64,000 bases of DNA from Cladosporium halotolerans (GCF_011745625.1 NW_027191452.1:372001-436000); one strand, 5' to 3'; numbered from the stretch's first letter, positions 1-64,000 are shown. The notes: generated by a model from the sequence alone, not told the origin. Numbers and translations are program-made.

Positions 1-2200
1 TTCGCAGTAGCCTTGTACCTATGAGACGTCGCGGATGACCGTTTTGCTGGAGCAAGTGAGCGAGCGGTGAATCAATCGTCAACTGATGCATTCCTAGCAT
101 CAAGGTGGGACTCGGTGGTCCATTCTCCTAGATCCTAGCGTGGAATAACCCTTAACAGACGTCAACTAATGCTCCACATGAGCGGCCAGTGCTGGGAACG
201 GCAGGGGCGTTCTCCCGAGTCTTGGGGCATGAACCGTTGGCTCCGATCTTGTGTGAGCTCTTGAGCATAGAGTGGCGAATAATCAAGGGAGGGGAGCCAG
301 TAACAGGCTGTCCTGTCAATCATTCCATGTCACCGAGCAATGCTAAGTCGTCATTGATGACAGCGCGAGAACAAACAAATCGAGCAGCAGACACTGCGAC
401 TGAGACTTCTCGGCGCACTCGTGGCCAGTGGTCTCGGAGTCTCGCAGTGGCGACAGGGAGTGCGGTCAGTATCGCACAGGGTGATACTGCATTGTACATG
501 GACAAGACTCAGGCATACTGGAGGATCGCCCGGACCGAAAGATGGGCGGCGCTCCTTGGCATCTCCACATCCAACGGCGCGGGGCCGAGGGGCTCCTGAC
601 ATCCCGTCAAACGTCTCGACCCTTTTGCCTCCCAGATGTGGTAAAGCAACTCCACGAAAGGGACCTAACGGGGCATCTGTTGTAGGTATCGCCAGCTTCT
701 TCCAAATCATGGTGTGGTGCAAATGGAGGGATCATCGGACCCTCTCACCGCGTTACTGCTGTCCCTCCAGCTGCTACCCCCTTCCATCCTACAATGAACA
801 GCCACCGCCACATTGCCAAAGCTCCTTGGGGCACATCCATTCCATTCAAGAGGCTGGCATGCCTTCTGCAAGCTTGCTCAAGATCGGCCGACTGAAATTA
901 CTTGCTGCATGACAATCCGCTGGGCTGCATGCAGACCGCAAAATTTCCCTCTTGGCGCGTCTCAAGCGAACCATCGATGTCTCACCCAGACCGCCGCATC
1001 CCCTTTGCTTCCCAATTTTATCCGAGTCTTGGGCCTCAGGGTATGCCAACTTGATCTACACGAGGGATCGACCGTTGCCGTGTTCCCTGGAACACTCGCC
1101 GTTAGCCTCAACATGCTAGTGTCTCCGTTTTCCGCGCCAAACATTTCGCTCTACTCCGCTGAAACGGAGAGCGAGCACATTGAATTTGCAGACTTTTCCG
1201 AGACTCCGCCATCAAACGCCTGAACTGTCACTTGCTGCACACGCACATTACGCTTGTCAATTTCCGTGCTTGAGGGACGGCAGCGACTTGGTCATAGACC
1301 GGTCTGACCTATCGAGATTACCGGCCTTGGCCGTTGCGACCGTGGCGAACATCCTTGGTTAGGACCCGAAAGAAGAGAAGGAGCTGGTCTTCATGCTCTG
1401 CCCGTCATCTGGACAACAATGCATTTTTCTGGGAAGGGAGTAATTGGCCGCTCGGCAGTCCAGATTAGCAAAGGCGCAGTCGCCCTTGTTGGGTTACCAA
1501 CCTCCACTGTCGGGTGACCGAGAAAGAAGTACAAGCGAAGTGACTTCAATGATCGGTGGTTCACAAGTTCGATAGTTCCGTCGCATTTCCATACACTTCA
1601 GCTAAGATCAGGTCTGAAAGGCCCATATGGACCTGCTGAGTCTCGATCTTGCCAATCGCTGAACTTGTGTATTCGACAGTAAGGATCCTGTTCTAACTTG
1701 GTTTGAATCGTAAGGCAGGACGTATCCACCAAGCTCCTCTCATCAAAAGTCAAAATACCGAACGACCGATCAAAGACTTGCCGAAACAACACCACGTCAT
1801 CGCTACATTGAGCTGCGCTTTAACATTTACGCCAATTATACCACACCTCTTACATAACCGCATTCACACCAGCAACTTCAAAGACTCGGTAGGGTGTTTG
1901 TCGATCAAAGTCTACTTCTGGGATCTTGCTCATTGGCAGCGAAGTGCGTTGGCTCTCATCGACCTTCTACGGTGTTGAGGCCGTTGCCTGTCAACCCTGT
2001 GATCGCCTCCTAGCCATGGCCAAGTCGTCGCCGACCTCGGGCAATTTTCGCCAATCTCTGTCCCTCCATCGGAACAGAACGGTTCGTTTTCCACTAGTCC
2101 ATGGCCGCGACTTCTGCTCATTCAGTCTTTGTGTGCACATCTTGACAAACAAGCTATATGTACAATTGCATGGATTGTATCCTTCATGATATTACACAAA

Positions 2201-2271
2201 GCATTGGTGGTTTAGTGGTAAAATTAGCCGTTGCCATCGGCTAGCCCCGGGTTCGATTCCCGGCCGATGCA
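2201..2271 (+). tRNA. tRNA-Gly (anticodon GCC), intronless
   Basis: Full cloverleaf: acceptor GCATTGG/CCGATGC plus discriminator A; D arm with TGGTTTAGTGG A-box; anticodon arm AGCCG-TTGCCAT-CGGCT (GCC at 2233-2235); T arm CCGGG-TTCGATT-CCCGG. Followed directly by TTTTT, the Pol III terminator. Confidence 0.97.
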
Positions 2272-2653
2272 TTTTTGCTAATCTTGAGCATCAATCGTCA
2301 CCTATGACTTTTTGGGATAGAAAACACTTGATGAAATGCGGAGAATGAATCTTATGTTCGTTCGTAAGACTGCGGTAGGCGACAGCCTTCAAGGGAAAGC
2401 TTGGGTTGAGCAGCAGGGTCTTCTAGTCCACCACCCCCGGCGGAGAAAGAGGTCCGCGCTTTTTCGCAGACAATCGACAGATGATTGCAGCCAATTAAGA
2501 GTCGATGGAATGGAAATGATTGAAGTGTATAGACGAGGCTAAGATCATTCGTCTTAGACTGACTCTCGAGTGAAGAGAACTGCAGCTCAATCGGTTTCGA
2601 AGCTTCCACTACTATTAAATGCCCCATCATAGACCTATCATGGCCCACCGCTT

Positions 2654-4846
2654 TCAACATGCCGCAAGATCCTCCACTCGCAACAGCCCGCTTGCAAGTC
2701 CAGCCGCTGCCCAAGTCCCACATTCCTTATTCGGATTCCACGACATCGCTGACACCCCCGTCTCCTCCTCATGTACAGTATGGAAGTGCAAGCCGTGGTC
2801 TTTGTCGTCTGAATTCTGCATAGAACCCTCGCGATATGTCCTCTGTCCCTGCTCCACCTTAAACCCCTCCACAAAGCGGCTCAGCCCATTGTTACCGACG
2901 GGCTTCGGCGTGCTCTGTTGGCCTTCGAGCTCCGGCTGCGTAGGACGGCGCCACTCGTGCATGAACCAAACCTGTAGAAGCGGCAAGGCTTTGGGCTGGA
3001 TGATGCGGCGCATGGGATTGGAGCCCGTTATCTCGCCGTTCGCCGTCCCCATCAAGATGAAAGGATGGCAGGGGCTGACTGCGAGCGAGGTCCCGACGGT
3101 TTTGGCGCGGCCGAGAGCGATCGTCGTGAAAAAGCGGCGCAGCGGCAGGGCTTTGAGGGCGAAATTGTCGTCCATGACGATTGCGATCTGGGAGAACTCG
3201 TGCCAAGCGATGATGTCTTGCGTGGACCGGCTGCGAGGCCCTAAGATCGTGCCAGAAGGCGAGCCGGGCATTGGGTCGTTGAGGTCGGTTAGACGAGGGT
3301 AGCCGTCTGCGGAAGTGGTGAGGAAAAGATTTTGGTGCGATGGGTAGCAGGAGGTGATGGAGAGAATGTAGCCGCTGGCTACGGAAGTGTAGATCGATGG
3401 CCTAGGAATCTCGGAAACAGATGTTTTCGTGAGATCAAAGACAGCCACGCAGCCATTGGCACAACCGGCTGAGATCCGTGTAGCCGACGACCACGTCAAT
3501 CTTGTAAACAGAGTATCGGGAGGATGCGACTCGAAGGCTGCTTTCTCCACCTTCGTATATTGCGTGGTGGAAGAATCGGGCATGTTCATGAGGTCGATGA
3601 CTCGTAGTCCTCCGTCGCCCCAAACTCCAGCTAAAAGCCCAATTGATGTGCTACCTGGCGCCGTGGAACGTCTGTGTGGCGCAGGACACCACCTGAGGGC
3701 TTTGGCATCACCCCATTCAGTGCACAACACATGTTTCAAGACTGGTGCGACCTCTGAGTCGAGCGACCCCTGCTTAGTAGCTTTGAACTCCCAGATCTGT
3801 ATTTCGGATGCGTCTGGGTTTTGAGGTGTGAATGCGGGTGCGCTGCCCTTCAAGGTCTCACGCCTTGGTAGGGTGGATGTTGCAAGGTACTGTGACGAGC
3901 CTGGCTGATTTGGTGCCCACTCCACGCATTTCACCTTGACACCCAGATTGAGTATGAAGCCGGCCTTGGTCGCCGACGCATGTTTGGGCACTGCTTTGAA
4001 CCCTTCAGCTTGAGGCTGTACCCATGCCCTGTTGAGCGCGGTTGACTCTCCGGCATGTAGTGTGATCAATTGCGGTGAGTTGACGGGACCAATCAGGAAG
4101 GTTCTGCTAGGTAGCTCGTCGGCTGCTACCCTGGCTCGGCCCTCGTCCTGGCTGATCTGTTTCATGGACTGCCTTTTCGTGAAAATACCTTGGAGACCGC
4201 CCTCGAAGTAAGGTTTCCAGCCTTCTTCCTCCTCGCGTTTGCGTGCATCTTCACCTTGCCAATAGCTGTAAGCGCAATTTTTCGAGGCAGGTTCTTGTAA
4301 TTTCCGACGGGCCGGCAAAGCATCTTGGCCATCCCACTTGAAGCATGCTTTCTCGACTGCCCTGAATTCTCTCACGGAAGACCCAAAAAGAAAGAGTCTC
4401 TTATCGAACTTTCCACTTCTGCGTGTGACGCTGTCAGGGAGACCTCTATTGTACAAGAGACCGTCAGGCCCCGACAGATGTATCTTTGGTTTGCGATTCG
4501 GAGTACGCTTATGCCCAGCTGGATGATCGTCATCGTCTTCCGGTTCGAGATCATCGTCGCCAGCGATGGACATGGCATCGTCGAGATCCTGCTCTCCGGC
4601 ATCGCTCCCGAGAACAGAGTGACCTTCCGGTTCATCATCTGCACCAGAGAAGTCATCTTCGTCTTCTTCAGCTGCGTCGGCGGGTTCAGATTCGATGTGA
4701 AACTCGTCGCCACTGTCAGAGTCCCGGGAGCGGCGCACTGGCGAATGATCCGAGCCAGAATCCTGCAATCCCTCGATGCCCTCGAATGCATCGACTGTGT
4801 AGCGCTTCTTCGCAGATGCGCCTCTGGCTGAAGTGCGTCGCGTCAT
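2654..4846 (-). CDS. RNA polymerase III transcription factor TFIIIC subunit (Tfc6/Sfc6-like, WD40-type C-terminal domain)
   Basis: 730-aa intronless ORF. Basic then acidic N-terminus (KKRYTVDAFEGI; DE-rich), followed by WD-like repeats (VEWAPN, LRWCP, GLLAGVWGDGGLRVID, MSWNPN...WAAAGLASGLLRVEDL) typical of fungal Tfc6 homologues. Confidence 0.75.
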   Translation of the reverse strand: MTRRTSARGASAKKRYTVDAFEGIEGLQDSGSDHSPVRRSRDSDSGDEFHIESEPADAAEEDEDDFSGADDEPEGHSVLGSDAGEQDLDDAMSIAGDDDLEPEDDDDHPAGHKRTPNRKPKIHLSGPDGLLYNRGLPDSVTRRSGKFDKRLFLFGSSVREFRAVEKACFKWDGQDALPARRKLQEPASKNCAYSYWQGEDARKREEEEGWKPYFEGGLQGIFTKRQSMKQISQDEGRARVAADELPSRTFLIGPVNSPQLITLHAGESTALNRAWVQPQAEGFKAVPKHASATKAGFILNLGVKVKCVEWAPNQPGSSQYLATSTLPRRETLKGSAPAFTPQNPDASEIQIWEFKATKQGSLDSEVAPVLKHVLCTEWGDAKALRWCPAPHRRSTAPGSTSIGLLAGVWGDGGLRVIDLMNMPDSSTTQYTKVEKAAFESHPPDTLFTRLTWSSATRISAGCANGCVAVFDLTKTSVSEIPRPSIYTSVASGYILSITSCYPSHQNLFLTTSADGYPRLTDLNDPMPGSPSGTILGPRSRSTQDIIAWHEFSQIAIVMDDNFALKALPLRRFFTTIALGRAKTVGTSLAVSPCHPFILMGTANGEITGSNPMRRIIQPKALPLLQVWFMHEWRRPTQPELEGQQSTPKPVGNNGLSRFVEGFKVEQGQRTYREGSMQNSDDKDHGLHFHTVHEEETGVSAMSWNPNKECGTWAAAGLASGLLRVEDLAAC

Positions 4847-5227
4847 GGTCGAGGCAGTGGGTCGTTGAAAAGAAAAGACGCTGGATCACTTAGCTTCAGG
4901 CTGGGATGCTGGTACTGGCGTAGACTGACAATGCGGCGCGTAGGAGACAGTACAGCCGACCTAATAACACATCACTTGGCCATGGTGTCAGCACTTGAGC
5001 ACTCGGGCGAAGAGCTTTCGTGAGATACCATCATATCAAATGTTGCGCAAGAGCCGATATGAGAAGGACGAGAAGTTAAGAATGCGACGGGCCCGCATAT
5101 TCCCCAGACGGATGGGCGGCATCCTGCAGCGGCCCGGCGCCTTGATCCGTTCCTTTGCCGCCTCTCGCTGTCAGCCTTGCCTCGGCGTAAGTCAAGCCGC
5201 CCCGACAAACACTTTCAAGTGCGTATC

Positions 5228-6433
5228 ATGCCGCGCCAGGACCTTGGACAGCCTCGTTGGCTACTGCCAGTGTTATTTCTTGTGCTTACGCTCACAGCGC
5301 TGTCAGAAGCGTCGCTAGGCGATCGCCAGCCTGAATTCAAGAGTTGCGTTGCAGTAAGCCACACCGACCTCCCACAGCAGGCATGATGTTTACATGGCCA
5401 GTGAACAGAAGTGCTAATCGGGCTCTTGCCAGGACTGCATAAGCGCAAACTGCGGTGAAGATGGACTCTCCATTCGTACGCTTTGACAAGCTTGTCATGA
5501 CTGAAACGTCCACTGAACCCTCACTTCTGCAGCCCTCCAACACCGCCTCCTGCTATGGGATTGCCCCTCCGAATGCGATTACTCCTGCCAGCACATCGTA
5601 ACGCAATCACGTCTCGCCCGTGATCCGCCGTACCTCGAACCGATCCTACAATTCCATGGGAAATGGCCCTTCTACCGCTTCATGGGCATTCAAGAGCCGG
5701 CAAGCGTGCTGTTCTCGCTGTTTAACTTCCTGGCACACTACTGGGGCGTGTCGAGACTGAAGGCGGAGATACCTGCTAGCTATGCGCTGCGCCAGTATTA
5801 TCTTGGTTTTGGGTACTGCGGTTACGCGAGCTGGATATTCAGCATGATTTTCCACACTCGCGACTTCAACACGACCGAGAAGCTCGACTATTTCGCGGCC
5901 GGGTTGAGCGTGATGTATGGATTGTTCTTTGCGCCCATCCGTATATTTCGTCTGGATCGTCATAACGCTTTGACCGGCAGCAGCAAGTCGGCTACGCTAC
6001 TTCGTGTGTGGACACTGCTGTGTGCGTCGCTCTACCTTGCGCACGTGTCCTATCTTTCATTTGTGCACTTTGACTACACATACAACATGGCAGCAAACGT
6101 GGCGGTCGGCATCATTCAGAACATTCTCTGGACGGGATTCAGTATCATGCGATACCGGAAGGTCGGAAGTCTGTGGGCCGCATGGCCAGGTCTTATCGTT
6201 GCCTGGATCATTTTGGCCATGAGCTTGGAGTTGTTTGACTTCCCGCCTTGGTGGGGTATGCTCGATGCCCACGCCCTCTGGCATCTCGGTACCGTCGGAC
6301 CTACGATCTGGTGGTATAAGTACGTGTATCAAGGCAGTGCAGCGGGTGAAACGAGACATGTGCTGACACGTGAGACAGTTTCTTGCTGAAAGACGCGAAG
6401 GAGGATCTGCAAAGTGCGCGATTGAAGGCTTGA
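5228..6433 (+). CDS. PER1: Per1/PGAP3 GPI-anchor remodelling protein (4 exons)
   Basis: Signal peptide followed by ASLGD..EF..CV; WDCPSECDYSCQH, QFHGKWPF, QEPASVLFSLFN, FHTRD...TEKLDYF and DAHALWH motifs. Predicted introns 5354-5432, 5477-5532 and 6320-6378; stop TGA at 6431-6433. Confidence 0.92.
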
Positions 6434-7018
6434 GCTTGAGTCTGATTCGCGGTTTGTGGGGAGGAGTACCCGTACAGGCTTTCGTTAGCGAGAAGATACC
6501 CTGTCGATAGTAAGCGCGTCTAGGTTGGATGGATAACAGTGTGCCGCATTACATATATATATTCCACCGACGCACGCAAGCATAATTCACACGCGGTGAA
6601 TGTAAATGACGCACATAGGTACCACATTTGATAGCCTTGGTGGCATCATGAAACATGTCAAGGCTTGCCCCACTACCCTGGACGTGGGATCTGCATGTGA
6701 TTTGCATGTGATCGGCAGCCGCAGACATTCCTATCGACCGCTCCTGAAACGCGTAACCCCTCCACCACACCACCAACTAGAGACTCACTGCGCACTCGGC
6801 AAACAGACCAACGAGCACCGCCGCCGCCTGAAGTAAACAACGTGCCGCGTGCCTGCGTGACGATCGTCGCACCCGGGCTAATAAGGTATACCTACCTTAC
6901 CTTCTTAGCCAGTCGCAATCAGCGCGACACTCGTACCTCCCCACCTCACTTGAACTTGCCTTCTCTTGACTGCACCTGATTCTGTGAATTACCTTATCTC
7001 GCTGACTCGGCCGAGCCG

Positions 7019-8411
7019 ATGGCGCCCGACCTCAACTCTTTGTCACGCTCGCCGCGCAGCGAACGCCCGCAACCCCGACGAACGCCCTCCAACCCTGCTC
7101 TCTCAGGTGCTAGCTCCAGACGCACGTCACAAGTCATGGGACCGCCTGCAGCGCCGGCATCTCATATGAGCTCGAATGGGGGAACAGAAAGAGTACCGAT
7201 GTCACACAGACTATCGTCAAGCCATGAACATGATGGACCCTTGAGGCACCCGCGGCCGCTCACGGCGGCGGAGCTGTACGCGGAGTGCGAGAAAGAGCAA
7301 GAAGCTGTGGTATGTCCATTCGGCACCATGTTATCTCGAAAACATGTGCTAAGGCTTTAATTAGGTCAATCGCCTTACTCGCGAACTCACGGCTCTGCGT
7401 GCTCAATCTGCATCAGTGGCATCCAATGCCTCACAGTCTAGCACTTCGACCTCAGCGTCCCTCCTTCCGGTCGATATCTCGGATCCCAATCCGACGCACC
7501 AGATGATGGGAGCGACCCATCCAACACCTTCCCGCCGCCATCGTAGCTCGTCGTCGGTTTCAACAAGGTCGATTCCGACCCCTTCAACGTCCGTATCAGC
7601 CGCGGGAAGTGCTGTCAGCACGCAAGCTCAGCCAGGCAGCGCGATAGTATCACACCCAAACACCCATGGTGGTGTCAGTCAAGCATCGTTCGACCGTGCT
7701 GCAGCTGCAACGGGTGGCACGGGAAGCACAACCATCTCCCGCCAACCCTCGATATCAGCCCACAGCGGCACGTCTACTCCGGCACGCCAGAGCTTCGACA
7801 ACTTCCGCAACCCGTCCGTGGGTGGTGGCGTGCCGAGTGGTGGAACGATATACACCCTTCCACACCGCCCATCTATCTCTCGCGACCCCAGCTACGCCGC
7901 ATCCACAGCAGCGCAAGCCGGCACGCCACAGCACGTCTCTCAGCCGGTGCCTTCCCCAGCTCGCAGTCCCAACCAAAGCATCCACGCGGCCATGCAGCAC
8001 TACGCCGACACGGCAGCCTACAAGAGCGAGATGGAGCTCGTCAAGGCGGAGAACGAAAGCCTGCGCCAGCGCGTCCGCACGCTGGAGCGAGCTCTCCGCG
8101 CTCGCAGGCGCGACAGCAGCACGAGTCAGACTGATGGCACTGCGCCAGAGTCGACGCTCAGAGCTGGCCGGGACAAAGATGCTGCTACGGTAAGTCCGCA
8201 CACCACGAGCCCGAGCGGTACCGCTGCTGCGGGCATTGCCGCTTGGGCAGCGGGTGACGGAGGCGTGGGCGGTGTGGCGGGGCCGAGAGAGAGAAGTGAG
8301 AGCCAGAGCACGACGGCCAGCAGTCGGCGAGGGTTGGGCGGTGGAGTGCCTGTGGGCGAGGATGAAGTGAGGTTTGGTGAGAGCGCGGGAAACACTGGCA
8401 TCGGTAGGTGA
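7019..8411 (+). CDS. Conserved fungal hypothetical protein, Ser/Thr-rich and disordered, with two coiled coils
   Basis: ORFs 7019 and 7416 are joined by intron 7310-7364 (GTATGT..GCTAAG..TTAG), giving PLRHPRPLTAAELYAECEKEQEAVVNRLTREL. Second coiled coil EMELVKAENESLRQRVRTLER. Confidence 0.8.
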
Positions 8412-8905
8412 TGTTTTGCTGCGGGTACGGCGAAAGCAGAAGGTAACTGTGATATGCGGAAGTTCAGTTTGGTGTGGTTTACGATGATCCAAGTGCAGGC
8501 GCATGGACTAGGCTATGGAGATACGATTACAAAGCGGCGGTTTCTCTTGAATTTCTCTCGTATTTTCATCCAATACAGAATTACTGATGCCTGGTCCGAA
8601 GCTTCCGGATTGCTTGGGAGGTGCTCTGTTGGACCAGACTACATCTAGCGAGCCGGAACTGCGGAGCGTCCTGCACTGCGGACAGTTCGGCTCCATTTCA
8701 GCATTTCCCACTTCAGAGTGATACAATATCTCGATCAGCCTCTTCACGCCATCAGAGCCCTTCTGTGAGAAAGAAAGAGCCCTGCAAGTCTTTGACTTTG
8801 AAGCTGTCCTTGATCGATAGTTTGCGAGCTTGTCGAGCCTTTCCGCGTTCTCACTTTTCAAGACGATGTGAGAGGTGTAAACCGTATCAATGTGCGTTCA
8901 AGACC

Positions 8906-10449
8906 TCACTCGACTGTTGGGTTGAGATCCTCTAACGTCCGGCCAAGTTCCAACACACCCTCATCCGAGCCGTACTGCCCAATTACCTGCATACCAACAC
9001 TTTGGACGTCGTCCGCGTCCATGTCCTTTCGAGCCTTTTCAGGCAGAGGGACTGGCACGCTCAAAGCAGGAAGTCCAGCCAAGCTTGCAGGCACCGTGAA
9101 TACGTCGAGCATGTAACCCTCGACGGTAGTTTGGCGCTTCAGCTCGGCAAGAGTAGGCGGCAGTCTCGGCGCCGTCGGTGTGATGAGGAAGTCTACAACA
9201 TCGTTTGCGTGACCCTCTGCTGAGTCTAGCAGAGGGTTTTGAGCGGCGAACACGCGGTCGAAGTCCTGCTGAACTAATCTGCGAACTTTCTGGGCCTGGA
9301 TAAAGTAGTTGTCGATGGCTTCGGAGCTTAGGGCGTATGCACCAAGCAAGATTCTGCGGCGAACCTCATCGCCAAAGCCTTCGCCTCGGGTTTGCGCGTA
9401 GAGGGGGAGATCTTCTTTAGGTAAAGCATCTGGTCCAGAGGTACGGTTGCCATACCGAATGCCGTCGTACTTCGCGAGGTTCGAGCTCGCTTCGGCGGGA
9501 GCGAGGACGTAGTACGCACTCAGCGCCTGTCTTGTTGCCGGTAGCGAAACAGGCAAGATCGTGTGACCCGCTTTTTGGAGGCGCGAAAGGGTACCCTTCC
9601 ACGCCCTTCGCACGGGAGCAGTAAGCTCCTCTATGTTGTACTCATCTGGTACGCCAATGCGCAGGCCCTTTCTCTTCGACCCTCCATGGCCGGTCAAACG
9701 CTGCCTGACAGCATCAGACACACTGGTGGGGTCGTTCTTGTCATACACATTCAAGACCCCGAACAGCTTCGCAGCGTCCACAACATTCCCAGCTAAAACG
9801 CCAACAGTGTCGAGAGAGTTCGCGTACTGGATCACGCCCCACCTAGACAGGAGCCCATAGCTAGGCTTGAATCCCACCACGCCACAATACGCAGCCGGCA
9901 ACCTTACACTACCTCCAGTATCCGTTCCCAAAGCTGCCCAAGCTTCTCCTGTCGCAACAGCGACTGCGCTTCCTCCGCTGCTACCTCCAGGGGACAAAGG
10001 CTCGCCATTGCGACTGAAAGGGCTCACAACCGGGCTATTGAAGGCCGTCTGAGAGTGAGAGCCCATGCCAAATTCGTCCAGGCTGGCTTTCGAGCCGATA
10101 CTTGCGCCTGCATCCTGTAGGAGCTTGACCACTGTCGCATCGAAAGGCGAAGTGAAGCCGGAGAGCACTTTGGAGGCGGCTGTGGTCGGTTGAGAAGCAG
10201 TGACGATGTTGTCTTTTACTGCAATGGTTTTGCCCACGAGCGAGCTTGCTATAGATCGTCAGTTTTGCGCACGCATAGCTGGGACATCAAGTTCGTACCT
10301 GACGGATTCGTTGCAGCTGAGCTTGCGTCTCTGGTTTGATGGACAATTGCATTCAGCCCAGTGGGCTGCTTTTGGGCGCTCACATGGTGATTGAATCGCC
10401 TCAGGCTCAGCAAAAGAGCTTTCCGCGACTTTTGCAGGTTTGGGCGCAT
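8906..10449 (-). CDS. HER2: Mitochondrial glutamyl-tRNA(Gln) amidotransferase subunit A (amidase signature family)
   Basis: IAVKDNI, DEFGMGS, PGGSSGGSAVAVA, LGTDTGGSVRLPAAYCGVVGFKPSYG, EASSNLAKYDGIRYG and GFGDEVRRRILLG motifs. Basic N-terminal presequence (MRPNLQKSRK...) joined by intron 10249-10298. Confidence 0.92.
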
Positions 10450-10817
10450 CACATCCTCTTTGCTCGCTTCTTTGAAGATGCAAGATTGTGGTGCAAGCCG
10501 CGTGCTGATGGCAGACCCTTGGCGCGACGTCGGCGGAGGACCGGGCGTTGCCTCGCGCGCATCACTTGTCATCTTTCCCTTTTGAAACACCTCACGTACA
10601 TGCACACACGTCTGGAGACTACGATGAGGGCATCAAGATGAGTTCGATGTTCTATCGATGTCTTCGCCACCGACGCCGAATCGTCTTACGATGCCCGTGC
10701 AAAATGCTGGCCACCTCCGATCCAACCTTACGTTGATTCTGGGTCTATCTCTACTTTCCGACTTAGGGTTCTAGCTACTCGCGGCGTTTAGTAATAATGG
10801 CAGTACTACCAAGTCCA

Positions 10818-13005
10818 TCAGTCTCTCGACAAAGCCAGGAGCCCCTCTTTCCTTGGCGTGGGAATAACCTGAGCGTCCGGCCATGCGTTCGTAACGCGCT
10901 CCCAGCGCGGCGGCGACTTGCTTCTGTCGCGCGTCCTCTCGCCGCTATTTCTCCTCGGTGTCGACACTCTGGATCCGGGACCAGCATGATCAAAGTCAGC
11001 CAGGTGCAGACCTGAGTCGTCATCTACTACGGTGTCGCAAGTGCCCGAGTGAATGGCGTTGTAGCGCGCGTTTCGCTCAGCGCGCTGCAGGTCGAAAAGC
11101 TGGCGGTCTCCCATGGATGGCGTACGATCGGGGCTGCTTCCTGGCGTTTGCGCGCTGGTGGCATCCTTAGGAGTCCTAGGCGAAGAAGCGTGACGAGAAG
11201 CGGTCTCATGGGCTTGCTTGCGAATTTGGAGAGGTGAAGGTGACTCGACGGCCCTCTCGAATATTGCAGAGTCGTCAAGCATGCTGCTGTCTTCCGAGCC
11301 CTTGCTCTTTGTGGAGGTTTTGCTGGCTCTCGAGTCCAGAGAGGCTTGCCGTGGATATGTTACAACAGTGGCAGTGCCTATGGTGACTTGTGGGAAGTAC
11401 TTCTGTCGCAGAGTCGGATCTGAGCCCGGTCTGAAGACTCCCAGCTTCTTTGCGGCGAGACGATCGAGTATTGGCTTGAAGATCATCGAATCGTACGAGC
11501 TGTGTTTCGAAAGCGCTGGCTTCGGACGCAAAGGGAGCTGCACTGCTCTTCCCGGCGATGGGGGTCCGCAATGCGCGACGCTTGGTGCCATGCTAGCTTT
11601 CGCAAGAGCGTCTCTATGGATCGCTTTTGCGTCAAATGGAGCTGGCGACATGCACTCCGCTTTGAGTATGGCTGCTGAAGAGTCGTCGTCAAGTTCCGTG
11701 TGCAAGTCGTGGTGATCGCCCACCAGATTGGAGACCTGCAGCTCCGAGAACAGTCTATCAAAGTCGGCTTCATCTGAATTCGCTGGTTGAGAGGCTTGAC
11801 TGGCACCGGAGCCAGACATGACAGGTATCTGGGACTCGCAACAGGCAGTATTCTCGTGCTCATGCTTGTGTTCAAAGCAGGGTGACAACGATATTGACGT
11901 CGGCGTTCCAGGGTATTCCAGTGGATTCGGCACTACTTTCTCATGGCAATGGACATTGGGTGCGAGCTCTGCGTCTGGCTTTGCTTGTATTGTTGCGGGA
12001 TTTAGGTGAGCGCCGTTAGACAAGGGTCGCTGTTGATCTACACATTTCACGTCGTCCATCTCAAGTGGAAGGGTAGTCCCAGGCATCGGAGACTCCTGCC
12101 TAAAGGGATCATTACGCTCGCAGAAGGGTGTTCGCGTCAACCCGAAGCAGTCAGTCCCTGGCGCGGAGGTCTTCGACTCGAGACTTCCCGCAAGTGGTCC
12201 TGCAAACACGCTTTCGCGCCTTGACGCAACGTGATGATTCGGTCTGTTGTCCCAATCCAGGGCATTCGATTGCGGTACGCCTGTCGTGATGTTCCTGGGA
12301 TCTTGCAGTGCCTTGATATCTCCGAGATCAGACTCAGTCATGCTAGGAAAGGGCGAGAGCGACGCGGGCGAGCCAAAATCGAGCTTCAGCGTGGGTATCG
12401 CTGGCGAAGGTATAGCGATAGGCGAAGACGGAAGTGGGACCAAGCTCGCTGGGTTTTCGCCATGGTCGCTGGCCTTCCCGAGCGGTGAAAGTGTCCTGCT
12501 CAAGTCTTGCGAATTGCGGTAGTATTCGTCTGGGCCACGGGCTCCACGGACACTCGAAGCACGACTACCACTTCTGCGGAAGATGTCTGAAACGCTCCCT
12601 CGTTTGTTGTGGTGCGAGCGGCGATTCAGCTGTAGACGCAGCGATGAGACGGCAGACCTTGATGTCGCTGTGCCGTCGTCCTCTTTCCGTTTTCTAGGCG
12701 TGCTTCGTCTGGTTCCCGAGGTTTCAGTGCTTTTCCGGGTGTCCCCAGTTGACTCTTGAGCGAATGATGCGCTGCTCATTCATCAGTAAATGCCTGCAGC
12801 AGCATATCACGGCAAGAACGTACCTGTTGTTGCTGTTGGCGAGGGCGCCGCCTCGTAAGGACTCCATCGCAGCCTTCGCTGTCAAGGCGCCTTGATGCAC
12901 TACGTTCTTGATGCTCCCAAACCATGACTGCTTCTTGTTGAGGGTCAGAGATCTTTCCAAGGCTGCTCGCGCCAGTGAGCCCTCGTCCGGTGTTGCTGCA
13001 GCCAT
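10818..13005 (-). CDS. Hypothetical low-complexity protein (about 710 aa, Ser/Pro/Arg-rich)
   Basis: 653-aa ORF joined in frame to the upstream exon (MAAATPDEG...) by intron 12772-12823 (GTACGT..CTGAT..CAG). No recognisable domain. Confidence 0.65.
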
Positions 13006-13596
13006 AATCTGTGCCTCTCTCTAATGTGTAGAGGCATGTTAGCGGATCGTCTGTTATCTGCTTATAGCGATAGTCGCGTCTGCACATTGCAGCTTCCCGC
13101 TAATGCATTACCCGGCAGTCACGTCTGTTTTGAACGTCGTTTCCATTTTATCTATCGACACTGTTGCGCCATCGCTGGCAGGCCGCCGCCCTTGCCTTCT
13201 TCGATCCTACTATCACACATTGGCGCAATGCGACGGGTTGCCGCACATCAATTCGGACATATGTCACGATTTTGAGCTGCCATAATCGCTTCTCCAAGGC
13301 GGTTAGCTGACCGTGTAATTCACATGGTCAAACAGAGTGACTAGGGATCACGTGATATCCTATCGTGACGGAAACGCCCCGCCAAATGCCCTTGAAGCGC
13401 GAGGCAAGCCGGCCAGGCTGCGATCGCGCGTCAAAGCCGCGACATCTCGAACATTGTTCTTAAACCGCAAACAAAGTCAAGCTCCTATTTTTCTTACTCC
13501 ACCGTTCGCCCCAAACACCAAGACACAAAACACCGCCTGCGAACGGCTTCCGACGTCTTTACTTCTCCACATCGCGCTCGAAGTACTTCAATCGCA

Positions 13597-14734
13597 ATGG
13601 CGGACAACAAGAAGCAGGCGCCGGTTTCGTTCGACGACATTATCAAGGCTGGTGCGTATCTCAATTGCGCAGTGGCCACACCAGGCTCGTAGCTAACAGT
13701 ATCTGCCTAAGGTCGCCAGAAGCGCAGAAATGAGCAGCTCGCTCAGGACATTTTTGGGAAGAACCGCCGCTCGAGCGCGCCGGCCGCGGGAAACATCAAG
13801 AAAGCGCCGCTCGGAGGCAGCCTGGCGAGCAGAGTCGGAGTAACGAAGGTAACATTGAATACTAAATGAAGATTGCGAACAATCACGCTGACGTCCACAT
13901 CAGCGCACAGCATCGATCCCTCGCTCAAATAGCGCGACGCCTCGCAATGGCCGCGGTCCTACTAAACCCCCGCCCAGCAACACCATGCGCGGCGCGAAAG
14001 CACCCACGAGAGTCACAGAGCAAAAGAGCAACACTTTCGGAGGCAATAAGGGCGCTGTAAATGGTGGCAGCATCAGCATAAGAGGCGCTGCGGGCGGACC
14101 ATATGTCGTTGTTGCCAGCAACTTCGCTCCTGGAACCACTGCGGCCGACATTGAGAGTGTCATGCGCAGCGTCGGCGGCGATCTGCAATTCTGCCGGCTC
14201 CTGGCTGCTCAGCCTACGGTGATCGCGGAAATGGGATTCTCGGATGTTGCAGATGCGGACAAAGTGATTGAGACGTTCAACAACAAGAGGGTGGGTTTTC
14301 CGACACAAGTCACTTCATAACTTCATACACTGACGTTTCCAAAGGCCGACGGACGTTTGCTTCACGTCTACTACAAGGATAACAGCGCCGCGGCGCCCAA
14401 AATAGTCACACAGGCCGTCGAGCAGCCGCTGGCCGTGGACGAGGACGAGGTTATGCAGGTCGACGACACCGCTGATTCGCGCGAAGCCGAGAACCGTTTG
14501 CGCGAGGAGCGCAGGGGAAGAGACGACAGAGATCGCCGCGACGTCTTCCCAACCGGCCCGAGAGGCGGCAGGGGTTATTACGAGGATTGGGAAGGAGCCA
14601 GACCTCAGCCGAGATACAACGATGGGCGCTACGGATATCCCGCAGGTCCTGGCGGTTACGGTCCGAGGGACAGGTTCCCAGCGGGGCCAAGATACGGGCG
14701 CGGCGGCGCTGGCGGCCAGAACTGGAGAGGCTGA
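13597..14734 (+). CDS. Putative RNA-binding protein with an RRM-like domain and RGG-rich tail (4 exons)
   Basis: MADNKKQAPVSFDDIIKA...GGSLASRVGVTK...ISIRGAAGGPYVVVASNFAPGTTAADIESVM...FNNKRADGRLLHVY, ending in an RGG/YG-rich C-terminus. Three GT-AG introns at about 13652-13710, 13849-13902 and 14291-14344. Confidence 0.75.
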
Positions 14735-14990
14735 GCAAGGAAACATCAGTCAGGAAGGGAGACGACGAGCTTTTACCTATGCACCTGCCGCATCGCTGGG
14801 CCGCTTCATCAAGTCGCCTCCATGCGCCGCGCGATTATGGAGTTCCGCATGTAAGATTATTGGAGTCGCAACCGAACGACCACTAGGTTGGCCAGCAGAG
14901 CCAGTCAGACAGGAACGTCCTGTCAGAGGGAGTCAACAACCCCTGAAAGTAATTCTCGATACTAAATGAATCAAGCAGCACCAATGACTG

Positions 14991-16067
14991 TTACCGCCTT
15001 AACACGGGTATCTTATCTCCGCATCCCCACCGTTCTTCTACCATGTCGATGAGCTCCATCAGGTCTTTGCACTCTCCCAGCGCCCTCTTCTGCTTTTTCC
15101 CCATGCCCTCCATCTTTGCCGTCATCTCGCAGACGTGGTACAAAACGAGCGGAAATGGAATCGGGCATCTTATCGCATAGCCCACGAACATCTGCACGCA
15201 TTCAACAGGCGTCACATCATACCCCGCGAACATGGCAGGATTCTCGAGCATGCCTCGTGCCGCCATCACACCGTCCACGCCAGTCCGTGTAGCGATCTCG
15301 TTAACGCCCTTGAGCGTGTATGCATCGCCATTCGCCACAATCGGCACGCTCGCAAACTCCTTCAGAATCCGCACCGCTTCATAGTTGGGCGGCGTGCTGG
15401 AGCGCTGGGCCTTCAACCGCCCGTGAATCGTGATATAGTCGACGCCGGCGTCCTGCACCGCCGTGATCCAGCGCTTCGTCTTCTCCAAATCCTTCGCGAT
15501 GCGGATCTTGACGCTGACGCTCTTGCCCAGAGGCGCGAGCTCGGCTTTCGCCGCCCGCACGAGCTCCGCGACCCGCTCGGGCTCCTCCATCAGCTGGCAT
15601 CCGATGCCTTCCTTGATTGCCCAGGGTTGCGGGCAGCCGCAGTTCAGGTTCACGCCGTCGACCCAGGGTTCGATGAGGACGGAGGCCCGCGTGAAGTCTT
15701 CGACGGACGAGGAGGCGAACTGCGCTACTAGGACGTGGGGCCGGTTGTCGTGCGGTGTTGTTTGCCGTTCTTGCGGGTGGGTTGTGAAGTCGCTGTCGCG
15801 GGCGATGTCGCTACGGATGAACTCGTGGGCGAGCATCATGGGTGTGTACAGTACGTCGGTGGCGTAGTGGCGGGCGACCATCCGGAAAGGCAGTTTCGAG
15901 TAGCTGACGGGGACTGTTAGAAGAAGCACTCATACAGATGCCTGGAATGAGGTTGTGTCCTTACCGCACCATGGGCGCCGAGACTGAATGATAGTTAGCG
16001 GGAGCTCAAGTGAGGAGATGATCAGAAAAACACCTACCATGAAGAGGTCTTCCTTCGACTTTGGCAT
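14991..16067 (-). CDS. DUS4: tRNA-dihydrouridine(20a/20b) synthase
   Basis: Two short 5' exons reconstruct SAPMVRYSKLPFR. Also YTPMMLA, QFAS, NLNCGCPQ (catalytic Cys), SVKIR, ITIHGR, VANGD and GVMAARG motifs. The start codon at 16067 is predicted. Confidence 0.85.
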
Positions 16068-16983
16068 TATCGAAGAGTGAGAGGATACTGAAGGAAAGGA
16101 AGATGTCAAAATCAAGAGACCAACAGAATACTCGTTGTTCATTCGTTTACTGGTCTACGAAGGCATACCATCCACGCGAACGTAAAGCACGATTCGTTGT
16201 CTTGCGTAGGAGTCACCTACCGTGGCCGAGGAGGTGTGTTGCCGTTCAGCTTAAGGCCATCCATCTTGGGTATCGTCTACTGGGAATTGACCTGCAATTT
16301 ACCAGTATCACACGAGCCGTATCGTCTGCAAACAGTACACATAGCAAAAGATGCCGTACCGTATCATTCTCTTTCTCCCAAAAGCCGTGATACAGCATTC
16401 GCCAGCGCGAGTCAGTTTGGCTTCCGGCAAAGCCAAGCCCTGCGGCCAGGCTGGACTGTGATTGGCGCGCATTCTGACGGGAACAAAGTGACTTTATCTG
16501 GCGCGTCAGCGCGTCCCTTTCGTTGGGTTGAGCCTCGGGCGCTCGTCTCACTTTTTTCCCTCGCGTGCCTGGTACATGCCCAGGTACCTACGGTGTGGCG
16601 ACAGCACGCTGTGTTGCACCGCGTGAGATGCACCAGCATTGACGCTGTGCAGCGGCGACTACACCAATATCAACAAATACTGCTGAGCTGAGCACTCAGC
16701 GCACTTCGCCGACTCCCTCGCCATGTGAACGAGACCTGGTCGCACAAGCGTTTGACGAAGACGACATAGGTACCTCTCTGCCGCAATTGCGCCGACCCTG
16801 ATCGCTCCCGTCCTTATCATCATCATGGCGCGAGAAGGCATAAGGGGTGGTGTGCTGCTGCGATAGCGGCCTTGCTTTGACTCACGCCATGAACTCTCTT
16901 CCAAATACCTACGCAGCCTAAGTACACTTCTTCTTTGTTTACATCCCGCGCGTCTCCTCACCACCGTCCTCCTCACCTTTCCA

Positions 16984-17991
16984 ATGAGGCCCTCGTACAC
17001 TTCGTGTGCAGAGCACTTCCGCGCCCAGAAGTCTCCTCGCCAGTACAAATGGCTGCCATTGGCCGCAGAAACCCCTACGCCCACCATGATACCAGGCGAC
17101 TCGCCATTTCTCCGTCTCCCGACCGAGATTCGATTACAGATCTACAGTCTGCTCGTTCTGCCCCACGAACATAATGATCTCCTCCCGTCCTATGAAAAGA
17201 TATCTGCGAGCGCTCAAGACTGTTTCGATTACGACAGAACAATGCCAGGAACCACCCGTCCAGCTACAGCGGACATTCACAATCCGACGCTGCGTCTTCG
17301 CACTATAGATCCTCTTCGATATGACCAGCGTTCAGGCAGAGTACAAGAACAACAAGTGCGGAGTGCCTACAGTGTGCATGGCGACCGCTTCCGTGCACGA
17401 TGTCTGGGGACAACATACCACTGCGTAAACAATTCAACTATCAACGAGGGCATTGGCATACTGGGCACGAATAAGCAGATACACTCCGAGGTTGCGGAGC
17501 TGCTCTACAGCCACTACAAATTCGACTTCGATACCCATGTCGAAGCCATTGTGCCATTCTTGCAAGATCTCACGCCTTTCTCGCGCTCATGTATCAGGTC
17601 AATACGCATTGTGAAGCGCCCATTGGTGTTCGAGAAAGAGTTCGACAGATGTGAGTGGGCAAATGCAATGCAGTACCTGAGCCAGCCGGAATGCGGCATG
17701 AACCTGCGGAGCCTGGATCTTGGTATTGTTGCTGGTAGACCTGGTCTTCGCGGTTGGGACTTGGTTCCTGCTTACACTGCTTCCGACTTCCGGACCTTGA
17801 AGAGCATGGAGGGTATGGAATGGTTGCGCGAGTTGTTGGAGATCAAGGGACTTCAGGAGCTGAACCTGAGCACCATAGTCGAGCACTGCCCGCCAGCGAC
17901 GAACAGCATGGCTATGGCTGGCTACATCCGGTTTTCGGCAAGCATTGAGCATGGATTGTCAAAATTTCTGAGAAGCGAAATGTTAGCTTGA
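16984..17991 (+). CDS. Hypothetical protein with an N-terminal F-box-like motif
   Basis: 335-aa intronless ORF with SPFLRLPTEIRLQIYSLL and ILGTNKQIHSEVAELLYSHYKFDF, motifs typical of fungal F-box-like hypothetical families. Confidence 0.75.
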   Translation: MRPSYTSCAEHFRAQKSPRQYKWLPLAAETPTPTMIPGDSPFLRLPTEIRLQIYSLLVLPHEHNDLLPSYEKISASAQDCFDYDRTMPGTTRPATADIHNPTLRLRTIDPLRYDQRSGRVQEQQVRSAYSVHGDRFRARCLGTTYHCVNNSTINEGIGILGTNKQIHSEVAELLYSHYKFDFDTHVEAIVPFLQDLTPFSRSCIRSIRIVKRPLVFEKEFDRCEWANAMQYLSQPECGMNLRSLDLGIVAGRPGLRGWDLVPAYTASDFRTLKSMEGMEWLRELLEIKGLQELNLSTIVEHCPPATNSMAMAGYIRFSASIEHGLSKFLRSEMLA

Positions 17992-18666
17992 TTGGGGGCG
18001 CTTGGTGCTGATAGAGATAGACCATGGGTTTCATAGAGGGTACCCTTGAAGGTAACGAGATATATGATTAGACACGATAAGACATGAAGGAACATCAAGC
18101 ACACGCCAGCACGTGGCAGCTCACGAATGCACGGAATCTGCATGGACCTTCTTCATCAGTACACCGCATCCACGTACTTCGCAATCACATCTTTCCTCCG
18201 CGTTCTCCACTGCAATGCAACATTCTGTCCACGAAACAGAGATACCGGCTGGCTCCGTCTTGATTGCCAACCGAGGATATCGAAAATGCACATCCGTAAG
18301 TTTGGAGAGCGTTGATCTCTGAAGCCAAAAAATCAAGCGGCCCCACGCAATGATGGCATCGACCAACGTCTTTTCGGGCCTCTTATCGACTTTTTGCACA
18401 CAGACCGACGGAACCAAATGCCGCATTCTCCACTTTCGCGACAAACTACGCTCAAAGAGGTGATTCTTGCTTGTCATCGCGTGCGATTCGCGATAAAAAA
18501 AATGAAGGGTTCAGTGGCCGAGCGGTGGCCGGTGTTGCTCGAGTCAACAAAAGGTCGCATTGGGTTTGCGGTAGAAGGGTACATGTAGGTGTTGCTTTCC
18601 CTCCTTATCAGTGCTTGTCCCCTCCACGCCTCCGACGTGATCCATCTGCAATCGCTGTTGTTCAAA

Positions 18667-19818
18667 ATGTTTGCCAAAAAAGCTCTCACTCTCACGGCGC
18701 TGCTGTCAGTTGCACTGGCAAAGCCGACGCCTTCGTCTTCAGACAACTCGACATCAAGCTCCAATGGAACCACAACTTCCGTGAAGCCAAAGGTCATCCT
18801 GGATAACGACTGGTCCCCTGCTGGTTTCCTTCCCTATGCTCAGGCTCTTTCAGCCGGCTGGGATGTCATTGGCGTCACTTCTTCCACCGCCAACACCTGG
18901 GCACGTCAGACTGCCTACCACGCCCTGGCAACCCTCGAGAGAGGCAACCTCAGCTGCATCCCGGTCTTTAAGGGATCCGACTACCCTCTCTTGAACACCC
19001 CCAAGCTCTTCCAGGCCTGGGAAGAGGTCCATGGTATGCTGGCATGGGAGGGCGCTTTTGCGCCTGTGAACTCGTCGACCGAGAACCCGGACCCGACCAG
19101 CGGCAACCCAGACCGTCTCGTCCGTTCTGCTTTCACCGCTGGCTTCCCGAACACCACCGTGCAGGACATCAGCGCCGCCGAGTTCCTGGTCCAGAGCGTG
19201 CGCAAGTACCCCGGCCAAGTGAGCATCTACGCCGCCGGCGCTCTGACCAACATCGCGCTCGCCATCCGCATCGACGCCAACTTCGCCGCCAATGCCCGCG
19301 AGTTGATCATCATGGGCGGCTACCTGGACACCAACCTCCTTCAGACAACCGGTAGCGTGCTGCTCGCCGACCTCCAGTCCGACATCAACCTGATGATTGA
19401 CCCCGAGGCCGCCAAGATCGCTCTCACGGCCGACTGGCGCAACGTCACCGTCACCGGCAACGTCGCAAACCAGGTCCTGATCGGCCCTGAGTTCTTCGGC
19501 GCGATGGCGAACCAGACTTCGAACGCGTACACCGAGATCCTGGCCACGTACCCGACGCAGTTCCCGCTGTGGGACGAGACGGCCGCCGCGCTGATGGTCG
19601 AGCCGAGCCTGGCGACGAATGTCACGGAGTTCTACATCGATGTCGACACGAGCTATGCGAGCCCGACGTACGGCAACATCCACGCGTACCAGGAGGCGTT
19701 GAAGCCGGCCGCCCAGGATCTGAAGAAGATCAGGTATGTCGTCGAGGTGGACGAGGAGGGTGTCAAGGAGAACGTCAGGAGGGCTGTGCTTGAGCCTGTC
19801 AGCTGTGCGGACTTCTAG
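18667..19818 (+). CDS. Secreted inosine/uridine-preferring nucleoside hydrolase family protein
   Basis: Signal peptide MFAKKALTLTALLSVALA; KVILDND, GALTNIALA, LIIMGG, INLMIDPEAAKI and PLWDETAA motifs; several N-glycosylation sequons; strong codon bias. Confidence 0.85.
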   Translation: MFAKKALTLTALLSVALAKPTPSSSDNSTSSSNGTTTSVKPKVILDNDWSPAGFLPYAQALSAGWDVIGVTSSTANTWARQTAYHALATLERGNLSCIPVFKGSDYPLLNTPKLFQAWEEVHGMLAWEGAFAPVNSSTENPDPTSGNPDRLVRSAFTAGFPNTTVQDISAAEFLVQSVRKYPGQVSIYAAGALTNIALAIRIDANFAANARELIIMGGYLDTNLLQTTGSVLLADLQSDINLMIDPEAAKIALTADWRNVTVTGNVANQVLIGPEFFGAMANQTSNAYTEILATYPTQFPLWDETAAALMVEPSLATNVTEFYIDVDTSYASPTYGNIHAYQEALKPAAQDLKKIRYVVEVDEEGVKENVRRAVLEPVSCADF

Positions 19819-20157
19819 AGTGCCGAGGGCAGGATTTGGTGCTAGATGTATTCTTAGTAATGTTAGCATATAATTGTTCATGATATTTGTTTTGTGATGC
19901 ACAGTTCTCTCTAGAAATGAGTTTGTCCAGTCAGGGTGGGTGCTCTAGTCCTGGGATCAATGTTCACACCTTACATAGTCGAACTCGGCTTGTACGTTGG
20001 GCGGCAGGGCTTCGACAAATACACTTGACGACAAACGCGAAATTGTACCAAAAAAAGACAGAGACGGACGCAGAAATATCTTGTTGCTGCACTTGATACA
20101 CTGGAAAGATCAAAGGGCTCAGGAAAACTGACTTGCGTTGGTGCTTTGCACTCATAG

Positions 20158-20177
20158 CTAACCCCAACCCTAACCCT
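20158..20177 (+). repeat. Short degenerate telomere-like (CCCTAA) tract
   Basis: CTAACC-CCAACC-CTAACC-CT, about 160 bp upstream of the ATG at 20337. Confidence 0.4.
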
Positions 20178-20336
20178 TTGAACCCCACTCGCTTGAGTGG
20201 AATCGTGCATGTGATCCCGACAGCTGCGCCGAGCTCGCTCCAATATCAACCGGAAGCTCGATACATTCGACTTCTTGAGCGCGTGCTTTACTCGGAAGTA
20301 TAACACTCATTCGCTCTAGCGATAGACTTATTAATA

Positions 20337-20987
20337 ATGGCCATGAACTTTGCCCCATACCAATCTTCTCCACCAGAATCCACTCGCGCCCTCTCACCAC
20401 CCCTCCGCTCTCCCACAACGTCACCCAAACCACAGCAAGTCAGACCCCAACAAAACCTCGCATCCGTCACTAGCCCACGAGAAGAAGATCCCTGGGCGGC
20501 AGCGCGCGCACAGCGTCTACCTTCGCCTTCACAATATGCAGACGACGAGGAGCTAGGCACGGGCGGATACACAGACATAGAACGAGACCCCCGACACAAC
20601 GATTATCTTGACAACCGCGGCGATGTATACACGTACACTGGCAACTCGTCGCTCTTCGAAACGTCCCTCGGCATCTCGCTGCAAATAGAGGCATGTCTGG
20701 CGTACGTCGTGCTGCCGCCCGCGGGCGGGGTCATATTGCTGCTTTTCGAGCACAAGAGCGATTACGTCCGGTTCCATGCGTGGCAGAGCTCGCTGGTGTT
20801 TGGTGCTTTGTTCTTGATACATGTGGTGTTTAGTTGGACGTCTATTATAAGCTGGATGCTGTTCGCTTTCGACATTTTCCTTATTGGGTATCTATCACTC
20901 GGAGCCTGGAGGCACGCGGAGACGCTGGACAGGGTAGAGGTTCCTTACTTTGGGAGACTGGCGAGTAGTTTTGTGGACGACGAATAA
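20337..20987 (+). CDS. Small membrane protein, UPF0132/DUF4870-like
   Basis: MNFAPYQSSPPE N-terminus; FETSLGISLQIEACLAYVVLPPAGGVILLLFEHKSDYVRFHAWQS; about three TM segments; C-terminus ...GRLASSFVDDE. Confidence 0.8.
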   Translation: MAMNFAPYQSSPPESTRALSPPLRSPTTSPKPQQVRPQQNLASVTSPREEDPWAAARAQRLPSPSQYADDEELGTGGYTDIERDPRHNDYLDNRGDVYTYTGNSSLFETSLGISLQIEACLAYVVLPPAGGVILLLFEHKSDYVRFHAWQSSLVFGALFLIHVVFSWTSIISWMLFAFDIFLIGYLSLGAWRHAETLDRVEVPYFGRLASSFVDDE

Positions 20988-21805
20988 GTGAGAGCTTCAG
21001 CTGCGCTGCATATTGGAGACCCGATGTAGATTTAAGTGAACTACAGACGAAAAAAAGAGCCATGAAACCTCGGGACGAAGTCACACTCGGCGGGCTAGCA
21101 CACCATTGACTTCAGGTCACTGTTGCGCAGACACCTCTCATAGGCTAGGTGATGTCTTGCCACCGAAGGGCCATTCGAAACACAGTCAGACAACGGTCAT
21201 TCACTACTCAGGCGGACAAAACACTGTCATAATTTGCCCATACTGTAAGTCAAGCGCTCGGTACTTGAATGTGTACCATCCCAATCTCACTTGTACGCCT
21301 TCTTACACGTTCCTGGCACACCCTGGGATCCCATCAAGAATCGATTGAATCTACATCCCCATTTGGTGTGTAGATAGTGACGAACAACAACCCTCCACGC
21401 CTTGGCCTTCTCAGTACAATCCCAACCTTCTCGGCAGTATCTGCAAAGAACAGGAGTAACGAACCTGCTATTCTTCACAGAAAGAGATTGACGTCGGCCG
21501 ACGCGGACAATTCACCAATTAGCATATGTGAAGAGTCGCCATGATTGCGCCTGAACCTCATAGATGATGGCAAACGCCACTTCGCATCTCGAACTCACGA
21601 CCGGGTCCCAGTGATCCTGGATGAGTTGATCGCCAGGAGTTCGGAACTTCGGACCCAGCCTACTATATTATGTCCGGAATAGAATAACAGTTGAATATGG
21701 AGAGCATGCTGTTCTTGCTGAGGATGTTAAGTAGAATGCGCAATGGACGTTAGGCGAACCGTTCCGCGTCTCCTTTACTTGACAGTTCCAGAGGGGTTAT
21801 GCTCT

Positions 21806-21815
21806 ATCACGTGAT
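21806..21815. promoter_or_regulatory. Palindromic E-box ATCACGTGAT (bHLH site of the Cbf1/SREBP type)
   Basis: Perfect 10-bp palindrome. An identical copy lies at 13347-13356 in a divergent promoter. This copy sits between two convergent gene ends, about 240 bp upstream of the candidate ncRNA. Confidence 0.4.
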
Positions 21816-22053
21816 TCGCGTCATTTCACTTAACCTCACCTCACACCCTTGACATATCCCATCCGCAGCAACGGCGAGCACAGCCAGTAACAGTAACAAT
21901 ATCTAGCCAATATTGATAATCACATATGTACTGTACTCTGCATCACCCACACAACCCAGACCCACATTACCTACCCCCTACCTCCTCCCAACCCCCACGC
22001 TCCCCACGCCCTCACCTCACTTATATATTATTGTGCAAACCGAATGACACAAC

Positions 22054-22273
22054 CAGAGCACGAGCAGGCGCTTTAGTCCTGCGTGGCGTAGTGGTAAGCC
22101 GCGCGAGACCGGGCTACAGCTGTAGCCCTTCGCCAGTGACCGAGGACTGTTCATGGCCCGCCCCACCGAAAGCAAAATCCGCTGTGAGAGAGCGATTTTC
22201 TTGACACCCCCCGAGCGAGGCGGGGTGGTTCTTTTGCTGGGGATTCGAGCCCGGGGTGCTTCTGTCGTTTTTT
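22054..22273 (+). ncRNA. Candidate structured Pol III-type non-coding RNA (family not recognised)
   Basis: TATA-like TTATATATTA at 22021-22030; perfect A-box TGGCGTAGTGG at 22084-22094; B-box-like GGATTCGAGCCC at 22241-22252; T6 at 22268-22273; at least six compatible helices, including 5'/3' end pairing. Confidence 0.55.
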
Positions 22274-22306
22274 GGTCTTTGTCTTTTTATGGTGGAAGGA
22301 AGGAAA

Positions 22307-22322
22307 GGGGGGGGGGGGGGGG
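22307..22322 (+). repeat. G16 homopolymer
   Basis: Sixteen consecutive G after GGAAGGAAGGAAA, 11 bp from the GH3 stop codon. Confidence 0.9.
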
Positions 22323-22333
22323 TTATGCATGCT

Positions 22334-25012
22334 CTAGAGTCCATTCCAGAACCTCGTCTTTTGTACTCTCACGGAAGTTTCCAGAAATTCACCAGCGCTG
22401 CTGGTGCCTACCATGATCTTGTACTCGCCTGCCGCGCTACACCATCTGCTCTCTTTCTCCTCCCAGAAGCTAGTAGCTTTCACCAAGTCGACATCGATCT
22501 CCACATCAGCTTGCTCGCCGCCCTTCAGCAACTTCTTAATGAAACCCTTCAGCTCCTTCACTGGGCGCTTGATGGGCGGCGACACGGGCGCGACGTAGAC
22601 CTGCACGACCTCAGCGCCCTCGCGGCTACCAGTGTTCTCGAGCTTGCAACCAACAGAGATGATGTTGTTCTCCTTTTGCTGTAGATTGAGGTCCGACAGG
22701 TTGAAAGTGGTGTAAGACAGGCCGTGACCGAAGGCGAACGAAGGCTCGATTTCCATCTCCTCGTAGTATCGGTAGCCCACGTATACGTCCTCGCCGTACA
22801 GCACTCTGCCACCTTCGGATCGGTAGTTCAGGTACGTCGGATTGTCTTTCACGCGCTTGGGAAACGTGAGAGGGAGTTTGCCAGAAGGGTTGACGTCGCC
22901 ATAGATGATGTCTGCAATGCCGTGCCCGGTCTCGTTGCCACCGTACCAGGCCTGAATCACGGTTTTGGCTTTCTTGATCCACGGCATAGTCACAGGCGTG
23001 CCGCTTTGGATGACGATGACAGTGTTAGGGTTTGCATCAAGGACTTCAGAGATCAAATCATCGGTGTGAGGCGGCAGATCCATGGTCTCGCGGTCTTCGC
23101 CTTCCGACTCCCACTCGCCGCTCAAGCCGGCAAAGAGGACCACCTGGTCGACCTGCGAGGCGAGTTTGGCTGCTTCCCTAATGGCATTCTTCGTGTCGAT
23201 GCGCTTGCTGGCGCTGAAACGCAGACCTCCGTGGCCGAAGTCCACAGTGCCTGCTCGCTTGAGCGTGCTGGTCTTTGCGCAGCCCCATTGCACTGTGATG
23301 CGGTAAGACTGGCCGGCTTTGAGCTCGATATGGCCCATTTCCTCGACGGTGCCGGTGCCGAGGAAGCTGGAGCCAGGCTTTTGGTGCTTGACGTTGCTGA
23401 TCAAGAGTTTGCCGTCGACGAAGAGCTCCGCCGTGCCGGTGACGCTCAGTCCAAAGTCCCAGAGTCCGGACTCGCTAGGCGTGAAAAATCCATCTGCTTC
23501 AGCGTACCAGATCGTGTTCAGGTTGGGGTGGTTGTAGTCGACGAAGAAGATGATTGAATCCTTCAGACGGCGCTCTTCGAGCATCTCTCGTTTGTGGACA
23601 CTTGGTGGGTCGTTGAAAGTCCGAATCGTGAAGCCGCTCTTCCCGTCGGATGTGACGAGATCTCTGCCAATCTGAGGGAGCATCTTGTGTCCGTAGGCAC
23701 CTTGAGAGAACTCCACGGTTCCCTTCGCCTGAGCTTTGATGCCATCGTATGGTGTCACAGCTCTGTACGCGTTGAGAGATGCACTGCCGCCGCCGCAATA
23801 GGTGGTGATCTTGCTGTTAGGTCCGATGACTGCGATCGTTTTGTTCTTTATGAGCGGGAGCACTGCGTCGTCGTTCTTCAGCAGCACAGCGGCGTTCGCG
23901 GCCACCTCTCTGAGCAAGCTGCGGTCCTCCTCACGGTCGAGCTCTTCTTCAGGAGCATTTTCTGGGACTCCGGATTTTCCTGCCGTCTTGATGAGGTTCA
24001 AGACCTCGCGCACACGAGCATCGAGCTCAGACACCTTGACCTTATTGGCTGATACGGCATGTGCCAGGGCAGCACCACGCCACCTTGTTGGTCCCGGCAT
24101 TTCGAGATCAAGACCTGCTTTGATGGCTTCCGAAGTGCTGTACGTGCCAAACCTTTGGATATGTTAGTTCTGCATTATGCCTAAGCCCGAAACGAAAGCG
24201 CTCTTACCAATCAGACATCACAAGACCTTTCCAGCCCCATTCGCCTCTAAGGATATCTCTAAGCAACTCGGGCTTCTCTGACGCATGTACACCGTTGACT
24301 CGGTTATAAGCTGTCATGATGGCACCGGATTTGGAAGCCTCAATGGCAATCATGAAAGGCATCAAGTAGATTTCCCTCAAAGCTCGATCAGTCACGATCG
24401 AGCTTACCGCCATGCGTTCGTGCTCTTGGTCATTGCAGACAAAATGCTTCAGGCATGCAACTATATCTCTCTCCTGCAACCCGTTACAATACGATCCAGC
24501 AAGAGTCCCTGATAGTAAAGGATCCTCGGAGTACGATTCGAAGCCTCTGCCGCCCAAAGGTCCTCTCTGGATGTTGATGGTTGGACCGAGCACGACATGG
24601 GCGCCTTTCGCCTTAGCTTCGTCGGCCAGAAGGTTTCCAATGCGGCGCACAAGGGCTGTGTCAAAAGTGGCTCCAATGGCTGTGCCGCAAGGCAAGCACG
24701 CTGAGGGTGTGCTGCCGAAAAAGTGCGTCCCGCGGATGCCATTGGGTCCGTCGGAAGTCCGGATGGAGGGGATTTTCAGGCGTGGAATGTCCTGCGTGTG
24801 CCAGAAGTCCTTGCCTATCGTTGTGTCAGTATAGAACTTATAGCTTAATGTGGCGTTGAGTCTGGGGCCGGAATACCAGCAAGCAGCGCCGCCTTTTCTT
24901 CAATGGTTAATTCTGACAGAAGGGTGTCTACGTCGAAGCCATCAGGAAGCAGGTTCTTGCGAGCGCTAGCATCGTGTCTAGATGACGCCCTCTGTTGGCT
25001 ACTGGGTGCCAT
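22334..25012 (-). CDS. Intracellular GH3 beta-glucosidase with PA14 and FnIII-like domains (3 exons)
   Basis: [59 protein letters not shown] (nucleophile Asp), [18 protein letters not shown] and FGHGLSYT motifs. Introns 24815-24876 and about 24153-24207. No signal peptide. Alternative ATG at 25063. Confidence 0.93.
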
Positions 25013-25905
25013 CTTAGACTCGAGACAAGAGGAGATGATTGGGATGGAAGAATTTCCAGCCATTGGTGCTCTACCACTTTGCCTTTAATGTCGCGGGGTC
25101 GTCCAATGCGCGAACCGATGTCTGGGCAGGCTCCTCTCGCCGGTATTACGCGCCGTGTAACCGTGGGTATAGACAGGCTGTCAAGTCAAGAGTGGGCCCT
25201 CGACAGCCCCCCGGATCGTCAAGATTGGACATGTCGCAATTCGCCGACGTGTGCAAGCGAAGGACAAACGGCCAAGCGAGACGGGCTGAAGCGATCGCTT
25301 TTCCCCATAGAGCTACACTTGAGCGTCTTCCTATATATCTTTCAAGATCCCGTTTGCACAGATGAGAACATTCTCTTTATGCGAAGACGCCTCAAGCATG
25401 CAGAAGCTCGCCATTATTGTCGAGGTGACACCATAGTCGCTGGCACCTTCTCCGCAACAAGTATCTCCGATGAAGCCCAATCAGCGGTCTGGGTGCAGCA
25501 TCAAAACTCCGCGGAAGGGCTGGGACCCAACGGGCCGCTCAAGTGGGAAAGATGACTTTTCGGCACATTCCTAGCGCAGAGTGGATCCTCGTGTCACCGC
25601 ATGTGCCTGATCAAGATTTGATGTCCGTGAGCGGAGGAGCCTGGATTCTGGAGTCTGGAGGCGAGTGTGGAGGTTTCTGGAGGCGAATGCGGAGGTCACA
25701 ACCACCATGAGGCACTGGCATCTCATTGCACAGTACATTGCTTTGCCTTTGTGGTGAGAAAGCCTCTCATGATCATGGTATAAAACCACCGAGTCTCAAG
25801 GACCACCGGCCCAGGAGCCCCACCGTCAGTCGGAGTTTTGCACCGACCCTGGTTCACCAATTCTCGCCGCCTCCTCTAAGGACTCCCACATCACATCCAC
25901 CCGAG

Positions 25906-27578
25906 ATGGGATCTGATAATGGTGCCACGCGAAAGGCTGTCGGCGATGAGCTGCTCGCAGTCTTGCCGCAAGGCGGTCCGGCATGGTACAGGCAAGCGCA
26001 CCTGCTGAGACTAAACTTTGTGGTGTTATCGCTTGTCATGTTTTGTAGGTGGCATCGCGAATCCAATAAATCCATCTAGCTGACAGTGATAGCCTCTGCA
26101 AGCGGCTACGATGGCTCCCTCATGAACGGACTGCAGGCCTTACAACAATGGCGCGACTTCATGGATACTCCCACAGGCGTCTGGCTCGGCTTCATCAATG
26201 CCATCTACTGGGCCGGTGGCGGCATAGCCTACATGATCATGCCGTGGGTCTCTAACAATTACGGTCGTAAGGCAGGTGTCTACATCGGATATCTCCTTCT
26301 CATTATCGGTGTCGGGCTCGTTGGCTCAGATAGCGAAGCCGGGTTCATCCTGTCGCGCTTCTTCGTCGGATGCGCCTCGGCATGCTTCTTGAGTTCCGTG
26401 CCACTGCTCATGAACGAGATCGCGTACCCAACACATCGCGGGATCGTCAGCGCTTTGTTCATGTGCGGATGGTACGTCGGAGGGACTCTCGCTGCCTTCA
26501 TCACCTTCGGCACCCGGAATATCGAGGGTAACATGGCTTGGCGTATCCCAAGTATTCTACAGATCCTTATTCCTGCCATCGCTCTTCCAGGTCTGATATG
26601 GGCCCCTCAGTCGCCCCGGTGGCTGGTCTCACTCGAACGCGGGGGAGAAGCACGAGCGGTCTTGGAGAAATGGCACGCAAATGGCGACACAAACTCGGCG
26701 CTGGTCAACTACGAAGTCCTGGAGATCACCGAAACACTCATGATGGAGAAGCAGGCACACGACAGTGCCAGCTATACCGAGATGTTCAAGACGCCGGGAA
26801 ATCGTCACCGCCTGTTCATCTCAGTGTCCCTGGGAATCTTTGTTCAGTGGTGCGGCAATGGTGTGGTGTCGTATTATCTCGCATTGGTCTTGGACACCGT
26901 CGGCGTGCAGAGCGTGACAGATCAGACGCTCATCTCTGCATTTCTCAATGTGTGGAACCTCATCTTCTCTGTGGCAGCAGCCTTTTCCGTCGACAGACTT
27001 GGCCGACGTCCTCTATTCCTTTTGTCGGCAGGCATCATGCTGGTCGGATTTGTCCTTGTCACAGCTCTTTCAGGATCTTTTGCAGAAAACGGTCACGCTG
27101 CCACCGGCATCGCAGTGATTCCCTTTTTGTTCATCTTCTTTGCCGGTTACGATATTGCCATGTAAGACCTCCATCTTTCGACGCAGAACCACTCACTAAC
27201 GAAAACCGCAGGACACCTTTCCAAATTGCCTACCCCTGCGAAATCTGGCCCTACCGCCTCCGCTCCCGCGGCCTCACGGTCACACTCATCACCTCAGTCG
27301 TGGCCATCTTCTTCAACACGTTCGTCAACCCGATCGCTCTGGAGCGTATCGGCTGGAAGTACTATATCGTGTTCATCGTCGTCCTCATCCTTTTGGGGCT
27401 CACTGTGTACTTCTACTACCCGGAAACTAGAGGCCACACATTAGAGCAGATGGCAGTCATCTTTGATGGCGATGACGCTGAGGTGCCTGCTGCGACAGTG
27501 ATGGCTGAGAGGTCGCGGAGCATTGTCTCTGAGAAGCACGCGATCGTCGTGTCGAGCGACCACGATGAACGGTTATGA
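25906..27578 (+). CDS. MFS sugar porter, lactose permease/cellodextrin transporter-like (3 exons)
   Basis: GYDGSLMNGLQ, YGRK, EIAYPTHRG, WRIP, PQSPRWL, QWCGNGVVSYY, VDRLGRRPL, YPCEIWPYRLRSRG and PETRGHTLEQM motifs. Introns at about 26046-26092 and 27162-27211. Confidence 0.92.
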
Positions 27579-27743
27579 TTTTACGATATTGAACGATGTT
27601 AAGACGATTGAACAAATGGCTGTACTACTGGTACATGTGCCTTGCGCATTCGCCAACAATTTTCTGCGAGCGTGATGTTATGTGTTAGACGCTTCTACTC
27701 TTATCTCCGCCTCCAACACAAACTCCTCTCGCCCCATCACACC

Positions 27744-29608
27744 CTACCGCCCCCTCCTCCCCTGCTCCCGATCCGTATCGACCCACGTCTGCAAATTCGT
27801 CGTCATAACCACCTCGCTCGCATCCAGCCTCGACAGAATCTGCGTGAACTCCCTCACATAGCCCGCGGCGCGCACAGAAGCCGGATCCCGCTCCCCGAAC
27901 GGACAGCCCAGAAGCCCGACCGCGACGTCGCGGACCTTGTACGCGAAGTGCAGGGCGTTGGGCTCGACGGCGCGCGGCGCGATGCCGTGCAGCAGGTGGA
28001 TGAGCTGCGCGGCCAGGTTCTCGCGCTCGGCCCAGCGGCTCTCGACGGTCGCGAGGTGCGCGGGCGAGGTGGCGGGGCAGGTCTCGGCAGAGAGCGAGTC
28101 GAGCTGGTCGAGCAGGATGCTGCGCAGCCAAATGTGGGTCACGTGCAGGTTGGCGCGGATGGCGCCGTATTGCGTGGAGAGGATTTCTTGGTCTCGAGGG
28201 GAGGTGGTTGAGGATTGGTTGATGGGGCGCAGGGCCCATTGGCGGAGTTCGGGCGGGATCGCGTCCAGGGTGTATTTTAGGTCTTGCAGGCGGCTTTGGA
28301 CGTGAGCGGCTCGTTCGCGGCGGTCGTGGAAGTGGGAGCAGGTGCAAGGTCTGCGAGCACTTCCAGGTGTTGAAGGATCGCCCCACGATTCCACGGCAGC
28401 CCACCACACCAGGTTTGCGAGGTTGAAGCCGGTTGTCAGGTTGGGCTGTGGGGATAACTCTGGGACGACTCTATCCTCAAAGATTGCCTCGTCTTCTACG
28501 TCTAGGGGCATCAATGCCTCCGGATCAATTTGCTGAAGTAGCGCGGGGTCAAGATAAGTCAGACGCTCTTTGAGGAGTGACTGAACGGAGTGATGCCTAG
28601 CAATCGCATCAGTCAGAAGAAAAGGTGGTCCAAAGGATCGAAATCTAGAGGAGATGGGGTACTCACACGTGGCTATAGAAAACTAACCAGAACCCTTTCT
28701 TCCTCAGCTGCGTCTCGATGTGATTGAGCCCTGTATATCCTGTCATATTGTGCAAACCAAGCATCCGGGCCAGCTGTAGACACTCGGCTTCAATCATCCG
28801 TGAGCGGTTAACTTGTCCAATCTGGAAGAATGCAATGTCGAAGAGATAGGGGATTGCGAACTTCTGAAAGCTGATCTCGTCGAAATAGTCAGGTCCGCGC
28901 AAACTGAGAAGGACCGAATAGGCGTGATGAATGAAGTCCTTGCGTGATCCGAGCGAGTATCCGGGCTTGTGGTCGCGGTAAGTTTCGAATCTGCTTGGGA
29001 CGTTGCCGACTATTACTGCGCACATGGCTATTATTAAACCGAGAAAGTCCGAGTCGTGAGAGTCTTGATTCGTCGCGATTGATCGCCGAAAGGTAGGTCG
29101 GTGGACTACTGGTATCAGAGGATACAGTAGGTTCATGTAATCTTCCAGCATCAAAAGAACAATCTCTCTTGGACACAGGTCGTCTGTTGCATATCGAGGA
29201 GAGTTGGGTGACAAGCCAGTTGTCTGCATCGGTGAAATGCTTGAGGTCGGAGGGTCACCTGGGGAGGAACCAGGTCTTAGTAGACCATCCTCTCCGCTGC
29301 CGGTTGACCCAGGCGAAAGCAATGCTGCGGGACGGCCATTGAGACTGATTTCTTGAAGCGAAACCGAAGAGGTGTGTTTCCTGGGTCTGAGGTCAGACTA
29401 CAGACGGCTTGAACGAGGAATCTTCCTACCTTCGCTTTGGCCCTCGCGCCGACGTCGGCATATCAAACGTGCATGTCAACGACAAATGCACACATCGGCT
29501 GCACTGGCTACCCGGACTGCCGTCTTTGCATCTCACTTTCCTGAGCCGGCAGCCATCGCAAGCCTGGCTCGCCAAAATGCGTTTCTGCGCAGCCGGCGGA
29601 TCCGTCAT
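27744..29608 (-). CDS. Zn(II)2Cys6 fungal transcription factor with a middle homology region (3 exons)
   Basis: ACDGCRLRKVRC..CSRCVHLSLTC binuclear cluster followed by RGPKR; YPLIPVVHRPTF and ETQLRKKGFW. Introns 29381-29429 and 28597-28666 keep the frame. Confidence 0.9.
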
Positions 29609-30001
29609 CGCCTCGCACGCTCACGAGGCCCTTTCAGCATCGCGATATCGAGATTTGATCACGATATTGCGATCGCGTGGCGCGTTCGTTGCCAACAATG
29701 GGCTTGTTGGGGGAGAATCGTGGTGGTTGTCGACGTTCCACCCCGCGTGGGAAACTTAAATCGACTCTTGGGCCCGAGAGCCGGGGACGGCGCCCTGCAC
29801 TTCCCGTCAGCGCCTGGCATGGATGCCAGCTTGATAAGACCTTGACAACCATATTCCCCTATGGGAAAGTACGGCGAAATGAGTCACTTAAGAGCGCCAG
29901 CAGCGTGTCTGTACCACTGTACGGACGTGTTTCTACCTGCGTTGAGAGATTAATCCATTTTTAACTGTTCCACACGCCCTATCAGCTGCCAACTGATCGA
30001 C

Positions 30002-31372
30002 ATGTCTCCCTATAAGCAATTCGCCTTGGACGATTGGGGTTAGTCGATGCTTTCCCACTAGCAACAAGACTGACCATAGCTAACGAAGATTCTAGTCCAT
30101 AGATACGGGGTACGGAAGACCTATCGCTAAACTTGACAGAACATCTGCTGACTGCGCTCCGAAGTCGAGTTGCAAGATCGGATTGCATGGTAGGTCGCCC
30201 TATCAAATTGCTGTATCAGTAGCTGAAACGCGACAGGATCCGCCGTGCAAGCCCTCTCGCTCTCAGACCTGCAATCATTCTCCCCAACAACGCCAATCCT
30301 TGACCCAGACGTCGCATTGACATACGGCCCAACTCACGGCTTACCCACTCTTCGTGAAAAGATCCGAGATCTGTACCGTGCCCCGGATGGTCAACACGCA
30401 ATTGACAGCGAGGACGTCCTCGTCACAGCCGGAGCGATAGACGCGAACCACCTGGTCCTAGAGTCCGTCCTCAAAGCCGGCGACCACGTCATCATCCAAT
30501 ACCCAATCTACGGACCGCTTCTCGAAATCCCTAGGAGCTTAGGAGCTGAAGTCTCGTTCTGGAAATGGCGAGAGGGCGGCAGTTTCTCCGAGTGGATGCT
30601 GGACATCGAGGAGCTGAAGGCGATGATCAAACCGAAGACCAAACTCATCATGCTCAACAATCCCACCAACCCGACGGGTTTCATACTGTCTCGCGAGAAG
30701 ATGCAGCAAATCGTCGACCTTGCCAAAGCGCACGGTATCCTGATCATGTGCGACGAGGTGTTTAGGTACCTGCACCACGACGACAAGGTGCCGGAGCCGC
30801 CATCGCTGCTGGAGCTCGGCTACGAAATGTCAATCGTGACCAGCAGCGTCTCCAAAGCCTTCGCGCTACCTGGACTCCGAGTAGGATGGGTTGCCGTCTC
30901 ACCGGACCTCCGAAACACGCTGCTGAAGGACATCCTTCGGACCAGAGACTACACGACCATCACCGTCAGCCAAATCGACCAGCAGGTGGCCGCGTACGTC
31001 CTCAGGCCAGACGTCCGAGCGCCCATTTTGGAGCGGAGCAGAGCCATTTGCCGGCGCAACATGGCGGTCATCCGTGAGTGGGCTGCGCAGAGACCTTGGG
31101 TGGAGTACATCGATCCGCAAGGTGCGGGCACCTGTACGGTTCGAATCCGAGGGACTCGGGGTGACATTGTTGACGATGAATTGTTCGCAAAGAAATTAGC
31201 CGACTCCGAGAGCGTCTGTGTCCCTCCGGCCGGCCTATGCTTCGGGCAAGAGGCAGATGGGAAAGGCGAGACTTCCTTTGCAGGCTGCTTGCGAGTTGGG
31301 ATTGTGACTGAAGCGGGAGTCGTGGAGGAGGGACTGGATGCGATCGCGAAGCTACAGGCAAAGTGGCCATGA
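30002..31372 (+). CDS. PLP-dependent aminotransferase, class I/II (4 exons, three short 5' exons)
   Basis: LTYGPTHG..LRE.I, VTAGAIDAN, LNNPTNPTG, DEVFR and SVSKAFALPGLRVGW (PLP lysine). Predicted exons 30002-30038, 30096-30109, 30165-30189 and 30237-31372 give MSPYKQFALDDWVHRYGSSCKIGLHGSAVQALSL. Confidence 0.88.
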
Positions 31373-31427
31373 AAGGCTCGTACATCGTGGTCGGATGTTC
31401 TATATGCATCTCGCTTGTCTCCCAAAC

Positions 31428-33038
31428 CTAAATCTCATACCTGTCCAGCGGCGAGTGCTCAGGCCTGTAAACGAAATGATCAAACTTCGCCGGCAGCGCC
31501 GTACCGTTGAGATCAGAGCACGCCATGCCGACAAAAGCGCCCGTGAAGCTGCCATGCGCCTGGTGACCACCGCACTCATCACACAGCAGGGATGCGTCGA
31601 ACACCGGACCAAACTTCTCAAGCTCCTTGCCATCCAGGGCATAAGAAAACTGCAGATCCGGGCCTCGGATCGAAAGTGCCAGCTTTACCTTGCCCTCGTT
31701 CGGGATCCTGACGGGCTCGACGAACGGCTTCTCGAGCTTGCCCTCTGGATACGAGGCTTCGGAGCTCATGATCAGCAGCTCTCGCTGGCCCTCTGCGTCT
31801 GCTGTGATGGTGAGATAAAAGAAGTTGTAGCGGCAGTAGTAAGCCGTCAAGCCGGCGAACTGCCTCTCGTCTTCGGGCGAGAAGTCGACGACAGTCTCTG
31901 CGTCGTAGGAAAAGTGAGTTTGCCGGCGGGCGACGAGGGCTTGTTCGAACCACGAGCCGATCGATTCGCGGCCGAAGAGCGTCAGCCTGCTGTCTGCCAC
32001 GCTGAAGATGCGATCCGTCTCGGGCGTGCGGAGCCATTGGAAGTCCTTTGGCAGCTGCTTGTCGAAGGTGTAGCGTAGCTCCGCCCAGTACTTTGACTCG
32101 TCCCGCGTGCCGGGCACCTCGATGTGCAAAGACGGTACGGGCCCGTTCTTCACGTACAGCCAGTCGTCCTCCCAGTACGCCTCCTGCAGTCCACACTCCC
32201 GGCCCAGCACGCAGCGGCGGCTTTGCGTCGTAGGCCTACCTGTCAGGTGAACGAGATAAGTCTTGCCATCGGGCGTGTCTACGATGTCACCGTGGCCGGC
32301 GCGCTGCAAAGCCGCAAAGGGATGATCCTTTGAAGTCAGAATGTGCTGCTTCGGATGCGTTTCGTATGGGCCCCAGATGTCGCGGGATCTCGCTAGAGTA
32401 CAAGCGTGCTCGTAAGCTGTACCGCCTTCCGCAGTGAGGAGGTAGTAGTAGCCATTGCGTTTGTAAAGGTGGGGTCCCTCGACGAGGTCGAGATCGGTGC
32501 CAAAGAAGACCGTCTTTCGTGGGCCCACTAGCTTCCCTGCCTTGTGGTCATACTCCTGCAGCCGAATTCCAGCGAACGAGCGAGGCCTGCTCCGGTGATC
32601 CCAGAGCATGTTGACGAACCACTTTTTGCCATCGTCATCGTGAAAAAGCGACGGGTCGAAACCAGAAGAGTTCACGTGGACTGGGTCGGACCATTCGCCT
32701 GCGATATCCGTCGCGGTGACAATATAGTTATGCGTATCCTTGAACGAGCCGTCTTTGCGTTTCACGTCGGTGTACACGAGCCAGAACTTCTCGCCATCGT
32801 GAGTAAGACACGGCGCCCAGACACCACAGCTGTCCGGGTCACCTCGCATGTCGAGTTGGGCTTTACGGTTGAGCGGGCGTGTCAGCAGCTCCCAATTTGC
32901 GAGGTCCTTGGAGTGATGAATCTGGACTCCAGGGTACCATTCGAATGTTGAAGTGGCGATATAGTAGTCATCGCCGACCCTGAGGACGGAGGGGTCGGCG
33001 TTGAAGCCTGGGAGGATGGGATTGCGGATTTGGGGCAT
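31428..33038 (-). CDS. Intracellular GH43 beta-xylosidase/alpha-L-arabinofuranosidase with a C-terminal beta-sandwich domain
   Basis: MPQIRNPILPGFNADPS, WAP, GFDPSLF, EGPHLYK, TAEGGT, GHGD, LGRE and FTGAFVG motifs. Intronless with no signal peptide. The likely start is the ATG at 33038. Confidence 0.93.
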   Translation of the reverse strand: MPQIRNPILPGFNADPSVLRVGDDYYIATSTFEWYPGVQIHHSKDLANWELLTRPLNRKAQLDMRGDPDSCGVWAPCLTHDGEKFWLVYTDVKRKDGSFKDTHNYIVTATDIAGEWSDPVHVNSSGFDPSLFHDDDGKKWFVNMLWDHRSRPRSFAGIRLQEYDHKAGKLVGPRKTVFFGTDLDLVEGPHLYKRNGYYYLLTAEGGTAYEHACTLARSRDIWGPYETHPKQHILTSKDHPFAALQRAGHGDIVDTPDGKTYLVHLTGRPTTQSRRCVLGRECGLQEAYWEDDWLYVKNGPVPSLHIEVPGTRDESKYWAELRYTFDKQLPKDFQWLRTPETDRIFSVADSRLTLFGRESIGSWFEQALVARRQTHFSYDAETVVDFSPEDERQFAGLTAYYCRYNFFYLTITADAEGQRELLIMSSEASYPEGKLEKPFVEPVRIPNEGKVKLALSIRGPDLQFSYALDGKELEKFGPVFDASLLCDECGGHQAHGSFTGAFVGMACSDLNGTALPAKFDHFVYRPEHSPLDRYEI

Positions 33039-33155
33039 TGTGTAAATATGTGCTACTCTATGGAGAGTCAGTAGGATAGGAAGGGCATGATATGTCTTAC
33101 ATTTTAAATTGTTATCGATGATAGAGGGGCAGTGTTGTCCCCACCATAAGAGGTG

Positions 33156-33162
33156 TTTAGCC
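33156..33162 (-). promoter_or_regulatory. XlnR/Xyr1 consensus site GGCTAAA
   Basis: Exact GGCTAAA on the minus strand about 120 bp upstream of the GH43 start. It is a single 7-mer, so a chance match is possible. Confidence 0.45.
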
Positions 33163-33658
33163 ATTTATCCGGAAGGTGATGGATTGGGGAAGCCGAGGGC
33201 CAGGGCTGAATGACAAGCCATCTTGCTCACTGGGCACGTGGAGAGCTTAGGTCTTGACGGCTGGACAAATTTCGCAGCCTTCCCTCTAAGCATATTGAAG
33301 AGTGAATACATGTTGAGATCAAGAGATGAGAGTACCAACTTGAGTTGCAGAGGCGAGGTTGGAGGGTCGGATTCTCCGCTTTTGGCAGCGAGCTCACTCA
33401 CCCATCCGCCATGATCTTGTGTAACTTGACCTCTTTAATGTTCCGGAACGTTTTTGAGCCTGGAGACATAGGAGACATTGACTTATATCATCAGTTGACG
33501 TATATTGCTTTTGCACACCTCAGCCATGGCATCACTCAACCCCTCGGCATTCACGAATACCTGCAAGCTTACCTATGCCCATGCGTGGAGCTTCATGTTG
33601 CTAACGTTGATTTGAATCTTCATATGTCACAGTAGCCCCATTTACACACTTCGTATAT

Positions 33659-35052
33659 TCAAAGTTTACGACACCAATCCCTCCCGTGCTGGACCTGCCA
33701 TCCACAAAGCGCCTTCTCCATCCCAATACTGACAAACCCAGCCAAACAAATGCCCGCAGAATCGCTTACAGTGGTGGCGCCGAGACTGAACTCCCTATCC
33801 TCCTCCGGTACCTCCTCCCTAATAGCGGCAAAAGTGCTCACGTAAACCAAGCCCCCGAGCAAGCCTTCCCAGAAGATGATCGCGAACACGAACCACACCG
33901 TCGGGATGAATGGATACATCGCGTGAGCCGTGAGACCGATCAGGTTGAGAATCTGCAGGACTGAGGGCGTGTAGAGGGTCCGAACGCGGATGAACGGGAG
34001 CGAGGAGCGGGAGATGAAGACGCCGAGCTGGTAGATGGCACCGTAGGTCGGGTAGAATGCGCGGAAGTGTTTGAAGGGAGATTCGGAGAGGGGGAACAGT
34101 AGAGTGGGAGCGACGCCTTGGTTTATGGTGTATTCGGCCACGTAGACTAGGAAAAGGGGGAGCATGTAGGGCAGGACGAGGGATTGGGCACGGCGCAGTT
34201 TGGACGTGAAGCTGTCGATGGCCATTTGAAGGCGCGAGCGGTGGGTGTAGGCTGGAGACGTGCGACTGTCATCTCGTTGGGAAAGCAAGCCGTTCGTTTC
34301 TGCAGCTTGCTCCGGGTCTGTTTCGTCTTCACCGGGGAGGGCTTCATAGGAATTCTTCGATCTCGCTGTCTGAAGTGGGCCGTGTGGCAGAAGTACGAAG
34401 AAGCTGAAGATCATGATGAGTGGCAGGAATGCACTAGCCAGGAGAGTCCCGCGAACGCTCAGCCCGAACGTCGTTGTGAGTAGAGCGTAGGCACCAGCAC
34501 CGACAAGGCCAGCCCCGCCAGTGCCACTGCCCCAGGCGGCAAGCGAAGTGGACCCGTAGTAGTGAGTGAGACCGAGGAAACTAAGCTCACCGCCACCTGA
34601 GCTCATGCTTGCGAGTACGATGCCAGCCATCTTGATCGCGATGCCACTGGCGTCACGTGCGGTGGAGGAGAAGCCGACAAGCAGCATGCCGCAAGTGGAT
34701 ATCGCCGCGAGTATCCAGATGCGGAGGCCGTAAGGCACAACATGGATGTAGTACGGAGCAGTGAGCTTGACTACCATGCTTGGAATGACATCGGCGAGGA
34801 GGACGGTGCCTTTGGGGATATCGGGACCCACGAGGTCGAGAGCAGCAGTCAGGAGGATCACATATAGGATGTTGTTGATAAGGCCTGGAGGTGTGGTCGT
34901 CAGAGACATGTCACGATCGAGTATGGCTGCTGCAGCGTACCGAACAGCCAGAAGGCGACTGCGATGTTCCAGTCCACGCCGTCGAACAGCGCGCGCACAC
35001 GCTGGCGAAACATGGCGGCGGAGAAGGCGGGCGAGCCGGGCATGGGCAGCAT
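33659..35052 (-). CDS. BTN1: Battenin/CLN3 family vacuolar membrane protein
   Basis: MLPMPG...VAFWLFG joined by intron 34885-34940 to [71 protein letters not shown] and [10 protein letters not shown] motifs. Confidence 0.93.
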
Positions 35053-35822
35053 ATCCCTCAGCACATGTCCACGGGTCACGTGTGCGGACGCTGCAGTGCT
35101 GGAGGGGAGGTGTGCGGACGACGACTGAGGTGTCCAACGGGCATGCCTTATAACGGACGACAGAGAGAGAGGCGCACCCTCAGGACCTCAGGCAAGCGAG
35201 CACGTGAGCCCGGCGTCTCAGGCGTGCATGTGAGAGGGGCGCAGAGGGGCGCGCGCACGCCGGCTCGAGGGATCCGCAAGGGCGTCGCGGGCCGGGGCGC
35301 GGGCAAGCGGTGTGGGTGGAGACGGCAGCCTGCGTCCCTGGCGGCGGCGCTGTGGCCGCGGGCGCCTGGGCGAGGCGGCAGCAGCAGCAGCCAGCTCTGA
35401 TCGGCGCATGACGGCCGCCGTTTTTGCGCCTCGCACGCATCCTGGCCGGCCTAAGGTAGGTGCAGCTGCGGGTGGGCCTGCGACCGCCCTCTCCCTCTGT
35501 CTTTGCGCTGTCCACTCTGCCACTGCACTACCTACCTATCGCCTACTACCACCGCCCTCGACCTGCCCGCCTCCGTCTGCTCAACGCCCACCGCCCTCCG
35601 CCGTCCGCGACTCTGCGTCGCTGCCACCCTCCACTCGACCACCCCGTCCCCGTGCCCTCACCTGCCCATTCACGTGGCTGGCCGCCATTCAGCGTCGCGC
35701 AACACCATGCGCCCGCCGCTCTGAGGCCTGCAACGAGTACATACCTCACGCACTGCGCAGCGGCCGCCCGCAACGACGTCTGCTCGTGCACAACGCACGT
35801 CGCGGTCGCCAGCAAACACGCC

Positions 35823-38800
35823 ATGGACCGCCAGCTACCTCCTCACCCCGGCGAGCGCCCTCCGCACACCCACCACCACCACTCCTCCTCGTCAACCTCC
35901 AGCTTCCCGACGCCATACCGGATGCCCACCGCCCAGCCGCCGACGCAGACTCCTTTCGGAGATCCCTTCTCGCACGGTCGCGACCCGTTCCTGTCGGGCT
36001 CGCATGCGACAAACGGCGGCCTGGGCTCGTCCTCACGAGGCTGGCCGCACGCACAAGGTACGTTTGCAAGAGCCTGTTGCACAAGGATAAGCCATGCGGC
36101 AGACGCGCCGGCGGTACTGGACACGATACATCGAGCCGTCAGGGCCGAGTCGAGGTGCAGCGCTGCGAACGGGATTTTGCAGCGTTTGGCTGCAGCGACG
36201 GGACGAGACGCCGACTAGACTCAGGTACCTGGCCAGCCCAGCCAAGCGATCATGCGACACGGCAATGATGACGCGAGCTTTGGGCTGTCAGGCGCTGAGT
36301 GAGGCGGCGGCGGCAGCGGCAGAGCGATAAGCGGGCGCTCTCCCGTACGTGCTGCCTCGCCAGAGCTCCGCGCATCGAGTCGAACAAGACAACACGCTCG
36401 ACCTCGAGCGCCGGACGCATCGGTGGCTCGTCCCAACGGCGCCACGGCCAGGCGCGCTCCTCGCCCGCCCGACGCGGGACTGACAACCGACGCGGTGGAT
36501 CTGACCCTAGCCTTAGCTTCCCCGCAGGCGCTAGGCCCGCCTGGGCAGCTAATCGCAGACACGGACGAGCAAGCTAACACATGCATGCGCGCAGGTCACA
36601 GCGGCGTCGCGACGCACCCATCGCCCTCGCAACACCACCCCCTCCCCCATCCATCAGCGCCGCCGCCGCCGCACGCGAATGGCCTAGCCCACATGCCGCT
36701 GCCCTACGATCCCTCGCGGCGCCACTCGCTGGGCGGCGCCGCAGGCAGTCCGCCGCAGTATCCTCCTGGTGAGTTCGCCGCCTGGCGCACTATCACTGGA
36801 CATGGAGCTGACCATAAACGCCCAGGACCCATCGAGCCTCCGACCGCGCCGCCCTCCTTCGCCTCTCGCAACATGCCTCCGCCCTCCCCGCCCCAGCCAG
36901 GCAACACCTCGTCGGCGTCATCCATGCTTGGTCCAGCTCCGCGCGGTCCACCAACCGCATCGCCATTCTCTGGCATCCGCGATCTTGCCAGCCTATCGTC
37001 GTCATCGGCACCGCATCGCCCATCAGGTGGCATGTCGATATCCTCGATTCTAGGTGGCAGCGAAGACACAAGAAAGCCCGCAAGCTCGCCCCATGGCTCG
37101 AGCGGATTTCCGTCAGCCGCCCTACCTCCGATGCAGCCGCCATCACCAGGAAGAGCTAGGTCGTCAAGCATGCGTGAGGGATACAGCGGAGCTACACGGG
37201 ACCTCAGTCCAGGCAGGGCAGGCCCGCTCGCAGAACCCAGACCGGCTTCTGCAGCATTTGGACACGACCGATCCAGTTCTGACTATCGGCGCGAGGAGAT
37301 GTTCAGAGCTTCTCAGCCCCCGCGCGAGTCACCCCACAGTTTCCGCGCATTCAGGGCGCCCCCGGAACACTCTCCTAGCCTCAACGGCCATTCTGCCGTC
37401 GGTCGACCAAGCAGCCAGCCTGCCGAACCAGGACCAACCCGAACTTTGGATGATTTTGCAAGACGTGATGAGCCAAATGGTGGGAGACTGGGCGTGTTCC
37501 GCGCTTTCGGAGAAGGCCCTTACAAACCTAGAAGCGATCCGATTTCGCGACACGAGCCCTCTCCTTACCAGAACGGCGCGGGGCCAACCTCACAACCTCT
37601 GGACCGCGCTCCTTTTGGCAGCCCCATGTCTCAGCGAAATAGCAGGGAGCAGCTGCCAGCGCCATATCCACAGGTCTTCTACGGACCCCCGACTCGCGAG
37701 GAATATCCTGGCGCAATCCGCTCATATCCTCCACCTCAGACAGTCTTGGAACAAGCACGGGAGTCGATCGAAAACCGCCAACACCAGGAGCTCCGACGCG
37801 AATATCACCCCTCGTCCCCGCCGGTTTCCGATGTAGGCCAGCTCGACCGGTATCGCAACGGATTCCACGAAAGGCCCCTCACATATGAGGAGCACCAGAG
37901 AATGGAAGCGCAAAACCCAAATCGAAAGGGAAGTGATGGCTCGGTCCATCGAGCAATCTTGAACATCAGTCCAGAGCTCAACAGGAAAGGTCGCAACTCT
38001 CCCTTGCCACAAGCCGTGCAAGGAGCGCAGCCCAAGCACGTAGGCCCAGCTGGTGACAACCCTGGCATCAAGAGCGAATTTGGAAGAATGTTTTCTGGAC
38101 TCGGCAGTGGAGTTGGTAGCGCGACACCAACACCAGCACAACACGCAAATGGCTCGACCACGCCCTCTCGACTCACGCCTTCTAGAAACATGGAAGCTAT
38201 GGACCACGAGGATGGCAGAAGCGGCTCGCGACCGGGACGAGGAGGCAGCAAGAAACCCAGGCGCCCGCGAGAAGATGCTGAAAGGGGCGAAGCAGAGATT
38301 TACGACGGACGCATGACACCCAGCTTGTCGCAACGCGGCAACAAACGAGCCAAGACCGCCCATCATCATCATCACCATGCGCATCACCATCACCATCATC
38401 ACCATCACCAGCATGAGAACGCGGAAAACCAATCGAACCCTTTCAACACTATTCGCTTTCCATCCAACCCGCTGTCAAATTCGAGTCTAATCACACATCC
38501 GACCCACCATCACCATCATCACCATGGGGCGCAAGCACACCAAACCCATCAGACACACCATCATCACCATCACCCTCCTCGTCCTCTACCTCCTCTTAGA
38601 AAGCCAACGACCACTATCGACAGCAAGCAGTTGATGGAAGATGTCTCCAGTAGGCCGCGAAATCATCTTGGCTCTCATCTCTACGAGGCCGATGTGTCCT
38701 TCTCGCCCGCAAGTGTCCACTCCGATCCTCGAGTCTACTTCGTCAGCACGATGAAGCCAATGCCTAAACTCGAAGGGCAGGAGAACAGCACATACATGAT

Positions 38801-39422
38801 CAGAGTACCTCGTTGGTACCTCAGTCGGTCCAAAGAAGAGATCGAGGCTGGGGAGCCCAACCGCCTTGAGGAGATCTGCAAGCGTCGGCAGGTATTTGGC
38901 ACCGAAGTGTACAGTGACGACTCCGACGTCGTGGCCGCAGCGGTCCACTCTGGTTGGCTCAAAGGGGATTTTGGGGACTGGAACGAGGATCTGATGGACA
39001 TCTGCGACGAGGAGTCTGAGAATCATGACAAACATGCATCAAGCAACATCGAGGAGGCTCCCCTGTCACTGCCTTCCAAGCCGGCCAAACCCGTCATCCC
39101 ACCATCAGACTACGACGCGCACATCACGATCCTCATCCTCCCGCCGCTGGACTCCTACGCGAGTACCAGCCAGCATCATTTGCTGTCGCGAGAATGGACC
39201 AAGAACACCCCACACGACGGCATGTCTTTCGTCATCCACCGGATCGACTTCGTCAATGAAGGCGCGGCGGGCAGAAGCCACGCGCGCGGCGCAAAGGCGA
39301 GGAAGGCGAGGCTGGCGATAGAAGAGACGAAGAGGCAGGAGGCCGCCAGGGCATTGCTGATGCTGCCCGGATTCGGCGGCCTCGCCGGCGCCGCAGGGAA
39401 AGCCGTTGGGATAGGCGCCTGA
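35823..39422 (+). CDS. RXT3: Rpd3L histone deacetylase complex subunit Rxt3-like, with a long disordered N-terminus
   Basis: C-terminal RNHLGSHLY...VFGTEVYSDDSDVVAAAVHSGW...HDGMSFVI (Rxt3 domain); GMSISSIL motif; poly-His tracts. Predicted introns 36058-36594 and 36769-36824. Confidence 0.85.
38361..38573 (+). repeat. CAT/CAC trinucleotide tracts encoding poly-histidine
   Basis: Several (CAY)n runs encoding HHHHHHAHHHHHHHHHQH, HHHHHHH and HHHHHH. Confidence 0.85.
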
Positions 39423-39470
39423 TACATGATACCCTTCTTTATTAGAGCTGCTGCTGTGTTTCTTCGCCCT

Positions 39471-39493
39471 CGACGACGACGATGACGACGACG
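39471..39493 (+). repeat. (GAC)n microsatellite in the RXT3 3' region
   Basis: CGACGACGACGATGACGACGACG. Confidence 0.7.
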
Positions 39494-39964
39494 TCTAGCA
39501 TAGTTTAATGTTTCTCTCTGGCATTCCATGGGGGGTTGGGAATGCGGTACACAGTCATGGAAGAACAGCTTGTATAGAATGTATGAATACACCTGAGACG
39601 GCCTATTTATTTACTTTAAACCCGATCGATTTGTTTGTGTCATGTGCATTGGAGCCTCATGTGTATATTGCACTATACGTTATGCACCAATCATTCTCAC
39701 CATTACATATTGATGTCTTTGGTGACCTCACAGCACCGCCGCCGGCCCACCCAATCCCGCGCCCGCGTTCGCCGCACCTCACACCCCCGAAGAAGCTCGC
39801 GCCTCCAAACGTCCAGATCTTATCCATCTCCCGCGCCCGACCAAAAGTCGAGAAATAATTCCCTCCCATCCCTTTCCCATGGCCAGCAAATTTCTCAACA
39901 CATCCATCAGCCGATAGGCCCCTTCCTCACAAATTTCCCATCATCATCGTGGAACACAACAGCC

Positions 39965-41209
39965 ATGCACCGCCGCTGCAACCCCGCAGCCCTCGACCTC
40001 CTCGCCTCCATCCCGCTCCGCCAGCACCGCGCGCGCGCTTTCTTCCTGCACTACCGTCCCCGGAGACTTTTCAGCGCTGGGCTCACGGAGCCTGTAAAAT
40101 GGCATGTTGAGCCGAGGGAGCTGGGCGAGAGGAGGTGGAGGGATGAGGGGGATGGGCTGAGGATCACGGGGTATGGGACTCCAGCTGGGGTTAAAGAGGG
40201 AGAGGCGATGCCTTTGGCGCTGGAGGAGGGCGATGGGGAGTGGAGGGAGGGGGACTGGCATGCTGAGGTGGAGGTCAAGGGGGCGCGGGAGATTGAGCCG
40301 GCGGCGAGGAGCGCCTGGGTGGGTGGCGGTGCTGCTGGGGCTGCTGCCGGGGCTGCTGCTGGAGCTGCGGCGATGGCTGGTGGCAAGGCGGCGGTCGCTG
40401 GGCACGCGGCTGCTGGTGGGAGCTTGAGTAGGGCGGAGAGCAGGCTTGCGAGGAGGCAGAGGAGGGAGTTGGCGGGGAAGTATAGGCCTGGGCCTTCGGT
40501 TGCGATTGAGCAGCCGGCTGCGGAGGAGGAGGGAGAGGGAGACGATGGTCGGGATGCTGTTCTGAAGATGATTGAAAATTTGGAAGGGCCCAAGATTCAG
40601 AAGGCGAAGGTCAAGACGTCGAAAGCAGAAACGGCAGAGGAAGCGAAAGACGCGAAAGCTACGGAGCACGACAAGCGTGGCAAGCGTGGAAAGAAAGACA
40701 AGAATGATTCGAAGACCGCAAAAGCAGACAAGAAAACCCCACCTCCAGCACCCAAACCCAAACGAGAGGACTGGCAGGTCCAGAAGGCGGCCAACCGCGC
40801 CAAGCTCGGCGACGCTATCTGGCAGCCTCGCAAAAGATTGTCTCCTGATACCTTGGACGGCATCCGCGCCCTTCACGCATCTGATCCGGCCACCTACTCG
40901 ACCGAGACGCTCGCCAAGCAATTCGAAGTATCGCCAGAGAACATCAGACGAGTTTTGAAAAGCAAGTGGCGACCGAATGATGCGGAGAAGGAAGAGCGGT
41001 CTAAACGATGGGAGCGAAGAGGCGTGCGGAAATGGTCAGAGATGGCGGCGCAAGGATCGAAGCCACCGCAGAAATGGAGAGTGATGGGTGTTGGCAGCGT
41101 CAAAGGGGAGCCGAACGAGGTACCAGCTTGGAAGAAGAGAGCACCGCAGAGACCTCGAGAGACGGACGAGCAGGATTACGAGGAAGAGTTCGGTGAGAGG
41201 ATCTTGTGA
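39965..41209 (+). CDS. RRG9: Mitochondrial neugrin/Rrg9 family protein
   Basis: REDWQVQKAA...WQPRKRLSPDTLDGIRALH...LAKQFEVSPENIRRVLKSKWRP. The Arg-rich presequence probably starts at ATG 39965. Confidence 0.85.
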   Translation: MHRRCNPAALDLLASIPLRQHRARAFFLHYRPRRLFSAGLTEPVKWHVEPRELGERRWRDEGDGLRITGYGTPAGVKEGEAMPLALEEGDGEWREGDWHAEVEVKGAREIEPAARSAWVGGGAAGAAAGAAAGAAAMAGGKAAVAGHAAAGGSLSRAESRLARRQRRELAGKYRPGPSVAIEQPAAEEEGEGDDGRDAVLKMIENLEGPKIQKAKVKTSKAETAEEAKDAKATEHDKRGKRGKKDKNDSKTAKADKKTPPPAPKPKREDWQVQKAANRAKLGDAIWQPRKRLSPDTLDGIRALHASDPATYSTETLAKQFEVSPENIRRVLKSKWRPNDAEKEERSKRWERRGVRKWSEMAAQGSKPPQKWRVMGVGSVKGEPNEVPAWKKRAPQRPRETDEQDYEEEFGERIL

Positions 41210-41804
41210 TAGAAAGATACTTGACGAGGTAATATTAATGTCTTCACTCTTGAGCAATGTCTACTCTTCGATCGCAGCATGCACCTGGATTCGTCTGGAT
41301 TTTTTAGCACGATGATTCCCTTTCGACCATACACTATCCCGGACGGGTGGATTTAGATCTAGGCAATATGGATGGTTATTGCGAACGCTTGAAAGAATTG
41401 ATGGTGCTGTCTCACAGCGAGAAGTCTAGGCAATCGCTTCCATATCATAGAGTTGCATCAATAGGTTCGTTTCTACGCTGTTGTGGTATCTATTCCTTTG
41501 CAAGCATAGAAACATGAAAGTTGGCTTATGTAATCGGTTGGAGATCACAGCCAATCAGCTTGCAGCCAGTAAGCCAAGGAGAGGTATCGCGACTGTCTGT
41601 TTCCACCGGGCTGAATCTTGGGCTACTCTCCGGTAAATTGATGCTGATTGACCTGGATACCCTTTGAGTCGGCAGGAAAACGAAACCGCAGTAGGTTCTT
41701 GGGTGAGGCTTGAATTTGAGTACACTGAAGCCACTGGTATATGTACAGTATTGCAATCCTCGCTCGTAACTCTCAAAGCCTTCGCTCAACAAATGAAAAT
41801 GAAT

Positions 41805-42446
41805 CTACTCCTCGTCGCCGTAGAGAGCGCGGCCCTCCTTGGAGTTGACGAACTCGTTCCTGGATTCACTGGTCAGTATTCCGGTTATTGCATGGTTTCT
41901 TCCGTCGTCCAATCCCAAATTCGTCGTGCAGGGCATCAATTGGTGCACAGAATCTCCCACACTCTTCTTCCAATCTTCCACATGCTTTCCCTCCAACGCT
42001 GGAGCTGACTCACTTCTCAATGGCCCACTGCATGGTCTCGTACGCAATGAGGAGAGGGACGCCCCAGTAGAGGATCTGACCGCGGGTGCGACGGAAGGTG
42101 TTGAAGATGGCTGCGCTGAGGGTGCCGGCCAGGGGGTTTTGGCGGTTCTGGGCGAGGCCGTAGTGGACGATACCCTTCTGGGGAAGGGAGCCTGAGGTAC
42201 GAAAGGATCAGTCGGACGTTCATGGCGCCGGGAGGCAGTTCGATGTCTGTGTCGAGTGGGATAGCTTACCGAGGGCACCCCAAGGACCGAGGTAGCTGCG
42301 AAGATGTCAGCAATGCATTCTCTCGGAGTCGTCCAGCTGGTTGCGTCGCATTGAGTGCGAGTACTGGTATGAGGCGCATGGAGCGCGGGGCGCACTCACT
42401 TGCCGGGCTTGCCGCCGCCGCCCCTGAGGATCTGAGAAGGACGCAT
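41805..42446 (-). CDS. QCR8: Ubiquinol-cytochrome c reductase subunit 8 (4 exons; missed by the ORF track)
   Basis: Spliced product MRPSQILRGGGGKPGNYLGPWGALGSLPQKGIVHYGLAQNRQNPLAGTLSAAIFNTFRRTRGQILYWGVPLLIAYETMQWAIEKNEFVNSKEGRALYGDEE, with canonical GTGAGT/GTAAGC donors. Confidence 0.92.
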
Positions 42447-42719
42447 GTTGTCTGGTGTGTCGAGGGGTTGGGTATTCGGAGAGGAGATGAACGGCGGATG
42501 CGACTGGGCTGGTATTCTTGGGGCGCTGATGTGCTTCCTGCTGGGAAGTCGAAGGCGACAGCGGGAGTGCCCGATTCGCTGGCGCGGGCGGTCGAAGCGG
42601 AGGTCTTAGCTCGCAGGACGGCGGCATCATCGAAACGGCAGCAGCACCAGCTCCAACCAGGGAATCAGCTCGCTCGCCTGCACCAACTCCACCCCGTCCA
42701 TACCAGAACGATCTTCAGG

Positions 42720-43618
42720 ATGGCCGCCAACGCTCTCAACCAGCTGTACCGCTTCGCCATCCCGCTTGCCGCTGGCGTCGGTTTCGCCCAGGCCTCCCTC
42801 TACGATGTCAAAGGTGGCAGCCGCGCCATCATCTTCGACCGTCTGAGTGGTGTCAAGGAGGGTGTTATCAACGAGGGAACTCACTTCCTTATTCCCTGGT
42901 TGCAGAAGGCGATTGTATACGATGTGCGCACCAAGCCCAGGAACATCTCCACAACCACCGGCAGCAAGGACTTGCAGATGGTCAGCTTGACGCTCAGAGT
43001 GCTGCACAGGCCCGAGGTGGCCATGCTCCCTAAGATCTACCAGGTATGTAGAGCGAGCATGAGACTGTGGAATGATATATACTAACCGCATGGCAGAACC
43101 TTGGCCAAGATTACGACGAGCGTGTTCTCCCCTCCATCGGTAACGAAGTCCTCAAGGCCATCGTCGCACAGTTTGACGCTGCCGAGCTCATCACTCAGCG
43201 TGAGGCTGTCTCAAATCGCATTCGCACCGAGCTTCTGAAGCGCGCTGGAGAGTTCAACATTTCCCTGGAAGACGTCTCGATCACACACATGACTTTCGGT
43301 CGCGAGTTCACCAAGGCCGTCGAGGAGAAGCAGATCGCACAGCAGGAAGCCGAGCGTGCACGATTCATCGTCGAGAAGGCCGAGCAGGAGAGGCAAGCCA
43401 GCGTCATTCGCGCAGAGGGTGAAAGTGAGGCTGCAGACGTCATCTCGAAGGCTGTGGCGAAGAGCGGTGATGGTCTGATCCAGATCAGAAGATTGGAGAC
43501 CCAGAGGGAGGTCGCGCAGGCGCTCGCAAACAACAACAATGTCACTTACCTGCCCGGTGGCAGCAGCAGCGAAGGCAGCGGTGGAAAGGGCAACTTCCTC
43601 CTCGGTCTGAGGTCATGA
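42720..43618 (+). CDS. PHB1: Prohibitin 1
   Basis: [68 protein letters not shown] and [11 protein letters not shown] motifs. Intron 43044-43096. Confidence 0.95.
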
Positions 43619-44342
43619 GCAAGATATCCTACCTTGAGGGACAGATCCTTCCTGTAAGTATAATTTGAAGGCGTTCAGCCGGAACGGCGGCAATGGATAC
43701 GCATAGCATGGGATTTTCGGGTGGTTGTAGGAATCTACACTTCTTTCGACTTTGATTTCATTTCAGTATCTCACCGCTGTGTGGCAGTGCTTTCATTCGA
43801 ATCTCGTGCTCTTCATTCAACGCCATTTGGCTGGGTCTCGCATTTCGTTACGGCTTTCTCAAGATGCGACGTAAGCGAACTATCGATTCTGTCCTTGCGA
43901 CGTAGCCAAGCCCACTGCCATCACAAATCTATATCACTTCATCTAGACTCACACTGAAGAAGCAATCGCAGTGGATTAGTCGGCAGGGACGCTTCGTAGC
44001 ATGTCACGAATACCACCATATGGACACTCTTCCATCGCGAACCAATAAGTCGAGCGGATCCGAGCGTCCCCTTTAGCGCGCAAATGATCGAAAGCAGACC
44101 CCCGGTCAAACAGCCCTGTCTTCGCATGTTGCCGACTCTGCATGGTATCATTATTCAGCCGCACGGCTCTGCATCCATCATGCAGTGGCTCGAAAATAGG
44201 ATCCACCCAACTGCATATCGTTAGCGTTGGGTAATGAAAGAGTAGGGCATCTCTGTTCGTCCCGCCTGCCGGATCAAATGAATCCGTTAGCACTCTTCCG
44301 CGCACCTTCTCGCAATTGTACCCTCAGCTTACCATCGGCTTC

Positions 44343-45259
44343 ATGACCGAGTACTTTGCCGCCGTCGGGTTCCCAGCCCGGGTCCTAGGACGCGTGCCGC
44401 TCTTGATTCGATTCCTCAGCAGTGCAGGGCGGACGCCTTCGCCTTATGGTCTGGCACGCTACGGGCCCTCGTATCGCTTCAGGCCGTGGCTACGCCTTGA
44501 CGCCGTGGAGCTTGAGAATATTGAGGAGCTAATCAATCATGGCGCCGACGCTCATCTTGAAGCCTTCCGGGCGTCTCATCTGGCAGTATCAGGATCAACG
44601 GCTGTGGTGGTGAGTCTGGCGAAGGTTTCCGGGTTATGGTCTTCACCGATTAAGTTAAGATGCAGGGCGGCCTCCTTGTCGGCGGATCTAGCGCCATGCT
44701 AGCCCTTGAATCCCTCGTCGAGATGCACTGGAGTCCACGCGCGCTTTTCATATTAAGCCTTCTTTTAAGCCTCTTGAGCGTCTACTTCACCTTGCTTCAG
44801 CAACGCGAACTCGTCGCCATGGACATCCGCACCTTTCGACTTTGGCTCTGGGACGGCACTACAATCCCGGACCAGAACGACAGCTCGAAGCGGATTCGAC
44901 GTAGCTCGCTGTCCTCAAACATCATGCTGCAAGCACCGTTTGAACTTCTCGCTATATCTATCGCACTTTTCTTGGGCGCAATAGGCTTCTATCTAGGTCT
45001 CGCTTACGCCAGTAAGGTAACGCTGAGCAAAGGTTGGGACAGCAATCTCGCCACGCTCCTTGGCTTCGTCGTGACCGCGGTTTTCTCGCTGTCAGTCTTT
45101 GGTCAGGCACTGGGAGAGAAGGATCGTGAGTTGACGAGATGCAAGGCTATGATGGCGGAAGGTGAAGGTTTCCACATCTTACGCACGAATCCACAGGACA
45201 CCGAGGCAAACTCAGGCTACACCGAAACCAAGGATTGGACGAAACCTAATGAGCGGTGA
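44343..45259 (+). CDS. Hypothetical multi-pass membrane protein (2 exons)
   Basis: ORFs 44316 and 44660 are joined in frame by intron 44610-44665 (GTGAGT..TGCAG). About four hydrophobic segments. Confidence 0.65.
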
Positions 45260-45467
45260 CAACGGATATGGCGCCATGGATATCATATGTATCAATCATG
45301 TAGATATTACATTATGTCTCAAGCTGATACGTTTGATTGTTTACGGGACATGAAAATGCGTCTGCCAGTTAACAGTTGACCGGCGGAAGACCAATCAAAG
45401 AAAGTGGAACGTAGGAACCAAAACACCGTTGCTCCGCGACAACTAGTAGTCTTGAGCCTCACACCCC

Positions 45468-46712
45468 TCACCATATCATCTTGAAGACGAAATAGTAAGC
45501 ATAGACGAATGGTGTCAGGACCAAAGTAAGCCACCTCCCCAGTTCGTCCTCACCAACCCGAAGGAGTAACCTCTCGATGCCGTTCCTGGGACTGCCAGGC
45601 GTCAAAAACATCGACTGGAGATTGCCGTAGGTCAGCTGCATGGTTTTCAGCGCACGGACGAACATATCCTCTTCGAACTCTTTGATACGTCGATCAAGCT
45701 CTGAGGGAAATGTTGAGGCCGAGATCGATTGTGTGATAGCGTCCGCGAGCTTGATACAGTCCTCGAAGGCAAGGTTGACGCCCTCTCCTGCGAAGGGAGT
45801 CATGAGGTGAGCCGCATCGCCTACGAGCGTGACGCCTTGCGCATGCTCCCAGCGATGTCCGACTGGGAGCATGTACAGGTTTCGCGGCTCGACGTAGTCT
45901 TCCGCCCGCTGCGTGAAGGCCACAAGTCTGGAGTCCCAGTCTGAGTAGTCTCGAAGGCAGGCCTCTTTGGAAGTCTTAGGATCGTGAACATCGTAGCCGC
46001 ATTCTTTCTGCCAGTCCTCAGACCGCACTTGCCATGTACCAATACTGAGGCTCCCATCGCCCATGTACTGCGCCATGATCGATTTCCCGTCAGACCAAGC
46101 GAATAGCGATCCGCGATTGACCAGCTTATATAGCTCTGGTTCTTTGATTTGGGCCTCTGGAATCCGGAATGCCTGACCAGCGATCCCTGAGTAGAATGGT
46201 CTCGCCTGAGTGACCGTTGGGCGTACTTTGCTCCACCCTCCGTCTGCCCCCACGATCAGGTCAAATCCTGTTTGCGAAGGCTTGTTGACGAAATGTAGAG
46301 TATGGTCAGAGCCAATGTGAGATAGCTTGTGACCCCACTGAACAACGTCCTGCGGCAGACTTTCGTATAGCAGACGCCTCAGCTCAGGACGATCAATCTC
46401 CGGCCGTCCGGTGGTCGAGCCTTCCTTGTTGCCGCTGAGCTTCAGATAGCACAGGAGATTCTTGTCCGCGAACGTCATGGCCTCAGAGTCGAATCTGGCG
46501 TATTTGAGAAATTCAACGTATAGCCCTGCCTCCTTGAGAGCTCGCTGTCCGGTCTTGACGTGAAGGTCCAAAGTGCCTCCTTGGCTGCGGAAGTTGATGC
46601 TGTCTTCACTTTCGAATATCGTGATTTCCAGATCAAGTGAGCGCTTTGTCAAAAGGCGGCCAAGCATGCAGCCTGCCGGACCGGCGCCAATAATGGCAAT
46701 TTTGAGTGGCAT
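45468..46712 (-). CDS. FAD-dependent monooxygenase, group A, TetX-like
   Basis: IAIIGAGPAG, RSQGGTLDL, RPEIDR, DLIVGADGGWSKVR and TLVGDAAHLMTPFAGEGVNLA motifs. Intronless, 414 aa. Confidence 0.9.
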   Translation of the reverse strand: MPLKIAIIGAGPAGCMLGRLLTKRSLDLEITIFESEDSINFRSQGGTLDLHVKTGQRALKEAGLYVEFLKYARFDSEAMTFADKNLLCYLKLSGNKEGSTTGRPEIDRPELRRLLYESLPQDVVQWGHKLSHIGSDHTLHFVNKPSQTGFDLIVGADGGWSKVRPTVTQARPFYSGIAGQAFRIPEAQIKEPELYKLVNRGSLFAWSDGKSIMAQYMGDGSLSIGTWQVRSEDWQKECGYDVHDPKTSKEACLRDYSDWDSRLVAFTQRAEDYVEPRNLYMLPVGHRWEHAQGVTLVGDAAHLMTPFAGEGVNLAFEDCIKLADAITQSISASTFPSELDRRIKEFEEDMFVRALKTMQLTYGNLQSMFLTPGSPRNGIERLLLRVGEDELGRWLTLVLTPFVYAYYFVFKMIW

Positions 46713-47201
46713 GGTGAAATGTGGTACGGAGAGCCTGTTCGCATGTAAGGTCGCAGTTGTGTTCAGCTGGAGCTGCAGCGTGCTTTGTTTCTCTTTGGAA
46801 GACAGTCAATAATAAAATAATGTCAATCAAGATGCAGCTAAGATCATCTGACTCAGCTAAATCATCGACCGTATAAAGCGTTCAGGTCCTCGCGGTCGTG
46901 TACGTTTTGGGAATGCGACATGGCCGCGGAGCCCGGACTTAAAGTACGGCTTCGGCCGTAAAACCATCAAGAAGGATTGAAGGATTCAAAAGTCCCCTGT
47001 CTTACCTTGGTAGCACGTACTGTCATCCTCGCAAGTCAAAAAGACAAAGGACGGCTGCGGCTTGCGTAAAGAATCATAGCATGAAAGTTGAAGCCGCCAG
47101 AGCTTGGATATTGATGATGTCCGATTTACCGAGATGATCTAATGATTCGAAAATATGGGATGGGACAATTGCGCTCGAAAACATGTTAGCAACACATACA
47201 T

Positions 47202-48900
47202 TTACAACCTCGCCTTCGGCATTTGCTTCATCGCCTGCCTCACACCCAGGTCTGCCAGGATCTCCTCGGTTCCACCCAAAATCGCGTCGAACTTATATCC
47301 GCGGTGGAACATCTCAACCACACGGCCCATACCGCCCCTAGTCAGGCCTCTTCCGCCGAAAATATTCGTCGCGTCGTCGGCGACGTCGTGAGCGCACCTT
47401 GTCGCGTGGGACTTCAGGAGCGCGATAGGGCCAGAGAGAAGCTTGCTTTGCTGCGCGTAGGTCATGTTGTTCATCTGGTGAGTAATCTGCTCGAGCCAGG
47501 CCTGGTTCGATTCGGCCAAGGAGATCATGCGGGCAATTTTTTGGCGGATGACGGGTTGCGAAATCAGAGGCTTGCCGAAGACGATGCGCTGATGCGACCA
47601 CTTCAGGCATTCTTCGACGACAAGACGCATCCAGCGGATGACACCGCCGCACATCATCCAGCGTTCCTGTGAAGAGAGTCAATTTCTTGTTTGTCGGAAT
47701 AAGCAAAGATCTGGAGACGTACATGGTTGAAGTTAGACATGACGACTTCGAACCCTTGCCCTTCTCTACCCAGAAGGTTCTTGACGGGGACCTTAGCTTT
47801 GTCGAACTGGATATACGTAGTTCCTGCAGCAGTGGAGTATGATGTCTTGATGAGTTTCGTCTCAACTGCCTCGCTACGCGGGACGAGGAGTACGGAAAAT
47901 CCTTTGGCAGTCTTGCAAGCCACGACGAAGTAGTCGCTGAACATGCCGTTTGTGATCCACTTCTTCGTGCCTGAGACGAGGAAATGCTGGCCGTCCTCAG
48001 TGAGTTCTGCAGTCGTCCGGATACCGGCAACGTCGGAGCCTGCGAAAGCCTCGGTGACTGCCAAACACATTTTCCTGCGAGGATGTCAGTCAACCATCAG
48101 TATTGAAAGGCTTCCAAACGTACTTCTTTCCAGACAGGACCTCATCCGTGACCTTCTGTTTCAGTTCTTCGTCCCAGAGCCACTGCTGCACAGCAGTAAG
48201 AGAAATGGCCATGCCGGCCATGTTGCCATCCTGAAATCCACGTGCCGCAGGACGGGCAAGCTCCTGACCAACAATCATGTCGTGGAAATAATCGAATTCC
48301 TTTCCGTCCACTACACCGCCCAAGATGTTCTTCCCGTGGAGATGCTTGCCCGGGCCCAAACGCATAGCAAGCACATTGGTCTCGGCCATCTTGTCGATCA
48401 GCTCCTGGGAGATAAACGTGCCGTCGTCCTCCTTCTCCCTCGCCTCTGGGGTGACGTGCTCGTCGGTGAACTTGCGCATCGCCTTCTGAAGTCGTCTGTG
48501 GCTGTCATTGTAATACGGGCTGGCAGATTCCGGCTTCAACCACAGCGGTTCGGCGTAAGGGACCTCGCTCAGATCACCAGGCTGAGGGTCGGCGATCTCG
48601 GATTTCTCGCCCTCCACCTCACCGAGGCAGAGGGACGAGTACTTTTGCAACACCTCATGTCGGTGGAGGTTGTAGAAGGCCTCGGTCGAATCTGTGCCTG
48701 CTATTTGGGCGAGGACGACGGAGCCGCCAGGGTGGGCGTCGATGAAGTCGGACAAATCGTATACTTTGTGATCGATGATTGTCCAGATATCCTCCTCGGT
48801 GTTGTGCTGTCAAGGTGTCAGCTAATTCGAATGCTGCTTGATTGGATCGTGGAGAGTGGCAAACCTTAGCGACTTCCTCGCGGGTGAGTGAGACGCTCAT
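47202..48900 (-). CDS. Acyl-CoA dehydrogenase with an N-terminal cytochrome b5 domain (4 exons)
   Basis: TREEVAKHN..IWTIIDHKVYDLSDFIDAHPGG (cytochrome b5); CLAVTEAFAGSDVAG, GTKKWITNG, NFNHER, FGGRG and AILGGTEEI motifs. The C-terminal ARL resembles a PTS1 peroxisomal signal. Confidence 0.92.
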
Positions 48901-49427
48901 AATGGGCAAACTGATGGTGTATCTAAGAATCTATCACGCCTTTCACCAGACACTAGCGCGACTGGCTGATCAAATGTACAAGTGTGTTTCGCGAAGGTTA
49001 GCCATTTGATGACCTATCCGAAAGACCTGGGATGGTTGCCGAGGGCGAACGTGCCGAGGTTGACGATCCCTGCCTGCTTCAGAACCGACAGGGGTTCGAT
49101 CGACTCCGAGCCTGTCATCCTGCCTTTCTCCCATAGAATGCTAAACCGGAAATACAGTATCACTAACGTTAAGCAAAAGTGCTGGATTGCTACACAACAC
49201 AGCTGAATAGAAAATGCGTAATGCGAGTGAGCTTCGATAAATTTAGTGACATCACATCTGAGTTTCGACACCCAGCATGCCACCTTGAAGATCACGTCTG
49301 GAAACACCATGATGGTCGGAGCAGCTAAATACTTGCGGGCTCGCAACTCATGCTTCGTTTCATTCATTTCTCCTCGTCACTTGCGTAGCACCTTCTCTAC
49401 AAAAAATCGTCATGCAGCCTCAGAGGC

Positions 49428-50696
49428 TTACAAGTGCTTCTCGTTGACAAGCGAGATACGGTAACGGACCTTACCCGACTCGAACCTCACAATCGCATCG
49501 TTCGCCTTCTCCATCGGAATCTTCTCGATCCAAGGCTGCAACTTCTTGTCAGCGGCAAACTTCAGCATCTCGTCGATCTGCCACGGCGGGCCGATCGCAG
49601 AGCCCGCGAACTGCACGCCCTTCACGATGAATGCGAAAGCAGTAAGATCGGGCAGCTTGTCCTCTGGCGCTCCGACTTGCACAAACGTTCCTTTGGTCCG
49701 TAGAAGGCCCAGGTAGTCGGTCAGGGGCATCTTCGGGCTGGAGACTGTGCAGACGATCAGATCGAGGGAGCGAGCGTGATGCTTGGCCCACTAGGTTCTT
49801 GTTAGCCGGCATTGACAATTGAAGTCTGCTGGCAGTCTTCAACTCACCTCTTTATCCTCGTCGGTGGAGATATACTCGTCCGCACCCATTTTCAGAACGT
49901 CGGACTTCTTGTCGGCCTTGCGACTAATACCAACGACCTTGTCGGCGCCGAGCGCTTTTGCAAACAGCACGCCGAAGTGTCCCAGACCACCTACGCCAAT
50001 GATGCCGACCTTCTTTCCGGGACCGCAACCATGATTCTTCAGAGGACTGTAGAGAGTAATGCCACCGCAAAGCATGGGAGCCGCTGCTTCAGAAGCAATG
50101 CCGTCGGGAATCTTCATCACAAAGTGGCTAGGCATCTTCGGTCAGCTTAGCAAATCATCCATTGGTTGGACACACAAGCATACCTCGGAGCGCGGTGGTA
50201 GTCGGCATAACCACCGTAAGACATGCTGCCGTCGGGATAGGTGTCGGCGAAGGTATTGGTGCCATGGGTGCAGTAGTTTTCGTCGCCATTGCTGCACTCC
50301 TCGCAGTCAGGCTTCAGGCAGGAGTTGTTCTGGGCGCCGACGCCGACGCGATCGCCGACCTTGATGCCCTTCTCGACCTTGCTACCGACACGCACGGCTG
50401 TACCGACGATTTCGTGGCCGACGCAGACGGGCTGTAGGGAACATTATCGTCAGCATTGGCCGCTCTCCGAGCCACTGGAAACACAGCGAGAAACGAACGT
50501 ATGGTGTCGGGCCCCAGCCGGAGCGCAATGTGTGCAGATCAGAGCCGCAGATACCAGCGTGGGTGATCTTGATGTCGACATCGTTCTCCTCGAACGGCTT
50601 TCTGTTGTCGGGAAACTCCTGCCAGACCATCTTGCCGTCGGCGGACTCTGGGCCCAGGCCCATCCATCCCTGGAACTTGTAATCTTCGCCAGGCAT
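49428..50696 (-). CDS. NADPH-dependent medium-chain (cinnamyl-type, Adh6/7-like) alcohol dehydrogenase (4 exons)
   Basis: GICGSDLH, GHE, GDRVGVGAQ, structural Zn CxxC motifs, APMLCGGITLYSPL, GVGGLGHFG and GKVRYR. Confidence 0.92.
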
Positions 50697-51609
50697 TTTC
50701 GACGTGTTTGATAAGGGTGAGAAGAAGGATGAGTTGGTGAAAAGGGTGAATGAATTGCACGCAAGAGTGGGAAGCTCACAAGCAGGACGAAGCTACAAAT
50801 ACCTTTCACTCTGCTCTGGAGCATGAGCTACGCACCATGACATCGCACGAACGAGAGCCACGCAAACTCCGTTATCACCGTCGCGGCGGTGGCCACCTCC
50901 CACCACCGTGCGCGCCCGCATTCTCCATCAGCATGCGCGGGTGGAGTGACTACGGAGATCCAATGATCGCCCACCTCGACCGCCCTTGCGCGCTCACTGC
51001 TCTAGACCAGTGAGTGACGTCAAGAAGGAACCGGGTCAAAGCCAAATGGTGCATGGGAAAACACCTTGGCGACCCTCAATGAGGCTCAATGGTCTGGGAG
51101 GTGGCCCTACGGACAGATCGCCGGCCCATTGCCAATGATCTCACGTGTTGATGTCGCTGTGGGGGCGGCCGCGCGCGGGCCTGATTGAGGGGGACGTGGG
51201 GCACCGCAGAAGTGCAGCCGCGTTGTACCGCGGCCAAACGGCGTCCGAATGAGCCTGCAGTAGGTAGAGTGATATGTGCAACACAACGGGAGGACGGCAC
51301 TTGTCACATTGTCCGACTGACGGCGAGGCGGTTGTGATCAAATCTAGCCAGACGGTGAGAACGCACAATTGAGCAGCATGTCAGCAGACCTCTCATACAG
51401 CGTCCCATCGCTACATATGCCGTGAGGCAATGGCACGCTAGTACGACAGTTCGTTTGAAATAGAATTAGAAAGTGAATTCATCGTGGTCGCGTAGGCACA
51501 GAGCGTCTCCTGGCACTCAGCAACCCTCTTGCTTTGATGACCCTCGGTGCACAACATCTTCCGGAGCGTAAGCCAGGCCGCCGTAAACCATGATCAGCTC
51601 CCTGATGGA

Positions 51610-52647
51610 TCAAGCCTGGGCCTCGACCACTCTGGGCGCCTCCGCAATGCTCATGCCAGCCATCATCTGCTGTAATCCGAGTAGAGGCTCGGGTTGCTCT
51701 TCCCATCCCCTCAACGGACCCCAGACCAGCTTCTTGCCGGCCTCTTCAATTGTACGTCTCAGGGCCGTGATGAGAGGCGCGCCTTGCTTGATTCCAGGAA
51801 ACGCGTCGATCTCGACTGTTTCCAAGCGCGGGACCTGTTCCAGGATCCCACGCAATATTTCCATGCAGAACCACTTGTAGGTGTCCTCGTTGGCGTTCTT
51901 TCCACGGAAGCCATTGAAAAAGCTGTCGCTTGGGTCGCATTGGACGAATATCTTGAGCAGCCTGAGGTTCGTGCAGTCGCGAAGCCCCAAGCTAGGCTCT
52001 GTGTTTTGGCATTTCGGTATCTTGCTCCAGCCTTTTCCGAAACGGACTTCCATGGTATTGATAATGTTGCGGTATCTGGGAGGGATGCGTGCGAGCAACG
52101 GCTGCTTTGTGTAGAAGAATCGATCGTGGTGCGGGTACAGGCGCATAGGCTGGCTGTAGAAGACGCGGTATGCTTCATCGTGCATTTGGCGGCTGACTTG
52201 CAGTAGACTAAGCCGTGGCCGGACAAGGAACCAATTTACGTTGGGCTCTGGATAGCAGATGTCAGTTGACCACTAATACTTGCTTTAGGTGTACGACAGC
52301 GACTCACCAAGATCAAGCGGCGGGTCAGGACGCTCGTCAAGGCCTACAATGTTCCCGGCCCGCTGCTTGCCCTCATAGAGTTCCATAACGTGCCGCTCTG
52401 TGATATGGAAGACCTCCTCGTATATGCGCAATCTTAGCTCCGAAGGCAAGTCAAAGAAGCGAAATGGTTGCCTCTTGACAGGCGGTTCATCATCCATATC
52501 CTCCTCTTCCTCTTTCACCAGTGGCGGAGGTGAATGTGAACGCGTTGGCAGCGTGGAAGCGGGTTGCGAAGATGACGGCGAAGCGTTCGAAGGCGTAGTG
52601 GCTTTTGCCTTCGAAGCGATAGGCTTCGCTTTACGGTTCTTCGCCAT
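51610..52647 (-). CDS. Hypothetical protein with an F-box-like motif (2 exons)
   Basis: PFRFFDLPSELRLRIYEEV and LQVSRQMHDEAYRVFYSQPMRL. Intron at about 52248-52307. Confidence 0.75.
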
Positions 52648-53264
52648 TATGAACAGCGCGCAGGAACGATGTACTAGACGGTATTTGTCCAAGTGAAGCA
52701 ATTACGAGGGAGAGTACAGGTAAGGGAAGGTGCAAGACCAGCTCAAGCCATCGCGTGACCCGGCATCTAATTACGCAGCCATGTTGATAGCTGTAGACGC
52801 GAAGACTGATTGCGGAGTGGCGTTGTGTGCGAAGGCTTTGTCGAGGTGGATGTTGTGGTTACAGTAGTGGATGGTCGGTCGCTCGCGGCGGAGGATGAAC
52901 GCGGGCCTAGGCTCAGGCAAGGCACGTGATGGGTTGTACAGTCATAACGGGAGTCCCTGTGTAATCGCGAAGGTGCTCACAGCGCTTCTTTGTAGACGGT
53001 CGTTTGTCTGCCCAACGGGTTTCAACTTCGTCTCCAGGATACGCGGATAGAAGCCTAAATTTCTCGAAGGGGGTCAACTTTCATGTGAAGAAAAGAAAAG
53101 AGAGTCGCGAGGCGGGGCGAGTTCGTGCTTTGTAGGCGTGTGCGCCGGGAGTTTCTCGGGCGAGCCGGTCGTGTCCACCTCAGGCATCTGGAAGTCGCAA
53201 CCATCAATTCAGTGGCCCTTGAGAGCGGTGATCAACTTAGCCATACAATTCGAGAGTAACAACC

Positions 53265-56200
53265 ATGGCCTCGTTTGCGATAGAGGTACCCGGCGAGGCC
53301 AACCCACTGACGGAAAACTTGCTCATCCATAGCCTTACAGCGGCTACTTCGTCGGATCCACAACAAATTCAGAGTGCCACCAAGCAGTTGCAGTCATGGG
53401 AGAAGTCACAACGCTTCTACGTACATCTTCAGTCGGCCTACCTTGACAGACGACTACCGCTGGAGATAAGATATCTGGCGATCATTCAACTTAAAAATGG
53501 CATCGACAAATACTGGAGAAAAACTGCAACAAAGTAAGTATAATTGATTTCCTTCTTCGATATGTGTACATGTGTGGTCAACTTCGAAGACTATGGACAT
53601 TAAGTGATTAGATACATACCTCAACTTCGATCTTCTTGCTGAAGAGTATGGAGGATTTTGGCTATGCGGGTGCGATTCTTTTTGTGCTGACGAGGTTGAT
53701 CAGCGCAGTGTCGAAGGAAGACAAGGAAATCATACGCTCTCGCCTTGTCGAAGGTGTACTCTCCGAGGGTAACAACAGACTCGCGCTACAAAATGCCCTC
53801 GTATACTCGAAGATTGCTCGTTTCGAGTTTCCTCAAGAATGGCCTGACGCAATTACTTCAATCTTGGGCACCGTCAGGAACCGCAATGATCATGCCCGGG
53901 AAGGGAATGCACTGCTCGTGCTACTGCAACTCACCAAAGAACTCTCTACGGGACGCTTGCAGAGGACTAGGCAGCACCTGCAGAGCGTGACGCCAGAGAT
54001 GATACATGCGATTGGCGAGCGGTATGCCAACCACGTCGACTCGTGGCGCGCTTCTGTAGACCAGCAGCCCGGCGACCCTGCAGTTGAAGCGGCTATGAAA
54101 GATAGCTTGCTTTGCATCAAGACGCTGAGGCGCCTGTTGATCACGGGCTATGAGCACCCGAATAGAGACAACGATGTCGTTGCGTTCTGGAAATTGTCCA
54201 TCCAAAATCTTGGAGCGTTCATGCAATTACGGAGCAACAGTCAATTGACCGATACAACAAGAACACTTCTGGAGAAACACATGCTGCAGCTTGCAAAACT
54301 GCACCACGAGCTTTCACGAGACCATCCTGCCGCATTTGCTCTTCTCCCAGACTCCATGGAGCTCGTGCACTCTTACTGGTCAGTGACGAAGGAATTTGGA
54401 GAGGGCTTTGGCTCAAAAGAAGCTGTGACATCTGCGGTTGCCAATGCAAGCGTCGGCACCGACGGTGATCTAAATGACCAGACAGTCATGGAGAAATTGG
54501 TATTGCGAGGTATGCTCATCCTGAGAGCTTGCGTCAAGATGGTACACAATCCTACTCAGACCTTCAAATACAAGCAGCCACAGGACAAAGAGGAGCGGAA
54601 TCAGGCTACTGAGCTTTTGAAGCAACACCTCTTACAAGAGAATTTCATCCGCGATATCATGGAGACGGTGGTGACCCGCTATTTTGTCTTCCGGGCAAGC
54701 GATCTCAGAGAATGGGAAGAAGAGCCCGAAGAGTGGGAGAAGAGAGAAGATGGCGACAGTGAAGACTGGGAGTTCAGCGTCAGGTCTTGCTCTGAGAAGC
54801 TTTTCCTTGACCTCGCCATCAATTACAAGACGATACTGGTGCAGCCGCTGTTGCAAGTGTTCTACTCCGTCGCCACGCAAGACAACGAGGACGTTTTGTT
54901 CAAGGACTCGGTCTACACGGCAATAGGATTGTCGGCGCCGGTCGTCTTCGAGCACCTCGACTTCGACGCATTCATCCGGGATGTTCTTGTTCAGGAAGTC
55001 CAGAAACAAAAGCCGGGCTTCAATATCCTGCGTCGACGCGCGAGCATACTGCTTGGTCAATGGATCTCCGTCAAAGTCGGGGATCAGAGCAGACCTCTGG
55101 TCTATCAAATATTCCAGCACCTCCTCACCAAAGATGGACAGCCGTTGAACGATCAAGTCGTTCGCGTGACGGCAGGCCGCCAACTGAAGAACATCGCAGA
55201 CGATTGGGAGTTCAAAGCGGAGCACTTCCTTCCGTACGCTGAAACAATTCTGGGAAGCATGATGCAGCTGATCGACGAGGTCGAGCTCACCGAGACTAAG
55301 ATGGCCCTCCTCAACACCATCTCAGTCATCGTCGAACGCCTGGAGCACAACATTTCACCCTTCGCCGAGCGGATCATCGGACTCCTGCCGCCCCTCTGGG
55401 AGCAATCCGGCGACGAGCACCTCATGAAGCAAGCCATCCTAACCATCCTCGCGCGCCTCGTCAACGCCATGAAAGCCGACTCCCTCACCTTCCACTCCCT
55501 TGTCCTTCCAATCATCAAAGGCGCCATCGAGCCCGACTCCGAAACCCAAGTCTACCTCCTCGAGGACGCGCTCGACCTCTGGGCCAACATCATCGCCCAA
55601 ACCCCCTCCTCCTCCGCCTCCCCAGAACTCCTCTCCCTCGCGCCCCACCTCCTCTCCATCTTCGAGCTCGGCTCCGAAAACCTCCGCAAAGCCCTCGAAA
55701 TCGCCGAATCCTACCTCCTCCTCGCCCCTGCCCACATGCTCTCCCCGCCCCTCCGCACCTCCCTCTTCACCTCCCTGACCTCCCTCCTCGGCTCCCTCCG
55801 CCCCGACGCCAACGGCCTCGTCTGCAACCTCGTCGAAGCCGCCGTCCGCGCCGCCGAGCACCTCGGCGCCGAGCCCGCCATCCAAGAAACAACCGCCGAC
55901 CTCGTCGCCACCGGCTTCCTCCCCGCCCTCCTCGCCGGCCTCCACGGCAGCTGGAAAGCGCACTGCACCACCGGCCCGCGCGCCCTCGACCCGCCCGTCG
56001 ACGGCATCGTCGAAACAGACTACCTGTCCATCCTCGCGCGCCTCGCCGTCGCCTCGCCCCCGACCTTCTGCCACGCCCTCTCCGCCGCCGCCCCCGGCTC
56101 CGCCGACCTGCACGCGACCCTCACCTGGCTGCTGGAAGAGTGGACCTCGCACGCAGACAACATCGGCTCGCCCGCGCGCCGCAAGCTCGCCGCCCTCGCG

Positions 56201-56575
56201 CTCGCCCGGCTCCTCTCCACCGCGCACCCGGCCGTGCTCGCGCAGCTGCAGGCGCTCATGACGCTGTGGACGGACGTCGTCGTCGAGCTGCGCGAGGAAG
56301 CCGCGGACCTGGGCGCCGAGCCCGCGAACAGGCTGTCGGACAGCCTGGTGTACGCCGCGGGCGCGCCGGAGGAGGGCGCGGGGCCCGAGGCGCCGGAGGA
56401 GGGGAGGCGAAGGGAGCTGGCGAATGCGGATGTCGTGCATCGGGTGGGGTTGCCGGAGTGGGTGAAGTTTTATTTGGGGGAGGCGGTGGGAGGGGTGCGG
56501 GATTTTAGGGAGGAGTGGTTGGGTAGGGTGGATGGGGATGTTGTTAGGGCGTTTGGGGCGTTGGGGATTATGTGA
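53265..56575 (+). CDS. KAP120: Importin-beta family karyopherin (importin-11/Kap120)
   Basis: MASFAIEVPGEANPL; IBN_N motif IRYLAIIQLKNGIDKYWRKTA; KIARFEFPQEWPD, LREWEEEPEEW, ILRRRASILLGQW and YLLEDALDLW. Intron 53534-53703. Confidence 0.9.
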
Positions 56576-57000
56576 TGGTTGTTGGGAGGGGGTGATGGGG
56601 ATGGTTTGTTGGTGGGGAGGGAGTGTTGGAGCGGGAAAGGGGTCGGTGGGATTTGTTTGGAGTGAGAGGCATGGCGTAGGAGTGAGTAGTAGAGGTGAAG
56701 GAGAGAAGACGATTCCGTGAGAACTCCAGTTTCTGCATTATTCGTAGGCGAAGACGCCCTAGCTTTGCTGTCATGAATACCTTATGTTTCGTTTGTAGTA
56801 CGCCGGCTGGCTCGGCCGGCGTAGCTGTCTCGTGACTGTATCCAAACCAAAAAAAAAATCAATGAACTCGCGTCAAAAACCAAAACCTAATGCCCGCCCG
56901 CTTGATCAATATCGTAAAAGTCATAATCCCCCTTTAATCCGTCCCATCCCTCATCCCACATTACCCTTCCGTAATAGCCATGACGACCGGTACGACCAGA

Positions 57001-58171
57001 CTACCTCATACTACTCCTCGCCCTCCGATCGTACCGGTCATCATACCGATCGTCGTACCTCTCCCCCCTCTCCCTCTTCTCATCCCTCCAATCCCTCCAC
57101 TTGTTCTCCGCCAGATTCGCTCCCAAGCCACCAACGACCGCGCCAATCGCCATATCGCGCTTGCTATTCTTGCGGCCGCCGCTGAACTCGCGCCCAGCGA
57201 AGCCGCCGATCAGCGCGCCCGCGACGCCCACGCCCAGCCCTTGCAGCGACGTGTCGAAGTGCTCGTCGAACTTGCCGCGGATGCCGGACCGGCTGCGGCT
57301 GCGACTACGCGAGCGCGAGCGCGAGTAGGAGTCGCGCCGGCCGCGGGATTTGTCGCGGCGGGAGCGGGAGCGCGTGCTTTGCGCGGCGACGAGGTCGCCT
57401 TGCGAGCGCCGGTAGGGTTGCATTTGGTTGTTTTGCTGCGGCGAGAGGTAGGGGCCGGCTTGGTAGGGGCCGGACTGGTAGGCGTCGTTGAAGGATGGGT
57501 TGCGGGTGTGGTCGCGGGCGGGCTGGGAGGGGGCGTTAGTAGGTTGGAGAATCGTTGGATGGGATGGGAAGACGTACTCCGCGGTACCGCTCGGTTTCGA
57601 TGATCTCGCGGTCGAAGTCGCGGTCGCGGTCGGCGTCGTAGCCGCGACCGCTGGCTTTGAAGCGACGGCCAGTACGGTCGTCGTAGTCGCTGTCGTACTC
57701 ATCGTCGTAGTAGTCGTCGTACTTGCTGCCGCCGCGAGAAGCCGGGCGCTCGGAGCGGCCGTAGCCGCCGTTGGCGTGCGACATTCTGGTGCTGTCGCGA
57801 CGGTCGTCCTTGTTTCGGCGCTGCAAGCGGGAGGAGGTGCCTACGAGAGAGGCGGAGGGCTTGCGCGAGGGGTCGTCTCGCTCGGCTTCGTATTCGCGAA
57901 GGACTCGCTCGCTCTGCTCGCTCTCTTCGTCCAGGTCGTGCCGGCTCGGGCTGAGGTCGAAATGCGTGCGGGAGGACGGGGCTCCGCGGCGTGAGGCGGG
58001 TGGTTGGTGGTCGGAGGGGTCGCCCCGCGGGCGGGCGGAGTCAGAAATGGCTGCGTTGTCCTTGCTCTTGGGCGCCTTGTGGCCGGTGACGACGTCGTAG
58101 AGCTTGTCGAAGTACTTAGTGTCGGCGAAGGCGTCGACAGTCGTTGCAGCGAATTCGACGGGGTAATCCAT
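57001..58171 (-). CDS. Hypothetical protein with a C-terminal glycine-zipper 2TM motif and RS-rich tracts (2 exons)
   Basis: GLGVGVAGALIGGFAGRE...AIGAVVGGLGANLAE and SRSRSRSRSRS. Intron at about 57523-57575 (GTACGT..CTAAC..CAG) joins ORF 58171 to ORF 57702. Confidence 0.75.
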
Positions 58172-59262
58172 GGCCGGCGGGCAGCGCGGAGGCGCAGAAT
58201 ATATACGGGGGCGGGCGGATGACGTGTGGCGGAGTGTGCAGGCCGGCGATCCACTCAGGGCGCTGGGTGTGTGTGTGTCGGGCCCGGGCGTGCGAGGCGC
58301 GGACGGGGGCAGCCAGCAGCGCGCAGGGTCCGGTGAAGTCTGTCTGGCCGGTAGCGAGCGGGAGGAGAGATGCTTGGCGGGGCGATCACAGGTACAGGCA
58401 GAGTCAGCGCGGAGGGACGATCGCAGCCAGGTACAGGCAGCACCCTGGGGAAGGGTAAAACGCGGTACGGAATACGGTGCGGCTGTCGGCGTGAGCGCGC
58501 CCGGCCGGCCTGAGCTGATGAGGTGCGTGAGGGTTGTGGTTGTGGTGAGGTGGCGGGTGAGCGGCAGCAGCAGCAGACGGGCGGGCGCAGGGCGAGGGCA
58601 GCACTGCAGGTGAGGGAGAGAGGTGGAAATGGCTGTCGAGCAAGAGGCTGGCAGGGTGTGCCTTAGGCTGTGAGGTCATCGCGCTGCTGCCCGCCTGCGA
58701 TGCGCATCACCGTCGCCTTTCGAGCCGCTGTGCGCGCGCCCAGCACTCACCGTTCTTTTGCGCGCTGCTCGGAGTCGACGAGTCCCCGGCCGGGCCACCT
58801 TGAATTTTCGATGTACGCACCTGCTTGCTACAGTATGACAGTATGTGCCATGCAGCTCGGTCAATGACCTGCAGGCAACCCTTGCCTGTGCCTCCCTCCT
58901 AATGAAGGCGCAGCCTGCCTCAGGTCGTGCAGACGGCCGCGGCGGTGGCAGGCCCTCGTGCCCCTCACGCACGCCGTCGCCTCGTGGTGGCGGAGGCCAT
59001 CAGCCCACCGGGCGCAGCCTCATCACTGGACCTGCTGCCTTCACAACACTCGGCTCCGGCGACACTGCAAACTCACCACGCGGAGCACCAACCGAACAAT
59101 CTGTGTTTCACACGCGGGTGCACGCAGACCCCGATGCATCCGGCGTCGCATACGCCTAGCTGCTGCGGCACTTCAAACGGGCACATGCTTGCATTTTCAA
59201 TCTACCCGCATAAGCTGTGCATCAAGCCTTCGCCCACTTCCCGCCATCGACCAGTCTAAAAA

Positions 59263-60097
59263 TCACGAACCTCCCAATGCCTCATCCACAAGATCAGCCA
59301 GCTCCGCCAGCGAACTCACTCTCCCCACCATCCCATACTCGCCCTGCACATCCTCCCACCTCCTCCCCTCAGCCTCCAGTATCCCATACCTATCGACCCA
59401 CACGCTCCTCAACCCAACCTTCTTCGCCGGCCCATGGTCATGAAATAAGCTCTGCGCAACATGGCAGATCTCATTCTTCTCAATCCCATAGTCCGCCTTC
59501 AAATGATCAAACAGGTAGCGGAAATTCGCCAGATCAGGCTTATACGACCCGATATCCTCCGCGAGGTAAGAAGCCGTGAACGGACACCCCTTCAGCGGGC
59601 CCGCCAACGTCCCGCCGTACGAGAAATGGTCCATGTTCGTCAGCGGCACGATCACCTCGAAGTGCTTCGACAGCCGCTTGATCGCGTCGACCTGTCGGTG
59701 AATCTTCGTCAGCCCAATCACCATCACCTCCTTCAACAAGTCAAACACCCACCGTATCCCCAAACGCCTCAAACCCCCCAATGCTCCTCCCAAACCCCCT
59801 CGCCGCCTCCTCCACCTCCCCGTCCACCACAACCCCAATCTCCCTCGCGTACGCCCTGAACCCCTCCGCATTGATCTCCGACTTGCGCATCCCCGGCTGC
59901 TCGCGCTCGATCCGCGCGTGCTGCGCTTCGATCGCCCGCAGGAAGTCCGCGTCCGAGCCCGCGGCGCGGATGTGGGGGGACAGAGGCGTGGCGTGCGCGG
60001 CGCGCACGACGCCCGAGTCCCAGTCGACGAGCGTGCCGTAGATGTCGAGCGTGAGGGCGCGGATGTTGGCCCAGGGGATGGTGGTTGGGGTGGTCAT
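59263..60097 (-). CDS. HAD-superfamily hydrolase, haloacid dehalogenase type II-like (2 exons)
   Basis: LTLDIYGTLVDW (motif I), PLTN, EDIGSYKPD and HVAQSLFHDHGPA..GL..VWVDR. Intron at about 59693-59752. Confidence 0.9.
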
Positions 60098-60829
60098 TTT
60101 GGGTTTGGGCTGGGATTGAATGATTGATACGAGGGGTAATATGTGAAGAAACGAGTGGGATCGATCTGCGGTTTGGCAGTATCGCGTGCGATTGAGGGTG
60201 TGTGGTGGAAGTTGTCGAGAGGAGGGATTTGGTATTCGCTGGCCTTCTGGGTGCGGTTATATAGACCGGTCGTGACTCCGCGCCCTTCTACAGTCTGGGC
60301 GATGGGCGTGATTCACGGTTTGGAAAAGGCAACGAATAGCGACGATCTTGCAGTCACCTACAAGACAGTTTGTCCGAGAGGTGCTCTGTATGCCTTGTGG
60401 AGCCTCTAGCTTGGCTTTCGTGGTCAACAGTTGGAGACTCCGAAACGAGTATGACTCCGAATAGAGAGTTCATGGGTAGCTCCATGGGAGACCGAAGACA
60501 GGGTTGACGATGGTTGCATTTGGCTAGGGACGCTGCCATTGAGCAGTAAGGGGATCGCCACTTGCATGAAAATACGCATCCATCGATCGTTATTCGAATA
60601 GGTGTTACATGTGCTTTGATGTACAAATCAAACGTATCTATCTCGTCGTCCCAATGCCGTCAAGGACCGTGCGCTCGCGTGCGGAGTTGCTGGCGCCGAA
60701 GCCTGAGCTTGAAGTTGCGCATGCGACAAGCAGCAGAGCTCCATCCGCCGCGAAACATTTCGCAGCCTCCCAAAGAAACACGCTCAAACCCCTCATCCAT
60801 CACGTTCATTACTAGCATTCCACACAACC

Positions 60830-61823
60830 ATGTCGACAGACCCTCGAGCTAGGCGTCGCGCGCACCCACCTCCACCACCTCCACCTCCAGAAGCAGAGCC
60901 CGACATGACAACCATGGGCCTCGACGGAACAAACGACCGCCCACCCTCAACAACAGCAAACGGCCAACCCGCCAACATCCCAACCCACGCGAAACCCTCC
61001 GAAGAAAGCTTCAAGCTGAAATTCTGCACCGTCTGCGCCAGCAACAACAACCGGTAAGCCAGGCCACCAACCCCCCCCCTCCACTCAGCCAGATCCTAAC
61101 CTCCCTCTCAAAAGATCAATGGAAGCCCACCTCCGCCTCACGACCGCCCCATCCCCCTACCCGACCATCTCCTTCGGCACGGGCTCGCTCGTCCGCCTCC
61201 CCGGCCCCAGCATAACCCAGCCCAACGTCTACACCTTCAACTCGACCTCCTACGCCGCGATGCACGACGAGCTCCTCGCCAAAGACCCGCGCCTGTACCG
61301 CGCCAACGGCATCCTGCCCATGCTCGAGCGCAACCGCGGCGTGAAATGGGGCCCCGAGCGCTGGCAGGACTGGCGCGTGGGCGTGCCGCGCGTGGGCGCG
61401 CGGCCGGGCACGGGCGAGGGCGGCGAGTGGGCGAGCGACAAGGGCAGCCGGGGCACGGAGGGCGGCAGCGTGGACGTCGTGATCACGTGCGAAGAGAGGT
61501 GTTGGGATGCGGTGGTGGACGATCTGATGGCGCGGGGGGCGCCGCTGAACAGGCCCGTGCACGTGTTTAATGTGGACATCAAGGATAATCATGAGGAGGC
61601 GCTGGTGGGCGGGCGGGCGATTCTGGAGCTGGCGGATGCGTTGAATGGGCTTGCGAGCGAGGAGAGGGAGGAGTGGGTGAGGAGGGGCGGTGGGGGGAGG
61701 GGGTTTGATGAGGGGGAGGCGGGGGCGAGGGGAGGGTTCGATGAGAGGGTGCCGGATGTGCTGGCGAGTTGGCAGGAGAGGTGGCCGGCGCTGCCGGCGT
61801 TGTGGACGTTGGCTTGGTTTTAG
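60830..61823 (+). CDS. SSU72: RNA polymerase II CTD phosphatase Ssu72 (2 exons)
   Basis: [16 protein letters not shown] (CX5R active site, split by intron 61053-61114); [23 protein letters not shown] and [11 protein letters not shown] motifs. Confidence 0.95.
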
Positions 61824-62857
61824 TGGTGGTGATTGACTGAGGGAGAGGATGCTTTGGGTTTGGGAGTTGATTTGATTGGGTTTAGCGAGGAGTTTGGCGT
61901 CAAGGGGTTTTCTGGCAAAATGCAAAGAGCAGATGGGTCGAAAAGGCGACGAGGTGTCGCCCAAATAACTACCTGATGAACGAATTCTCAGCAGCTCTCC
62001 GGACTTCGATTGAGCTTAGTAAGGATCGCTGAGATGCTACACCTCTCAGCGCCAGGCCCTCTCTTTCACATGATAGAGGCGACGACATGGGCACCAGCCA
62101 GTTCTGCACAGGGAATCTCAGCCGTTTCACAGATCAAGCACGGTGCGAGCAAGCTGATACCAGCTGCTTCAGCACGCTGGAAGATTGAGCATCTATTAAC
62201 GGATGTATCTTCGAACGCAAGCGCTACGAAGGAGCATGCCTTGATGCCCGCCGCTCTGACACTTGGTTAAAAGCTGTACCTTGAGCAATATGTCTCTCAG
62301 GACTCCTGAAAGAGTCAGAGGCGTCCCATATGCCAGCAAAATAGAAATCTAGACTATTGGGCCGAGCGGGATGCTGGAGGGGCCAAAGCTCAGAAGCGAA
62401 ATCCACAATGATCGACAAGGGCGGTCAACACTCTACATACATCAAACGAAGCAATGCAGCACTCCGCCCATGAAGCTGCATTTTTCATATAAGTCTATAG
62501 AAATCAATCAAATACAATCAATACCTACGTCCTGAATGAAAGATGTTCCAAGATGCCAAGCCCGGCTCGTTCGGCAGCCCTATCGCAAGGCTGAGGCGGG
62601 AACAGCGGGTAAGGCGCAGAAGACGAGCTCAAGAGTGGGCCTTGCCCTCGCGTCCTCGCCCACATCGCGTCTCCAAGGCCGATCTGAACATGCTATTCTC
62701 GAGCAGGAGACAAGATGCCACGTCATGCCAAGCAGAAGATGGCCGTGAAGCTGGCTGAACTGCACACTGGCAGTGCCAGACCTGCTCGCGTGAGCTCGTG
62801 TGAGTACAACCACATCTGTTGGTGCTTCCTCTTTGTCTCCCGGACCCACGACTAGCC

Positions 62858-64000
62858 ATGCTGGAAACCACGAGCTATGACCCGCTATCCCCTCGCTCCA
62901 GTAGCGACGAGCCTCGGAGCGGTGAGGAGGACCTGGAGATTGATTGGGTGCTCACTTATAACTTTGACGACATCGGTACGGAACCAAAGGATCTGGGTGT
63001 GTGGCAGTGTGGCAGGTGCCGGCTCCCAAGAGTAAACTGACTGACTGAGTGTTACTGCTGGACAGAGGGCGCAGAGGCTGCTGAAGAGTTCCGGAAGCTG
63101 ATCCACCAGCTGGACGGCCGTGGGCTTCAGACTCAAGTTCGGCATGGCTACGGGCAATCTCTCCTTGTCTTGATACGTTGCCCTCGAAACCTATTGGGCA
63201 ACGAGGTGTACCGCTCGAGGTAAGCAGACACAATCACGGGGTCTCCTCATCGACATCGTTCTCTCTAACAAATCCAGGGTCAAGGACTGGCTCCACGGCA
63301 TCATTCACGCTAAGCCAGTTGGCGATAGCAAGACCGTTGTGAAAGCCGATACACCCGCCGAGGCCCTTCGATCGGCCTATCACCTTATCACCTGGACACA
63401 TGAACAAGGTGGTGCCGGAATCGCTGCAGGCCATGGGAACTGGCACAGGGTCACGGAGTCTTTCCCACCTCAAGATGCTCTTGCCAATCGCAAGCTATTG
63501 AAATACTTGGCTGGTCGAACGTTCCTCAATGACAGTGATCTCGACAAGATCCGTGCTTTGTTCGGTGAGAAGGTATGCCGGCTATTCCTGGCTGATCTCA
63601 GATAATTCAAGATCGCTAATGTGAACCAGGTGGCGTTCTACTACGCATTCATACAATGCTACTCGATATTTCTCATCATCCCTACAATTTGTGGAACACT
63701 AACCTGGTTGTTTTCTGGGCCTTACTCTTCAGCCTTCGCGGTCTTCACATGTCTATGGGGCATCGTCTTCGTTGAATACTGGAAACGTCAGGAGATCGAT
63801 CTCAGCATCCGCTGGGACGTTCGGGGAGTTGGTGGAATCAAGGTCAACCGACCGCAGTATGTCTGGGAAAGAGAAGAAGTCGATTCGGTCACTGGAGAGC
63901 TCAAGCGTGTCTTCCCCACGCACAAACGCATTCTGAGGCAGCTCTGGTTCCTCCCCTTCGCAGCTCTCGCCGGCGTTGTACTGGGGACTGTACTTCTAGT
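62858..64000 (+). CDS. Anoctamin/TMEM16 (Ist2-like) Ca2+-activated scramblase/channel, 5' part, running off the window
   Basis: IDWVLTY, VGLQTQVRHG, VYRSRVKDWLHG, TPAEALRSAYHLIT, LDKIRALFGEKVAFYYAF and FVEYWKRQEIDLSIRW across four exons. Confidence 0.88.

Follow-up and report, generated by a model that had tools for sequence, protein, structure and literature searches.

Pol III RNAs of filamentous fungi are thought to be few and known, comprising tRNAs, 5S RNA, U6, SRP RNA, and RNase P RNA. Signals for Pol III or for tRNA processing are also carried by molecules that do not decode, as in yeast RNA170 and ZOD1, mascRNA, and the bacterial YrlA Y RNAs. The vault RNA genes of animals have a layout of their own: the boxes lie near two conserved ends that pair with each other, the length of the central domain differs between paralogs, and upstream elements contribute. 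PMC7904556 describes them as small paralogous Pol III families whose A and B boxes are of the tRNA type.

How are such genes read? In type 2 Pol III transcription, boxes A and B are bound by TFIIIC, TFIIIB sits upstream with TBP, and transcription terminates at oligo-T, as outlined in passages of PMC7279448 and PMC11547032. The usual spacing from A box to B box is given in PMC7279448, in its passage on these promoters, as 30-40 bp. Conserved sequences in the 5' flanks of tRNA genes are presented in PMC11547032 as a feature confined, so far as known, to S. pombe and some plants. Finally, filamentous fungi have tRNA-related SINEs, an example in the relevant section of PMC5063351 being AfuSINE2 of Aspergillus fumigatus.

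The element considered here lies in a 64-kb window (the whole stretch of DNA that was analyzed, from whose first letter all positions are counted), which is eukaryotic, fungal DNA. Its signals are those of a stand-alone gene of the Pol III type, on the + strand. It has a TATA-like block, like tRNA genes with an upstream TATA of the S. pombe type and like the tRNA-Gly gene of this window, and it shares with tRNA genes an A box in a D-arm-like hairpin, a B box/T-loop-like motif, a tRNA-like tail, and a T-run. It differs from them in having no cloverleaf, in a spacing of 157 bp between the boxes where 30-40 is usual, in a T-like loop of 8 nt, and in the 22 nt that separate its acceptor-like strand from the A box. 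The family to which it belongs has the layout of vault RNA genes, a likeness in architecture and not in membership: vault RNA (RF00006) gave no Rfam match with E up to 10, and the element RNA would be twice as long. To our knowledge, the major vault protein is absent from fungi. With RNA170, ZOD1, mascRNA, and YrlA the likeness is that D-loop-like and T-loop-like motifs could mimic the tRNA elbow; we know of none among these as a multi-copy family with the 3' module of the element. Taking everything together, we lean toward the view that the element belongs to a small family of stand-alone, tRNA-derived small-RNA genes that is lineage-specific and most likely read by Pol III.

The Locus and Its Promoter Signals

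The element is intergenic, between convergent ORFs that end at 20987 (+) and 22334 (-); the convergent stop codons that an earlier, sequence-only reading of this DNA had placed on either side of the gap are both there. The minus-strand neighbor, ORF 22334-24100, is a GH3 beta-glucosidase (Pfam Glyco_hydro_3_C, PA14, and Fn3-like). A minus-strand frame is open over 22020-22286, and no spurious ORF products of 48-156 amino acids from it were found in the protein database. With Rfam gathering thresholds and ARAGORN, a tRNA-Gly gene at 2201-2271 is the sole tRNA found in the window, and blastn at word size 7 found no further copies of the element inside the 64 kb. The parts of the element are collected in Table 1.

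Table 1. Features of the element and its upstream block, in window coordinates
Feature	Position	Strand	Basis
TATA-like motif TTATATATTA	22021-30	+	sequence
Upstream promoter block: TCAC, TATA-like box TATATAT (22022-28), GTGCAA (22033-38)	22017..22038	+	sequence, paralog ends
Conserved 5' segment: likely RNA 5' end (~22052-22057), closing-stem 5' strand GAGCAC (22056-61)	22043..22078	+	
tRNA D-arm-like hairpin GCGTGGC/GCCGCGC with loop GTAGTGGTAA, holding the A box TGGCGTAGTGG	22081..22104	+	
A box TGGCGTAGTGG, exact	22084-94	+	pattern search
Variable middle: perfect 18-nt palindrome hairpin (22111-28), AGGACTG (22143-49) complementary to TAGTCCT (22074-80)	22095..22162	+	
Conserved 3' module: hairpins AAAAT-CGCT/AGCG-ATTTT (22174-99) and CACCCC/GGGGTG (22205-27), and GGTTCTTTTGCTGGGG	22163..22242	+	
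B box/T-loop-like GATTCGAGCCC (22242-52) in CTGGG/CCCGG hairpin with 8-nt loop	22237..22254	+	sequence, paralog ends
T-loop/B-box-like motif GGATTCGAGCCC	22241-52	+	pattern search
tRNA-3'-end-like tail: GTGCTT (pairs with GAGCAC 22056-61), then short trailer	22256..22267	+	
T6 run, presumed Pol III terminator	22268..22273	+	sequence

Each motif that the sequence-only reading had listed (TTATATATTA, TGGCGTAGTGG, GGATTCGAGCCC, and the T6 run) was located in the sequence at its place. As in type 2 Pol III genes, an A box and a B box stand on the same strand and are followed by oligo-T, here 24 nt from the TTCGA of the B box to the T6 run; the spacing between the boxes is atypical, being far larger than the usual one. 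The search used consensus patterns that we take to represent the two boxes. For the A-box pattern TRGCNNAGTGG the window has 4 occurrences where 0.96 would be expected; a second exact match, at 15860, sits inside a 312-aa ORF. For the B-box pattern GRTTCGANNCC there are 5, with 1.36 expected. Taken alone, these motif counts are weak evidence.

A further sequence signal lies upstream. TATATGTACAATTGCA, which resembles the upstream block of the element, is found 46 nt before the first base of tRNA-Gly. A pattern covering both, TATATNTNNNNNTGCA, has 2 sites in the 64-kb window, namely the element's upstream block and the place 46 nt before tRNA-Gly, a count to be read in the knowledge that the pattern is post hoc and was built from those same two sites. 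Its independent check is the set of paralog upstream ends described next.

A Small Family in Related Genomes

Logan contigs on 20900-22500 come from four runs: X5 and X6 are DNA of close relatives, and X15 and X16 are RNA libraries. All of the family evidence derives from this one set of assembled contigs, which show neither strand nor true ends nor RNA level. By copy depth and separate paralog contigs in the relatives, the gene is not unique but one of a small family. Depth in X5 over the bins of 22034-22249 is 43.7, 25.6, 59.7, and 97.1 versus 11.5 in the flanks. In X6, the 3' part of the element has 145 and 346 versus ~30-50 (about 36) in flanks whose depth locally reaches about 146 near 21764-21817. 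Because depth exceeds that of the flanks in both, the element, and especially 22142-22249, is present several times per genome; contig depth puts 22043-22242 at roughly 2-10 copies in the two related genomes. Within the element, depth is lowest in 22095..22162, at about 1-2 copies, and highest in 22163..22242, the 3' module (60-97 versus 11.5 in X5; 145-346 versus about 36 in X6).

Where do the copies begin and end? Separate contigs part from the window sequence at 22043-45 and at 22239-42; the first matching position in paralog contigs is 22043, 22044, or 22045. Beyond these points, paralog flanks are visible for 30 nt each, and the upstream ends were aligned by eye. In that alignment, a TATA-like motif stands at the window equivalent of 22020-23 in the window and in all four paralog upstream ends listed, and the same holds for G[TC]GCA[AG] at about 22031-33 and for TCA[AC]. 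The motifs of the block keep within 2 nt of the same position across the four listed ends and the window. On the other side, TTCGA[AG]NCC occupies the place of the B box in the window and in five out of five paralog downstream ends listed. A run of at least three T follows 17-25 nt past TTCGA in the window and in the five listed paralog tails, which otherwise diverge. When the tails are counted in the manner of a tRNA (7-nt loop, 5-nt stem strand, 7-nt acceptor strand, and discriminator), C stands at the equivalent of tRNA position 72 in 5 of 6, and a short trailer precedes the T-run.

The interior of the copies is less uniform in one part than in another. DNA contigs of the relatives skip 22095-22162 or 22095-22195, jumping from 22094 to 22163 or to 22196. 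Both of these paralog joints start at 22094, so conservation among copies reaches the end of the A box. Over 22196-22242, paralog contigs have 1-3 differences from the window, and the indels among copies, in the rows listed, fall in the hairpin loop 22184-22193. One paralog upstream end (in a contig common to X16 and X5) retains an identical CGAGGACTG in diverged surroundings, which may be taken as a hint in support of the TAGTCCT/AGGACTG helix. In another paralog, the hairpin at 22174-99 has a different 3' strand that is still pairable with the unchanged 5' strand. A conserved 5' segment and a conserved 80-nt 3' module on either side of a variable middle argue for family-wide selection on the ends and the 3' module.

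The copy at the orthologous position bears on selection in another way. The element is found at the same locus in two of two relatives examined. In X5, the ortholog consists of unitigs at single-copy depth (12.2 and 10.9), the first of which overlaps the flank contig by k-1, and it has 1 difference from the window in 182 positions (22044-22225). The X5 flank contig (20900-22073) departs from the window at 56 of 1174 nt, not counting 7 gap letters; the same rate would put 8.7 differences in the ortholog (Poisson P(<=1) = 0.0016, for this one relative). The ortholog is about ten times better conserved than its own flank. From the window sequence alone the case would be open; it stands above chance because of the family evidence from the relatives' contigs.

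Evidence from RNA Libraries

Window-type contigs from X15 cover 22057-22182 (1 difference) and 22153-22240 (2 differences), and paralog contigs are present besides. In X15 and X16, depth is zero in all 17 bins of 21116-22033, so that ~900 intergenic bases upstream of the element have no RNA-library contig. Depth is likewise zero in 22250-22357, but unitigs break at the paralog branch point near 22240, so that this gap says nothing about a 3' end. The 5' end that had been proposed fits an X15 window-type contig that begins at 22057. This contig starts there without a loose end, and the X5 DNA unitig at 22044, a weak hint that the RNA 5' end lies near 22057. The proposed oligo-T end is in keeping with a 199-nt paralog contig from the RNA library X16, which ends in TTTT.

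Some contigs run past these limits. One X15 paralog contig reaches 57 nt further upstream than 22043 and takes in the TATA block. Two more overshoot 22241-42, by 82 and 121 nt, and one of the two passes a T5 run by ~53 nt. Such crossing of the gene borders points to read-through, to another polymerase, or to DNA in the library. RNA-run depth over the element is low (2-8) and similar to that of the neighboring mRNA end at 20900-21101 (3.2); from a highly abundant Pol III RNA, more would be expected.

Predicted Fold

The sequence-only reading had also proposed a set of helices, and here the outcome is divided. All 46 bp of the eight helices are standard and the helices are mutually compatible, but only three of the eight have high ensemble probability (>0.97): the D-like hairpin 22081-104, with pair probabilities of 0.97-0.99, the palindrome 22111-28, and CACCCC/GGGGTG 22205-27. 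TAGTCCT/AGGACTG and both halves of the 22174-99 hairpin have an ensemble probability of <=0.2. The domain that had been described as tRNA-like and as closing the molecule turns out to be the weakest part of the fold: the end-closing stem has a probability of <0.1, and the T-like hairpin, whose loop is 8 nt, or 7 nt with a mismatched stem, has one of <0.01 and so is not thermodynamically favored.

The structure as claimed has -64.5 kcal/mol (-79.5 when completed) versus an MFE of -86.9, that is, it lies 7-22 kcal/mol above the MFE. The MFE z-score of 22040-22273 is -1.7 on the + strand, where 9 of 200 shuffles fold as well, and -1.1 on the minus strand. Support from thermodynamic folding is modest, and the predicted fold is not exceptional. 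In the X15 ortholog, a C at 22123 breaks one pair of the palindrome.

Known RNA Families, Databases, and Literature

Does any catalogued RNA family describe the element? The sequence-only reading had seen no hallmarks of U1-U6, RNase P/MRP, SRP, or U3 RNA, and Rfam agrees: searches of 21000-22400 and 22050-22270 with E up to 10 returned only chance rows to mammalian lncRNA fragments. SRP RNA, RNase P/MRP RNA, U6, 5S rRNA, Y RNA, and snoRNAs gave no Rfam match at that limit. The SRP Alu-domain, RNase MRP, and C/D and H/ACA snoRNA were in addition judged by eye and dropped, with no support from Rfam. The element is not a canonical tRNA either, as had been said: ARAGORN and Rfam (RF00005) place no tRNA there, and ARAGORN at low threshold with introns allowed gave implausible tRNA models only and no tmRNA. 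Present in RNA libraries and conserved between related fungi, the gene is probably a real small RNA in no catalogue, and no Rfam family describes it. The original proposal of a Pol III noncoding RNA of ~210 nt has kept its Pol III-type signals, its place outside the catalogued families, and its distance from canonical tRNA; the closing domain is not supported, and the gene is one of several copies.

Collections with few or no fungal genomes were searched with short words from the element. A 22-nt word occurs in metagenome contigs at one locus, with no likeness beyond the word, which is read as unrelated bacterial DNA. In similarly constituted collections, a 23-nt word had no match in viral contigs and a 24-nt word had none in prokaryote genomes. 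In the open-access literature, no paper was found that describes the element or its sequence words, the matches being unrelated, and the main text of the Cladosporium fulvum genome paper has no mention of SINE, tRNA, or polymerase III.

Also considered were the introner-like elements of Dothideomycetes, spliceosomal introns that occur inside genes in many copies (PMC4457414). Six short words from the element have no relevant match in four supplementary text files of that paper, whose families come from other species. The element copies carry their own promoter and terminator and appear not to fit this description.

Alternative Explanations

Could the family be a tRNA-derived retroposon (SINE), or a set of decaying but still transcribed tRNA pseudogenes without a function of their own? 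This is unlikely, though a good deal of the evidence is what such an origin would leave behind. Like fungal tRNA-derived SINEs such as AfuSINE2, as characterized in the relevant section of PMC5063351, the element is tRNA-derived, has an internal Pol III promoter with A and B boxes, is multi-copy, and is dispersed, here over different contigs. Its copies differ by large internal indels, and its tRNA-like parts are degenerate, with an 8-nt T-like loop and no cloverleaf found. What sets it apart from those SINEs begins at the upstream end, where a positioned promoter block is present in four of four upstream flanks listed; insertion at random sites would not give that. At the other end, the terminator follows immediately on a B box that is the last part of the element, nothing LINE-like or A-rich trails behind, and the paralog tails are alike. 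Copy number is low, at about 2-10, and no flanking target-site duplication was seen among the direct repeats of 21960-22330. Neutral decay does not agree with an ortholog that is conserved as described above (in one relative), and the element keeps its locus in both relatives. The sequence-only reading had allowed for the head of a SINE; with a 3'-terminal B box, no tail, no target-site duplication seen, a shared promoter block, and a conserved ortholog, that option fits poorly.

Less probable still is that mRNA-type or unconventional introns split what is a genuine tRNA gene or a gene recently derived from one, which would make the 205-nt RNA a precursor. Several details make this worth weighing: the D-arm resembles that of long-arm tRNAs (in a comparison with yeast tRNA sequences), sequences like a 5' splice site occur at 22094 (GTAAGC, inside the A box) and at 22184 (GTGAGA), a branch-point-like TTGAC occupies 22201-05, and both paralog joints begin at 22094. 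The tails, moreover, look like tRNA 3' ends, with a 7-nt loop, 5 + 7 nt, discriminator, trailer, and T-run, and with C72 in 5 of 6. The sole contiguous canonical hairpin of the anticodon type that was found is 22179-95, with the loop GTGAGAG; an anticodon-arm scan gave several split candidates besides, none of which extends to a cloverleaf. Hand models (with His/Leu anticodon-like loops, a TGGCG/CGCCA helix, or a 71-76-nt 5' domain at 22074-22149) were tried as well, and none completes a cloverleaf.

Removing candidate introns did not bring a tRNA to light. With one or two GT/GC...AG intervals 30-170 nt long taken out (3052 products; thresholds of 100, 97, 95, 92, and 90%), ARAGORN found 0 tRNAs, and in 18336 products of single arbitrary deletions it found 0 as well; it was the sole detector, and the atypical T-like arm of the window, with its 8-nt loop, may fail in every product. 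Between the acceptor-like 5' strand (22055/56-61) and the A box there are 22 nt, a gap that is too short for a spliceosomal intron and has no GT. In the libraries, window-type contigs of X15 span 22057-22240 with no joint, and no splice joint in the element appears in the contigs of either RNA run, from which assembly drops rare forms. Both a SINE and an intron-split tRNA are less likely than a stand-alone small-RNA gene.

It is very improbable that short motifs merely co-occur by chance in the intergenic or 3'-UTR DNA of convergent genes with no gene present: each motif is common alone (4 A-box and 5 B-box patterns in the window), the fold z-score is just -1.7, and the motifs were picked out by a reader from a very large amount of screened sequence, but there are multiple homologous copies with the same ordered signals, the ortholog is selectively conserved, and RNA-library coverage in the intergenic stretch is confined to the element.

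How the Gene May Work and What It Would Mean

Reading the element as a stand-alone small-RNA gene, its working can be pictured as follows. TFIIIC would bind the A and B boxes across their 157 bp, and TFIIIB would assemble on the TATA block. Transcription would start near 22052-57 and stop in the T6 run at 22268-73, yielding an RNA of ~205-215 nt that ends in oligo-U and that would neither be a tRNA nor be spliced into one. The conserved ends might serve both transcription and, through a terminal stem, stability, and the conserved 3' module could be the functional part, with the middle free to vary. What might such an RNA do? A stable small RNA that binds protein is our best guess, offered as a much weaker claim than that of the gene family. 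A fuller version, which we put forward tentatively and regard as possible without being probable, is that of an undescribed family in Cladosporium-like fungi: stable tRNA-derived Pol III RNAs of ~200 nt with paired ends that bear the boxes, a conserved 80-nt 3' module, and a variable middle, a counterpart in architecture of vault or Y RNA that would act as a protein-binding or tRNA-mimicking regulator.

The host group consists of very common molds. A conserved, expressed, multi-copy family that has the signals of a tRNA gene and no tRNA product would add a member to the fungal Pol III set, and it would be a concrete instance of evolution from a tRNA gene to a different type of RNA. The promoter, with its TATA block and distant A and B boxes, could serve for the expression of guide RNAs in Cladosporium-like fungi.

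Internal repeats and flanks of the proposed RNA gene

How is the proposed tRNA-derived, Pol III-type small-RNA gene put together internally? A repeat search of 21960-22330 found two direct repeats within it (listed in the table below), and because of them the 22202-32 hairpin resembles both ends of the whole element fused. The members of the first pair lie 157 nt apart, which is also the distance from the A box to the B box.

The gene sits between complementary low-complexity tracts, with a C-rich stretch on one side and a run of 18 G on the other. Read on the strand of the convergent GH3 (beta-glucosidase) gene, the latter is C18, and it follows the stop codon of that gene after 11 nt. The length of this tract is variable: in a comparison of contigs with the window, the close relative represented by DNA run X6 omits 3 + 11 letters.

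Features in and around the RNA gene and elsewhere in the window
Feature	Position	Strand	Details
tRNA-Gly(GCC) gene	2201-2271 (region 2154-2275)		TATATGTACAATTGCA 46 nt upstream; T5 run immediately 3'
Telomere-repeat-like GGGTTAGGGTTGGGGTTAG	~20157-20184	minus	between pieces of ORF that precede the 20337-20987 exon
C-rich stretch	21940-22010
Open frame	22017-22286	minus	89 codons, stop to stop
Direct repeat 1	22045-22059, 22202-22216		TGACACAACCAGAGC, TGACACCCCCCGAGC; 80%
Direct repeat 2	22221-22232, 22252-22263		CGGGGTGGTTCT, CGGGGTGCTTCT; 92%
G18 run	22306-22323

Neighboring features and the open reading frame

The tRNA-Gly(GCC) gene serves as the in-window reference for a Pol III promoter of Cladosporium halotolerans. 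From the RNA-library run X15, a contig of 486 nt matches the GH3 gene at 22392-22476, where it shows 11 differences over 85 nt; to either side of this segment the two sequences no longer resemble each other. The likely source of the contig is a paralogous or foreign GH3 transcript from a mixed sample.

One minus-strand frame is open through the entire element, and the protein collection searched at 48-156 aa contained no product of it. Gene callers could be misled by this open frame over the RNA gene.
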